Of a DNA stretch of 64,000 nt, positions 1-64,000 are shown piece by piece. The number at the start of each line of letters is the position of its first letter. Positions within the stretch are counted from its first letter, which is position 1. The stretch lies in the NCBI GenBank assembly GCA_002104905.1, contig MCFE01000270.1:42891-106890 (forward strand), written 5' to 3'. Under the pieces are notes generated by a model. That model saw only the letters and a program-made list of their open reading frames with translations, ran no database searches and had not been told where the DNA came from. A program made the translations under genes and the position numbers. Source of the DNA: Basidiobolus meristosporus CBS 931.73 (taxonomy: Eukaryota > Fungi > Basidiobolomycota).

Positions 1-620
1 CAGTTACTCGGGGTTTCTACTTTGCAGCCAAGATACAGCTTTCTCTACCTGTGCTATTGGACTTATCCCATTGTGTCCTGCCTGTGTGCATGGGACAATA
101 CATAGTTACAAAGAATAATTGGGTGCAATATTGTAGCTACCAGTGTGCAAGATTGCTTTTGGACATTTTGCACTCTGTGGGACAATCTTGCTCACTATGG
201 CTCAACCTGACACAATGAGAATGGCACAGATGATTACACCAGCTTGTAATGTTTGCTTAATTAAATACAACTATGGTGGTAGGTAAATTCAAGTCCTTAG
301 ATATGTTTCTGCATTGTAAATGGAAATAGATGCATATCACACTATGACCTACACTAATATTTATCAATTTGGCAACCAATACTCCAATCAAACGGTATGT
401 CAAAGGTTGATTGATCTAAAAGTAAGCTGAAGCTGTTATCCCCCAATTGGCTATTTGACTAATACACATACTACCCAATCTGCCTTCAAATATTGCACTT
501 TGCCAATTGAGGAACTAAATCCCCAATCTTAGTAATTGGACAAGGTGTCAAAGCAAGAAATACAACCAGTTGGGTAGCTACACATCAGTTTGAATAGTTG
601 CACTGGTGTCACAAATGTTA

Positions 621-1122
621 GACTTGTTCTGTTGGATGGTGCCACATTGAGCCATGAGTGCCAAATTATGCCAAAGTGTGCCAGGGAGGCCAAGTGAACC
701 TATATTTAGCCCCAGAGCATGAAACAGTGTTATACATTGTCATGCAAAGCAGCCCCTGTGCTTCACCCATAATGTGAGAGAAAATTTGTTTTGGACACTT
801 TTTTGCAATGAATGTTGGGAGTGATGTCTTGGAGGACAGAAGGACTGCAGACATGCATCTGGTGCTCAATACACATGGCACTCTAAATTTAGCTCCTGTT
901 GCCTGTAACATGTCACAGAAATGCATCACACAATCTTGGTCTGCTGGCAAAAAATAGATTTTCTCCAACACAATGAGTGAAGCACGGAGTTTACTTTGCA
1001 TGAAGATGAAGATCTACATTTCACACTCTGTGGCTAGGCATAGGTTCATTTGGCCTCCCTGTCACACTCTGACAGCATATTGCACTCAAGGCTCAATGTG
1101 GCACTATCCCATAGAACAGGTC
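621..1122. mobile_element. Foldback/palindromic element, copy 1 (internally deleted)
   Basis: Ends GACTTGTT...AACAGGTC; arms match 14990-15699 and 27720-28450; flanks TGTTA/TGGTA (4/5 match to a 5-bp TSD); spacer and inner part of the right arm missing near 948. Confidence 0.75.
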
Positions 1123-2349
1123 TGGTATATACATATGCAGGGTGCTTCTTATAGAGGCACATTCTCAAGTGTGAGATGACCTTGATACTAATTATATCAG
1201 AAATATAGTGGTCACTGATCTGTGATGGCTTATTTGGATTGCAAAGTAAAATGTGTTGTTTGGATTATTACAAATTGCAACAATTCAATGCAATCTCATC
1301 ATCTTCTAGTTTTTTTTCTCACAGTTTTGCTTTCTAGTAGATGAATGCAAAGCTCAATCTTGGCTGTACTGAATTCCTTCAGTTGTAATAACAAATCCTG
1401 CCTTAAGTGCAATGCACTGACATACTCTTTTACATGCTGAAGCCTCCAGTGATGGAGGCACTTCATGCGGGTAATCATCAGTCAGCTCACTGGAAGTAAC
1501 TTACTGATAGTCAGTTTTAACTGCCTGTTCAGGTGCAACTTGATATGTTGGTATTGCCCATGGCTGAGTTTAATGTGATGTTTTATATTGATGCAACTTG
1601 GCCCACTTCAATGGACTTGTGTTTAAGCAAGTAGACTGGCAAATTCAGGTAGTATTGCTTTGAAGCACATGAATTGATCTGTTGTAAGTCAGCATGCTGT
1701 CATTCCAGGGGATGATGAGGAGTCCAGTGAGGCATGATGGCCAAACTTAATGCAGTTGTATGTGGTCTATATTCTTTCTCTTGAACCTCACCTTCTGATT
1801 CCTCAAGGTATTCACTTAACCTCTGTCTGATACTTTGAAAATGCTGGCTTGTTGAGTCCTGTGTATATTGCTCTTAGAGGCTGCTTGGCTCTACTAATAT
1901 ATCACATAATACATTAGTCACTGGAGGCAACAATTCATTCAGAATATCTTTAGATCCCAAAGCTGCGGCACCAATGGATACGTCTGGCTGTACTGTGCAA
2001 ATTGTGTACAGAATATCTTGCCCATGGCTTCCTCATCAGATCCCTTCACTCTTAGCTCACTCTTTATTTCAATACTTGTTCTGTTATATATCTTCTTGCA
2101 CGCATCCACAGGCATCTTGATGTAGAACGCATGCCACAGCTTTCTACTTACACTTTTTCATTTCTGTTGGCTCTCTGAGGCTTCCAGTTTTGCTACATCA
2201 ATGAGCAGTGCCCAAATATCTATATGAAGGCTTATCTTAAATACTTAGGCTATACTAAAATTATTTGGCAAGAACTTGAAAAGATCCATATTGACTATTC
2301 TGGTTAGATCATAACAGCCAGCTTGGCAATAGTATTTTGTAGGTTGTGC

Positions 2350-3030
2350 TATAGATGATTTGAAACTTGGTATATGGACCATATTGACAGATTTGGATAC
2401 TTATACAGTAGTAAACTGACATTGACCTGATCTCTTATCAATTACATACAAAAACTAAAGTGATTGTGAATATTGCATATATTATGCATTATGCATCTTG
2501 GATTGCATTGACATGGATCAGATGACATCAATTGCAGATCTTCTAATTGATTATAGACTATTAGTAGATCATCAGTAAATCACCCAGTCACTGTTGGAAG
2601 ATAACTTGTGTAACCTAATGATGGGATACCTGGCAATTGATGGCGATTTAGTCATAATGCATGGAAAATTAGATGAATTAAGCTGATCATGCCAAATCAA
2701 ACCATATCACATCTACCTAATAACATACCAATTTGGAGATGACCTATTCATCTGAATGGTCTTTTCTCATCAATCTCATCACAACCACCGGATTTCCTTT
2801 TGCACATTAGTAGATATCTATACCAGGTACTGCTGACCATCTAGCCCCAGTCTACTTAAGGAGATTCCTTGTTAAGCTTCTCTGCTATGACAAGCAATAT
2901 TGCCCTTGAAGGTTTCATCCCACCATCCTTGGCAACAAAAGTCCTAGAAGGTTTCATTTCCAGCTGACAGCAATGGTGAACCACCTTGCAGAGGTTATGA
3001 ACGGCTTATAGTAAGCTTGGAATACTAGTG
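2350..3030. repeat. Unclassified dispersed repeat Y, copy 1
   Basis: Reverse complement aligns by eye with 17395-18070 (e.g. gaaggtttcatcccaccatcc vs ggatggtgggatgaaaccttc); boundaries approximate. Confidence 0.65.
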
Positions 3031-3034
3031 AATA

Positions 3035-4030
3035 ATATTTTAATCCTAATTCCTTGCTGAGATTCTCAAATTGTGGTCCAACTAGTGTTTTGGTCAATAT
3101 ATCTGCCACCATTTTGTCAATTGGGCAGTAAACTAACTCTACTATGTTATTTTTTACAGCTTTCCTCACATTGTGTTGTTTTTTATATCCATGTGCTTAG
3201 TTATGGCATGATTAGTAGAATTCCTAGCTAATGCAATACAACTTTGATTATTGTTGTAAATACATGTTGGTTTGTCTGAATTACAGCTAAAGTCTATGAC
3301 TAACTTTTGTAGCTATATAGCCTCCTTAGTTGCATGGCAAGCAGCCATAAATTCAGCTTCAGTTGTAGATAGGGCCACTGCTGGTTGTGTTGAAATATTG
3401 GACTATTTGGTATCATTCAGCAGCTAAAAATTTACTCAACAATTATAGACTAGTATTACTCACTTTAGAACTCATTTACTGCCTTAACCTTGCCACTTTC
3501 TCCAGATATATGATCTTACAAGTATTCCCCTATAGTCAGGATCAAATTAGACTATTACCAAACATTATGTACTAACCCTGAAACTGTTACAGAATGCTCC
3601 TGAATATTGAGAAACCCTCCCTACTTAGTGTTACAGCTGTATTACTTGTACAAAGGTATAAATACTGAGCTTCTTTATGAATAAACAACAGTTCAACTAT
3701 TATCACTATTTCTTGATAAAGTTCCTTATATCCAAATCACTTCTTAAATTGCAACAGGTTATTTCTTACAACTCCAAGTAATAGCTGCACTAGCATAAAG
3801 AAATACATACCCAATGGTAGAGCATCTGTCAATCAGACCTCTACCCTAATCTGAATCACTATAACCATTAAATTTCCACCCATTAGCTGCTCCAGAGTAT
3901 TCTAGTACTAGATTAATGGTACCTTGTAGATATCCAAAAATCTGCTAGACTGCTGTTATTTGATCTGATCCATAGTTCTGCATGATTGACTGACTATTCC
4001 AACCGCTACTGCAATATCAGGGCATGTAGG
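3035..4030 (-). mobile_element. Ty1/Copia family A, degenerate RT/RNase H fragment
   Basis: ORF 2954-3169 has the Copia RNase H end (VELVYCPIDKMVADILTK); co-linear with 22980-23600; interrupted by an LTR at 3388. Confidence 0.85.
3388..3756 (+). mobile_element. Copia-A solo LTR (369 bp)
   Basis: TGTTG...CAACA termini, near-identical to the LTR at 4031-4399; flanks GGTTG/GGTTA; the uninterrupted target is seen near 23335-23350. Confidence 0.85.
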
Positions 4031-5993
4031 TGTTGAAATGTTGGAGTATTTGGTATCATTCAGCAGCTAAAAATTTACTTAACAATTATGAACTAGTCTT
4101 GGTCACTGTGGGACTAATTTACAGCTCTAACTCTGCCACTTCCCTCAGATCTATAATCTTATGATTTTTCCCCTATAGTCAGGATTAAATTAGCACTATT
4201 GCTAAATATTATATACTAGCCCTAAAATTGTTACAGAATGCTCCTGAATATTGAGAAATTCTCCTTACTTAGTGTTACAACTTTATTACTTCCACAAAGG
4301 TATAAATATTGATCCAGTTTATTTATAAACAACAGTTTAACTATTATCACTATTTCTTGATAAGTTTCTTATATCCATATCACTTCTTAGATTGCAACAG
4401 GCTATGAGCCCCAATTGCCTTAATCTATTCTAAAGATGACTTCTACTAGCCAATAGAACAACACAAGCATCTTCCCTGTAAAGGAATGGTTTGATGGGAA
4501 GAACTACAGACTTTGGAGGATCAAGATGCAGATCCACCTTGAGGAAAGAAAGACTTGATATAGAGTTACAGAAAATGAAGTTGAGCCCAAAGGAACAGCA
4601 GAAGAAGTGGAAAAGTTTCAAGAGAAGGAGAGAAAAGCCTTTATTGCCATATGTATCAATGTGCAAGATTCCTTCATTGGTCAAATCAGAAGAAGTGGAG
4701 AAGTTTCAAAAGAATGCGCCAAAGGCCTTTAATGATACATGTATCAATGTGCAAGATACCATCATTGGACAAATACATGCTTCAAATACTGCCAATGCAG
4801 CCTGGGAATCCTCAGAGAAGCTCTTTAGAGCACAGTCAGTATCAAGCAAGCTTTATTTGAAACAAAAGTTCTTCAACATGAGAATGATGATCAAGCAGAG
4901 AAAATTGAAGATAATGCTTTATTCAGTTCAGAAAGGCACTCAGAAAAGAAGGGAAAGCAACAAAACCAAAGAAAATCTGGTTGCTGTAACTACTGTAAAA
5001 AGCCAGAACACTGGGCATGGGAATGCAAGGAGAAACAAGCAGACAAGAAACAGAAGCTAGAGCTGGCAAACCATATAACCACCCATCAACAGTTATTTGT
5101 AACTGTACAAGAGAGTGTAAGTAGAAGAAGTAATGAATGGTATATTCACCCTGGAGCATTGAAGCATATTTGTGGTATAAGGAAGTGGTTCAGCAACTTA
5201 AAGACTATTCCTGTAAGAAAGGTTTATCTGGGAGATAGCTCTGCTCTGGAAGCTACTGCCAGTGGGTCTATACTACTAAATATGAGCAATAACTCAGGGG
5301 CAACAACAGCAAGACTGACTGACATACTCTTCGTACCTGGGATAGCTAGGAGCCTACTTTCAGTCATTGAAGCAACTGCGTAGGGATTGAAATTTGTTTT
5401 TACAAAGATAAGCTGCTCAATATTGAGTGAAAATGAACAAAATTAGCTTTGGGAATCAGAGATCACAGTATATACAGGTCACGATGCAAGATCATTTTAC
5501 CTGAGTACAACAGCATTGCTGAAACCAATGAAACTAACTGGGAGAAGTGGCATAGGAGGCCAGAGCACATTGAGGAAAAGAAAATGAGCCAATTGGTGAA
5601 ACATTTGCTTGTTGTGGGCCTAAAAACTCAATTCCAATCAAATTGAATGTTTGTAAGGGATGTTCATATAGTAAACAAGCTAGGCAACATTTCAAGAGCT
5701 CAGACGGCATCAATACCACCAAAATATTGCAATTGTACACTCAGACATATGTGACCTCATGAGAACACTGTCCTTTGCAGCCAAGAGACACTTTATGACA
5801 TTTATTGATGACAAAACAAGATATATGTGGGTGTACTTCTTCAAAACAAAGGATGAATCTTTAGAGATGTTTAAGCACACCAAGAACATGGCAGAAACAC
5901 AAACTGGGTGAAAACTGAAGGTACTACAAATTGACAATGGAGGAGAAAACTGCTCAAAGGAGTTGTCAAAATACTGCTTGTCTACTGGTATAC
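4031..5993 (+). mobile_element. Copia-A 5' half: LTR, PBS, gag, protease, integrase (degenerate, truncated)
   Basis: LTR 4031-4399 followed by Copia-type PBS GGCTATGAGCCC; gag remnant (LFRAQSVSSKLYLKQKFFNMRM), protease region (KVYLGDSSALEATASG), integrase remnants; many stops and frameshifts. Confidence 0.9.
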
Positions 5994-8686
5994 TAGAACT
6001 GTCCTAATGGAGTTAAGCTTTGCAACCGGAGCAAATGTTTCCTTAAAGTCTAGTTCCTGGATCTGGAAATTGCCTTTAGCCACCAATCTAGCCTTGTACT
6101 TATCAACAGTACCATTTGAGGTTATCTTGATCATGCAGACCCATCTACATCCTATTGGCTTTCTTACATTTGGTAAATCTACCTGCTCCCACGTTGTTGC
6201 TTTGATCAGTGATTGGTACTCCTCCTGCATGGCTTGTTGCCACATAGTTCCATCTAAACTTTGCAGTGCCTGTTCCAGATTCTGAGGTTTGGCACATAAG
6301 GCAAGATAAGCTTCTTCATGATCATTGGATGGCTACCACCATGATCCAAGGGCATTTCTTATTCTTGTAGATTTTCTAGCTAGGATAATCTGCTCTGATC
6401 TGAAATTGGTAGAGTTATCATCCGTATCTGGCTGAATTTGGTACATATATTCTTCATTAGTGTTGATTGCATCATCCAGCAGCTGGCCAATGATTTCTGT
6501 GGCTTTCTGATCTGAGTTCTCCTAAAATACAATATCCCTGCTCTTGATCAGCTTCTGAATTTTGCCATCACACACTCTATACAACTCAGTATCATCACAA
6601 TACCCAAGAAAGTCCCTTTTCTACTCTTTAGTTACAGCTCTAAGCATTTTTTGTCAGGGATGTGATAGAAGGCATCACTGCCAAAGATCCTGAGGTGCTG
6701 GAGATCTGGTTTTTGCCCTGTATATGCTTCAAAGAGTGTAGAGTCTTGTAGTGCTTTTGCTGGGCATCAATTCCTGATTTATACTGCAGTAGCAACAGAT
6801 TCAGCCCAAAACGTGTAGTCCACTGCCTGATCATGTAGCATAGATCTTCCCATCTCTACTATTGTTCTATCTGTACGTTCTGCTACTCCATTTTACTGTG
6901 GAATATGTGGAACAGTGGTCTGCTGAGCTATACTAGTAGATTTGCAGTACTTTGCAAACTCATTTGAGCAGTATTCCCCTCCATTGTTACTTCAAAGTAT
7001 CTTCAATTTGCACCTAGTTTGTGTTTCTGCCATGTTCTTGATGTGCTTAAACATCTCTAAAGCTTCATCCTTTGTTTTGAGGAACTATACCCATGTATAT
7101 CTTGACTTGTCATCAATATACATCATAAAGTATCACTTGGCTCCAAAGGACAGTGTTCTCAGGGGCCCACATATGTCTGAGTGTACAATAGCCAATATTT
7201 TTGTAGTTTTGGTGCCTCCAGAGTTCCTGAAACATTGCCTAACTTGATTGCCATTTGAACATCCCTTACAGCCACTCAAATTGATTGGAATTGAGTAATT
7301 TAGGCCTGAAACAAGCAAAACGTTTCATCATTTGGCCCATTTTCTAGTTATCTCCCAGATAAACCTTTCTTACAAGGATAGTCTTCAAGTTGCTGAACCA
7401 CTCCATATACCACATATCTGCTTTGATGCTCCAAAGTCAATATACCATTCATTATTTTGGTTATTTGCACTCTCTTGTATGGTTACAAATAACTGTTCAT
7501 CAGTATTTATATAGTTTGGCTGCTCCAGTTTCTGTTTTTTGTCTGCTTGTTCTTCTTGCATTCTCTTGCTCAGCATCCTGGCTTCTTACAGTAGTTACAG
7601 CAGCCAGGTTTTCTTTGGTTTTGTTGCTTTCCATTCTTTTCTGTGTGCCTCTTGGAGCTGAATAAAGTGTTGTCTTCAATTTTCTCTGATTGATCATTAT
7701 GTTTGAGTTCTTTATGGAGAAGTCTTCCTTTGACATAGTCTAAAGTCAAGTTGTCTTCTCTGCTTTCAAAAGAAAGTATGAGTGGCTCATACTTGTCTGG
7801 TAGGCTGCAAAGCAGACAGAGTATCTTTTGTTCATCTTCTACACCAGCATTCATACTATAAGTTCTTCTGCAAGTGTCTCCATTATGGTAATGAGTTGTA
7901 GCATATCATCATCTGGCTTCTTCCTCATGTTGAAGAATTTTTGTTTTAGATAAAGCTTGCTTGGTACTGATTTTGCTCAAGATCTTCTCTAAGGATTCTC
8001 ATGCTGCTTTGGCATTTTTTGAAGCATGGATTTGCCCAATGAAGGAATCTTGCACATTGATACATATAGCTTTAAGGCCTTTCTCTCCTTCTCTTGAAAC
8101 TTCTCCACTTCTTCTGCTGTTCCCTTAGGCTCAAATTCTTTTCCTTTTATTATATTCCAAAGCTTTCTTTCCTCAAGGTGGATCTCCATCTTGATTCCCC
8201 AAAGTTTGTAGTTCTTCCCATCAAACCACTCCTTTAGAGGGAAGATGTTTGTATTATTCTGTTTGCTGGTAGAAGTCATCTTTAGGATAGGCTAAGGCAA
8301 TTGGGGCTCATAACATGTTGCAATCTTAAGAAGTGATTTGGATATAAGGAACTTATCATGATATAGTTATAATAGCTGAGCTGTTGTTTATTCATAAAGT
8401 GGATCAATATTTATACCTTTGTAGAAGTAATACAGCTGTAACACTAAGAAAGGGGGGTTTCTTAACATTCAGGAGCATTCTGTAACAGTTTCAGGGTTAG
8501 TACATAAAGTTTGCTAAAAAGTGTTAATTTGATCTTCACTACAGGGGACTAATCATTGGATCATAGATGTGAAAAAACTGGCAAATTTGGGGCTGCAAGC
8601 AAGTCCTACAGTGACCAAGACTAGTTTAGAATTGTTAAGTAGATTTTTAGCTGCTGAATGATACCAAATAGCTCAGTATTTCAACA
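5994..8686 (-). mobile_element. Copia-A 5' half in the opposite orientation (LTR, gag, PR, IN, start of RT)
   Basis: LTR 8316-8686, PBS (reverse complement of ggggctcataac), gag 7570-8279 with zinc knuckle CNYCKKPG, RT start WQQAMQEEYQSL...YKARLVAKG at 5982-6245. Confidence 0.9.
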
Positions 8687-8689
8687 GGG

Positions 8690-9184
8690 GCTTAGTCAGG
8701 AACCAGACAACTTTACCTTTTTTTTGGTGGCATATATATGGAAATGAGTCAAAGCAAAGGGCAATGGGGCTATACATACATGTTTATGTGGTGCCACATC
8801 CTTATTTATGATGCCTACTAAGGCAGGACACTGTTAAATCTTACATTCATGTAGGTGTAATGACTCAAATACATTACTGTATTAAATATACATGAGTATT
8901 GACCAAAAGATGATAGAATAGTGTAACATTGCTGGGTGTTGAACTGTTTACCCCATGGACAAGACTACTTTGATTCAACACCATAAGAGAAATAAATAAA
9001 GACCATGTGGCTATTGTAGCAAGCTTCTCAGCCATGAAGCATGCAGACAGCATATGAAGTATGATAAGGATCACAGCAAATATTTTGCCACACCAGTCAT
9101 ACTTAGCTATTCATCAGTCACTACTGCATCAGCAATATCTGGCTGGCCACTTGATGCTTCTATAATGGCACCTGGCTGTAGTTG
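8690..9184 (-). repeat. Repeat X fragment, split by the Gypsy insertion; continues at 14323-14520
   Basis: Homologous to 18870-19300 (+) and 32850-33350 (-); the uninterrupted sequence cacctggcggtctttgtaaccttg is at about 33310. Confidence 0.75.
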
Positions 9185-9553
9185 TGTTATAAGTCTTGGT
9201 ATAAGAGTTGTAAAGGAATAGGGAGTTTAACTACTACTGTATCCACTAAAACTTGGATTGACCTCTATCAAAATTTCAGCAGCTCCTTATGTACATTTTG
9301 CCAGATCAATTGCTGACTAATTGTATCTCCTAATGTAGGCTGTGGCTGATTACTCATTTGATTGCATCATCATCAACCAATAAGATCTTACTTAATATAT
9401 CTATTCCTGTCTGATAAGGATCTGCTGATTCATTTGCTGACTAATGCTACTGATTTGATAGATAATACTGATGTACTGATAAGCTAAGCACGTAACTAAT
9501 TGATTTGACTAAAAACTGATCTAACTTAAACATTCAAGTGGCAGGTCATATCA
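9185..9553 (-). repeat. Gypsy 3' LTR
   Basis: TGTTATAAG...CATATCA; adjacent ttctcccctg is the reverse complement of the PPT. Confidence 0.9.
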
Positions 9554-12500
9554 TTCTCCCCTGCTAAAGTTGCAAGGGTTTTCCTGAATCTCTATTCTTG
9601 TGATACCAATATTTTGTTGGTTCAGTATTAGTACTAAGTCTTGCAAGCTTGTGTCTGTCCCTATGTACTAAGCCTTCCCAGATATTGCCTTGTTTGTCCA
9701 CTAGTTGGTAAGTTGCAAATGGACATTCTCTGATGATTTTGAATGGTCCTGTCCATTGTGGCTCAAATTTCTTCCAAGTGTTGTTTTGTAGCAATACAAA
9801 GTTTGTAACTGTCAATGCCTCTGGTGCTATAGTCTTATCAGATCTCTGCTTCATCTTTTCAGCACTTTGAGATACTTTGGTCTGTGCCTATTGGCATCTT
9901 TGTTCCAGTTGCTGGTGTCTACTTGGCTGAACAAGCTCATCTTCTAAGGTGTCTGTAAGCTTTAGTTGTGTGAGATCTCCTGGAATCCTTGGTTCACATC
10001 CATACACTAAGTGAAATGGCATTTGTTGGGTGGTGTTGTGTACTCTGACTCTGCATGAAAAGAGTGCTTGGTCTATATGCTTATCCCATCTACTGACAGC
10101 TCCATTTGCATACCAGATCAGCATTTTTCCAAATAATCTATTAAACTGTTCAGTGACTCCATTAGTTCTGGGGGATATGCCAAGGTTTTCAAGTGTTTGA
10201 TCTGCTGCATTTCCAGGTAAGCTCCCAATATCTTGCCATAAAGTTTGCACCTCTATTGGAGAGAATCTCTACAGGGCATCCAAACTTCATAAGGATCTAA
10301 TGGCAGATGAAACTTGTAACTTCTTGTTCACTGGCTATAGGTACAGCTTTAGCCACTGGCCATTTAGTGGCATGATCAATTGCTACTAGGATCCAATAGT
10401 TGCATTTCCTGGTAGTTGGCAGTCTTTCAGCAAAGTCAATTCCCCCTCTTTCAAATGGTCTTAGAGGCTCCAAGGGAAAGAGTTCTGTAATTCTCTGTGG
10501 TTGGCCTTGGTTGATTTGGCAACTTGCACATGTTTTCACTTGCTTCTCAATGTCATGTTTCATTCTGGGCTACTGTGCTCTGGCTTTCATAAGGCTATAG
10601 GTTCCTTCAATTCCAAGATGTTCATATCCATTGTGTAGCTTATATAATAAATCTGGGTGAGCAACATAAGGGCAATAGGCAATAGGGCTTCCATCAACAA
10701 TATGGTAGAGTGTTTCATCCTGTACTGCAAATTTGCTGGCTTCATCCCGGATTATCTTCTTGATATCTTCATCCACCTCATTACAAATGGCTTGGTCCTC
10801 CAGGTACTTTGGTAATAGGCTAGGTCAATATGATTCATGCACCAAGTTGAGTTGTGCAACTTGTGCTAATCTTGATAAGGTGTCAGCAACTGTGTTGTTT
10901 TTTCCAGGGCAGCAGACTATCTCCAAATCAAATTGCTGAATGTATTCACTCCATCTTGTCATTCTTCTAGAGAGTACTTTCTGAGTAAATATATACTTGA
11001 GGGAGGCATGATCATTCTTCACAGTGCATTTGACTCCTTCAATAGAGCATCTCCATATCTTCAAACAGTGTATTATAGCAAGCATCTCATTCTCATGCAC
11101 TGGATAGTTTTGTTCTGCTGAGTTCAGTCACATGGATTCAAAGGCAATGGTGTAGTCCTTTCCCTTGTGCTCTTGGCTCAACACTCCACCAATTGCATAA
11201 TCTGAAGCATCTGTGCAGGGAGTATACTCTTTTTGAAAGTCAGGTATTCTTAAGCTTAGTAGCTTAGCAAAATCATTCTTGAGCATCTGTAAGGCAGTCT
11301 CACCAGATATGTCCCACTTGTAGGTATTGTCTTTCTGGAAGATATCAGTTAAAGGGGCTACAATACTTGTAAAGGACTTGACAAATCTCCAATAATAGGA
11401 AACCATTCCAAGGAATGATCTGAGCTCTGATATGCTATGAGGCTGCTTCAGATTCTTGATAACTTCAGCCTTCTTAGGGTCTAAGGTTACTCCTATGCTA
11501 GTCACTATGTGTCTCATATATTCAACGTGTTCCTTGAAGAATTCACACTTGAGTAGCTTGCCATAAAGCTTGTTCTCTCTTAGCTTCTTCAAGACCTTTT
11601 CAATATGCACCAAGTGATCCTCTCCTGTCTTGCTGTATATCAGTATATCATCTAGGTAGATTATCACAAACTTGTCTAAGTACTCCTGGAAGACAGTCTG
11701 CATCAGGGTCATGAATGTTGCAGGGGCATTGGTAAGGCCAAAACTCATGACTAAGTACTTGGAATGTCTATATCTGGCCCTGAATGCTGTCTTAGGGATG
11801 TCTTCTGGCTTCACCCTAATCTGGTTGTATCCTGACATGAGGTCAATCTTGCTGAAAATAGTGGCTCCATTGAGTTGGTCCAAAAGCTCATCAATCCAAG
11901 GTGTGGGGTACTTGTTCTTCACAGTAACTGAGCTGAGGGCTCTGTAGGCAATGCCCATCCCAAGTGTTCCATCCTTCTTCTTCACAAAAAGTACTGGAGC
12001 TCCCCAAGGTGACATGCTGGGTCTGATATATCCTTGCTCCAGTAACTGATCTATTTGTCTTATCATCTCTTCCAACTCCAATGCACTCATTCTGTAGGTG
12101 TCTTACTGACTGGAGGGCTATCTCCTGTTTCAATGGCATGTTCTACATCTCTGACTGGTGAGAGGCTTACAAGCTCATCTGGAAATACATCTGAGTGATC
12201 CTTCAAAAGAGTCTGGACCTTGTGGGGTACTTGAGTAGAGGAATTCTCCTGTAATACTGACATGAGGAGCATCTGGGTGCCTTCTCTTAGTGCTCTACAG
12301 AACTGTGTCTTGCTAAGTTCACTTGTTTCACACACACTGGAATTGATCAAGTTAAAATCCAGTCTGGCAGGTAACAGCTCATAGGTCTTGTTGTCCTTCT
12401 GGATCTGAGTGGCATGGGTTCTCCAGTTGATTGATGGATTACAACAAAATAGCTAGGTTTTCCCAAGTACAAGGTCAAACTTGCAGTTCCCAGATATATA

Positions 12501-12614
12501 GGCCTGTAGATCTTCTTCATAGTCATTGATTTTCATCCTCACTGGCTGAGTACCATGGTTGATTATGTGAGAGTTCCCATCAGCTGTTGAGACTGAAGTT
12601 GATTTGGTGAGTTC

Positions 12615-12675
12615 TGAAACAAAGAAGCCAGCGCTACTGTTGTAGCTTTGATACAAGAGTGTGTAGCTGAGGGGA
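12615..12675 (-). mobile_element. 61-bp fragment identical to the 3' region of the telomeric RT module B, inserted in the Gypsy protease region
   Basis: Base-for-base identical to 59455-59515; explains why ORF 12634-13245 ends in SPQLHTLVSKLQQ like the telomeric RT. Confidence 0.9.
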
Positions 12676-13953
12676 CTTCTGGTAGCTATAATATTGCGCC
12701 CAATCATTCTTTACAACCGCGGATTGCGCCACACACCCTGGCATGGTACAATGGAACAAGTCTATTATGTAAGAGCTCCCATGAGCTGTTGAAACTGAAG
12801 TTGATTTGGTGGGTTCCAAGTTGAATCCAGCTTTCAAAGCAAATTGCTCTGACATGTACTCATGCAATGCTCCTGAGTCAATCATGATCTTGGCAGGTAC
12901 TCCATTGAGTACTCCACTCAAGTATAATAGTTTTCCTGAGTTTGAGGTCATCTGGGATAGGTATTCTTCTGTCATATGGAAGGTGAGTTCTGAGACTTCT
13001 TGAAGTTCATCCTCCATGTTACTATGCTCCAGGGCCTCAATATGGTCAAAGGTTCTTGATGGCTGGTGCCCATTTCTTCTCTGAGGGCAGTACTTTGCAA
13101 TATGTCCCTGCTGGTGGTAATTGAAGCAAAATCCTTTCTTCTTATATTTTTCTGCGGTAGGGTTCTTCTGCATAGTGTCTATTTCCATTGGCACTGCTTC
13201 TGATTTTCTTGTTTCATAGTGATTGTAGCCTCTGTGATTAGTCATTGTGGGCTCCCAACTCCAAACATAGCTGAGTCATAGTCAATGGCAATCTTGATGG
13301 CTTCTTCATTACTCTGAGGTCTTCAATTATTCTCTTCCTTAGGAGTTCTTTCTTTCAACCCATCAATAAAGTATTCAACTTGATCCAGAGGGTCCGTTCT
13401 TTCAATTTGCCCAAGTAGACATCTATATTCATAGATGTACTCTTGGACCATTCCTTTCTGTCTGAGTGTCTTCAACTTTCTTCTTAGTGGTGTCTGTTGG
13501 TGTGGAGGCTTAAAGGCATCCCAAATTTTGGACACAAGCTCATCCCAGATAGAGATTGTAGAGCATCCCTTCATGGTGGCTGACCTGATCTTGTTGTGGT
13601 ACCACAATAAAGCTGCATCTGCCAGTTAAGCGGCTGTATAATGTAACTTGCCTTCTGGAGCAATTCCCTTAGCCTTGAAAGCTTCTTCAATCTGGAAGAA
13701 CCAAGTTCCCAGGTTTTCATTGACTCTACCATGGTACCAGTTGACCTTGTGACTAAAGTAGCGCTTGACAGGGTTTTGCTGGCTTTGGGCCATGGTAGTC
13801 ATTCCTTGTTGCTGCTGGCTAAGGATCTGGAGTAACTGTTGTTGCAGGGCCAGGATTTGTTGCATATCCTTCTTCCATTCTTAATTTTAGCACATCTTGA
13901 GGGAGACTTCTTCTTTCTTCAGGAGGGATGTTTCTGGTTATTGCTGCTACCAA

Positions 13954-14322
13954 TGTCACAAGTCTTGGTATAAGAGTTGCAAAGGAATAGGGAGTTTAGC
14001 TAGTATTGTATTCACTGAAACTTGAACTGACCTCTATTGAAATTCCAGCAGCTCCTTATATACATTTTGCCAGATCAATTGCTGACTAATTGTATCTCCT
14101 AATGTAGGCTGTGGCTGATGACTCATTTGATTGCATCATCATCACCCAATAAGATCCTACTTAATATATCTATTTCTGTCTAATAGGAATCTGCTGATTC
14201 ATTTGCTGACTAATGCTACTGATTTGATAGATAATACTGATGTACTGATAAGCTAAGCATGTAACTACTTGATTTAACTAAAAACTGATCTAACTTAAAC
14301 ATTCAATCAGCCGGTCATAACA
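13954..14322 (-). repeat. Gypsy 5' LTR
   Basis: TGTCACAAG...CATAACA; visibly diverged (roughly 10%) from the 3' LTR. Confidence 0.9.
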
Positions 14323-14989
14323 CTTGTCACCTTGCACAAGCTGAGTCAGGTAAACTTGTGACACCATTAGACTCACCCCAGCCTTCTGAGTATGGCATGC
14401 AGAGTGATAGTCTATAGAAGCAGGCTCACCAATGGATTATGAGCCCATTTGCCCTAACAACTGTACTCTGCATGAGTCCAGCAAAACCCAATTTGCAATG
14501 AGCAGTACCCATCAAACAAAATACCTAGTATTCTTTATGGAGTGTAGTGGGCCTAGAATCCATTGAATGGTGAATGACATGATGTTGTGGCTAGAGAAGT
14601 GGCATATTTCCACTAATATCAGTAATGGGGTCATTGAGCATTTACTACTGCTTCTTGCCAAAAGTGTCCCGGGATGCAACTGACCATGAGCATGGCATAA
14701 ATGGACAACCATCATGCAGCTGGCAACATTTGTCCCGGAGACCATCCTGATGCCAGTATGTGTTGACAGTTGCATGGCATTCATATCAAAATATGCAATC
14801 AATGTAAGGAGTCCAACTTCTCAGGAATCTGCCACCATTGAGGGAAAACATTGTTCACACTCCAGATATATTCATATAATAACCTACCTAAAGAAGCTTG
14901 TGCAGTCTAACAAATATTGCAAAGTTATAAAGTACCATTCTCAATATCAATCAGCCTCATACATATTTAGCATTAATATTGAGATATAA

Positions 14990-15699
14990 GACTTGTTTTA
15001 ATGGATAGTGCCACAGTGAGCCATGAGTGTCAATCATGCCTTAGTGTGCCAGGGAGGCCAAGTGGACCTACACTTGGTCACAGAGTGTGAAACAAATCTT
15101 CATCTTCATGCAAGGCAGCCCCTCTAGTACACCCATTGTGCAGGGGAAAATCCATTTTTTGACTTTTTTTTTGGGACAAATTTTCTGCAAGATGAGGAAG
15201 AGCACAGATAGACTGATGGCATGCATATGGTACTCTATACCCATAACACCTTGAATCTAGCTCCTGTGGCTTGTACCATATCACAAAGAAGCATGGCATT
15301 ATTTTGGTCTACTGCACTATCTAGCACTATAAGTGGTTGTATAGGCTTTAATTTAAGGCTAATATTAATATATAGTGCCTGATAGTGCCAGTAGACTAAG
15401 ATAGTGCCATGCATTTTTGTGACATGTTACAGGCCACAGGATCTATAATCAGAGTACCATATGCATGTTGTCAGTACCTGTGTGCCCTTACACATCATGC
15501 ACAACATTGATCTTAAAAAAAAGGGCAAAAAATGGATTTTCTCCAGCACAATGGGTGAGACACAAGGGCTGCTTTGCACAAAGATAAAGAGCTATGTTTC
15601 GCACTCTGTGCCAAGTATGGGCTCATTTGGCCTCCCTGGCATACTATGGCATCATTTGCCACTCATTGCTCAATGTGGCACTATCCATTAAAACAAGTC
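14990..15699. mobile_element. Foldback/palindromic element, copy 2 (palindrome extends to 14832-15857)
   Basis: Arms of ~340 bp in inverted orientation around a 39-bp AT-rich spacer (15332-15370); termini GACTTGTT/AACAAGTC. Confidence 0.85.
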
Positions 15700-15859
15700 T
15701 TATATCTCAATATTAATGCTAAATTTGTTTGAGGCTGATTGATATTGAGAGTGGTACTTTATAACTTTGCAATATTTGTTAGACTGCACAAGCTTCTTTA
15801 GGTGGGGTATTATAGGAGTATATCTGAAGTGTGAGCAATGTTTTCCCTCAATGATGGGC

Positions 15860-16650
15860 TTCAAGCAACACTCATACACCTATGCAACAATATAAGTGCA
15901 AGTGCTGGATGAGTTGGTTATGTCTTTATTCAAGTGGCCTACTGAAGTCATTTCTACTAAGAGTACATTGAAAGTATTGGTAGTCATATGTTGATACTGT
16001 TGGAGTAATTATCCATGAGTAGATCACCAATGCCAACTTGATGCATCTGCAGCTTTTGTGCAAGGAGGTTGTTACTGGACTTGAGCAGCTATACTACAAA
16101 CATAGAGCTGAACATCTGGATCTCTACCTCTGCTGTATCCATTCTGTACTCCATCTTGCATGGTGTGTGGAGAGTACTGTGACTTGCCTTTCCTTTTGGT
16201 AGTTTCCTATGGGGCAGATGTGTGGGCAGATAGGAAGACAAGTCAAGTTGCAGGTACTACCATATCCAGTCTAATCAGGAATATTAACTTCAAGTCCATC
16301 ATGGATGTGATGAATTGGCACATGAAGGAGAGCCAGGGAGAGCTGGAAAAAACTAAGGACAAATGTGCACATAAAGACACCTATGCCTATGGCAGCATGA
16401 AGCTAAGCAGCCCCAAAGCATGGCTGATCAGTAAGTAAAGCTAAGTTGGGTCAGGTGCAACAAGCAACTAATCTTTCTTTGGAAAACTCCACCAAAGCAT
16501 GCCAGGCTTCTATTGGTCACAAGCAAATTTCTATACCACTTGATACAAAGCCCACATAAACAAGAGCTCATGCCCACCTGTAAGGGGGACCAGAATCCAG
16601 CAGGGAGAAGGAATAAATTGGACTTGTTTGGTTGGATAATGAAATATTGT
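15860..16650. repeat. Unclassified dispersed repeat Z, copy 1
   Basis: Shares blocks (gatcaccaatg..., agaatccagcagggagaagg) with 21700-22450 and 27300-27719; boundaries approximate. Confidence 0.6.
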
Positions 16651-16922
16651 TCTAGCATGTTAATAATATCAGATCAATCTGGCACTCTACAGTACATTCT
16701 AGCACTCTAATTTCTACCATGATGCCAGCAATATGATACAGCTACTGGAAATCTGATTCAATCTGGATTATGTTGCTCAGAACAGTTCTTTTCTTACCTT
16801 ATTTGCTCTTCATATTGCTCCAGACCCATTTCTCTCAGTATATGTTTTGTAAGAATATTTGGTGCATTAGACTGTATCTTAGCTATTTTACCTATTTTGC
16901 TATTTTCTTCTGTGTATGACTC

Positions 16923-17335
16923 TCATTTGTATTTACCTATCAATAAGCTGAATCTCATTAAATATGCAAATGTATGCTGTACTCTCACTCTGAAATGATT
17001 AAATATCTCATTGTAGAGCTTCTGCTTCCTACTAAGCACACCATTCCTTTGCTTCCTATGAGCTCCAATACATCCAAATCTCTTACCATCATCTCCTATA
17101 TATGCTAAGTCTGCCATGTATATCTCTCCTCTACCAAGTGCTGTATCATTCTCTACCCAGAGTGCTTTGTCATGCTTACTTCCAGCTAATGATCCACTGA
17201 ACCAGATGATGTTACCCTTGGTGTCAGACAGTGCTTGAAACTTCACACAGTGTGCATTGTATTTGCCAGAATAAAAGTGCCTCTGCCCCCTAGCAGATCA
17301 GTTAATCCTGACTGAAAAGGTATCCAAGATATTCC
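16923..17335 (-). pseudogene. PIF/Harbinger DDE transposase remnant
   Basis: Motifs FYSGKYNAHCVKFQ, GSKHD, MADLAY, YNEIFNHFRVRVQHTF typical of DDE_Tnp_4; stop codons upstream. Confidence 0.8.
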
Positions 17336-17394
17336 TGATATTTAATCTGTTGCTGAACACTCTGGGATATGGAAGGCAATTGGAGCTTCTGAAC

Positions 17395-18070
17395 CTAGTT
17401 TTCAAGCTTGCTCTAAGCCATTCATACCTTCTGCATGGCAGTTCTCAATTGCTGTCAGCTGGCAATGAAAGTTTTTAGAAATTTTGTTGCTAAGGATGGT
17501 GGGATGAAACCTTCAAGGGCAATAGTACTTGTGATAGCAGAGAAGCTTAACAAGGGATCTCCTTGAGTAGATTGGAGTCAATGGTCAACAGTACCTGGTA
17601 TAGATTTCCTCTAGTGTGTCAACAGGGAATCCAGTGTTAGTGATGAGATTGACAAGGAAAGACCATTTGGATGAATAAGTCCTCTCCAGACTGATATGTT
17701 TTCAGTTAGAGGTGATATTAATTAATTTGGCATGATGAGCTTAATTCATCTGATTTTCCATGCATTATGACTAAATCTCCATCAATTGTCATGTATCTAA
17801 TTATTATGTTACAAAAGTCATCCTCAAACATTGACTAGGTGATTACACTGATGATTTGCTGCAAGTCTATAATCAAATAGGAAATCTGCAATTGATGTCA
17901 CCTGATCCTTGTCAATGCAATCCAAGATGTGTCATGCATAATATACAGAATATTCAGCAATCATATTAGTTTTCTTAAATATTACATATAGGACCAGGTT
18001 GATGCCAATATACTACAGTATAAGTATCCAAATCTGTTGCTATAGTCCCTATGCCAAGTCTCACCTCATC
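17395..18070. repeat. Unclassified dispersed repeat Y, copy 2 (inverted relative to copy 1)
   Basis: Reverse-complement match to 2350-3030. Confidence 0.65.
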
Positions 18071-18249
18071 ATTTGAAAAACCTAGTCAAAACCCATCCCC
18101 AGCTCACTAGTAGGGTCCAGACTAGAAGAGGAAAAGTTTCTTATGTGGAGTTCTGGCCAAATAATACAAGTAAATACAAAGGAAAGTCATGTATAGACAA
18201 AAATAGCAATATAGGTAAAATAGTTAAAGTACTGTTTGATTCACTGAAG

Positions 18250-21196
18250 ACTCTTACAAGAAGACATATACTGAGAGAAATGCATCTGGAGCAATATGAA
18301 GAGCAAATAAAGTGAGAAAGGCACTGCTCTGAGAAACATAATTAAGATGGAATAAGATTGCCAGCAGCTGTATCCTATCACTGGCGTCATGGTAGAAATC
18401 AGCTACATGATAGTTGTCCACTTGTACTGCGTACATGGTAAGTTGCATCCTGGTATGATTTTGGCACAAAGTAGTAATAAATCTTCAAGGCCCCCATTAC
18501 TGATATTAGTGGTAATGCACCACTTTGCTAGCCACACAATTATATCATTCACCAGTTGATGGATTACTGGGCTCACTTGGCTCCATAAAGTATCCTTGGC
18601 ATTTGTTATAATGGGTGTTGTCCCATTGCATATATGGACTTTACCAGGCTCATATGTGGTATTGCCATTAGAGGAGAAAGGCTCAAAATCCATCAGTGAA
18701 CCTTCTTTGTCCAAGCTATCACTCTTTGTGCCATATTCAGAAGCCTGAGGTGAGCCTAAAGGTGTCACAAACCCACCTGACTCAATTTGTGCAAGGTGAC
18801 AAAGACAGATAGGTGCCAATAAATAAGTATCAACTGGCTGGCAAGATAATGCTAGTACAGTAGTGACCAATGAGTGTTCAAATATGACTTGTGTGACAAA
18901 ACACTGGCTATGATCCTTGTAGTACTTCCTGCGCTGTCTTTGTGCTTCATGTCTGAGAGGCTTGCCACAATAGCCACATGGACTTTTTTATCATATCTTA
19001 CAGTATTGAGTCAAAGAACTTTTCTCCATGGGGCAAACAGTTTGATATTTAACAATATAATGCATTGTATTACTTTTTGGTCAATACTCATGTGAATTTA
19101 AGACAGTCTTGTAGTTGAGCCATTGTACATACGTGAATGTAAGATTAGTTGATAACCTGATAGAGTAAGCATTAAAAATAAAATTGTGGCACCATACACA
19201 CACATGTATATGTAACACTATTTCCCTTATAGTTTGACTCACTTCCATATATAGGTTGCCAAAAAATAAAGCAAAGTTGTCTGGTTCCAAACCAAGCCCC
19301 ACCACTGATAGCTGCAGAAGAATGGTTGGACAACAGCTTGCTTTGAGATTCAGTGCAACAAGCAGGGCTACATCCAAAAAAGGCCATGTTAACTGTGTGC
19401 CCACTGAAGGTAATAATGCAAACTCCTCAGGCTCTCAGTCAAGTAGGCAATTGAGAACCTCTGCAGAGCCACAAGCTGACTATTATGCTCAGGCAGATGA
19501 TAATGTAACAAACACAGTATCCTCATTTGAAGACCAGCAAGTGGCTGTTGTAACATCACCACCACCCATATTAGCAAGTATGTTGTCAGTTCATACCAAA
19601 GCATTAATGAAGCAATTAGGTGCAGTGGCAATAGGATGGATGCAATGGCCCAGAGAAATCAGGGAATAGTCCGGAAACAGGATGGGCAGATAACACATGT
19701 AGAGCAATCAATATCCCATGTAGAAAAAGCAGTTTCTTTGCTGCAAAGAAGGAACTCAGGGAGCTCAATGTCACAGCCAAGAATTGAGCCATTTTCTGAT
19801 GTAACAGCAGAAGAACACCATACAGTCCTTGAAACACAACAACAGTGCCCAAGATAAAGCCCACCAAAAAACCCATCATATCATGGGAGGGAAACAATGT
19901 GGTGTTGATACCAAAGCCTAAAAATCAAAAGACATTGAAGATCTGTGAAGCCATTGAGTGCATTGATGAAGAGTGGGCTAATATTCAAGTGGCTGTCAGA
20001 AGTCTAGTATGCCATCACCTTAATGCTGGCATACCATGAGACCATCAGGAACTCTAGGCCAAGCAGAATGCATTTTACTTATTCCATGAGCATTATCCTG
20101 GATTCAAATGGGCAAACAGATTTTGGGCCAGTATTTGTATGCTAAGAAAGCATCATAAGAATAGCATAAACTATCAAAGGAAGAAGAACAAGGGTGCCAT
20201 GGCCAAAAACCAGCAGCTTCCTCAAGAGCCCATTGCAAGCAGGGCCAAAAGCTCCAGACAAGTGTCAAACAGATGTCAGGTAGCTGGAAGAGTGCCAATT
20301 TGGGACAAGCAAGCAGACACAGATTCACCAGCACAACATTTCTCAAGGAAAAAGTGTAGTCCCACTCAAGACACACTCAGTCAAAGTAGCAGTAAAGGAC
20401 CTGGCAGTGATAAAAACCAGCTGCTTTTACAGGAGCCTGCTGCAACTACACTTGAGAGCTCAAAACAAGCATTAAAGAAACGTCAAGTTGCCAGAAGAGT
20501 GCAGCAAGGGACAAGCAGGCCAAAATAGATGGGTTAGAGCAGAACTTAGCAAGGAGAAAAAGTAGTTCTTTACAAGAAGCACTCAGACAAAGTAGCAGTG
20601 AAAGACCTGGCAGTGATAAAAGAGAAGGTAAAGGGGAAAATGTCTACCCAAGCCTGAGACAGGGAGGCATGCAAAAGAAACTGCAGTTCTTTCTAATTAA
20701 CACTGCAAGCCTGGAACAGACTGAATCTCATCATAACCAAGCAGAATTACCATCAAAAAAACAGCTGTTTTCACAAGAGTTGGATGTGCAGCCAGTTGAG
20801 CTACACTCCAGCAAGGTAGATGAGTTTGCAGAGAATGGCAATTCATCTACCCCAGTCTTCACATCCTCCATTGCCAACAGAGTGGAGATACCACTGACAG
20901 ATAAGGCTACAACATTGAGAGCTCAAAAGACTATTACAATGCCTTCAGTGGAATTTTGTAACATTAATAGGCACACCAAGAGGTTGCAGCACTTCTTCAA
21001 GAGCTGTGCTGAACAAAACACACTTGAATATTGCAAGGATTTATTGCAAAGACTGGCAGATGAGGTGCTAGACCTTACAGTGTTGGCTGAAGATCATGGC
21101 ATGTGGGAACCAGTGAATGAACAGTGTCATAATGCCATTGGGTTCCTGCCAAAGCTGGGTAACCAGAGTGTTACAGCAGAAATACTTATTGAGTAG
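18250..21196. mobile_element. Repeat X, longest copy; degenerate element, possibly a CACTA/EnSpm-like DNA transposon with two divergent ORFs
   Basis: Minus-strand WLAKWCITTNISNGGLEDLLLLC...LP resembles CMC transposase N-termini; plus-strand broken ORF 19256-21196 with coiled-coil and basic regions; partial copies elsewhere; no TIRs identified. Confidence 0.4.
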
Positions 21197-21699
21197 TGGA
21201 TTTTGAAGGAGCTACTTGTTGAGTGAGGGGTTGAGCTTAACATTGGTGTAGGGTACAGGGATTTGTATAAGTCAATACAATTGGCAATTGAGTTACAACT
21301 GAAGTTTCAGCAGAAATAAATCAATTTGTACACATGAAAAGTAAGAGAAACAGTTGAGTCAGGAAGTAAGGAGTGTGAAAAAGAGGCAATAGCCAATCAA
21401 TGCACACAAATGTAGGAGGTGATAGAGTGCCTAGGACCAGAAAGTGAGCAAATTGGCAGGGAACCAATTAAAAGCCACTTATACATTGTTTTGATGAAAA
21501 TTTTTGACTAAGTTTTTTTGTGAAATCTGGGGTGCAATTATTTTTCAATGGTCTTTGGACAGTGTCCTGATGGGATCATTACCTCTTAGTTATGGGACTT
21601 TAACCCTGTGATAGCCTTTTGGTGGGATCATTGCAATAGTTTTTCATAGGGAATATATATGCAAGGATTGAATGGGCTGGTTGCATGTTTATTTAAGTG

Positions 21700-22450
21700 G
21701 CATTTTGAGGCAATTTCTACTTGGAGTACACTGTAGGCATTGAGAGTTAGATGTTGACATTGTTGTAATACCTGCTTTAAGGCAGATCACCAATGTCAAC
21801 TTTCTGCATCATCAGCCTTCATGCAAGGAGTTTGTGATAGAATTTGGGTTGCTACATCTCAGGCTTAAAGCTGGGCTCAGCATTATCTGTCACTACTGTA
21901 TCTATTCTCATGTCCATCTTGCTTAGTGTGTAGAGAATATTGGATCTTGCTTTGCATTTCAGGAGTTTCCTATTTAGCACTTGTGAGGGGAGATATGAAA
22001 AAAAGTCAAGTTGCAGGAGCAGTTATAACCCAATCTCATCAAGAATATTACCTTCAGGTCTATGATGGAAGTAATGAGCTGCCACATGGTGGACAGCATG
22101 GAAAAGTTGGAAAATAACAAGCACTGATGTGCATAAGAAGCCACCTATGTCTTTGGCATTAAGAAGCTAGGCAGACCCAATGCACAGGTACTTATTCATA
22201 TAGTGCTAGGTAGCACTGGACACTACCAACAACTAATTTTTATTAGGACAACTATGCCAAAGTATGTCAAGTATCCCTTGGTTACAGGCGTATTCTCATA
22301 CCATTTAAAATAGAATTTGCAAAATTAAAGAGCCAAAGAGCATCTATAAAATAGACTAGAGTCCAGCAGGGAAAAGGATTATATTTGCTAAGCAGAGGAA
22401 AGGCATCTTGCAGATATTTGAGAGGTACTAGCAAACATATTGGCAGCAAC
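21700..22450. repeat. Repeat Z, copy 2 (lacks the foldback insertion)
   Basis: agggaaaaggattatatttgctaag... is co-linear with both flanks of foldback copy 3. Confidence 0.6.
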
Positions 22451-22606
22451 CAAGTATAAGCTTGCAAGATGTATGTGTTAATGGCAATATATGACATATA
22501 GCAGCTTTGCAAGTATTACACCAAAAGCTGTAGTGTTGAGGTGCTAGAAGTCTGGTAATATATATATTCGTAGAAGTTAGTAAGCAGGAAGCTGTAGTGT
22601 CTCTTA

Positions 22607-25600
22607 TGTTGCAATTTAAGAAGTGATTTGGATATAATGAACTATCATGAAATAGTGATAATAGTAGAACTGTTGTATATTCATTAAGGGGGTTAGTATT
22701 TATATCATTATAGAAGTAACACAGCTGTAACACTAAGTAAGGAGGGCTTCTCAGCATTCAGGAGTATTCTGTAACTGTTTCAGGGTTAATGCATAATGTT
22801 TGGTAATAAGTGTTAATTTGATCTTGACTACAGGGGAATAATCATAGGATTATAGATATGAAGAAACTGGCAAAGTTGGGTGTGTAAATTAGTCCTACAG
22901 TGACCTAGACTAGTCTAGAACTGCTAAGTAGATTTTGGCTGCTGAATCATACCAAATAGTTCAATATTTCAACACTCCCTCTCAACTAAATAATTTTTTA
23001 ATGCTAATTCCTTTCTGAGATTCTCAAATTGTGATCTAACTAGTGGTTTTGTCCATATATCTGCCACCATTTTGTCAGTTCAACAGTGAACTAACTCTAC
23101 TAAGTTATTTTCTGCAGTTTCCCTCACAAAGTGGTGTTGTATATCTATGTGTTTAGTTCTGGCATGATTGGTAGGATTCCTAGCTAATGAAATACAGCTT
23201 TGATTATCTTTGTAAATACATGTTGGTTTGTCTGAATTACTGCCAAAGTCTATGCCTAACTTTTGTAACTATATAGCCTCCTTAGTTGTATGGCAAGCAG
23301 CCATAAATTCAGCTTCAGTTGTAGATAGGGCCACAGCTGGTTGTTTCTTGCAATTCCTAGTAATAGCTGCACCAGCATAAAGAAATACATACCCAGTGGT
23401 AGAGCATCTGTCAATCAGATACCTACCTCAATCTGAGTCACTATAACCATCAAACTCTTGGCTATTAGCTGCTCCAGAGTATCCCAGTTCCGTATTTATG
23501 GTACCTTGTAGATATCTGAAAATCCACTTAACTGCTGCAATTTGATCTTATCCCTGATTGTGCATGAGTTGACTGACTAATCCAACTGCCACTGGAATAT
23601 ATGTACATGTAGACATCATCAAGTACATCAGCCTACCATCCATTGAGCAATAGGGAATGTTTGGGCCTTATTTGATTCGCTTTTACCTAAAACTAGTTGC
23701 AATTTGCTAAGTTTTAGAGTGTTGTCCAAAGGGGTATCTGCAGGTTTGCAATTTTCTATTTTGAAGCATCTAAGAATGTCCCTGATGTACATAGAATGAT
23801 TCAGCACAATTTTCTGTGCAGGGATGTCATATTTCACTTCAATACCAAGAAAATAGTTCAATATTCCAAGATCTTTAATCTCAAACTTGCTGAAGAGATC
23901 TAATTTTGTCTGTTAAGTGCCTCCTGGTCACTTGGAGCTATTATTAGGTCATCCACATAAAGAAATAGGATGATAACACCCTTTTTGAGCTGTTTCACAT
24001 ATACTGTTATCTGCAGTGCTACAAATAAACCCCATCTCCTATAGATATGTGTCAATCTTGTTATACCTTGCTCTAGGTGCCTGCCTAAGCCCATACAACA
24101 ATTTCCTAAGCCTGCACACCTTATGGGGGCCTTTTGGATTGGTAAAACCTTCTGGTTGCCCCATTTATAGAGTTTCTTGCAAACCTCCATCTAGAAAGGA
24201 AGTTTGATTTCCATTTGATATTGATCTAGATTGTGTACAGCTGCCAGTGAAAGAACTGTCCTAATGGAGTTAAGCTTGGCAAATGGAGCAAATGTTTCCT
24301 CAAAGTCTAGTCCCTGGATTTGGGAATAGCCTGTAGCAACCAATCTAGCCTTGTACTCCTCACCAGTACTATTTGAGGTAATCTTGCTCTTGTAGACCAT
24401 CCACATCCTATTGGCTTTCTCCCAATTGGAAAATCTACCAGTTCCCACATTTTTGCCTTGATGAGTGATTGGTACTCTTCCTGCATGGCTTGTTGCCACA
24501 TAGTAGCATCAGACTTTGCATTGCCTGTTCCAGATTCTGAGGTTTAGCACATAAGAGAAGACATGCTTTGTGATGATCATTGGATGTCTGCCACCAGGAT
24601 CCAGGGGCATTTCTTATTCTTGTAGATCTCCTAACTGCAACAATATGCTCTGATCTGGAGCTGGTAGAATTATATCCCATATCAGGCTGAATTAGGTATG
24701 CAACTTCTTCATTGGTGCTGATTGTATCATCAGGCAGCTGGCCAATAATTTCAGTGGCTTTCTAATCTGAATTTTCCTCAATCACACTGTCTGTGCTCTT
24801 AATCAGCTTCTGAACCTTGCCATCATACACTCTATACCCTTTAGTATCTTTGCAATACACAAGAAAGATCCCTTTTCTACTCTTTGGCTCCAGCTTTGAG
24901 CGTTTTTTGTCAGGGATATGATAAAAGGCACCGCTGCCAAAGATCCTGAGGTGCTGGAGGTCTGGGTTTTTGCCTGTAAATGCTTCAAGTGGTGTAGAAT
25001 CATGTAGTGCTGTTGTTGGGCATTGATTTGTGATGTGTACCGCAGTAGCAACAGATACAGCCCAAAACTTGTAGTCTGTTCCCTTATCATATAGCATAGA
25101 TCTTGCATCTCTACTATTGTTCTAGTTGCACATTCTGCTATTTCATTTTGCTGTGGAGTAGGTGGAGCAGTGGTCTGTTGAAGTATACCAGTAGATGAGC
25201 AGTATTTTGCAAACTCCTTTGATCAGTATTTTCCTGCATTATCACTTCAAAGTACCTTCAACTTACACCCAGTTTGTGTTTCTGCCATGTTCTTAAAGTG
25301 CTTAAATATTGTTAAAGCCTCAACTTTAGTTTTGAGGAAGTACCCCCTTTTATATCCTGTCTTGTCATCAATGCATGTCATAAACTATCTCTTAGCTCCA
25401 AAGGACAGTGTTTTCATGGGCCAACATTAGACCAAGTGTTCAATAGCCAATACTTTGGTGGTGTTGATGCCTCCTGAGCTCCTGAAATGTTGCCTAGCTT
25501 GTTTGCCATATGAACATCCCTTACAAACACTCAGTTTGTTTGAATTGAGTAATACAGGCCTAAAACAAGTTGATATTTCACCACTTGGCTCATTTTCTGT

Positions 25601-26890
25601 TTGCCAATGTGTCCAAGCCTCCTATGCCATGTCTCCCAGTTAGTTTCATCAGTTTCAGCAATGTTGGCATGCTCAAGAACAATGATCTTTCATTGTAACT
25701 TGTACATACTGTGATCTCTGATTCCCAAAGCTAATTTTTGTCCATTTTCACTCCATATAGAGCAGCTCAGCTTAGTAAAAATGAATTTCTATCCCTGAGC
25801 AGTTGCTCTACTGACTGAGAGTAGATTCTTAGCCATTCCAGGTATTTAGAGTATGTCAGTCAGTTTGCTGTTGTAGCCCTTGAGATATCACTCATATTTA
25901 GTTGCATACACTCACTGGGGGCCGCTTCCAGTGCAGAGTTGTCTCCCAGATAAACCTTTCTTATGGGGATAGTCCTTAAGTTGCTGAGCCACTCCTCTAT
26001 GCCACAAATAAGCTGTGATACTCCAGAGTCAATGTACCATTCATTATCTGGGTTACCTGCACTCACTTGTACAGTTCCAAATAACTGTTCATCAGTAGTC
26101 ATATGGTTTGCCAGCTCTAGTTTCTGCTTTGCTTCTGCTTGTTTCTTCTTGCATTTTGTTGCCTAGTGTCCTGGCTTCTTACAGTAGTTACAGCAACCAG
26201 GTTCTCTTAGGTTTTGTTGCTTTCCCTTCATTTCTGTGTGCCTTTCTGAGCTGAATAAAGCATTGTCTTCAATTATCTCTGCTTGATCATTACATCTGAG
26301 TTCTTCATGAAGAAGTCTTCCTTTAACATAGTCTAAAGTCAAATTGTCTTCTCTGCTTTCAGAAGAAAGTAGGGGTGGCTCATACTTGTCTGGTAGGCTG
26401 CAAAGCAGACCAAATATCTTTTCTTCACCATCTACACCAGCATTAATACTGTAAAGTTCTTCTACAAGTGTCTCCATTCTGGTAATGAGTTGTAGCATGT
26501 CAGCATGCAGCTTCTACCTCATGTTGAAGAGCTTTTGTTTTAAATAAAGCTTGCTTGATACTGACTGTGCTCTAAAGAGCTTCTCTGAGGATTCCCAGGC
26601 TGCTTTGGCAGTATTTGAAGCATGTGTTTGTCCAATGATGGTATCTTGCACATTGATACATATATCATTAAAGGCCATTGGCTCATTCTCTTGAAACTTC
26701 CCCACTTCTTCTGCAGTTCCTTTTGGCTCAACTTCTTTTCCTGTTACTATATTCCAAAGCTTCCTTTCCTCAAGGTGGATCTGCATCTTGATTCTCCAAA
26801 GTCTGTAGTTCTTCCCATCAAACCTCTCCTTTACAGGGAACATGTTTGCATTGCTCTGTTTGCTGGTAGAAGTCATATTTATTATAGCCT
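22607..26890 (-). mobile_element. Copia-A near full-length degenerate copy (3' LTR 22607-22974; 5' LTR absent)
   Basis: PPT complement ctccctctcaact after the LTR; RNase H, RT (LFLYVDDLII), integrase 24762-25500, protease WYIDSGVS, gag 26163-26876. Confidence 0.9.
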
Positions 26891-26891
26891 A

Positions 26892-27247
26892 GGCTACAAG
26901 TCTTGATATAAGAGTTGAGGAGGAATAGAGAGTTTAGCTACTATTGTATTCACCAAAACTTGATCTCATCTTTATTGAGGTTCCAGCTGCTCCTTATATA
27001 CATTTTGCAAGATCAATTGCTGACTAATGTAGGTTGTGGCTTATGACTCATTTGACTGCATCATCAGCACCCAATTATGTGATTCTTAATGTATCTATTT
27101 CTGTATGATAAGGATCTGCTGATTCATCTGCCAACTAATACTACTGATCTGATAGATAACATTGATATACAGATGGGCTAAACATAAAACTAATTGATTT
27201 GATTAATAACTGATGTAACCTGAACATTCAAGCAGTAGATCATAACA
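26892..27247 (-). mobile_element. Gypsy solo LTR with 4-bp TSD CCTA, inserted in the Copia-A leader
   Basis: Homologous to 9185-9553 and 13954-14322; CCTA at 26888-26891 and 27248-27251. Confidence 0.85.
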
Positions 27248-27299
27248 CCTAAGTGACAATGTTATTTGGGTATTTAGGAGCTATTGTAAAATTCTCCTC

Positions 27300-27719
27300 A
27301 ATTCCAACACCTTTTGTAGTAGAACTCACACAAAATATATTGGAGCCCACCTATGAAAGGGACTAGAGTATATCTGCGTGAAGTATATAATTGCCAAGTA
27401 TAGAGCAGTATTTTGTGAGTATCTGGATGTATTCTTGGCTATGGTGGTATATTGGAAGTACTTAGAGTTATATGTTGATATAGTAGGAATATTTATACAG
27501 ATGTGTATCACCAATGCTAGTCCAGTACACCTATAGCTTTTATGCAGAGAGTTTGTGATGGGGTTTGAGCAGCTAAGTAACAAACATAAAGCTGAATGCA
27601 TAGACCTATTCCACCACTGGTTACAAGCCAAGTACTACACTACTAAGCTCAGAATTCATACAAGACCAGAGCATACCTAATAGGGGGACTAGAATCCAGC
27701 AGGGAGAAGGTAAATATTG
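27300..27719. repeat. Repeat Z, copy 3 (host of foldback copy 3; continues after 28455)
   Basis: Same conserved blocks as the other Z copies. Confidence 0.55.
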
Positions 27720-28450
27720 GACTTGTTCCATTGGATAGTGCCACATTGAGCCATGAGTGCCAAATGATGCCATAGTGTGCCAGGGATGCCAAGTGAGCCT
27801 ACACTTAGCTACAGAGTGTGCAGCACAGCTCTGCATCTTCATGCAAAGTAGCCCCTGTGTTTCACTCATTGTGATGGAGAAAATCCATTTTTTGACCTTT
27901 TTTTTAGGTAAATGTTATACAGGATGTGCAAGTGCACAAAAGGATTAAAGATATGTATCTGGTACTCAATACCCATGGCACTCTGAATCTAGCTCCTGTG
28001 GCTTGTAACATGCCACAAAAATGCATGGCACTATCTTGGTTCACTGGTACTATCCAGCACTATAAGTGCTTTGTATTGATCTTACTTTAGGGCTAATATT
28101 TAATTAAAGTGCCGGATAGTACCAGTGGACCAAGATAGTGCCATGCATTTTTGTGACATGTTACAAGCCACAAGAGCTAGATTCAGAGTGCCATGGGTAT
28201 TGAGTACCAGATGTATATCTTCAATCCTTTAGTGCTCTTACACATCCTGCACAATATCGATCCACAAAAAAACGTCAAAAAATGGATTTTCTCCTGCATC
28301 ATAGGTGAAACACAGGGGCTGCTTTGCATGAAGATGCAGATCTATGTTTCACACTCTGTGGCCAAGTATAGGCTCACTTGGCCTCTCTGGCACACTATGG
28401 TATCATTTGGCACTCATGGCTCAATGTGGCACTATCCAACAGAACAAGTC
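27720..28450. mobile_element. Foldback/palindromic element, copy 3, with perfect 5-bp TSD TATTG
   Basis: Arms 27720-28061 and 28108-28450 are reverse complements with few, mostly transition, differences; TATTG at 27715-27719 and 28451-28455. Confidence 0.9.
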
Positions 28451-29699
28451 TATTGGCTAGGTACCAAAAAGTACTTTGCAGATATTCCAGAGGTATTTAT
28501 GGCAAAAGGGGTGGTAATTAAGCACTTGTTGGCAAGATGTATATATTACCAGCAATACTAGGAATATGGCAGCTTTCAGGTATCACTTTGAGAAGCTCTG
28601 AAGTTGAAATGATGAGAATGTGTTGATTGCAGCAGGTATGCATATATGTTGAGGTTAGTAAGCAAGAGGTCATAGTATCTTAACTCAAACTATATGTGAA
28701 ATACTCATGGTAGTGGTGTGTATGCAAATAAATTAGGGCAATTCTGCAATGGAATACATTGATGGTGCAAAGGGAGGTAGCAGAAGTAAATACCATTTGG
28801 TAAATCTGTATGGTAACATAACACAGTACTAGCTTTGGGCTGATTTTGCTGCAATTATCATGCCAACAGATGTCTGCTTCAAGGCTGTCAAAATATTGCA
28901 AAGTTTTTTCATATATTGGTATGGTTGCTAGTTTGCCTAGTCTCCTCCTGAAGAACTTGTTTGCTTACCTGTCCATCAGCTAAGAACAAAGATATTGAGA
29001 TTTGTCAATTTTGAGAAACTTGGAATTCAGCTGATACTATGATGGTATTTTGCTGGCCTTTTCTCAATTTTTTTTCTTGAGGAATAGGACCATTTGAATG
29101 CTATCCAAATCCCATTATAGGACTGCCAAAAAACTGTCAAGTTGATTTACCTCTTTAGCAGTAAAATCAGCAAAACACTTCATGATTCAATCATAAGATT
29201 GCAAAGCGGTTTAATAAATCCTAGCTGCCAGCCTTAGAATGTCCTCATGGTGGGATCTTGACAGTCAATCAAGATCAAATCCACCCACAAGGCCAAATTA
29301 TTTTTCATAGGGGTATTGGGGAAAGATTTTGAGCACACAAGTTCTAATGCATCCTGTGCTTCTCTTTGATTATATGAGCTTGAAAATATTAAATATGATT
29401 GGGGCAGGTAGACTCTGTGGTTTTCCACATGTTGACATATTGAGTGCTAAGTGGAATTTATACTTCTATACAATATTGGCAAAACAAGAACTTGGAATAT
29501 GCCAAGAAAGGTCCAAGAACATAAAAGTTAATCTAATATCTTTCATGTCCTTATTGCCTGATATTTTAGTGAATAATTCCACAAATATCCTGCCAAGAAA
29601 CTTGGCCAGAGTTCCCTAAAATCTGCATACTATTGTCTAAGTGGCCATATGATGTAAACATTTATATGCAATCACAAAATTTGCCATACCTCTGATATC

Positions 29700-29860
29700 A
29701 TGGAGAAAACTAATTGAACTCTAGAAAACCATCATGTATAGCACTTTCCATCATAGATGCAGAGTATGTAGCATCCTGCCATGCTGCATAAGTAGCAATG
29801 GGGATAAAAAAGCTCTTCAAATATTCTGACATGTGTCAAGATTCTCTTACTATTATATCT
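29700..29860 (+). pseudogene. Highly decayed Copia RNase H fragment
   Basis: Translates to remnants of SRKQ..VALST.EAEYVA (gcactttccatcatagatgcagagtatgtagca). Confidence 0.55.
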
Positions 29861-30081
29861 CAGTATAGTGATGGATGTGAGTAATCCGCTAGAAGTTCAT
29901 CTTTTTATGCCAGTACTTTGCACAGTGATATTAAGTCTGATTTCATACATGAGCCACAAGCTGTCACTCTCTGTAATGTGTACTATTGCTATCACTGGAA
30001 TTTGTCCTTATGCTGAAGAGTTGGAGGGATCTTGTTGTAAGAGTTTTGGAGATATAGGAAGTGATTTAGAGGACAAGTAGA

Positions 30082-32319
30082 TGCTGTAAGAGTCTTGGAG
30101 ATATTGGAAGTGATTGGGAGAACAAGTAGATTATGTGGTTTTCACTTAATGATTCATTGAATGTAAAAGTAGTATTTATACTTTTACCTGGTCTTGGCAT
30201 TACAAACACATAGAATAGGCTAAGGAAGGTCCCAAGAATATGTGTGCAAAGCTTGGGGCTGTTTGGACAACTTTGAGAATTTTCATGTTCTGGGTACCTG
30301 GTATTTTGGTGAAAATATTCTAAGTAAATCCCAACAAGGAATTTGGTCAGTATTCTCTAGGATTTGAAGGTAATGATATAAGTGACTAAGTTAGGTGAAT
30401 ATTTAGGTGGAAATACAAATTTTTTGCAACACTCCCACTCAGCTAAATGTTCATACTGACTAGTCCTAATTTTGACCTAAGATATTCAAACTTGTCTCTA
30501 GCTAATGGTTTGGTAAATATGTCTGCAATCATTTCATCTGTAGGACAGTAAACTAAGCTAACTAAGTTATTCTCTATAGCTTCACGTATGAAATGATGTC
30601 TAATATCTATATGCTTGGTTCTAGCATGAAAAGTTGGATTTCTACCTAATTGTATACATCCTTGATTATCTTGAAATAAAGTAATAGGCGTTTTTTGACA
30701 TAGGCCTAAATCTGTAAGCAGCTTTCTTAACCACATTGCTTCTTTTGTAGCTTCACAGGCTGCCATATACTCTGCCTCTGTGGTGGAAAGTGCTACAGTT
30801 GGTTGCTTTCTTGAATTCCATGAAATTGCTCCTTTATAGTAAAGAAAGGTGCATCCTGTGGTGGATCTTCTGTCTTCTAAATTTTGTCCCCAATCTGCAT
30901 CAGAGTATCCCACAAGATCTTGTTCTGAGTCCTTATAGGTGTATCTTAAGCAAATATCAGCAGTTCCTTTTAGGTATCTAAAAATCCGCTTAACTACTGC
31001 AATGTCATCAGATCCATAGTTCTGATTATGTTGGCTGACAACTCCCACTGAATATGAGATATCTGGACGTGTTCCAAGCATGATATACATCAGACTGCCA
31101 ACCATAGATTGATAAGGAAAGTCAGGGCTTTCAGATGGCACCAAGCTCTCTTGATTTGGTTGAGTTTTGACCAAGTTAAGGTTTGTCTCCATTGGGGTAG
31201 CTGCCGGTTTACAGTCTTCCATTTTGTACTTCTTTAGTATAGCTGGAATATACTTGGATTGGCTAAGGGTAATAGTCTGGGTACTTCTGTCTATGGAGAA
31301 CTTAATCCCTAAGTAGTTACTAAGTTCTCCTAGATCGGACATCTTGAACTCCTTAGATAGGCTGGATTTAGTCTCTTCCAATGTTTCTAGGTTATTGGCG
31401 GCTATAATAAGATCATCCACATATAGAGCTAATAGAACTGGATTTGCTCTATCTGGCTTATAGTATATACTATAGTCAGCATTACTTCTTTTGAAACTCA
31501 AAGATTCCAAATAAGAATCTATCTTGCAATTCCAGGCTCTTGGTGATTGTTTGAGACCATATAGTGACTTTTTAAGCTTGCAGACCAAATGGGGGTTATC
31601 TTGGTCAATAAACCCATCAGGCTGGTCCATATACACATCCTCATCAAGTTCTCCATTCAACAATGCAGTTCTTACATCCATATGATGAATAAAAAACTTA
31701 TATTTGGCTGCAATTGCCAATATTAATCTGATGGAATTAAACTTGGCTACTGGTGCAAAGGTCTCTGTGTAGTCAAGTCCTTTTGTTTGAGAGTATCCTT
31801 TGGCTACAAGTCTTGCTTTGTATCTCTCAATTGTACCATCAGCCTTGTATTTTGTCTTGAAGACCCATCTGCATCCAATTAATTTTTGGTTGATTGGTAA
31901 TTTGACCAAGTCCCAAGTTTGATTTTCCATCAGGGCCTGATATTCCTCAGTCATTGCAGATCTCCAAAACTTTGTCTGAGGGCTATTTAGGGTCTCTTTT
32001 ACAGTCTGGGGTTCATCAATATGGACTGAAAAGGCATAGGCTAAGTTTGTACCCTCATTTATATAATAATTTGGCCTATTTCTTGTCCAATTGGATCTCT
32101 GAGCATTTGATACTGGAATGATCACTTCTGGGATATTCCTGGGCACTGATTCTGGCTGAACCACAGTTGTAGAGTCCTCTGGAGTGTAAAAATTTTCATT
32201 GTTTTGCTCTGATTCAATTCTGACAATTGATGGACTTGAGATCAAATTTTTGTCATCATCTGATGTCATTTTTTGTGAAAATTCTGAATTTTCATCAAAC
32301 AACACATCCCTGGACTTCA
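30082..32319 (-). mobile_element. Copia family B, 3' half with LTR 30082-30431; 5' truncated
   Basis: PPT complement ctcccactcagc at 30432-30443; truncated just upstream of SRDVLFDE; a ~49-bp duplicate of the LTR end at 30033-30081. Confidence 0.9.
30443..32305 (-). CDS. Copia-B pol fragment: uninterrupted RT + RNase H (620 aa)
   Basis: YKARLVAKGY, LKKSLYGLKQSPRAW, LYVDDL, GYSDADW, STTEAEY, KHIDIRHHFIRE, ADIFTK all in one frame. Confidence 0.9.
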   Translation of the reverse strand: MLFDENSEFSQKMTSDDDKNLISSPSIVRIESEQNNENFYTPEDSTTVVQPESVPRNIPEVIIPVSNAQRSNWTRNRPNYYINEGTNLAYAFSVHIDEPQTVKETLNSPQTKFWRSAMTEEYQALMENQTWDLVKLPINQKLIGCRWVFKTKYKADGTIERYKARLVAKGYSQTKGLDYTETFAPVAKFNSIRLILAIAAKYKFFIHHMDVRTALLNGELDEDVYMDQPDGFIDQDNPHLVCKLKKSLYGLKQSPRAWNCKIDSYLESLSFKRSNADYSIYYKPDRANPVLLALYVDDLIIAANNLETLEETKSSLSKEFKMSDLGELSNYLGIKFSIDRSTQTITLSQSKYIPAILKKYKMEDCKPAATPMETNLNLVKTQPNQESLVPSESPDFPYQSMVGSLMYIMLGTRPDISYSVGVVSQHNQNYGSDDIAVVKRIFRYLKGTADICLRYTYKDSEQDLVGYSDADWGQNLEDRRSTTGCTFLYYKGAISWNSRKQPTVALSTTEAEYMAACEATKEAMWLRKLLTDLGLCQKTPITLFQDNQGCIQLGRNPTFHARTKHIDIRHHFIREAIENNLVSLVYCPTDEMIADIFTKPLARDKFEYLRSKLGLVSMNI

Positions 32320-33540
32320 GTTACATTGGAAAATGGCTCAACTCTTGGCTGTGACATTGAGCTTCCTGAGTTCCTTCTTTGCAGCAAAGATACTGCTTTC
32401 TTGACCTGGCATATTGATTGCTCTACATGTATTATCTACTCATCCTGTTTCTGGACTATTTCCTGATTTCTCTGGGCCATTGCATCTATCCTATCAGCCA
32501 CTGCACCTAACTGCTTCATTAATGCTTTGGTTTGAGCTGACAACATACTTGCTAATATGGGTGGTGGGGATGTTGTGATGGCCACTTGCTCATCTTCAAC
32601 TGGAGGTACTGTGTTTGCTACACTCTGATCTGCCTGAGCATAATGGTCAGCTTGCAGCTTTGCAGAGGTTCTCAATTGCCTACCTGACCAAGAGCCTGAG
32701 GAGGCTGCATTATTACCTTCAGTGGACACAATGTTAATATGGCTTTTTTTGGATGTAGCCCTGCTTGTTGCACTGAATGTCAAAGCAAGCTGTTGTCCAA
32801 CCATTCTTCTGCTACCATCAGTGGTGGGGTTTGGTTGAGAACCAGATGACTTTGCTATTTTTTTGGTGGCATATATATGGAAGTGAGTCAAGCCAAAGGG
32901 GAAATAGTGTTACATATACATGTGTATGTGGAGTCACAACTTTATTTATAATGCTTACTATGGTGGGTCATCTTTATATCTTACATTCATGTAGGTGCAA
33001 TATCTCAAATACAAGACTCTCTTAAACTCACATGAGTATTGACCAAAAAGTGATACAATAGTGTTACATTGCTGAAGGTCAAACTGTTTGCCCCATGGAC
33101 AAGACTACTTTGATTCAACACCGTAAGAGAAGAGAAAAAAGACCATGTGACTATTGTAGAAAGCCTCTCAGCCATGAAGCACACTGAGAGCATAAGAAGT
33201 ATTACAAGGATCATGGCCAGTGTTTTGCCACACAAGTCATATTTGGCCATTCATCAGTCACTACTGTACCAACATTATCTTGTTAGCCAGTTGAGACTTC
33301 TATATTAGCACCTGGCGGTCTTTGTAACCTTGCGCAAACTGAGTCAGGTGAGTTTGTGATGCTTTTAGGCTCACCTCAGCCTTCTGAATATGCCATGCAG
33401 AGTGATAGCTCTGACAAAGAAGACTCACTGATGGATTGTGAGCCTATCTCCCCTAAAATCAGTACCAGCCATGAGCCTGGTCAAATCCCAATATGTAATG
33501 CAACAGCACCAGCTGAAACAAATGCCAAGGATACTTTACT
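32320..33540 (-). repeat. Repeat X fragment
   Basis: Reverse complement of about 18590-19800. Confidence 0.8.
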
Positions 33541-34074
33541 AAGCACATAGATGTTAGACATCATTTCATACATGGAGCTATAGAGAATAACTTAGTTAGC
33601 TTAGTTTACTGTCCTTTGGATGATATATTTGCAGACATATTCACCAAACCATTAGCTAGAGACAAGTTTGAATATTTTAGGTCAAAATTAGGACTAGTCA
33701 GTATGAGCATTTAGCTGAGTGGGAGTGTTGTAAAAATCTGTAGTTCCACCTGAATATTCACCCAACTTAGTCACTTAAATCATCACCTTCAAATCCTAGA
33801 GAATACTGACCAAACACCTTATTGGGATTTACTTGGAATATTAACACTTAAATGTCAGGTACCCAGAACATGAGAATTCTCAAAGTTGTCCAAACAGCCC
33901 CAAACTTTGCACACATGGTTTTGGGACCTTTCTAAGTCTATTTTATGTGTTTGCTATGCCAAGATTATGTCAAAGCATAAATACCACTTTTACATTCAAC
34001 AAATCATTAAGTGAAAACCACATAATCTACTTGTTCTCCCAATCACTTCCAATATCTCCAAGACTCTTACAACA
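33541..34074 (+). mobile_element. Copia-B 3' end (RNase H tail, PPT, LTR 33726-34074), inverted relative to 30082-30615
   Basis: gctgagtgggag PPT followed by TGTTG...CAACA; reverse-complement match to the left copy. Confidence 0.85.
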
Positions 34075-35252
34075 GTAGCAACCTTAAATATCTCACAATA
34101 TAACCAAGCCAAATTAATTTAAATAGCAAGTTATTTTGTTAAGTCCATGTAAAAGTGTAAATGCCACTCTTCCATACATTAACTCATTAGGCAAAAGCCA
34201 TCAGATACTTGTTCTCCTAAAAACATTCAATAGCCTTAACAAAATCAAAGCTAAGTGGAAGTGGATGGGTCTTGTAGACAAAATACAAGAACTATGTCAC
34301 AATTGGAAGATACAAAGTAAAGCTTGTAGCCATTGAACACTACAAAACAAGTAAGGTGGGCTGCACTGATGCTTCTACACCAGTAGCAAAGCTCATTAAC
34401 ATTAGATCAATAATGATTATAATGGCCAAATATTTGTTCTCACACATCATTGGACATTAAAGCTGTATTTTGGAATTGAGAACTGGATGGAGTTATGTAA
34501 ATGGACCATACTGATGGATTTGCTGGCCAAGATAGCCCTTGCTTGGAATGCAAGCTAAAAGGTCTTGGAATGCCCTTGAGCAATCATTTGGAGCTTAGAA
34601 TTGCAAGATAGGATATTCAGGTGTAGATACCACAATTACAACATCACATCAGTCTTGTCATATGATCCACACACTGAAAGCCTTTTGATTGTAGGAAGTA
34701 AGGTCACTGAGGGGGCAATAGTGCAAAGGGACATTAGATAGAAATCCAAGTAAGAGAGCACACCACCTGGATCTTGGAGAGATACTTCATGATATTGGGA
34801 AGAGTGAACCCAACTTCAAAGGTATAGTGAGAGTGCTCAGTTAGCAGAACCGGTCTGATCTCAATTGCATCTAGTGCCCAGCAAATGCCCGTATACCCCT
34901 TCCTTGTTGGGATCCAATCCAAATGCATACACCACACCCTTTGATTCATGCGATGTTGGAAGGATGCATCAATCAAACCTTGGAATCATTTTATGTTGCC
35001 GTTGATACGACCCAAACAAATGACCGCTACTTGACTGTTGTGTGATCTCCATATTACGATTTCTTCTTTTCCGCTACAAGCTAGGCGTTGACGGGAAAAA
35101 ACCTGGGAAACGTGTGGCCAACATCTCCCAAACATCACTTTATTGAACGAATAGAATACATGGTATTGTGGGGGGGGGGATAAATCAGGTTCATAGGATC
35201 CTCCAGAAGAACCCCACTGGACATTTGGAATTCTCCCTCAACCGGAACATCG

Positions 35253-36333
35253 TCAAGCAGTCTGGAACTCGCCGAAGTCCGAGGATACACTTTGAGGTCT
35301 TGGGGACCCACGGCGCTTTCGGTTACCGGCGGGTGGGGGCGGAGGCGGTAACAATGGCATCACTAACAACAACGGGAAAGCGAGGAGTGAATGAGTGATT
35401 AATAACGCCAAACTATGGAATACAAAGGGGTACCTCCTTCGGTCGAGGTGACATCGGCATGTCGCGGTTTCGAATCCCCAGAGTTCCCGATCTAACTACC
35501 GGTTAGCTGAGACCTCGAAAAGAGACGGGACTGAAAAGTTACCTTGCCGATCTTAAGACTTAGCATCTCCCCGTCCTTGAGAGAATAGTCATGTTTGGGA
35601 TCATTGCTGAGGCTGGCATCCTGGGTGGAGGTGCTACATTCGGCGATCTCCTTCTCGGTCTTGAGACGACTGAAAGAATCGGATGAATACGACAACGAAC
35701 CGGAGTGAGTGGGGCTGTATAGTTAGTGTAGATACCGAGAGAAATCCTGCAACGCTACGTTGAAGTCGAACGCTTCGCTTCGTTCGAGGAAACCCATCCC
35801 TACAAAGGCATGTCGACCTGGGGACCAATTAGTAACCAAGAAAACCCTCACCTCCCGGTTCGTAACGCTTACCATTATCCTCGATCCTCAACACGAAATA
35901 CCGACTTGAGTCCAGCACCGGCTCCACACTGTTGTTTTCTGGAGTGTACGGGCAAACCGCAAACAACTCCCCTAAAGGTACATGAGTTTAGATGGAAAGG
36001 CGGTTGAGCAAGAAGGGGTCATTAGCTCCAACCAGTGTTCTCATCTTCAAGACGAATGTCGCATTTCTCTCCGGTAGCGACCACCCGCAACCTTCCCTTC
36101 CACAGAAAACTCTCCACGTTCCAGTCTTGGGCCCTGTGTACGTCCTATCAGACGGCAACTCAGGGTGTGAGAGGGGTGAAGCACTTACTTGTATCCAGCA
36201 TTTCGCATCCGCGGGGGGATTCGATAGACTACAGGTAGGGGACGGGTAAGAAACACATCTGCTGATGGAAGTAACTTAAACAGGTACCGTAGCATTCCCG
36301 AATAACTGCTAATACCGATTCATAATCGTCCAT
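35253..36333 (-). CDS. NECAP: Adaptin ear-binding coat-associated protein (NECAP family), multi-exon; not captured as one ORF in the track
   Basis: Manually spliced exons give MDDYESVL..ECYVYRIPP, WKGRLRV, GELFAVCPY, VLDSSRYFVLRIED, AFVGMGF.ERSEAFDFNVALQD, DYSLKDGEMLSLKIG, ending DFGEFQTA*; GT-AG introns. Confidence 0.9.
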
Positions 36334-36800
36334 TATCCTGAAAGTGTGCGTGTAGCGTAAGTATCCTTGTCAAGTAGCGTGCAGGCCAGGGAGGCTGGTG
36401 AAATTGTAACTATATGCTAAGGTCAACTAGGGATTCTCTGGGAACCCACGGTTTATAGCACTCCAATGATTCACCATCACCGTCAATGTGGGTGAAAATT
36501 CACTGATGCACTCACAACCCGCGGAATAAATTAAGCGCTGGCTAATCGGGCGCATATCTGCGAAACCCATGTTCCATCACTTCAGCATTTGATTTGCAGC
36601 GAGTTCCAGCTAAAGATATTCACTTTCGTTTATTCCAACGCCTCTGCCTCAGGCTAACAAGGGCTGTCTACAGACAAAAATGGTTTTACGGTCCTGAACA
36701 GCGCATGCATCAACAGACTTGGTGCTGCCAGTTTGGAAACCTCAGCCTTCACTCATGATTGGCACGCCTCTTGCCAAGTGAAAAGGAGAGTGTCTACGTG

Positions 36801-38325
36801 CTAAAGATTTTTTACCGTGGAAGGCAGATTGTTGATGGGAGTGGGGATGTATCTTACGTCTTGGCGTATCCCCTCAAACAGCCTGGTTGAGAGTGGGCAG
36901 ATATGGGCCCACTGATTAGCATCCGGTATTCTGGGATCTGACTGCTCACCAGAGTTGTAGGGAGAGGGATATTTTTCCCCCATCTGTATCAGAAGCTTGA
37001 TGGTTGATTCCACATTCTCCAGAGAAACCGGGGAGGTGTAGTTCATCTGGTGAAGCTTTTGCAGCAACGCGGCGTTCGTCTGCTCGTATCTTCTGGTTTT
37101 CACAATATCCATGCGACGCTGTTCCAGCCACTCGTTCTCCAAGGCCTTGGGGATGCGTAGATTGTGCTGATCGGTTCGATCCAATGCCGATACTCCTTTA
37201 AATATCTCGGCGTAATCCGGGTTTTGTAGCAATTGGACTTTGTTCAGCGGGATGATCGGCTGCGAGAACGGAGCCCGTATGAAGTCACCTGGACTATCGG
37301 TGTAGGTGTAACAGAGACCTGGGGCTGAAATATCCATCACCGAACTAACCGGAACGTTGAACGGCACAAGGTTGTCGCACAACGTGGCCGAAGCGTTGGG
37401 AGAGACCTCCTCGGAGCTGTTACCGGAACGAACGATACCGCCGTAGCCGTACTGAACCTCCGGATGGAGCTTCTGCCATCTGTACCAGATCTTGTCTATG
37501 TACGCGTGGTGGATCCAGAACAGCGGGCTGCGTCAAAAAACCCGATTAAAATCGTTCGAGCGATGCCATTGAAACGGCCATGGTGACCACTTACTCATTC
37601 GGACTGTATAGCTCACCCATGTCCCCGCCGATGGCTCGATGAACATTGTTGTGGGGCCCGTACTCCATGATGTCGTGGAATTGAAGGTAGTCCGCCGCAA
37701 CGTCGATGAAGTTATTCAATGATTCGGGCGAATAGACCGAAGCCATCTTGTCCCCCCCGTTGAATATTCTTTTCAGACAGCCTCTTGGAATTTCGTTCAT
37801 CCATCCCGCAAACCGCCCTCTCAGCACGCAATTCTCCGGGCCCATCCCGTTGCCTCCGCTCTGTTGCATAGCAAAATGGTCCTCTGGTGATTGGGAGTCA
37901 ATCGACCAGTCCTGTGGAGAGCTCGATGAACACCACGTTTGTATCTAGATGGCTAATCTGGCACTTACCCAGTACGGGAGAACCACGTTTGGATCGATCT
38001 CCTGAAGTCTACGCTCGAAGATTCTGAGGTAGTACCTGTGCCAAGGGAAGAAGGTGGGTGTCTGATGGGCCCAGATATCATAATCCTTGTGCAGAGGCAC
38101 GAGGTAAGTATGAAGGCCAGTATCGTGAAGCTTTTGGAAAGCGTTTACGAAGCCATCCCACTCTCGTTGAGACATCTGACGAACCTCCTTGCGGATGGAG
38201 ATCTTGGTGCACGATGTGGGAAGCCCCTGTGGACCGCTGAAGCCGCTGTACTCCACATCACCACTTACCTCGTAACCAATTACTAAGGCACACAGTGTCC
38301 AGCTCAGTCGAACGCTTATCTTCAT
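36801..38325 (-). CDS. Secreted tyrosinase / type-3 di-copper protein, multi-exon
   Basis: Hydrophobic N-terminus MKISVRLSWTLCALVIG; RKEVRQMS; CuA region H..AHQTPTFFPWHR; CuB region HNNVH..IGGDM and SPNDPLFWIHHAYIDKIW. Confidence 0.9.
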
Positions 38326-39124
38326 TGATTTATTACTAAATGCTCGAGCGTAAGAGATATTGGCCTGAGCAGGACACGGGAAGAGACAAAGGTGAAAGCT
38401 GGCAAAGGAACCTTCCATCCGGATAGGATTGCTCTTATAACTGAGCAATATCTTGTGGATCGACAGCGACTGAGATTCGATCCTGTAACTGGAACTGATT
38501 AGCATGCATATCACGCAGACGCTTGGAGACCATCAATTTCAAGCAATACCACAGCGGCATCTATTTGGGAATCTGTGTTTCAGCTACCAACAGTGTTTGT
38601 GTTAAACTAGGAGGCGCTTCGGCATCTGCTCGCAAATGACGGATCCAACAGCACCTCGTATGAACGAGGGTGATTTGGGCATTCCTCAGCGTAAGCGGGA
38701 TTAGCCCGTTGAATTGGATCCCGCCATGCTGCAGCTACGCAAGGCATCTCCGATATGAAATCAGTGGCAGAATCGGATTGATATGCATGGACGATAGAAG
38801 GTTGATACGTTTCATCGCTTCTGGTGTGTTTGACGTTTTTTCTCGTGTGAGAACGGCTTCATATATGCAGTCCACCAATCCCATCTCCCCTGACGGAACG
38901 TCAAACGCTCATGTAGCATGTGGCGATCGTGGCCCCTTAAAGACACTCGTCGATTGGCCTGAATTGTGTGCGCTTGGGGCGGTTTTGAATGTATGTGAGC
39001 CTACTATATACCTGCTCTGCGCAATAGGCGCAACGGCAACATAGCATTGGATAAAAGGACATATGGCATAGGATATGAACTTTATTTCACTACAAGATCG
39101 ATGTACATGCTTAGAAACGGTCAC

Positions 39125-41434
39125 TCATGGGTCATACAACTCCCAGCTTCTGAGCCATTCACGTGACTCAAGGTCTTTGGCAGGGTAATCAAATCCGAAG
39201 GCAAATGGTGCAAAGTAAACAAACACTCCAGCCAACAAGACCAGAGCTCCAACCAGCACCGCCCATTGGATGAGCGAGGAGCGCTCTCGAGTGCCGAAGT
39301 CGATCAAGAAGCTGGTCATAAAAATGGCGTAGTAGAGAGCGGGAAAATAATGATGCAGGTATGTGACTCGACCCATTAGAAAGAAGGGGAAGTAGTGCAG
39401 AAACCATCCAGTGAACAGCATCTTCCCGACCTGAAGGAACTTATTTGCCCGGATGGAATTCCTGAAGAGAAGTATGTTGCGTTGACTAGCGATGACCTGG
39501 GCTGCGTATATACTTGCGAAGATAACAATGGAGGCTGCCCCACCCCACCATATTACGGGATGGCCGATCAACCAGTACTTTGTGTCTTCATTTCCCCATG
39601 AGCACATCCTCAGCGCGGTGTTAAGCAGTGGCCAGTCTACGGGTGCCGAGGCGAGCTTATCGATACGATCAGAATCAGGGACGAGCGCGTTGTTTGTCTT
39701 CCACATCGCATGATTCAAGTGTAGAAAATCGGCCCAAAAGCTGGTCTGCAGATCGTGCGGCTCGGCTTTGGGTAAATGCTCATTTTGATGGCTCTCGATG
39801 TTCCATATAGTGTTCGATCCCCACCCCCCCTCCGGATCACAAGTAACCTCTCCTTGGCCATATCCCCATTCTGGTAAAGTTTTCGTGTTGGTCCTCAGAA
39901 CGCACCCCGTCGATCGATGACGGAGACGGAATCTCGTGGTTAGAGAGCGAATTTTTTCTGGCTTGGCCACCACCATATCGTCTAGAATCTCTATATACCA
40001 GTAATCATTGGTGTCTCCGAAAGTGCTATTTCCATATGCGCTCGCTTCGAATTGACCTTCGGTCAATGGGGCTGGAATTCCGTGTGAATGAAGATTTCCA
40101 CCAGTAGTCACGTGGGCCAATCGTATCAAGTCCCCGTTTTTCACTAGGGAGACATCTTCACTGCGAGGCTGGGATTCCTCCCTGGGCTTTAGCACGAACC
40201 AGTTGTTATTTTCGTCTTTATGGCCATATATTGTGACTTGCTGTTGATGAGATCCCGTGGGGTAAAAGTGAGCGTGTGAGTGTAACAGACCGTTGAACTC
40301 GCCATTACTCCTCAAAGTTATGGAGGAGCCATAAGCCAGTTCTAAAGGGACGTTCTTCAGATCGCTACCCTCCAGGTTAGCTTGAAATAGCGATGACATG
40401 ACTCCATCGCTTTTACCGCTCTTCGTTAGTAGAGAAAAGTGGACTTTGAAGCAGGCAACGTATATCCCGAACGGTATAAGGATCAAGCAAATCACTCTGG
40501 AAAGCCAATGCATCACATACTTGACCTTGGGCATCTCGTAGTCACCAAACTTCACCCATAGATCTTCGATCGTCTGAACTCCAACCCAGGCCGTGGTGAA
40601 CAGGCCCACCCACTTGACACTCGCCACACAGCCTATACTTACTCCGGTGAACACCAGCCAGCTCCACCACTTTAGGGAAAACGCGCTATTGTGGTGATAG
40701 CGAAACCCAGAGAATCCCCAAAGAGTGCTTGCTGTGAAGCAAAGAAGTATAGGATCTAGCAGAATGAATCTACTGATTGTGAGTGTAGTTGTATCCATCA
40801 GCACCATACATGCGCACAGAAACGCTCCCTTCTTTGTGTATCCAAGATTCAGACAGGTCCAATAGGATAGTGGTATCATCAGGGCTCCAAAAGCGGCAGT
40901 AAACTGCCTCATCCGAAGGTAATCCAGATTCTCGGGATAATTTTCTCCGCTGTTAAAGTTGTACGACCCATCGTAGCCAGCAAGGTATCCGCCCAGTCCG
41001 ACAAGCATTTTTCCTAGCGGCGGGTGCACATCATGGTAGAATTCATGGCGCAGATAATATGAGCCAAACTAAATAGAGAGTTAGTCGATGCTCGGCCAAG
41101 CTGGGTACAGTGGTGCACAAACTTTTCCGAAGTGAGCTTCGTCCCAGACCACCTTGTTGGCCTTGCCCAGTTGATAGAAGCGTGTAAAGATGGCCATAGA
41201 TGTCAGAAAGATAACGGACCCCCATACAGCAAAGGTGTTTTTCTAGTTGAAATGTAAATAAATGGGGTTGAATGAAACCGTACGTTGGCGAGCTATTACC
41301 CATTGAGAGAATGTGACTCTGCTTATGCTGCCAGGTGTTTTTTCTTTGGCTGTGAAGTCGTCCGGCACGGCAGGTCCAACTGGCTTTTTTAGTTGTTGCT
41401 TTTTATGACGAAGACGCAGGTTGTCCCATACCAT
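39125..41434 (-). CDS. PMT2: Dolichyl-phosphate-mannose:protein O-mannosyltransferase, PMT2 subfamily (paralog a)
   Basis: [32 protein letters not shown] signature across introns; MIR domains (LHSH); [10 protein letters not shown]. Confidence 0.92.
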
Positions 41435-42532
41435 AGTGCTAAATGATGAAAGAGGGAATTCGCGGGACGGGCATGTTTACATGGTCTACAGATGCACACA
41501 CTTTATATAGCCCCGCCGAAGTTGGAGCATCTATTCCTGCATTATAAACAAAGCTTGAATTAGACATGAACCGCCCTAGAGTCGGTGACCATTACCAGTG
41601 GACCTCACTATGACAACAAAGAGATGGCATATTTTTATGAATGTCTTGGATTCATTTTTATATACATTCAATCATGTTGGGTTATGCTATTATTACGCTC
41701 AGTGTGATGACGAGTTTGTCCTTGGTGACAATCTACAAGTGGGCTCGATTGGTAGGCGTAGTGCTACACGCACCAAAGTGTATTTCATGTCAACGACCTG
41801 AGCTGCCCTTCTACCATGATATGACCGTTCCTCATCAGACACAAGCGATCGTCGAATTTTTGAGCTCCGCTACTACCTGAAGCGTGTTTGTTATGTTTGT
41901 GCAACATCAAAATCAATTAAGCTAACTCTGTACGTATGTACCGAGAGTAGTCAATGGGATGCAGGCATGTGAGCGTGGCACAGGTCTATTTATGGGCATC
42001 TCATGACGTTCGCGGTAAGTCAAGATCTAGGCTTCGATTGTGATCTGATTCGTGGTGTGTGCTCTGCTGTCTCAGACCAAGCTACGTCTGGTGTTGCTAA
42101 CAGCTGCAAGCACCCGGCAATCAGAACAATGCTGGCTAAGCTCTCTACCTCGGTCCCAACAAGCTTAGTGGTTGGTATGGGATCGGATACGGACGTTTGT
42201 TGTTCGAATCCCACCACAATTGCGCGTTGAGAGAGCGAGTAAAAATAGCAACCAAAGTCTACTGATATGGAAAATGATGAAAAAAAAATGCCATAGGCTA
42301 GACAGCGCGCCAAATGAAAGCGCGATATACCACATCATTAGGAATCGTTTGCATACCGTTGAACAATCCGAGCGGATTTGTGTTTTTGTAAATCTCATCG
42401 GGGCAAATCGAATCAGTTTCCATGGTCACTTTTTTATATATTTTCCCCGAGGATTATTTTCACCATTCGAGTCTTCGTTAACTACTCTATCCTCCAAGCT
42501 TTCCTCCCGCCTCAGAAAAGGGACGTACATCA

Positions 42533-44833
42533 ATGGTATCTGAACCTTTGCGGCAAAGACACGCCAAAAAACCTGGGTCGAAACTACCCTCGAACAATGA
42601 GGTTTTGGAAACAAAGGATGTCAAGGTTCATTCGGAACCTGTGAAACAATCCAAGGTGAGTCGCTCAGGCGGCTGTTGTGTTTGGTCCTTTGGCTCATCA
42701 ACCCATGCAATTAACTTGTAGTGCTCGCATATTGACTGGATCGTGGTGCTGATCCTGACAGGACTCTCGATTTTCACCCATTACTTCCAGCTAGCCAAAG
42801 CTGGAAGAGTCATCTGGGATGAATCTCACTTTGGAAAGGTAGTAATTGGTTGCAATGTTCGGCCGCCACATCTTGGCTAACAGGCTTATCATACCTAGTT
42901 TGGCTCTTTCTACCTTCGTCGCGAGTTTTACCACGACGTTCATCCTCCACTTGGTAAGATGTTGGTCGCACTAGGCGGCTACCTGTCCGGCTACGACGGA
43001 TCGTTTGATTTCGGAAGCGGCGGCACTTACACCGAAGGAATGAACTATCATGGAATGCGCATGTTCACCGCATTTTTCGGCATGGTCATGGTGCCCGTAG
43101 CGTACCTGACCGCTTTGAATTTCGGGTATACGCGTAAATGCGCCTTCTTGGCTGCTTCCATGGTGTTATTGGATACAACTACATTGGTGATCACCAGGTT
43201 TATCCTTCTTGATCCGATGCTGCTTTGCTTCACTGCGACCACCGGGCTAGCCTTGTCTTACTTCCGTAAACACAAGCACGCCGAATTCTCCACCAAGTGG
43301 TGGATCGGGCTTGTTGCAACCGGCGTCAACCTGGGACTCGTGGCTTCCGTCAAGTGGATCGGCCTTTTCACCATCGCCTGGGTTGGCTGGGATACCATCG
43401 AGGAATTGTGGGACAAGTTCGGGGACTACAAGATGCCAAAGTTGCGCTATCTTCAACACTGGATTGCTCGCGCAATCTGCTTGATCGTCATACCTTTGAG
43501 TATTTATGTCGCCTGCTTCAAGATTCACTTTGCTATCCTGACCAGAAGTGGCAAAGACGATGGTGTCATGAGCTCATTGTTCCAGGCCAACTTGGAAGGT
43601 AGTGAGCTCAAGTCCGTTCCTCTCGAATTAGCCTATGGTTCTGTGGTGACTGTGCATGGGTCTACTGGGCTCCTTCATTCCCATTCCCATCTTTACCCTG
43701 AAGGTTCGAAGCAACAGCAAATCACGACGTATACTTACAAGGACTCCAACAACGAATGGAAGGTTCTGAAGCCAAGAAACGTGGAGCAACCAGCCGAGGA
43801 AGATGCTGTGCTGGTGAAGGATGGGGACTTGATCAGACTGGTCCATACCGCCACCCAGGCCAATCTCCACGCGCACAAAGTTCAAGCCCCAGTCAGCAAA
43901 GCCCACTGGGAAGCCAGTGCTTACGGAAACCTTACATTTGGTGATCAGAACGATTACTGGTATATCGAGGTTCTTGACGATGTCAACACGAAGACCGAAT
44001 ATATCCGCACCCTGACCACCCGATTCCGCTTACGTCACCAAGGGACTGGATGCATCCTCAGGACCACTTCGGAGAATCTTCCTGCCTGGGGCTACAACCA
44101 AGGGGAAGTCGCCTGCGATAAGGAGACCAGCTACTGGGGACAGGGTGCCGTGTGGAATATCGAGGGACATGTTAACCAGCACCTGCCAATTGCCGAGCCC
44201 CAAAACTTCAAAACCAGCTTCTGGCATGACTTCGTTCACCTCAACATTGCTATGTGGAGAACAAACAATGGGTTGATCCCTGACCCAGACAAGGACGATC
44301 ACCTGGCATCTCAGCCCTACGAATGGCCCCTTTTGATAACCGCCATGAGAATGTGCTCGTGGGGAGATAACGACATCAAGTTCTGGCTAGTGGGCCATCC
44401 CTTTATCTGGTGGGGCAGCATCCTGGCATTGTGCAGTTTCGTCGGCATCACTGGGCTCTACCTGATCATGCAACAGAGAAGAATTCAGCTATTCGGCAGC
44501 TCGGCCAGATCCAACGAATTCTTCCCTCTTGGAAGATTACTGTTTGTCGGCTGGTTCCTGCACTATTTCCCGTTCTTCTTGATGGGACGTGTCACCTACC
44601 TGCATCATTATTTCCCAGCGTTGTACTTCGCCATCTTCATGTTCACCTTCTTGATCGACTTCTTCATCAAGAACCGCTCGGAGTTCGTTCAATGGGCCGT
44701 GGTGTTGGCCGTATTCTCGGTTACCCTGTGGGTGTTCCTGTTGTACAGTCCGTTCGTATTCGGATTTGATTATCCAGCCCGGGATCTGGCCAATAGAGAG
44801 CTGCTTAATCGTTGGAAGTTATACAATCGGTAA
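42533..44833 (+). CDS. PMT2: O-mannosyltransferase, PMT2 subfamily (paralog b)
   Basis: [32 protein letters not shown]; same domain layout, and the intron after HFGK is in the same position as in paralog a. Confidence 0.92.
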
Positions 44834-45005
44834 TCCCATCGTGTTCGCATGGGACGACCTCTGGGTTTATTTAAAGTTATACAATTAAGAATGAAATAAA
44901 AAGTGAAGCCGTAACATCGTGAGCGTGTAGTATCGAGGTGAATGAAGGCCATCGGGTGTGGTGGAAAATTACATTAGATATTCTACATGGACGGAGTGGG
45001 TGACG

Positions 45006-46191
45006 CTACTTTTGGGGACCACCCGACCCGCAACCCTCGTCCAGTTCTTTCTCGATCGCGGTCAGACGCAACATGGCCGCATTCGCCATCACCTCGCGCT
45101 GGCTTAAAGAAGGATCGCTTTTGGCACCGCCCAAGACCCTGGAAGTGCTGGGATTCGCATCGCTATACGACACGTCGTCCGGATCGAAGAATTTCTTCTT
45201 GGAAAGGGTTTTCCCGTTGGATTTGGTCCAGTTCAACTCCACTGTTGGAACATGGGTTAGTCTAAGCCAAGACGGGTTGGGGCCATTCAACGAGCCACTT
45301 ACCAACTTCTTTGTTCAGTTTCCGGTCCAGCTGATGGAAATTTTGGTCGTGCTCCGACCAAACCATGTGGGTGAGCTCGTGTAGTAGCACCTTCAGTAGC
45401 ATGTCGTAGCCTCGAAATCCCTCCAGATCGTCAGTGCGTAGTCGAATGGCTATGGTCTCCCCCTTGTTTCTGTTGTACCCTAATATCGAGCGCTCCGAGG
45501 GGGAGAGTTCGATGAGGGCCCCCACGGACCATTTATACTTCTTCATGATCTCACGTACACCGAGGTCCTCTTTTAGTCTCTGCAACAGACTGCGGGCTCG
45601 CTCCTGTTGCGAAAATTGAGGGAGCACCTCGATTCGATGGAAAGTGTATTGGTCATCTTGGCTTGTGCGCACCGGTTTGTATGCCTAAGAAGCGTGTGAG
45701 CCATTGCCGGATTCGCCGAGGGTTAGGTGGCCTCGATGACTTACTTGAACCTTTCGGGGCAACACCCGATCGAAGGGGATCTTGCTGACCGCGTTCTGGT
45801 CCAGCTCTTGGATTTTTTGTACCTGGTTGGGCGAGGTGGCCAGTAGCATCACCTTGCTACCTGGCAACAGATTGCTTTCTCCCAGGGTATGCTCGTCTTT
45901 CAGCTTCCCTAAAGACGTGGTTAGAGGTAAGATAAGAAGCCTTCGAACCAGGAAAGGGGGGCTAACCTTTGTAGAGTAGTTTTTGATACTCGGGCTCCAC
46001 ACCGGTTATCTCACGAATATGTTCCTTTAAAGTTTGTACAGTGGAATCCAGTGGGCGGGAAATGTCGTGGGGCTTTCCTTTATATGTTACAGTGAAAGTA
46101 ACTATTGTTGAGATGGAAAGTTGCGGGGTCAGCATTGGAGGGATCGGAAGTTGCTTATGAATGGCGGCAACTTACTGTTTTCAGCATCCAT
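45006..46191 (-). CDS. Ubiquitin-like + WLM domain zinc metalloprotease (Wss1-related), multi-exon
   Basis: UBL-like exon (LLPGSKVMLL); WLM core ILGYNRNKGETIAIRLRTDD...LLHELTH; start codon tentative. Confidence 0.85.
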
Positions 46192-46577
46192 GGTAGGGCT
46201 AATCGATGAGGTAAATGCGAAGAAAATAATGAACAAATTAACCAAACGCCCGCCAACACCATGATTTATAGTGACGAAGGATCCGCAGTCCCGACCAGGT
46301 TTATGTAAGCGGGTTATTACTAATCAACCAGTATATTCTAGGAGGATTATCCTGGAATCCCTGGCGGAGATGGGTTGCTGTGCCTCACTATATCTTGTGG
46401 TGAATTTGGGTGGCTAACTAATAAAGACCACTGCGCGCCAAGCAACACTCCTAGCTTGGGAGACATCTTGCCACCATCCAATTGGTTCAGGTAAAGCGAT
46501 GCTTGTACTAATTCGAGAAAACTAGTCAATGCCTTTATTAACTTGGGCATCAATGTTCCCGCGTGCCGCAGTCGGCA

Positions 46578-48465
46578 TCACAGTTTGATTAATGGGCGAA
46601 CCACCTGGTTCCAATTATCTGACCATCTGACGCGCTGGAACTGAGCAATATTCCGGCGCATCTCCTCCAGCTTGGGATTCTCGTTCAGCTTGAGAGTAAA
46701 GAGCATCTAGGTTGAGGTTACGCGTGAATGCCATGGGCATATGAGGGACCCTGGGTGAATGCATACCTGCAACTGTTCATAAAGCTCCTGGTGATTCTTG
46801 AACACTAGACCGTTCTTTTGATGCTGCACCAGTTCATCAAGACTGGCGAAATAGAAGGGTTAGCCCGTCCCAACGTAGGTGTACGTAACAAGGAATTCGT
46901 ACCAGGAGAAGTCAATTGCACAGACAGGGAGTCCACAGCCAAACATGTCGACCACCTTCATTGGCAGATCCAATCCAGAAGAGGATTTATGCAAACATAC
47001 CCCAAGATCCGCGGCGCCTATTCAACAGTCTAGTTAGGTTCAGGTTGCATAGACTTCATGCCAGTTGACTTGCCTAAGAGAGCTGGATAGTCTTCAGCAG
47101 ATAACCACAAGGTACCAATACAAACATGCGTCATGCTCAAGTCTCGAATCTTCTGTTCGTACATCTCACGCAGTGGCCCTTTTCCAGTGATGACGAAAAT
47201 AAGGTTGGGAAGTCCCGATTTTGGTTGGGATGCCCTTTGATTGTACTCCTTGGCTGCTTCAAGAAGAACCGAGAAGTCTTCATCCTCGGTCCAACTGGTG
47301 CTACTGACAATCAACGCTGGTCGGTCAGCTCTAAACTGGGCTGGAGAGTTCTGTTTGGTCTTCACGGTCAACAAAGTGCTGCGAACGCCAGGCTCACGGA
47401 CAATCCAATCCTGGTCGGCTCCTTGTTGGATCAAGAGATCACGAAGATTTAGTCGAGACAGAAGCTACGCGGCAGGTTGAACGATTGTAAGTATATATGC
47501 ACTAATTCGACGGAGGTCTCCGATGACTACCTGGTGGATTTCTTCAACTGCCAATCGTCTAAAATGAGACGGTGGTCGGTCGTATAACGTCACGGTGTTT
47601 CCCCTATTGCAATGGCGTTAGCGAGATTGGAGCAGCAACCAGCCGCTGGGTAATACTTACTCTATGCCCCAGCTTTCCTGAAGCTCCTTTGCCATTGCCT
47701 TGGTGACGCAGAGATGAGCGTACGCCTTGCGGCCAAACACCTTTTCATACCTAGGGCAAACGCTCAGCATCATGCCTGCAACTATGACTATCTAGGAACT
47801 ATCACCGACCATTTGGCAAACTTCACCACGAAATTCGACATGCCTAAATTCAAACCAAGTATAGTGTATCCGAAATTGTGCCAATCGATGATCAATTTCG
47901 CCCCTCTCAAAAACGCAACGCACTGCGCAATAAGAAGTGTCGGGATAGCTGGGGGATTCTATATAGCAAAAGCCGGTTTAGCTCGTGTAGTTGTGAGGGA
48001 AAAGCCAAAGGACCCTGTACTTGGAGAAAGATGTAGTCCGGTTTGGATACGGTGAAAAGAAGTATCCAGAATAACTGGAGGATCTGGAACAACACTTTGA
48101 ATGGAGCATACAGAAGAAAGGCCAGCTTTGGTAGGCCAGGTGGTAACTTCCATGGCGCTTGGATGTACTGAAGCTTGATATAAGCTGAGTTTACGACATT
48201 CTCCATAGGGATTGAACCTACATGGAAGAGCCTTAGAGTTTATCTTTCAACGGTCAAGGAAATCTAGGCCAGTCTAATCAATACCTTCGTAACCAACAAA
48301 ATCCACAAAGTACCCTTGTTCAGCAAAAGAAAGCGCGTGGTATTGCATACGAGGCGAGCGCCCAACATCGCCCAACACCAGTAGGGTCACCCGTTTCCCT
48401 GAGGCTTCCGAAGCCTCTCGAGAGGCCTTGGGAGTATTTCTGTTTCTTTTACGTTTCGGGGCCAT
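46578..48465 (-). CDS. ALG1: Chitobiosyldiphosphodolichol beta-1,4-mannosyltransferase, multi-exon
   Basis: [17 protein letters not shown]; [15 protein letters not shown]; ITGKGPLRE; [12 protein letters not shown]; C-terminal RWSDNWNQV. Confidence 0.92.
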
Positions 48466-49229
48466 TCAATTAGAGATAGGTTGAATCAGGCAGGTAGCAG
48501 CGATATGGGAATCCCCGAATGGATAGGCATAGCCAGGGATTTTAACCCAGGAATCTCGATCTCGGCTATTTTCCAGCATCCTCCTCGTGCCTCTGGATGA
48601 TAGGTAAAAATGAATCAACACTACGCGTTGGGCAGTCTGACTAGAAAATGATTTGCGAAATCTGAGATAGCTTCCGTTCTGTAAAATCTTGCATAACTTA
48701 CCCCCCAACAGTTGTATAGTGACTGAGATGGTTACTTGGTGATAGAATAAGCCGAAGTTCCAACTTGGAGGCCCTCCACTGTAGCATGTTTCTCTCTCCA
48801 ACCACAAGCCTGTGCTTGCTCGTCTACGGAATAGACACATTTCAATCATGAAAAGACGTGACAACTATTCCTTGGCCCTGTCTCCTGCTAGCTCTTGGTC
48901 ATTAACTTCACCATCCTAGGATCACAGTGCGATCGGTCATTAATCCACCCTGTAGGTGGGCAATCAATGAGATCAGCCAGCGGTTGGCTGCTGCATCTGA
49001 ACAGAATTGTTGGGAATTCTTTTTCGTGGACGATCCTCGATAGTTAAACTGGCCATAGACACTTGATTGCACGGTACTTCCTAGGGCATGCTTACATAAA
49101 ATGACTGACCTCAAGTCCAGCACTTTAAATCTTTTCGAAAACTTCAAACAAAAGTAAATGTTTCAAAACGTCGCTACTTTCTATGTTGATCGGTTGAATA
49201 ACCGCTGATTTGCCTCCAGTGTTAACAAG

Positions 49230-50200
49230 TGGGAGGAGGTTCAGGAGGAGGGACTCCAGTTGCTCTCACGCTGGAACAGAAGCGGAGGTAATCTCGCATT
49301 TCCAGAAGCACCCCGCTGTTGCTCGTAAGCTTGGGATTGACCCCTCTATTTGATCTAGCGGCAGAAGAAACTGTCTACCTGCTCACTCAAGTTTTGGAAA
49401 AACGTAACCCCTCTCTGCCCAATTTTATTTTCCTTCGTACATGCTAAACCGAAAACATGTTCTCTCCCGAAACAACAAAAGTTCGAGCCCTCTTGCATGA
49501 TATGCACCAGGGTAAACACCAATTGCTCGCGCTCTTAAGTTCACAGCCGATCAGCTCGGCAAAGGTAGTGTGTCTACTCTATCAGGCTTCATTGGGACGG
49601 GGCTAATAGAGATTTACACTTCTCCTCCATTTATCCAGCTGGCGGTGGATCACGGGGTAGATCGCAAGTTTCCCTCCGTTGTGGATATCATCGACTTTAT
49701 GAGCATATATATCGATATGTACGAGCGTGAAGTCCTGCTAAAGGTAAGTTGGACCGGCCACCATGCCAGGCCTTGCAGCCACTTCGTGTATCTAACGGCT
49801 ACTTGGCGACATAGGAAACTATAGTCGCGTCTGCCAGCGACTCCGAGCCTACTCAACAGCGCTCGGACTCTTTATTCGCCCTCTGGAAGTCCCAGACCTA
49901 TGTTGACTCGAAACAGACAGAGTATATCGAGGATAGAATGAGGTTGTTCAACTAACATAGAGGCAACCCTGGCATGGTTGGACGCTAGAATAGGACGCGG
50001 TTCTACAGCCTGCATGTATGGTTCGACCATTTATTGCACCAATAAAGGCACGGTGCAAGAGGTGACTGCACCAAGATCCTCAACGGTGTGTATGTAATAG
50101 CACTGCTCCAGCCATGAAACCATCCACCCTGAGCAAGTGCTGATTGATGTGCGATGTAGAGGACACTCGGCCAATTGAATCCCAGCCGTCGTTGGGACGT
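49230..50200 (+). CDS. Possible multi-exon hypothetical protein
   Basis: Short open stretches bounded by GTAAGT/GTAATC donors and AG acceptors (e.g. PFIQLAVDHGVDRKFPSVVDIIDFM...LLK then ETIVAS...LFALWKSQTYV); no family recognised; bounds uncertain. Confidence 0.3.
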
Positions 50201-50773
50201 TGGTAGCACTAGATTAATTAAAGTTCCAAATATGAAGGATCGGCTGATGAGCAGCGTTGATCAGAGCGTTGCTAATGGCAAACCTAGGCCCACCCACGAT
50301 GGCCCAACGCCTTCGCTTGTGGTCAGGGAGCCAGTCCCGGGATGGGTTTCGTGTTAGCCCTGTATGACCATCAATGGCCCATGGTCGTGGCGGCTCTGTG
50401 GGCATTGGTGTGCGTGTGGTTGGGCTGTTTGATCTCCAGAGAGCCGCTGGCAGGGCTGGACATGGCATGGCATGGCGTGGGATCACTAATCGGTTCGCAT
50501 GAGGCGAGGGCCAGCTTTCCGACTGAACAGACCTGCGCTGTAAATGGAAAATCAAGGGATGAGGGTCAGGGTTTGGCATCTCGGTGTAGGAGTCAACAAT
50601 GGCTACTCTGAGATAGGGTAGTGGCTGTAGGTTAATATCGAGAGGGGTGTTGTGCAGATTGAGGTTGGCCAGTGATTGGTTGTGATATTTAATTCCCCTT
50701 TACCCTCTCACACCCTAACCTACCATAGTTGGACCAGTGATCCGTACCTGTTCAAATATATCCGCATCTAACA

Positions 50774-50799
50774 CGTTTCGTTTCGTTTCGTTCCGTTTC
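50774..50799. repeat. Short (CGTTT)n microsatellite upstream of the septin gene
   Basis: cgtttcgtttcgtttcgttccgtttc. Confidence 0.7.
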
Positions 50800-50855
50800 A
50801 ATAAAGCTTTTTGAAAGTCATTTCCCACCGTTGTTCTCTAACTTGATAAATTCGA

Positions 50856-52994
50856 ATGGCACCACTCACTGGTAGGTATTCCCGTAGCCAGCTCGAATCC
50901 AGGCCTGAGCCTTTGTCGCACCCAGTGCCCGTCCCGTACTGATTTTCCTCTCATCCCTCTATCCTGTAGTCGACAGTCTTCCCAACGACTCTCCAACGAT
51001 TGCCAACGGGCTAAAAGTAAGTGCGAAGAAAACGAGGAGAGGTGCTGAATCTGCCCGACCCGGCGCCTAAATCTCCCTCGGAAGATTTCAATCTTGTACG
51101 GAAACTCAACCACAACCTCTATTCCAGTCCCTCGTTAAGAAGAAGCCTCAAGGATATGTTGGTTTCTCGAATCTCCCTAACCAAGTGCATAGGCGCTCCG
51201 TGAAACAAGGCTTCTATTTCACGTGCATGGTAGTTGGTAATATTTCCTGCTTTTTCCTTTCTCGCCAAGTCCGGCCAAGTAATTCGTGTGGGGTCCTCTA
51301 GGGGAGTCTGGTCTGGGAAAGTCCACCTTGGTGAACACCCTCTTCAACACCGCGCTATATCCCCCGAAGCAACAGGCTCCGTTGTTGGAGGAATCCCCCA
51401 AAACGGTAGAGGTTCAAGCCATTAGTGCAGGTATGGAGTTTGTCAAGGGAGGGTGCTTAAAGCCCGGGCTTACCCTCATTACATTGAAGATATCATCGAA
51501 AACGACGTCAAATTGAGACTGACCGTCATCGACACCCCTGGTTTTGGCGACTATATCAACAATGAGGACAGGTACGTGCGGAGCCGCTAGTGGACTAGTT
51601 TGCCCCGACGAGTAACCCCCTTGTGTTGGCTAGCTGGAAGCCTATCCTGGATAACATAGAGTCTCGTTTCGATGCTTACCTGGAGCAGGAAAACCGGGTC
51701 AACCGTAGCCGCATGGTTGATAATCGGGTTCATGCCTGCATGTATTTCATCGCCCCTACCGGCCATTCGTAAGTAGATGCGGGGTTGCCTTGGTTGGGAA
51801 TTCCCCTCGTCCAGCTCACGCAACTTTCTCTTCCTTGCCCGTAGCCTCAAACCACTGGACGTGGAATTCATGAAGCGCCTCCACACGAAAGTCAACCTGA
51901 TCCCGGTTATCGCCAAATCGGACACCCTGACCGAAGAGGAGATCCAAGGATTCAAGCAGCGCGTACGAGTTCATGCATCGTGAGAATAATGTTGGGTGCG
52001 CGATACTGACGCTTCCTGGGACTAGATTCTCGCCGACATCCACCACCACGGGATTCAAATCTTCACGCCCTCTGACTACGCCAACGATGAGCCCGAGACC
52101 ATTGCCCAGAACAAGGAGATCGTGGTAGGTGTTTGTACTGCGGACGGGCTGGTGTAGCACCCAAAAGACTTACGTATGTCGACCCATCTCTAGAACAAAA
52201 TCCCATTCGCCATTGTTGGAAGCGACAAGGAGGTCGAAGTCAACGGCAAGATGGTTCGCGGCCGCAAATATCCCTGGGGTGTCATTGAAGGTACCGCTTG
52301 GCCTCTGTCAACTTGTGGCCATCTCCCACTAATCACTATAGCGGCTATCCAGTGGACAACGAGGAGCACTGTGATTTCTCGCAGCTGCGCCAAATGCTGA
52401 TCAGGTACGTCTAACCAGCTGACCTACGCAGCAGAACCCCATCGATGCTAACCCGGCTTCCGCTCGGCCAGAACGCATATGGAGGAGCTGAAGGAGCACA
52501 CCAGCACCATTATCTATGAAAACTACCGCTCGGCCAAATTGCAAGAGCTCGGCATTGATCAAGACCCCTCGGTTTTCAAGGATGTCAAGTAGGCTTCGAC
52601 TCGATGTGCTGACCGTCCACCCACAGGTGCTCACTCACCATTGTTTTTCCTCGATAAGCCCTCTAGCTAAGATGGAGGAGGAGCGCAAGCTCCATGAAAG
52701 TAGGATGGAGAAGATGGAGGCCGAAATGAAGATGGTGTTCCAACAAAAGGTCCAGGAAAAAGAAGACAAACTGAAGCAGACCGAGGAGGAGGTATGTCAG
52801 AGCCATGGGTTCTGATGATTCCGCACTAGACTCATCCATCTTCGATGTAGCTCTACACCCGCCACAAGGAGATGAAGGAGGCATTGGAGAAGCAAAGATA
52901 CGAGCTGGAGCAGAAGAAGAAGAAGCTCGAGGCTAGCGAGCGGAATGGCACCCTGGAGAAGTCCAGGAAGAAGACCTTCGGGTTCAAGAACTAA
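50856..52994 (+). CDS. CDC3: Septin, Cdc3-type, multi-exon
   Basis: [23 protein letters not shown]-loop, [24 protein letters not shown]-terminal coiled coil; subgroup assigned from N-terminal motifs. Confidence 0.85.
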
Positions 52995-53377
52995 TCGGGC
53001 CTCCACGCGACGGCCCCCTGAAGCAGCCTCATTCTTAGAAATAATCCCATCGAGCTATCGTTGATTTAATTTGCAATAATTCTTTCCCCAACATTTTTTA
53101 ACACCATCTTAAGTATATGTTGTCCTTAACAAGGAGGATCGACAACGCTAATAAAAATCCTTTCTAATTTACGATTTATTTTTTCTCGGCGCCATGTGCC
53201 GGGGTTGAGACAAAGTGGAAGGAAGTGATGCGTACAAACTAGAGTCAAACCATGTGTTGCGCTGGCCATCCGGGGAGGCCCGACTGGAAAAGATTGATGG
53301 GTAAACTGATGTGAAGAGTGCAGTGGTTGTGATGAGCCAGTGGTGGGCCGTGGGACCCGTGGTCGGCAAACGGGGGT

Positions 53378-55485
53378 TTAGTCGATGTCGGCGTCGAACT
53401 GGTACTTCTCGACTACCTCTTGGAACATCGTCTTGCAGGGCACATCCGCCTTCAATTTCGAGCAAAGCAAGAACGCTCCAGAAAGCTTTCGATGAAGACT
53501 GTATGTTTCGTCGGGAGGTGGGGTGAGTCGGTGGCGAATCATCGTTGGTATGGTGTCGGTGACGCGGTCGGTGATGGTCTGTGTGGAGAATGGATAGACG
53601 TCGGGCGCGTCTACTTGGAAAGGCTCCCCGAGGGTTAGCATGGAGTCCACGTGCGCTTGGTTCATGACCTCGGTCTCGTAGCCGGTGAGGAATCCAAGCT
53701 TGCGAGAATAGTGAAGGCAGCCCTCACGATCCTTGTTAGTTGCGGCAATCAGGTTCTTCAGATAAAGGTCCACAAATTTCTTGTTGAAGCCACGGCTGGC
53801 TCCAAAGTCCAAGAGCTCGATCTAAAAGAACCAGTTAGAAGGTGTGGGCTGTGGTTAATCAAAAATCACCGAGAACCTTCTTGGTCTTCTCGTTGTAGAG
53901 GAAGTTGGTCCAGTTGGGATCGGTCTGCATGTAGCGGAACTCGAACAACTCACGCAGACATAGTCTTAGGATCTTCTCGCCAATCTGAAGGAAGCATGCC
54001 CGGTTAGCACTTCAACTGCCGATGAGTGATTCATCCCGCTTACCATATTCCGGGTTTGCTGATCAAAGCGAGACGCCTTGTTCAATGGGACGCCGTTCAT
54101 GAATTCCGTGGTCAGGATCATTGATGTGGACAGCTCTGGGTACATCTTCGGCACGTCGAAGTGGGGATCGTTCTCCAAGTAGGATCGGAAGGTCTCTATG
54201 CATTGGGCCTCACGGTCATAATCGCATTCCCAGCCAAGCTCTCGTCTCATGGCCTTGATGGAGTTATCCAAGTAAAGGCCTTTCGGAAGCAGGCTGCTCA
54301 TCAACAAGAGCGACTTTAAGCTCTTCAAATCCCCATCAATCGACTGGGCAACTCCGGGGTATTGCACCTTAACGGCCACCAAAGTGTTATCCGGGAGTTT
54401 GGCTCGGTGGACTTGTCCAATGGAGGCGGCGGCAACCGGAATGGTCTCGAAATCCATGAATTTCTCTCGCCACTCGGCCCCCAGCTGCTCCTTCATGATG
54501 GACTCCAGTTGAGACTGCGGCATGTAATTGGCGCTGTTTTGGACTCTAGTCAGGATTTCCTGAAGCTGAGGTGGGAGCAATTTGTTGTCCTGGATACTAA
54601 TCATCTGGCCCAGCTTAAGGGCAGCTCCGCGCATGCGTGACAATTTGGTCACCAGACGGTCCACATTAGCTTCGCTCATAAATACGTTGCCGGAAAGGGA
54701 AGAGCTTCCGGTGGCCCGACGAACAGCCTCACCAACGGCCCCAAACCCAATGCCCAAGCCCAAGCCTGCATTTTCACTAAATAAGCGATCCATTGAGAGG
54801 GGTGACTAATGATACTTACTGCCATATTGCCACAAGCGGCCAATTCGACTAGTGGGGACCTTGGATTCCTTGAGCAGAACTTTTGGATCCTGCGAAGGCA
54901 TTACTTTCAATCGCTCTTGGTTGCTTGAACGAAAAGCTTCCTTACCTCGTAGGCTACCTCTTCGACGAAACCAACCGGCTGCGAGCCCAAGATTGGCTCC
55001 GGAGCGTTGATGCCGGTGGGCTTTTCTTGTTCCACCTCCTTGCTATTGAATGGGGGAACGCCTGACGTTGGTGTGAGGTCTATATGAGGCTCCTTAGGGG
55101 GTTTTACTTGCTCTAAATGAGGTCTAGCCTCTACTCTCTGCTCTGTCGCTACACTGGAAGCTACGTTGTTGGATACACTGTCCAACGGCTCTACCGGAGT
55201 AGGAACTTCCACTGGGGATTTTGGGATGGTGGCTGCTCCAGTGTAATTGGCCTCCGGAAGGTTGTTTTCAGGCTGTATCGGAGTTATCGAAGGGAACTTG
55301 CCAACTTCCGTTTGGGTTGCGGCGAATGATTTCACGGTATTCTGCGAGGTTTGGGCGAGTCTAGTGAGGGAAGAAGTTTTCAAGTGATATTTCACGGACT
55401 CTGCTTGGTTTCTGGCAACCCTGAAGGCTACATTACCGGCCACGTCCAACAACGAATATAGATCACCAAGCCTCTTTGAACCCAT
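53378..55485 (-). CDS. COQ8: Mitochondrial atypical kinase COQ8/ABC1 (UbiB family), multi-exon
   Basis: [72 protein letters not shown]. Confidence 0.93.
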
Positions 55486-56399
55486 TCTTTTGTGCAGTGC
55501 GTTGGACTCCTTGGAAACACTACACTAACAAACTTTTCGTTCAGTAGGATTTTAATGAAATAAAAATAACTCTGGGCAATGATTTTGTGGCCCAGCATTG
55601 CATTCTCGATCAAATTCATGTCAATATATGGAAGCGTAGTGAATAGTCAGGACACTCGGCGGCTCTATCAATAAATAGAGTAAGTATTGTATTCCAGTCA
55701 CAAGAGCCGGTTAGTTACATTTCTAACGTCAGAATCATATTGGGCGCCCCAAATCAAGGCACCGAATCACCTCCGCAGTCACCTATCAAATAAACCAGTG
55801 AAGGTCACCAAGAACAGAACAGATGCCATGTCGCTTCGTTACGCGAGAAGGGCATTGGGAAAGACCGTAGCCAATGGCGCATTGTTCGTGTACAGCATAT
55901 CGCTTGGATGATTCCTGTGAGGCAGAGTCTTGTGCATTTAGTTCGTTTCGGTAACGAATGTCCTGACTAACCCCAGAGTCCATTTTCCTCAGCTCCTTCA
56001 ACTCCCAGATAGTGGTGCATGTGTAGGCGTGGTGATCCACCCGCTCTCGTCCCGTCGTTCGCAACACCTACGAAACGTGATGACCCGAGATCCAGATTCA
56101 ACTCTATGTTGGCGGGAAATTCCGATTGCCGACGCGCTAAGGATTAGCAGGCATTGGTGCGCAGATATCATTGGTGGAGCCACTCGCTAATTGGAGCTCA
56201 CTATTTGAAGCTATTCATTGAGGATCACTAGATTGTTTTGGAAGTTGCTCGAAATCGCTGGAGGCTGCTGGGCATTGATCGATATCCAATTATAGTAAGT
56301 CGTGTGCAAGATAAATGCCCGATTGTCACCGGGAACAATTCAGTTTCATCAGCTTTTAGTCCTCCATCCTCACTCGCACCTCAGTAGGCAAGCTACCTC

Positions 56400-57440
56400 A
56401 TGTATTCCCCGCTTTATAGTTTCACCCCATTCGACCTATTTGGCCAGCAACATATACATCAGCAGCCATCTTGGTATTTTCAGCAATCGCAGCCAGAAGA
56501 ATATCTCTTTCCCGAACACATCGCCACGCAGCCTAGCCTGTACAGATATCCCATGATGCAACCTCGACATTGCCATTCCCAACAGCCAGGAAAATGCTAT
56601 GTACTACCATCCAGACACCCAGGTCCACTTGCTCGGGAGTTCTTAAGCCCTCGCTCCACTACAGGATACATGGATATTGAGGAATCGCAGCAGCCTTTCG
56701 AAGTTCGCCCAGGTTGGTCTGAAGACGAGCAATCGTCCGATTCCGAGCAGGATGTAGATTTGGGCCAGCCAGCATTCACAAGCTCCCAGTCTACCCACAG
56801 TGGCACTCAACAAGTCAACGAGCGATCAAGAAGCAGGAAAAGATCGCACGACACCCTGAAGCCACAGCAGCCACACAAGAAACGTAGTGGAAAAGAAAAG
56901 AGACGCGACCGTAAGTCCAAAAAAACCCATCGCAAAGAAACCAAGAGATGGAAAGAAGCGGTCCAGCAATTCAGGTATAATCGGGCAGTAAAGCTCATCC
57001 AACGTCAGTGGCGTCTTTACCAACAAAAGCGTAGAGAAGAGGCGTCCAGAAAGATCGTGGGATTTATCCATGCGCGCCTAGAAATCCGTCAAGCACAGCA
57101 GGTTCTACAGCATCTCCGACAACTGCGCTCTTTCGAGACAGAACTTGATCTCACACACGAACGCCAGGCCCCTAGAGTTTTCAAGCGGCCCCTCAAGTTT
57201 GCTTCCGATTCAACCCCGGAATCGATAAAAATCCCGCCGGTGAAGGAAAACCAGTGCTATCTTGGGTACGAAGATGCTTTGCTAAGGCTACTCATGCGTA
57301 TTGATGGAGTTGACAGTATTGGGTCGGACATTGTGCGGCATGCCAGAAAGTCCTTGGTGAATAAGACCCAGTCCCTCTTGGATCAACTCGATGAATTCAA
57401 GAAATCCCAATATAGCACGTTGGTTACAAGTCGCAATTAA
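56400..57440 (+). CDS. IQ-motif + BAG-domain protein (putative Hsp70 co-chaperone), single exon
   Basis: AVKLIQRQWRLYQQK IQ-like motif; C-terminal YEDALLRLLMRIDGVDSIGSDIVRHARKSLVNKTQSLLDQLD BAG consensus. Confidence 0.8.
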   Translation: MYSPLYSFTPFDLFGQQHIHQQPSWYFQQSQPEEYLFPEHIATQPSLYRYPMMQPRHCHSQQPGKCYVLPSRHPGPLAREFLSPRSTTGYMDIEESQQPFEVRPGWSEDEQSSDSEQDVDLGQPAFTSSQSTHSGTQQVNERSRSRKRSHDTLKPQQPHKKRSGKEKRRDRKSKKTHRKETKRWKEAVQQFRYNRAVKLIQRQWRLYQQKRREEASRKIVGFIHARLEIRQAQQVLQHLRQLRSFETELDLTHERQAPRVFKRPLKFASDSTPESIKIPPVKENQCYLGYEDALLRLLMRIDGVDSIGSDIVRHARKSLVNKTQSLLDQLDEFKKSQYSTLVTSRN

Positions 57441-58687
57441 TGACGAAAGGCCAGTTGTATCATATTTTACTCATTAATGCATCCACCAGCCGTCTCGATC
57501 AACATATTACATCCCATATCACCTCAACAGTAATAAATCATCTGTGTATAATACCACACTGTACTGCGTGCGCTTTCTTTCGAATGAAAGAGTCAACACT
57601 AAGCCATGAGGGGCATTGGTTGTTACTTAGTATTGAGTTGAGGCAGCGATAGAGATCCAGTGTAGTTCTAGTTGGAGGGAGTCTCAGTCTATGTCGGTGC
57701 TGGTAGAAAGAGCTACCCGCGTTAATGACATGCGATAGTTCTGGCGACTGGAGTTATAGCTCTGGGTGATACTAGTGACCTATGCCGAGGCACAGAGCCT
57801 CAATGCAAGAAAGGTGGTAGACACCCGTAGGGTGATATGAGATGCCTTAGTAACATGTAAATTCCCTGCCCCCGTGCAACTGTCTAAGCCTGAATATACA
57901 TAGATGCCACCTGTATTCATACCTTCAGCAACATAGTCAACTGACTCTGCTAAGACTGCCAGTGTCGGTTAGTTTGGTAGGGAATAAATCAAAATGAGAA
58001 CTTCGTACTTTGTAAATATCTTGGTGGACTTCGCGAATTAACTCAATACTCAAATTTGTGTCTAACAAATTGTGGAAACACGAAGAATGGCTATTTTCAA
58101 ATTGCCCATTAGCCCCTGAGTATTGCATATATCCTTCCATATTCTTCAAAACATTTTGATAGGTACCTTTAGCAAGTTCCTACGCCCAATAAATATACTG
58201 GTTGAATCCACTCATTACCTATGCAACTCCAGGTCAAAATCCAACTTACATATTTCAGAAGGTCCAGCATATAGTAAATTGTAGAAATCCACTTGGTAGA
58301 AGTTAATTTGCACTCAGTGCTATCAACAAAATCTGTACTAATATTACACACTCATTGTGATATACTGCCAAGCCATATGCTGGAGACTTGATTACTAACT
58401 CTGGTATTTTTTGTTTCCAATAGAGTATACTTCCAAACTTAAGAAGTTTTGTGAGTTTCAAACCTCTGCAAAGGACCTCATACTGCCATATTGCCCCCAG
58501 TTATCCCAGTGAAGGCCTAAATGTTATTGTATTCCCAAATTTATACCAAAGGCCCCAATATTTGTACACTACCTCCTGAAACCTTTCTTCTAGCACTCTT
58601 GCCATTTTCCCACAAAGCTCCCCTTACAGTGTACACATATCATCAGAGCTCAATAAAGCAAACCTTCCAGCTCTCCAGGTCATCTGA

Positions 58688-59410
58688 TTAGGGGGAGGGA
58701 AAGTCACCAAAGTAGGTGAAATCTTTATTTGATTTCAGACAAGTCTAACTACAAATAAAGAAGCCAGCTGGGAATAGAAGATTCCCAAAGTAAAAACTAA
58801 GTTGACTATAAATAAATCTAAGCTAAAGTTAAGGCAGTATCCCAGAGTACACTGGAGTTCAGGTTCATGGGGGAGTGAAGTAGATAAGCTTGAGAGATAT
58901 AATAATCTTTTAAGAAGTGGGTAACAGCAGGTGAAGGGGAGTTTTTGATAAGTGAAGTGAATCTTGAGATCAGAGATTCCTCTAATGAGAAGGTCTTGTA
59001 AACTGGAGAATCAGGAAACTCTTTGAAGGCATGGTCAGTAGGTTCCCAGTAAAACTGGTCAGAGACATTTTGAGAGAATCGTTTAGCAATACTTTTGTCA
59101 AGTACTACCTCCAGAGTGTGATGGTTGATAAATCTCATGTTGACAATCTTGGATAAGTTGTAACCTTGTTGCTTGAGATACATCCTATGCTCAGATATAG
59201 GAATAAACTCCACATTGGCAAAGTAGCAGACAGCCCAGTCAGTAGCAGGAGGCAAATCAGAAGTGGCAGGAAACTTTCTTTTGGTCTTGGGAGGAGCAGC
59301 AGGATGTCTTGAGGAAGCAGGAACAGACTTTTTGACAACTTCAGAGTAGGAAGAGTGAGCAGGAGCAGATGATTCTTGGGGAGTCTTGATGGCAGGAAGA
59401 GTTGGCACAC
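58688..59410 (-). mobile_element. Telomeric retroelement module A, copy A1 (5'-truncated)
   Basis: Co-linear with 62734-63447; 3' end joined to unique DNA through a single TTAGGG at 58688-58693. Confidence 0.9.
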
Positions 59411-60488
59411 TTAGGGGGGAGACAGTCACCAACAGGTGAAATCTTTATTTCAGTTGAAACAAAGAAGCCAGCGCTACTGTTGTAGCTTTGATACAAGAGT
59501 GTGTAGCTGAGGGGAATTTGTAGGTAAGTTAATAAGAAGTGATGATAGTTCTTCAGTGCTCAAGACACTGTTCAGTGGGAAGGGGGATAGCAAGAGAGGT
59601 AAGAATGACTTGTGAACAACATTAATGAGGGGAATGTGATAAGGATTGATGTTCATCATAAAGGGAGTGTGCTGCTGCAGATATTGCTGCCAAAGGTCTG
59701 TCAAGTACTTCAGGTAGGCCAGCTTGGGTTTTTCTGACTGCAGAATGTAGTGAGCAAACTTCTTGACTTCAGGATCTCCAAGTATAGTTCTCCAGCAGGA
59801 GCCAGGTATTGTGTGGTGTGTTCTCTTCCAGGCCTTAATCAGTGGGTTGTTGCAGTTGTGAAGTCTGAGGTATAATCTGGTTCTAAGGTAGAGAAGTCTG
59901 ATCTTATAGGGCATAAACCCAAAAGCACCAAGAATAGCATGTCTGTAGGGGCATTCAGGCAAATGAGGCACCAAGGAGGTAATGCACCATACTGCAAACT
60001 TGTCAAGCTTAGTGCAGTCTCTAGAAGTAAGAGAGAGAGAAGTGGTAAGCCAAATTCCAGGACAGGGAAGACAAACTGCTTGAGTAGAAGGAGGCAGCTG
60101 GGAGCTGAAGTTGTAGGAGGAGTAACAGCCAGTAGCTTGTGGAGTGCCTGTCTTGCTAGGATAATTCTCTTCTTCAGGTGTGCTCCAGAGTCTAGTCCAG
60201 TAGGAAGGAAAGGAAAGCCAAGATATGTAGCAGAAACCTGAGCAGGTAGAGTGAAGTTCTCCAAGTTGATGGGAGAGCCCAAAGGTACTGTCTTTGCAAT
60301 GGAAAGCTGGAGATTATTCTTCTGCAGATACTGGTGGATGGTCTGGGAGTCTTGTTGCACATTGGAGGAGGATATTCTGATGTCATCAGCAAAGAGAGTA
60401 ACCAGGCAGTCAGCTGAGAGTCTTGGGAAATCATTCAGGAAGATGGCAAACAGTATAGGACCAAGCACAGAGCCTTGAACCACTCCAT
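59411..60488 (-). mobile_element. Telomeric retroelement module B, copy B1 (5'-truncated RT)
   Basis: Near-identical to 60501-61577; begins inside the RT (GVVQGSVLGP); 3' end TTAGGG-GGG at 59411. Confidence 0.92.
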
Positions 60489-60506
60489 TTAGGGTTAGGG
60501 TTAGGG
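60489..60506 (+). repeat. Interstitial (TTAGGG)3 between B1 and B2
   Basis: ccat-ttagggttagggttaggg-gggg-agacagtcacc. Confidence 0.95.
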
Positions 60507-62712
60507 GGGGAGACAGTCACCAACAGGTGAAATCTTTATTTCAGTTGAAACAAAGAAGCCAGCGCTACTGTTGTAGCTTTGATACAAGAGTGTGTAGCTG
60601 AGGGGAATTTGTAGGTAAGTTAATAAGAAGTGATGATAGCTCTTCAGTGCTCAAGACACTGTTCAGTGGGAAGGGGGGTAGCAAGAGAGGTAAGAATGAC
60701 TTGTGAACAACATTAATGAGGGGAATGCGATAAGGATTGATATTCATCATAAATGAAGTGTGCTGCTGCAGATATTGCTGCCAAAGGTCTGTCAAGTACT
60801 TCAGGTAGGCCAGCTTGGGTTTTTCTGACTGCAGAATAAAGTGAGCAAACTTCTTGACTTCAGGATCTCCAAGTATAGTTCTCCAGCAGGAGCCAGGTGT
60901 TGTGTGGTGTGTTCTCTTCCAGGCCTTAATCAGTGGGTTGTTGCAGTTGTGAAGTCTGAGGTATAATCTGGTTCTAAGGTAGAGAAGTCTGATCTTATAG
61001 GGCATAAACCCAAAAGCACCAAGAATAGCATGTCTGTAGGGGCATTCAGGCAAATGAGGCACCAAGGAGGTAATGCACCATACTGCAAACTTGTCAAGCT
61101 TAGTGCAGTCTCTAGAAGTAAGAGAGAGAAGTGGTAAGCCAAATTCCAGGACAGGGAAGACAAACTGCTTGAGTAGAAGGAGGCAGCTGGGAGCTGAAGT
61201 TGTAGGAGGAGTAACAGCCAACAGCTTGTGGAGTGCCTGTCTTGCAAGGATAATTCTCTTCTTCAGGTGTGCTCCAGAGTCTAGTCCAGTAGGAAGGAAA
61301 GGAAAGCCAAGATATGTAGCAGAAACCTGAGCAGGTAGAGTGGAGTTCTCCAAGATGATGGGAGAGCCCAAAGGTACTGTCTTTGCAATGGAAAGCTGGA
61401 GATTATTCTTCTGCAGATACTGGTGGATGGTCTGGGAGTATTGTTGTACATTGGAGGAGGATATTTGATGTCATCAGCAAAGAGAGTAACCAGGCAGTCA
61501 GCTGAGAGTCTTGGGAAGTCATTCAGGAAGATGGCAAACAGTATAGGACCAAGCACAGAGCCTTGAACCACTCCATTAGGAACTGAGAACACAGCTGATT
61601 GCTCACTTGGGTGCAGAATTCTTGCTTGTGGATCCAGAAACAGAGACCTGATAAGGAGGGTGAGAGAGGTACTGGAGAAGCATTGCAGCTTGGACCAAAG
61701 CAGATTTCTGTCAACTGAATCAAAGGCCTTAGTAATATCAAACAGAACAGAGGGATACTTGCACTGGAGAGAGTGATCTTGGCTAAGTATGACTGCATAT
61801 TCCAAGGAGAGGCCAGGAACAAAGCCAAACTGTGCAGGATGAAACTTGAGGGAGTCAGAGTAGAGCTCCTGAGCAAGCAGAAGCTCAAACACCTTTCTGC
61901 AGGAGGGCAGCAGAGATATTGGCCTGTAGGAGCTAGGATCCGGGTGCTTTCCTTTACCCTTATACAGTGGCAGAACATTTGCAAAGGACCATTCCACAGG
62001 AGTAGAAAGCTGGGCTGAGCATTGTTGAAACAGTGGAAGCAGAAGTGCAGACATGGCCTTGGTACTAGTCTTCAGAAGCTCATAGGGGATTGTGTCCACA
62101 CCTGGAGCAGTAGAGTTGGGAAGCCTCTTGAGCACATTATGGATTCTCCTTTGATCAAGTGCAATTGGGATGGGCAGAGTCTTGAAGTCAGGATGAAAGC
62201 CAGGAGTTGAGTACTGCTTTGTAGAGAAGAAGATGTTAGCCAGCTGTTCTGTTGAAGGTAACTTCCTGGAAGAGGGCCTCATTGCTCTGTAGAGTCTTGA
62301 TACTGTTCTTGTTATAGAGTTGGAAGATTGCAGAGGCAAAGAACTCATAATATGATCCCAGAGCTGAGTATGCAGAGTGTGGTGAATTGCCTTGGAGTGG
62401 TGTATTGCTGTCAGGAGGAGTTTCTCTGTTTTTGGGTTAGGGAAACTCAGGTAGCTTTGTTGCAGGGCTGAAACAATGGATTCCCATTTTCTTGAGGCAA
62501 CAGCAGTAGTCTTGCATGGCAGTGAGAGGGAGGCAGACACCAGAATCAGATGCTTCACAAAGAGCCAGGCATAGTTGAGATCATCTGGCAGAGAAAGTAG
62601 CAAACTGGCAAGCTTCAAGTAGTTCCCAAAGTCTTTCTTCTGATTCTTTGTAGCTTTGTGGGTGAGCACAGTAAGTTTTGGCAGCTTCTTCTTCACAACT
62701 GGTTGCATAGAA
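60507..62712 (-). mobile_element. Telomeric retroelement module B, copy B2 (longest)
   Basis: Bounded by telomeric repeats on both sides; contains the RT ORF and a 58-nt 3' UTR. Confidence 0.92.
60565..62708 (-). CDS. Non-LTR (LINE-type) reverse transcriptase, ~714 aa after correcting one 1-bp deletion near 61466; no endonuclease domain recognised
   Basis: APGVDTIPYELLK, YRPISLL, QFGF, FDITKAFDSV, GVVQGSVLGPILF, LFADD, TYLG; frame restored by comparison with B1. Confidence 0.9.
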
Positions 62713-62733
62713 GGGTTAGGGTTAGGGTTAGGG
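62713..62733 (+). repeat. Interstitial GGG(TTAGGG)3 between B2 and A2
   Basis: catagaa-gggttagggttagggttaggg-gagggaaagtcacc. Confidence 0.95.
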
Positions 62734-63750
62734 GAGGGAAAGTCACCAAGGTAGGTGAAATCTTTATTTGATTGCAGACAAGTCTAACTACAAATAAAGA
62801 AGCCAGCTGGGAATAGAAGATTCCCAAAGTAAACACTAAGTTGAATATGAATAAATCTAAGCTAAAGTTAAGGCAGTATCCCAGAGTACACTGGAGTTCA
62901 GGTTCATGGGGGAGTGAAGTAGATAAGCTTGAGAGATATAATAATCTTTGAGGAAGTGGGTAACAGCAGGTGAAGGGGAGTTTTTGATAAGTGAAGTGAA
63001 TCTTGAGAGCAGAGATTCCTCTAATGAGAAGGTCTTGTAAACTGGAGAATCTGGAAACTCTTTAAAGGCATGGTCAGTAGGTTCCCAGTAAAACTGGTCA
63101 GAGACATTTTGAGAGAACTCTTTAGCAATACTTTTGTCAAGTACTACCTCCAGAGTGTGATGGTTGATAAATCTCATGTTAACAATCTTGGATAAATTGT
63201 AACCTTGTTGCTTGAGATACATCCTATGCTCAGATAGAGGAATGAACTCCACATTGGCAAAGTAGCAGACAGCCCAGTCAGTAGCAGGAGGCAAATCAGA
63301 AGTAGCAGGAAACTTTCTTTTAGTCTTGGGAGGAGCAGCAGGATGTCTTGAGGAAGCAGGAACAGGCTTTTTGACAGCTTCAGAGTAGGAAGAGTGAGCA
63401 GGAGCAGATGATTCTTGGGGAGTCTTGTTGACAGGAACAGCTGGCAGAGAGACAATAGATTCTTGCAGATCAGAGAAGGCAGAAAACAGCTTTTGAACTT
63501 GTTTCTTGAGTAAAGCATTTTCAGCTTCAACAAGTGCAAGCCTTTCCTCAAGGAAGGAAATCTGAAGGGAATGGAGGGAAGGCATAAGAAATAAGAAGAA
63601 GAGGGTAAGATGGGGTGGGTGGGTGGGAAAATTAGCAGGGAGAAGAGAAGGAAGGAGCAAAAATTCCAGAAGTCAGAATTTATAGATGGATGGACAAGGG
63701 TAGATGGATGGATTATTCCTGGGTTAGGAAAATTAGCAGGGAGAAGAGAA
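62734..63750 (-). mobile_element. Telomeric retroelement module A, copy A2 (longest), abutting the telomere
   Basis: Contains an intact ORF; shares the 3' terminal motif with B. Confidence 0.9.
62857..63585 (-). CDS. ORF1-like protein (242 aa from the first ATG): N-terminal coiled coil, S/P-rich linker, alpha/beta domain
   Basis: LEERLALVEAENALLKKQVQKL heptads; SYSEAVKK motif; conserved between A1 and A2; ORF1/RRM-like identity is inference. Confidence 0.7.
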   Translation of the reverse strand: MPSLHSLQISFLEERLALVEAENALLKKQVQKLFSAFSDLQESIVSLPAVPVNKTPQESSAPAHSSYSEAVKKPVPASSRHPAAPPKTKRKFPATSDLPPATDWAVCYFANVEFIPLSEHRMYLKQQGYNLSKIVNMRFINHHTLEVVLDKSIAKEFSQNVSDQFYWEPTDHAFKEFPDSPVYKTFSLEESLLSRFTSLIKNSPSPAVTHFLKDYYISQAYLLHSPMNLNSSVLWDTALTLA

Positions 63751-64000
63751 GGGTTAGGGTTAGGGTTAGGGTTAGGGTTAGGGTTAGGGTTAGGGTTAGG
63801 GTTAGGGTTAGGGTTAGGGTTAGGGTTAGGGTTAGGGTTAGGGTTAGGGTTAGGGTTAGGGTTAGGGTTAGGGTTAGGGTTAGGGTTAGGGTTAGGGTTA
63901 GGGTTAGGGTTAGGGTTAGGGTTAGGGTTAGGGTTAGGGTTAGGGTTAGGGTTAGGGTTAGGGTTAGGGTTAGGGTTAGGGTTAGGGTTAGGGTTAGGTT
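63751..64000 (+). repeat. Telomere (TTAGGG)n, about 41 units, G-strand running to the end of the window
   Basis: Uninterrupted tandem TTAGGG to the last bases of the sequence. Confidence 0.98.

Follow-up and report, generated by a model that had tools for sequence, protein, structure and literature searches.

Retrotransposons specialised for telomeres have been described in insects, Giardia, green algae, rotifers and a few higher fungi. In Drosophila, HeT-A, TART and TAHRE form head-to-tail arrays with their 5' ends outward, in which an element encoding an APE-type endonuclease and a reverse transcriptase (RT) lies beside an abundant partner holding only Gag/ORF1, copies are 5'-truncated and the outermost are the youngest. 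All of these features recur in the Basidiobolus meristosporus array described here, which is a likeness of organisation and carries no assignment to the Jockey clade. The Drosophila elements replace telomerase, whereas those of Basidiobolus coexist with telomerase repeats and TERT; the Basidiobolus junctions, furthermore, carry a TTAGGG unit where those of Drosophila carry oligo(A), and the two Basidiobolus elements, named A and B, have a common short 3' tail. TRAS1 and SART1 of Bombyx (R1 clade) are, like B, APE-type LINEs in a host with telomerase-type repeats; the TRAS1 endonuclease is the best structural match to that of B, and in both the sense strand is continuous with the C-strand. However, the TRAS/SART elements are poly(A)-tailed and integrate inside repeat tracts, of which SART1 needs at least three telomere units (PMC7265360), whereas the tail of B is itself a telomere unit and its tracts are mostly of one unit or less.

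Two other groups invite comparison. MoTeR, FoTeR and Cnl1 share with the present elements a fungal host, subtelomeric head-to-tail arrays, variable tandem repeats at the 5' end and telomere-like 5' motifs, but they belong to the CRE/SLACS clade and carry their restriction-like (PD-(D/E)XK) endonuclease at the C-terminus of one ORF (PMC12857005), whereas in B the endonuclease is N-terminal and of the APE type, ORF1 is a frame of its own, and the partners are ORF1-only elements and SINEs. In the endonuclease-lacking Penelope-like elements, the 3' end of the RNA carries reverse-complement telomeric sequence, which is believed to base-pair with the G-overhang (PMC8557442). Athena and Coprina thus resemble B in mechanism only, through such a 3' end (the B tails finish in a C-run and TAA(CCC)n) and a terminal location; B differs from them in having an RVT_1, LINE-type RT that is not TERT-like, together with an APE domain, and no hammerhead ribozyme. 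On the evidence presented below, the Basidiobolus chromosome end has probably been built by successive additions of non-LTR retroelements that belong to one telomere-tailed guild and are primed at the end of the G-strand.

Layout of the array at the contig end

The window, i.e., the whole stretch of 64,000 nucleotides that was analysed, ends where its contig ends (C558:106890). Reading of the sequence and of its direct repeats revealed that the last ~5 kb consist of four modules on one strand, in the order A1-B1-B2-A2 toward the telomere, followed by about 41 TTAGGG repeats (Table 1). Each module has TTAGGG at its 3' end, and at all four the join runs directly into a G-run and the conserved tail; since the minus strand holds all ORFs of the array, all module 5' ends face the contig end. 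This arrangement had been described in the sequence-only reading and was borne out by the sequence, the repeats and the ORF strands; the layout also supports its suggestion that the head-to-tail polarity is that expected when cDNA is primed from the 3'-OH of the G-strand. The core of the tail, GGTGAAATCTTTATT, occurs four times in the 64-kb window, always on the same strand and within the last 5.3 kb, against 0.25 copies expected from shuffled sequences. As direct repeats, A1 (58692-59410) and A2 (62731-63750) are 96-97% identical, and B1 (59414-60489) and B2 (60505-62712) are 98% identical. The canonical 5' end of A2, ...GAGAAGAGAAG, is joined straight to the terminal telomere.

Table 1. Features of the terminal array, in window coordinates.
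Feature	Position	Strand	Basis
Single TTAGGG unit between unique chromosomal DNA and the A1 3' tail	58688..58693	+	sequence read
A1, 5'-truncated ORF1-only element A; oldest of the four, 3.4% from family consensus	58694..59410	-	repeats, divergence
Single TTAGGG unit linking the broken 5' end of A1 to the tail of B1	59411..59416	+	sequence read
B1, 5'-truncated LINE; C-terminal part of RT and 3' UTR	59417..60488	-	ORFs, repeats
(TTAGGG)3 separating B1 and B2	60489..60506	+	repeat read
B2, 5'-truncated LINE; 3' 2.2 kb of about 4.6 kb, with RVT_1	60507..62712	-	ORFs, domain match
GGG(TTAGGG)3 separating B2 and A2	62713..62733	+	repeat read
A2, full-length ORF1-only element; youngest of the four, 0.4% from consensus	62734..63752	-	copy comparison
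A ORF in A2, intact, 242 aa	62857..63585	-	ORF list, copy comparison, model
A 5' leader in A2, ~1.3 copies of a 101-bp repeat	63621..63752	-	direct repeats
Shared 3' module in A2: GCTGGCTTCTTT box, AAATAAA, hairpin TCACC-loop-GGTGA, pyrimidine/C-run	62734..62810	-	
Shared 3' module in the other copies	58694-58770 (A1), 59417-59475 (B1), 60507-60566 (B2)	-	
Terminal (TTAGGG) array, about 41 units, to the contig end	63753..64000	+	

The DNA that flanks the array proximally (57300-58680) occurs once in the genome, and arrays elsewhere likewise have unique DNA proximally and telomere distally; the one at locus L035, with non-telomeric DNA on its distal side, is an exception. By divergence from the consensus, the oldest copy in the window is the proximal one and the youngest the terminal one, while the age order of B1 and B2 is not monotonic. 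It is to be noted that the order of the four modules comes from the assembly and that the read check was made on short contigs, with the terminal TTAGGG array left out. The highly repetitive nature of the region would suit an assembly artefact at a repeat-rich contig end. Nonetheless, public short-read contigs of the same sample contained a variety of truncated bodies, each joined at precisely these tail starts, and the same junction grammar recurred, with distinct junctions, on dozens of contigs and in another assembly, leaving an artefact with next to no probability.

Mapping of the modules over the genome and its contig ends, which had been named as a check, placed full-length B on at least 40 contigs and terminal arrays on 21 sampled contig ends. 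The anatomy, homology, copy statistics and polarity of the array elements are matters of observation.

An autonomous LINE and its ORF1-only partner

Neither B1 nor B2 contains an endonuclease, and both had been taken for a LINE-type RT element that lacks one. This part of the earlier interpretation did not hold. At least 40 longer copies of B are found elsewhere in the genome; they extend about 2.4 kb past B2 and encode an ORF1 and an ORF2 with an APE-fold endonuclease and an RT. B2, therefore, stops at 2,208 bp and is devoid of endonuclease and ORF1 because it is 5'-truncated. Overlapping loci, together with searches that gave coordinates only, yielded a composite full-length B of ~4.6 kb: repeats of ~100 bp at the 5' end, then a leader in which (CCCTAA)2 lies internally, ORF1, an in-frame UGA, ORF2, and a 3' UTR of 70 nt. 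ORF1, of at least 254 amino acids in locus L012 and 437 in the relative L061, has a zinc finger, a coiled coil and an RRM-like domain; the pair is thus not bipartite in the sense of a B without an ORF1 of its own. The truncation points vary among the B copies, and a direct-repeat search found no terminal repeats flanking them.

ORF2 is 917 amino acids long, with the APE-type endonuclease at its N-terminus. Its RT has a FADD box and matches RVT_1 with an E-value of 2.6e-25, the best solved relative being human L1 ORF2p (E 6e-13); in B2, the RT domain is interrupted by a frameshift just past FADD. C-terminal to the RT, Pfam detected no domain. The endonuclease itself produced a weak match to Pfam Exo_endo_phos_2 (E 2.9e-4, below the curated cut-off), but its motifs N, Y, GDxN (GDLN), D and SDH are conserved among relatives that are 45-55% identical, and its AlphaFold model (pLDDT 81) retrieved in Foldseek the TRAS1 endonuclease as the top match (1WDU, E 3e-8), followed by APE1 and the L1 EN (E about 1e-7). 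In every family member, Asp takes the place of the metal-binding Glu in the QET motif; apart from this single replacement, the endonuclease is conserved and, as far as sequence and model can tell, looks functional. Judged by its RT with an xADD box, the predicted N-terminal APE fold and an ORF1 placed before ORF2, B is an APE-type non-LTR retrotransposon.

These results also bear on the proposal that the array consists of an RT element without endonuclease, one that would rely entirely on free ends, as Athena and Coprina do. The absence of the domain from B1 and B2 in the window would fit this idea, as would the reverse-complement telomeric unit at the 3' end, which resembles that of the endonuclease-lacking Penelope-like elements (PMC8557442). 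The likeness fails, however, on the type of RT, which is RVT_1 and L1-like, on the endonuclease, and on the hammerhead, for which Rfam returned no match at E up to 1 in 58000-64000. The proposal is refuted by the longer B copies with their APE-fold domain and retains only a very slight probability. The truncated copies at any single chromosome end create a false picture of a nuclease-less enzyme, which is of consequence for annotation.

Element A is about 1 kb long and contains an ORF1-type gene only, preceded by 5' repeats of its own, which differ in number between copies and each of which contains GGGTTAGG. Its ORF is 35% identical to ORF1 of B (E 4e-22) and intact in 32 of 34 copies. The variants of this ORF comprise 72 non-synonymous and 77 synonymous changes, against a neutral expectation of 3.4:1; the A ORF is under purifying selection. 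The model of the protein predicts an N-terminal coiled coil, a disordered linker, an RRM-like domain and C-terminal helices. Foldseek gave no significant match to this model, and the RRM-like fold was seen only in a wide structural search, with middling Z of 6-8. The A protein had no match in a word-indexed protein search, and an exhaustive profile search found only 24 relatives, none of them with a Pfam family.

Together, the 5' repeats of its own, the selected ORF and the shared 3' module support the earlier suggestion of a separately mobilised ORF1-only partner. Being non-autonomous, A would use the enzyme of B by way of that module, which in A and B alike consists of a GCUGGCUUCUUU box, AAUAAA, a 5-bp hairpin, a C-run and then UAA(CCC). 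The tail is common to five families, with the hairpin predicted in all five, and the guild that shares it also includes SINEs; in a relative from another assembly, the stem is changed in compensatory fashion to ACACC/GGTGT. Rfam identified no RNA family for the elements. In stringent-type LINE/SINE pairs, such as UnaL2/UnaSINE1 of the eel, recognition occurs via a common 3' stem-loop and a short terminal repeat, and mammalian HAL1 is a non-autonomous element with ORF1 only. The Basidiobolus elements differ from these in that the terminal repeat is the telomere unit and that all members are confined to chromosome ends.

Junctions and the priming step

The junctions were collected from 60 loci, which provided 141 distinct tails and 132 parsed 3' junctions; the relatives L061 and L062, whose contigs stop before the 3' tail, lie outside this set. 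A check for poly(A)-tailed copies had been proposed, and poly(A) was absent from all 141 tails, which end in a C-run and TAA(CCC)n; there was also no oligo(A) junction among those parsed. Target-site duplications are not definable at chromosome ends. The number of TTAGGG units at the 132 junctions was zero in 22, one in 79, two in 21, three in 6, four in 2 and five in 2, such that the mode is one unit and 101 junctions have one whole unit or less. The terminal arrays, on the other hand, measure from 78 to over 249 bp (13 to over 41 units). Since junctions usually contain no more than one unit, nearly bare, uncapped ends are favoured as the substrate over nicking within long arrays.

How priming proceeds, and what the endonuclease contributes to it, is inferred. 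The C-run/CCCUAA end of the element RNA would pair with the 3' end of the G-strand, mostly at nearly bare, uncapped ends, and the ORF2 RT would copy the RNA onto the paired end, the 5' end of the new element becoming the chromosome tip. Telomerase may then recap this tip, as on A2, or else erosion may trim it and the next element be added.

Several observations suit another mechanism, namely, that the APE endonuclease nicks the G-strand inside duplex TTAGGG, with a preference for the proximal border of the array, and that ordinary target-primed reverse transcription follows in the manner of TRAS and SART, the chromosome end never being the primer. One would not expect a conserved endonuclease if priming at ends involved no cleavage, and in B the APE fold is intact, its motifs are conserved and its top structural match is a telomere-specific endonuclease. 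Moreover, one or more complete TTAGGG units, invariably in the same phase, are retained at 110 of the 132 junctions. The 5' junctions show 1-5 nt of microhomology to the repeat, as in ordinary 5' joining of LINEs, although this was dropped as a test between end priming and nicking because both models predict it. Against nicking stand the single-unit mode despite the long terminal arrays, the 22 junctions without a complete unit, some of which are full-length 5' ends placed straight onto the next tail, and the first elements of arrays, which meet single-copy DNA via one unit; SART1Bm, in addition, depends on a poly(A) tail and on three or more repeats (PMC7265360). The short tracts could alternatively result from nicking only at the telomere-subtelomere border, or from a unit copied from the RNA. 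Overall, nicking in duplex repeats is a possible but less probable explanation than priming at the G-strand end.

The junctions also speak to whether the arrays are for the most part products of one-step events, in which the RT passes from the 5' end of an RNA to the 3' tail of a second one, or were spread later by subtelomeric recombination. Full-length 5' ends, including those of A, sometimes meet the next tail directly, with no telomere unit in between, as template jumping would produce, and recombination has been proposed for the subtelomeric LINE arrays of Cnl1 (bioRxiv 10.1101/2021.08.11.455996). However, the 132 junctions show 116 distinct upstream contexts, indicating that segmental copying is rare; the points of 5' truncation are unrelated among most internal copies; and the copies in the window differ in age, as listed in Table 1. 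Such origins are therefore improbable as the main source of the arrays.

Coexistence with telomerase

The sequence-only reading had placed the elements in an organism that also has telomerase-type repeats and had asked for a check of TERT. Both points found support: the arrays end in TTAGGG, and TERT is present in the genome alongside the telomere-tailed elements, as judged by a match to Telomerase_RBD, its RNA-binding domain, above cut-off at C935. We tentatively suggest that Basidiobolus may possess, beside telomerase, a second, retroelement-based end repair, in which, upon loss of the cap from one of the very many chromosome ends, RNPs of the guild (LINE, ORF1-only and SINE) would prime on the bare 3' end without a telomere tract and the telomere-like motif of the 5' repeats would seed telomerase. 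If true, this would represent an extant transitional state that links telomerase-only telomeres with those of the Drosophila type.

An early-diverging fungus thus combines an APE-type LINE with a telomere-unit tail, a selected ORF1-only partner, SINEs and a retained TERT. The A/B pair presents the HeT-A/TART division of labour on many chromosome ends, and it makes testable how Drosophila-type telomeres originated from telomerase-type ones, and also whether bare ends are naturally healed by enzymes of LINEs. In the literature searched, the telomeric LINEs already known from fungi use a different, restriction-like endonuclease from the APE of B. Past five close relatives, the nearest database proteins to B are unnamed proteins with APE and RT, at about 30% identity.

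The terminal array in the window

The right edge of the window (C558:42891-106890, C558 being contig MCFE01000270.1) coincides with the contig end, in a source assembly of 89.5 Mb in 1,366 contigs. Four same-strand modules with 3' ends joined to TTAGGG had been described there in the sequence-only reading, and this description was borne out as written. All four, two copies each of the ORF1-only element A and the LINE B, lie proximal to the terminal telomere array and share a single coding strand; the left end of each is the element 3' end (the ‘tail’) and adjoins TTAGGG, and the conserved tail core has four matches in the 64 kb, in the array only, versus 0.25 expected.

Features of the terminal array and its surroundings (window coordinates)
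Feature	Position	Coding strand	TTAGGG at 3' end or other content
Upstream ORFs	30443-32305; 39125-41029; 42959-44833; 53966-54793; 56400-57440		Ty1/copia-type RT ORF, two divergent protein-O-mannosyltransferase genes, ABC1 kinase, BAG-domain ORF
A1	58694-59410	minus	one unit, at 58688
B1	59417-60488	minus	one unit, at 59411
B2	60507-62712	minus	three units, at 60489
A2	62734-63752	minus	GGG + three units, at 62713
Terminal telomere array	63753-64000		~41 perfect TTAGGG units

Host genes, namely the two mannosyltransferases, the kinase and the BAG-domain ORF, reach nearly to the array, and the DNA just proximal to A1 (the last 1.4 kb) is single-copy; the gap between the ordinary genes and the first telomeric element is within 1.3 kb. 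Divergence from the family consensus was 3.4% for the proximal A1, 0.65% for B1, 1.0% for B2 and 0.4% for the terminal A2; the age order of these copies is only roughly younger outward.

Element B and its predicted endonuclease

The B2 ORF begins 5 nt from a junction (the TTAGGG tract at an element 3' end), giving this 2.2 kb copy a complete look. Genomic copies that match full-length B2, however, run on for at least 1.5 kb, over which they are 98-99% identical to each other, and B1 and B2 are 5'-truncated copies. The full structure was assembled by stepping through overlapping loci rather than from one continuous copy. From 5' to 3', it consists of a ~100-bp tandem repeat, variable in number between copies; a leader with an internal (CCCTAA)2; ORF1, which combines a CPNC...CKC zinc finger and a coiled coil with a C-terminal domain that is conserved; one TGA in frame; ORF2 of 917 amino acids; and a 3' UTR of 70 nt. 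A full copy is ~4.6 kb, no fewer than 40 copies extend as far as the 5' leader, and ORF2 is intact in 13 of the 23 retrieved copies that span it.

The first ~200 residues of ORF2 gave weak Pfam matches (Exo_endo_phos_2, E 2.9e-4; Exo_endo_phos, 0.023). Relatives only 45-55% identical retain the motifs N, Y, GDLN, D and SDH, and the metal-binding Glu is Asp in every relative. The predicted fold (pLDDT 81, pTM 0.76) found its best structural matches in the TRAS1 endonuclease, APE1 and the L1 endonuclease (E 3e-8 to 1e-6), and motifs and model together indicate an APE-type endonuclease. The RT is a LINE-type RVT_1 with FADD, its nearest solved relative being human L1 ORF2p, and B2 is frameshifted just past FADD; the Rfam search matched neither a hammerhead nor any other family. 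B, with its APE-type endonuclease, its LINE-type RT with FADD and the negative Rfam result, is therefore an ordinary two-ORF APE LINE. The earlier proposal of an RT without endonuclease must thus be corrected, as longer B copies encode the APE domain that the truncated B1 and B2 lack; an endonuclease-less element fits the data poorly and is very improbable.

In the fetched locus L009, ORF1 and ORF2 lie in one frame, split by one TGA (4330-4332, minus strand) in the context UGA-CUA, and ORF2 starts without ATG; its translation may rely on read-through of the stop codon or on reinitiation. In L061, the locus of a B relative, the two ORFs are likewise in one frame, 3 nt apart.

The ORF1-only element A

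The canonical 5' end of A (...CTTCTCTTCTCCCTGC, sense strand) recurs at many junctions, and on twelve contigs is joined straight to long telomere arrays. A also carries its own 101-bp 5' repeats, variable in number between copies, and its own 3' UTR; these features and the distinct 5' end rule out that A is a fragment of B. Its ORF (242 amino acids) has 35% identity with B ORF1 over the C-terminal 160 residues of the latter (E 4e-22), and 32 of 34 distinct copies retain it intact. Among 31 gap-free copies, 72 non-synonymous and 77 synonymous variants were counted, against a ratio of 3.4:1 predicted under neutrality, and those shared by at least two copies numbered 17 and 28, respectively. This non-synonymous deficit documents that the A protein is under selection. 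The separate ORF1 partner suspected from sequence is therefore real, having its own 5' end, its own repeats and an intact, selected ORF.

The protein model contains, from N to C, a long helix, a disordered linker, a beta-alpha-beta-beta-alpha-beta domain and three C-terminal helices; the beta-alpha domain superposes on many RRM domains (Z 5.7-8.2, rmsd ~2.4 A over ~65 residues). LINE-1 ORF1 proteins have a coiled-coil, RRM and C-terminal-domain layout, which the A model matches. The family is without a Pfam model and has 24 representatives among 1.84 billion proteins. An A-like ORF1-only element was found at a contig end in another assembly (GCA_040143965.1, JASJQH010002740.1, L063:1-1230), with a 46% identical protein of 269 amino acids. 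The same ~100-bp 5' repeats occupy the contig end, and at the other side a C-run and TAACC link the tail to unique DNA ~600 bp from a subtilase gene. The ORF1-only lineage is therefore old, rather than derived by a recent deletion. The 5' repeats of A (window 63621-63752) and of B (L009:1326-1476) both hold GATGGATGGATGGATT on the G-rich strand, a motif that may serve as a promoter or binding site common to both.

Shared tails, junctions and proposed priming

Five families (B, A, a tRNA-headed SINE, C and D) have one common 3' ending. On the RNA strand, it comprises a (G/T)TGGCTTCTTT box, AAATAAAGATTT, the stem TCACC, a variable loop of 4-6 nt, GGTGA, a pyrimidine stretch, a run of 4-9 C and TAA(CCC). 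The hairpin is predicted in all five families, and in L063 the stem is ACACC/GGTGT instead of TCACC/GGTGA, a compensatory change of both sides that keeps the pairing. Reads of a different isolate under the same species label (run X6), compared over window 58600-63740, matched the 45-50 nt tails at 90% or more and at high depth. Of the A and B bodies, no more than a few short stretches of B were matched, with a word depth above 200 in five 172-bp bins; the tail thus appears more conserved than the bodies. In stringent LINE/SINE pairs, the enzyme of the LINE recognises both the LINE RNA and the RNA of passenger elements, and recognition of this kind would fit the shared tail. The SINE-like element (L049:960-1470, L054:945-1320) is ~0.5 kb long, with the same tail and a tRNA-like 5' head (GGATCCAGGATTTGAACCC...). 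A rarer family (L018:4560-5130) has ~90-bp 5' repeats, each with GGTTAGGGG, and is capped directly by terminal telomere.

The junction census covered 60 fetched loci with 141 distinct tails (B 45, A 42, SINE 33, C 10, other 11), and 132 junctions were parsed. One whole TTAGGG unit preceded the tail in 79, none in 22, two in 21, three in 6, four in 2 and five in 2; most zero-unit junctions kept a partial AGGG or TAGGG, and no poly(A) occurred at junctions in the census. Terminal arrays at 21 distinct contig ends, judged terminal from truncated flanks and terminal TTAGGG arrays, measured 78 to >249 bp. Among the 132 junctions, 116 different upstream contexts were counted, and the sole recurrent ones were the canonical A and SINE 5' ends; the arrays therefore arose through many independent events and not by duplication. 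Template jumping or recombination fits the data poorly and is quite unlikely, and an assembly artefact, likewise a poor fit, is scarcely credible. Unique DNA lay proximal to the arrays, and elements or telomere distal, with a few ambiguous cases and one clear exception. In the latter (L035:2720-3400, at ~54.3-55.0 kb of contig C904), no telomere lies distal of the array, where a short stretch with telomere-like motifs of the G-strand and C-strand, inverted in order, is followed by AT-rich low-copy DNA. An interstitial array, an old fusion of two ends or a misassembly could explain this arrangement.

The closest systems in function are HeT-A/TART, with an RT element, a Gag-only partner and one-way terminal arrays, and TRAS/SART, which are APE LINEs in a telomerase-bearing host; A and B differ from both in the telomere-unit tail and short junction tracts. 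Endonuclease-less Penelope-like elements have a similar tail (PMC8557442), but B is not a member. The fungal telomeric non-LTR elements MoTeR, FoTeR and Cnl1 cluster with CRE/SLACS and have a restriction-like endonuclease (PMC12857005), and Cnl1 forms subtelomeric arrays (10.1101/2021.08.11.455996). A full-text literature search, incomplete in coverage, returned no paper on Basidiobolus telomeric elements. Added here are the ORF1-only partner and the evidence that its ORF is under selection, the compensatory change of the hairpin seen in another assembly, the census of junctions and the corrected endonuclease reading.

The array polarity is that given by target-primed reverse transcription from the G-strand. 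RNA ending in ...CUCCCCCC-UAA, if copied from a ...TTAGGG-3' primer, would yield exactly TTAGGG-GGG-AGACAGTC; the priming step itself we infer from the observed anatomy, conservation and statistics. Priming on nearly bare chromosome ends is moderately favoured, since junction tracts are one unit long versus tens of units in terminal arrays, full-length 5' ends in some cases abut the following tail without any telomere unit, and the first elements sit on unique DNA, which they join via ~1 unit. The main rival, in which the conserved endonuclease would nick the proximal array border in the manner of TRAS, accounts for this enzyme being kept, and is plausible but less likely. Microhomology of 1-5 nt between 5' break points and the telomere unit far exceeded chance, with 30 of 36 junctions sharing at least 1 nt versus 28% expected. 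Telomerase, for which a check had been suggested, is present (a Telomerase_RBD match above the curated cut-off on contig C935), and it evidently recaps the new tip, as on A2; we speculate that GGGTTAGG, present in each 5' repeat unit of A, seeds this recapping. Nearly all arrays lie at right-hand (+) contig ends (e.g., 40 of 40 in one genome-wide B search), probably by assembler convention or bias, and contig ends with arrays far outnumber the ends of a typical fungal karyotype.
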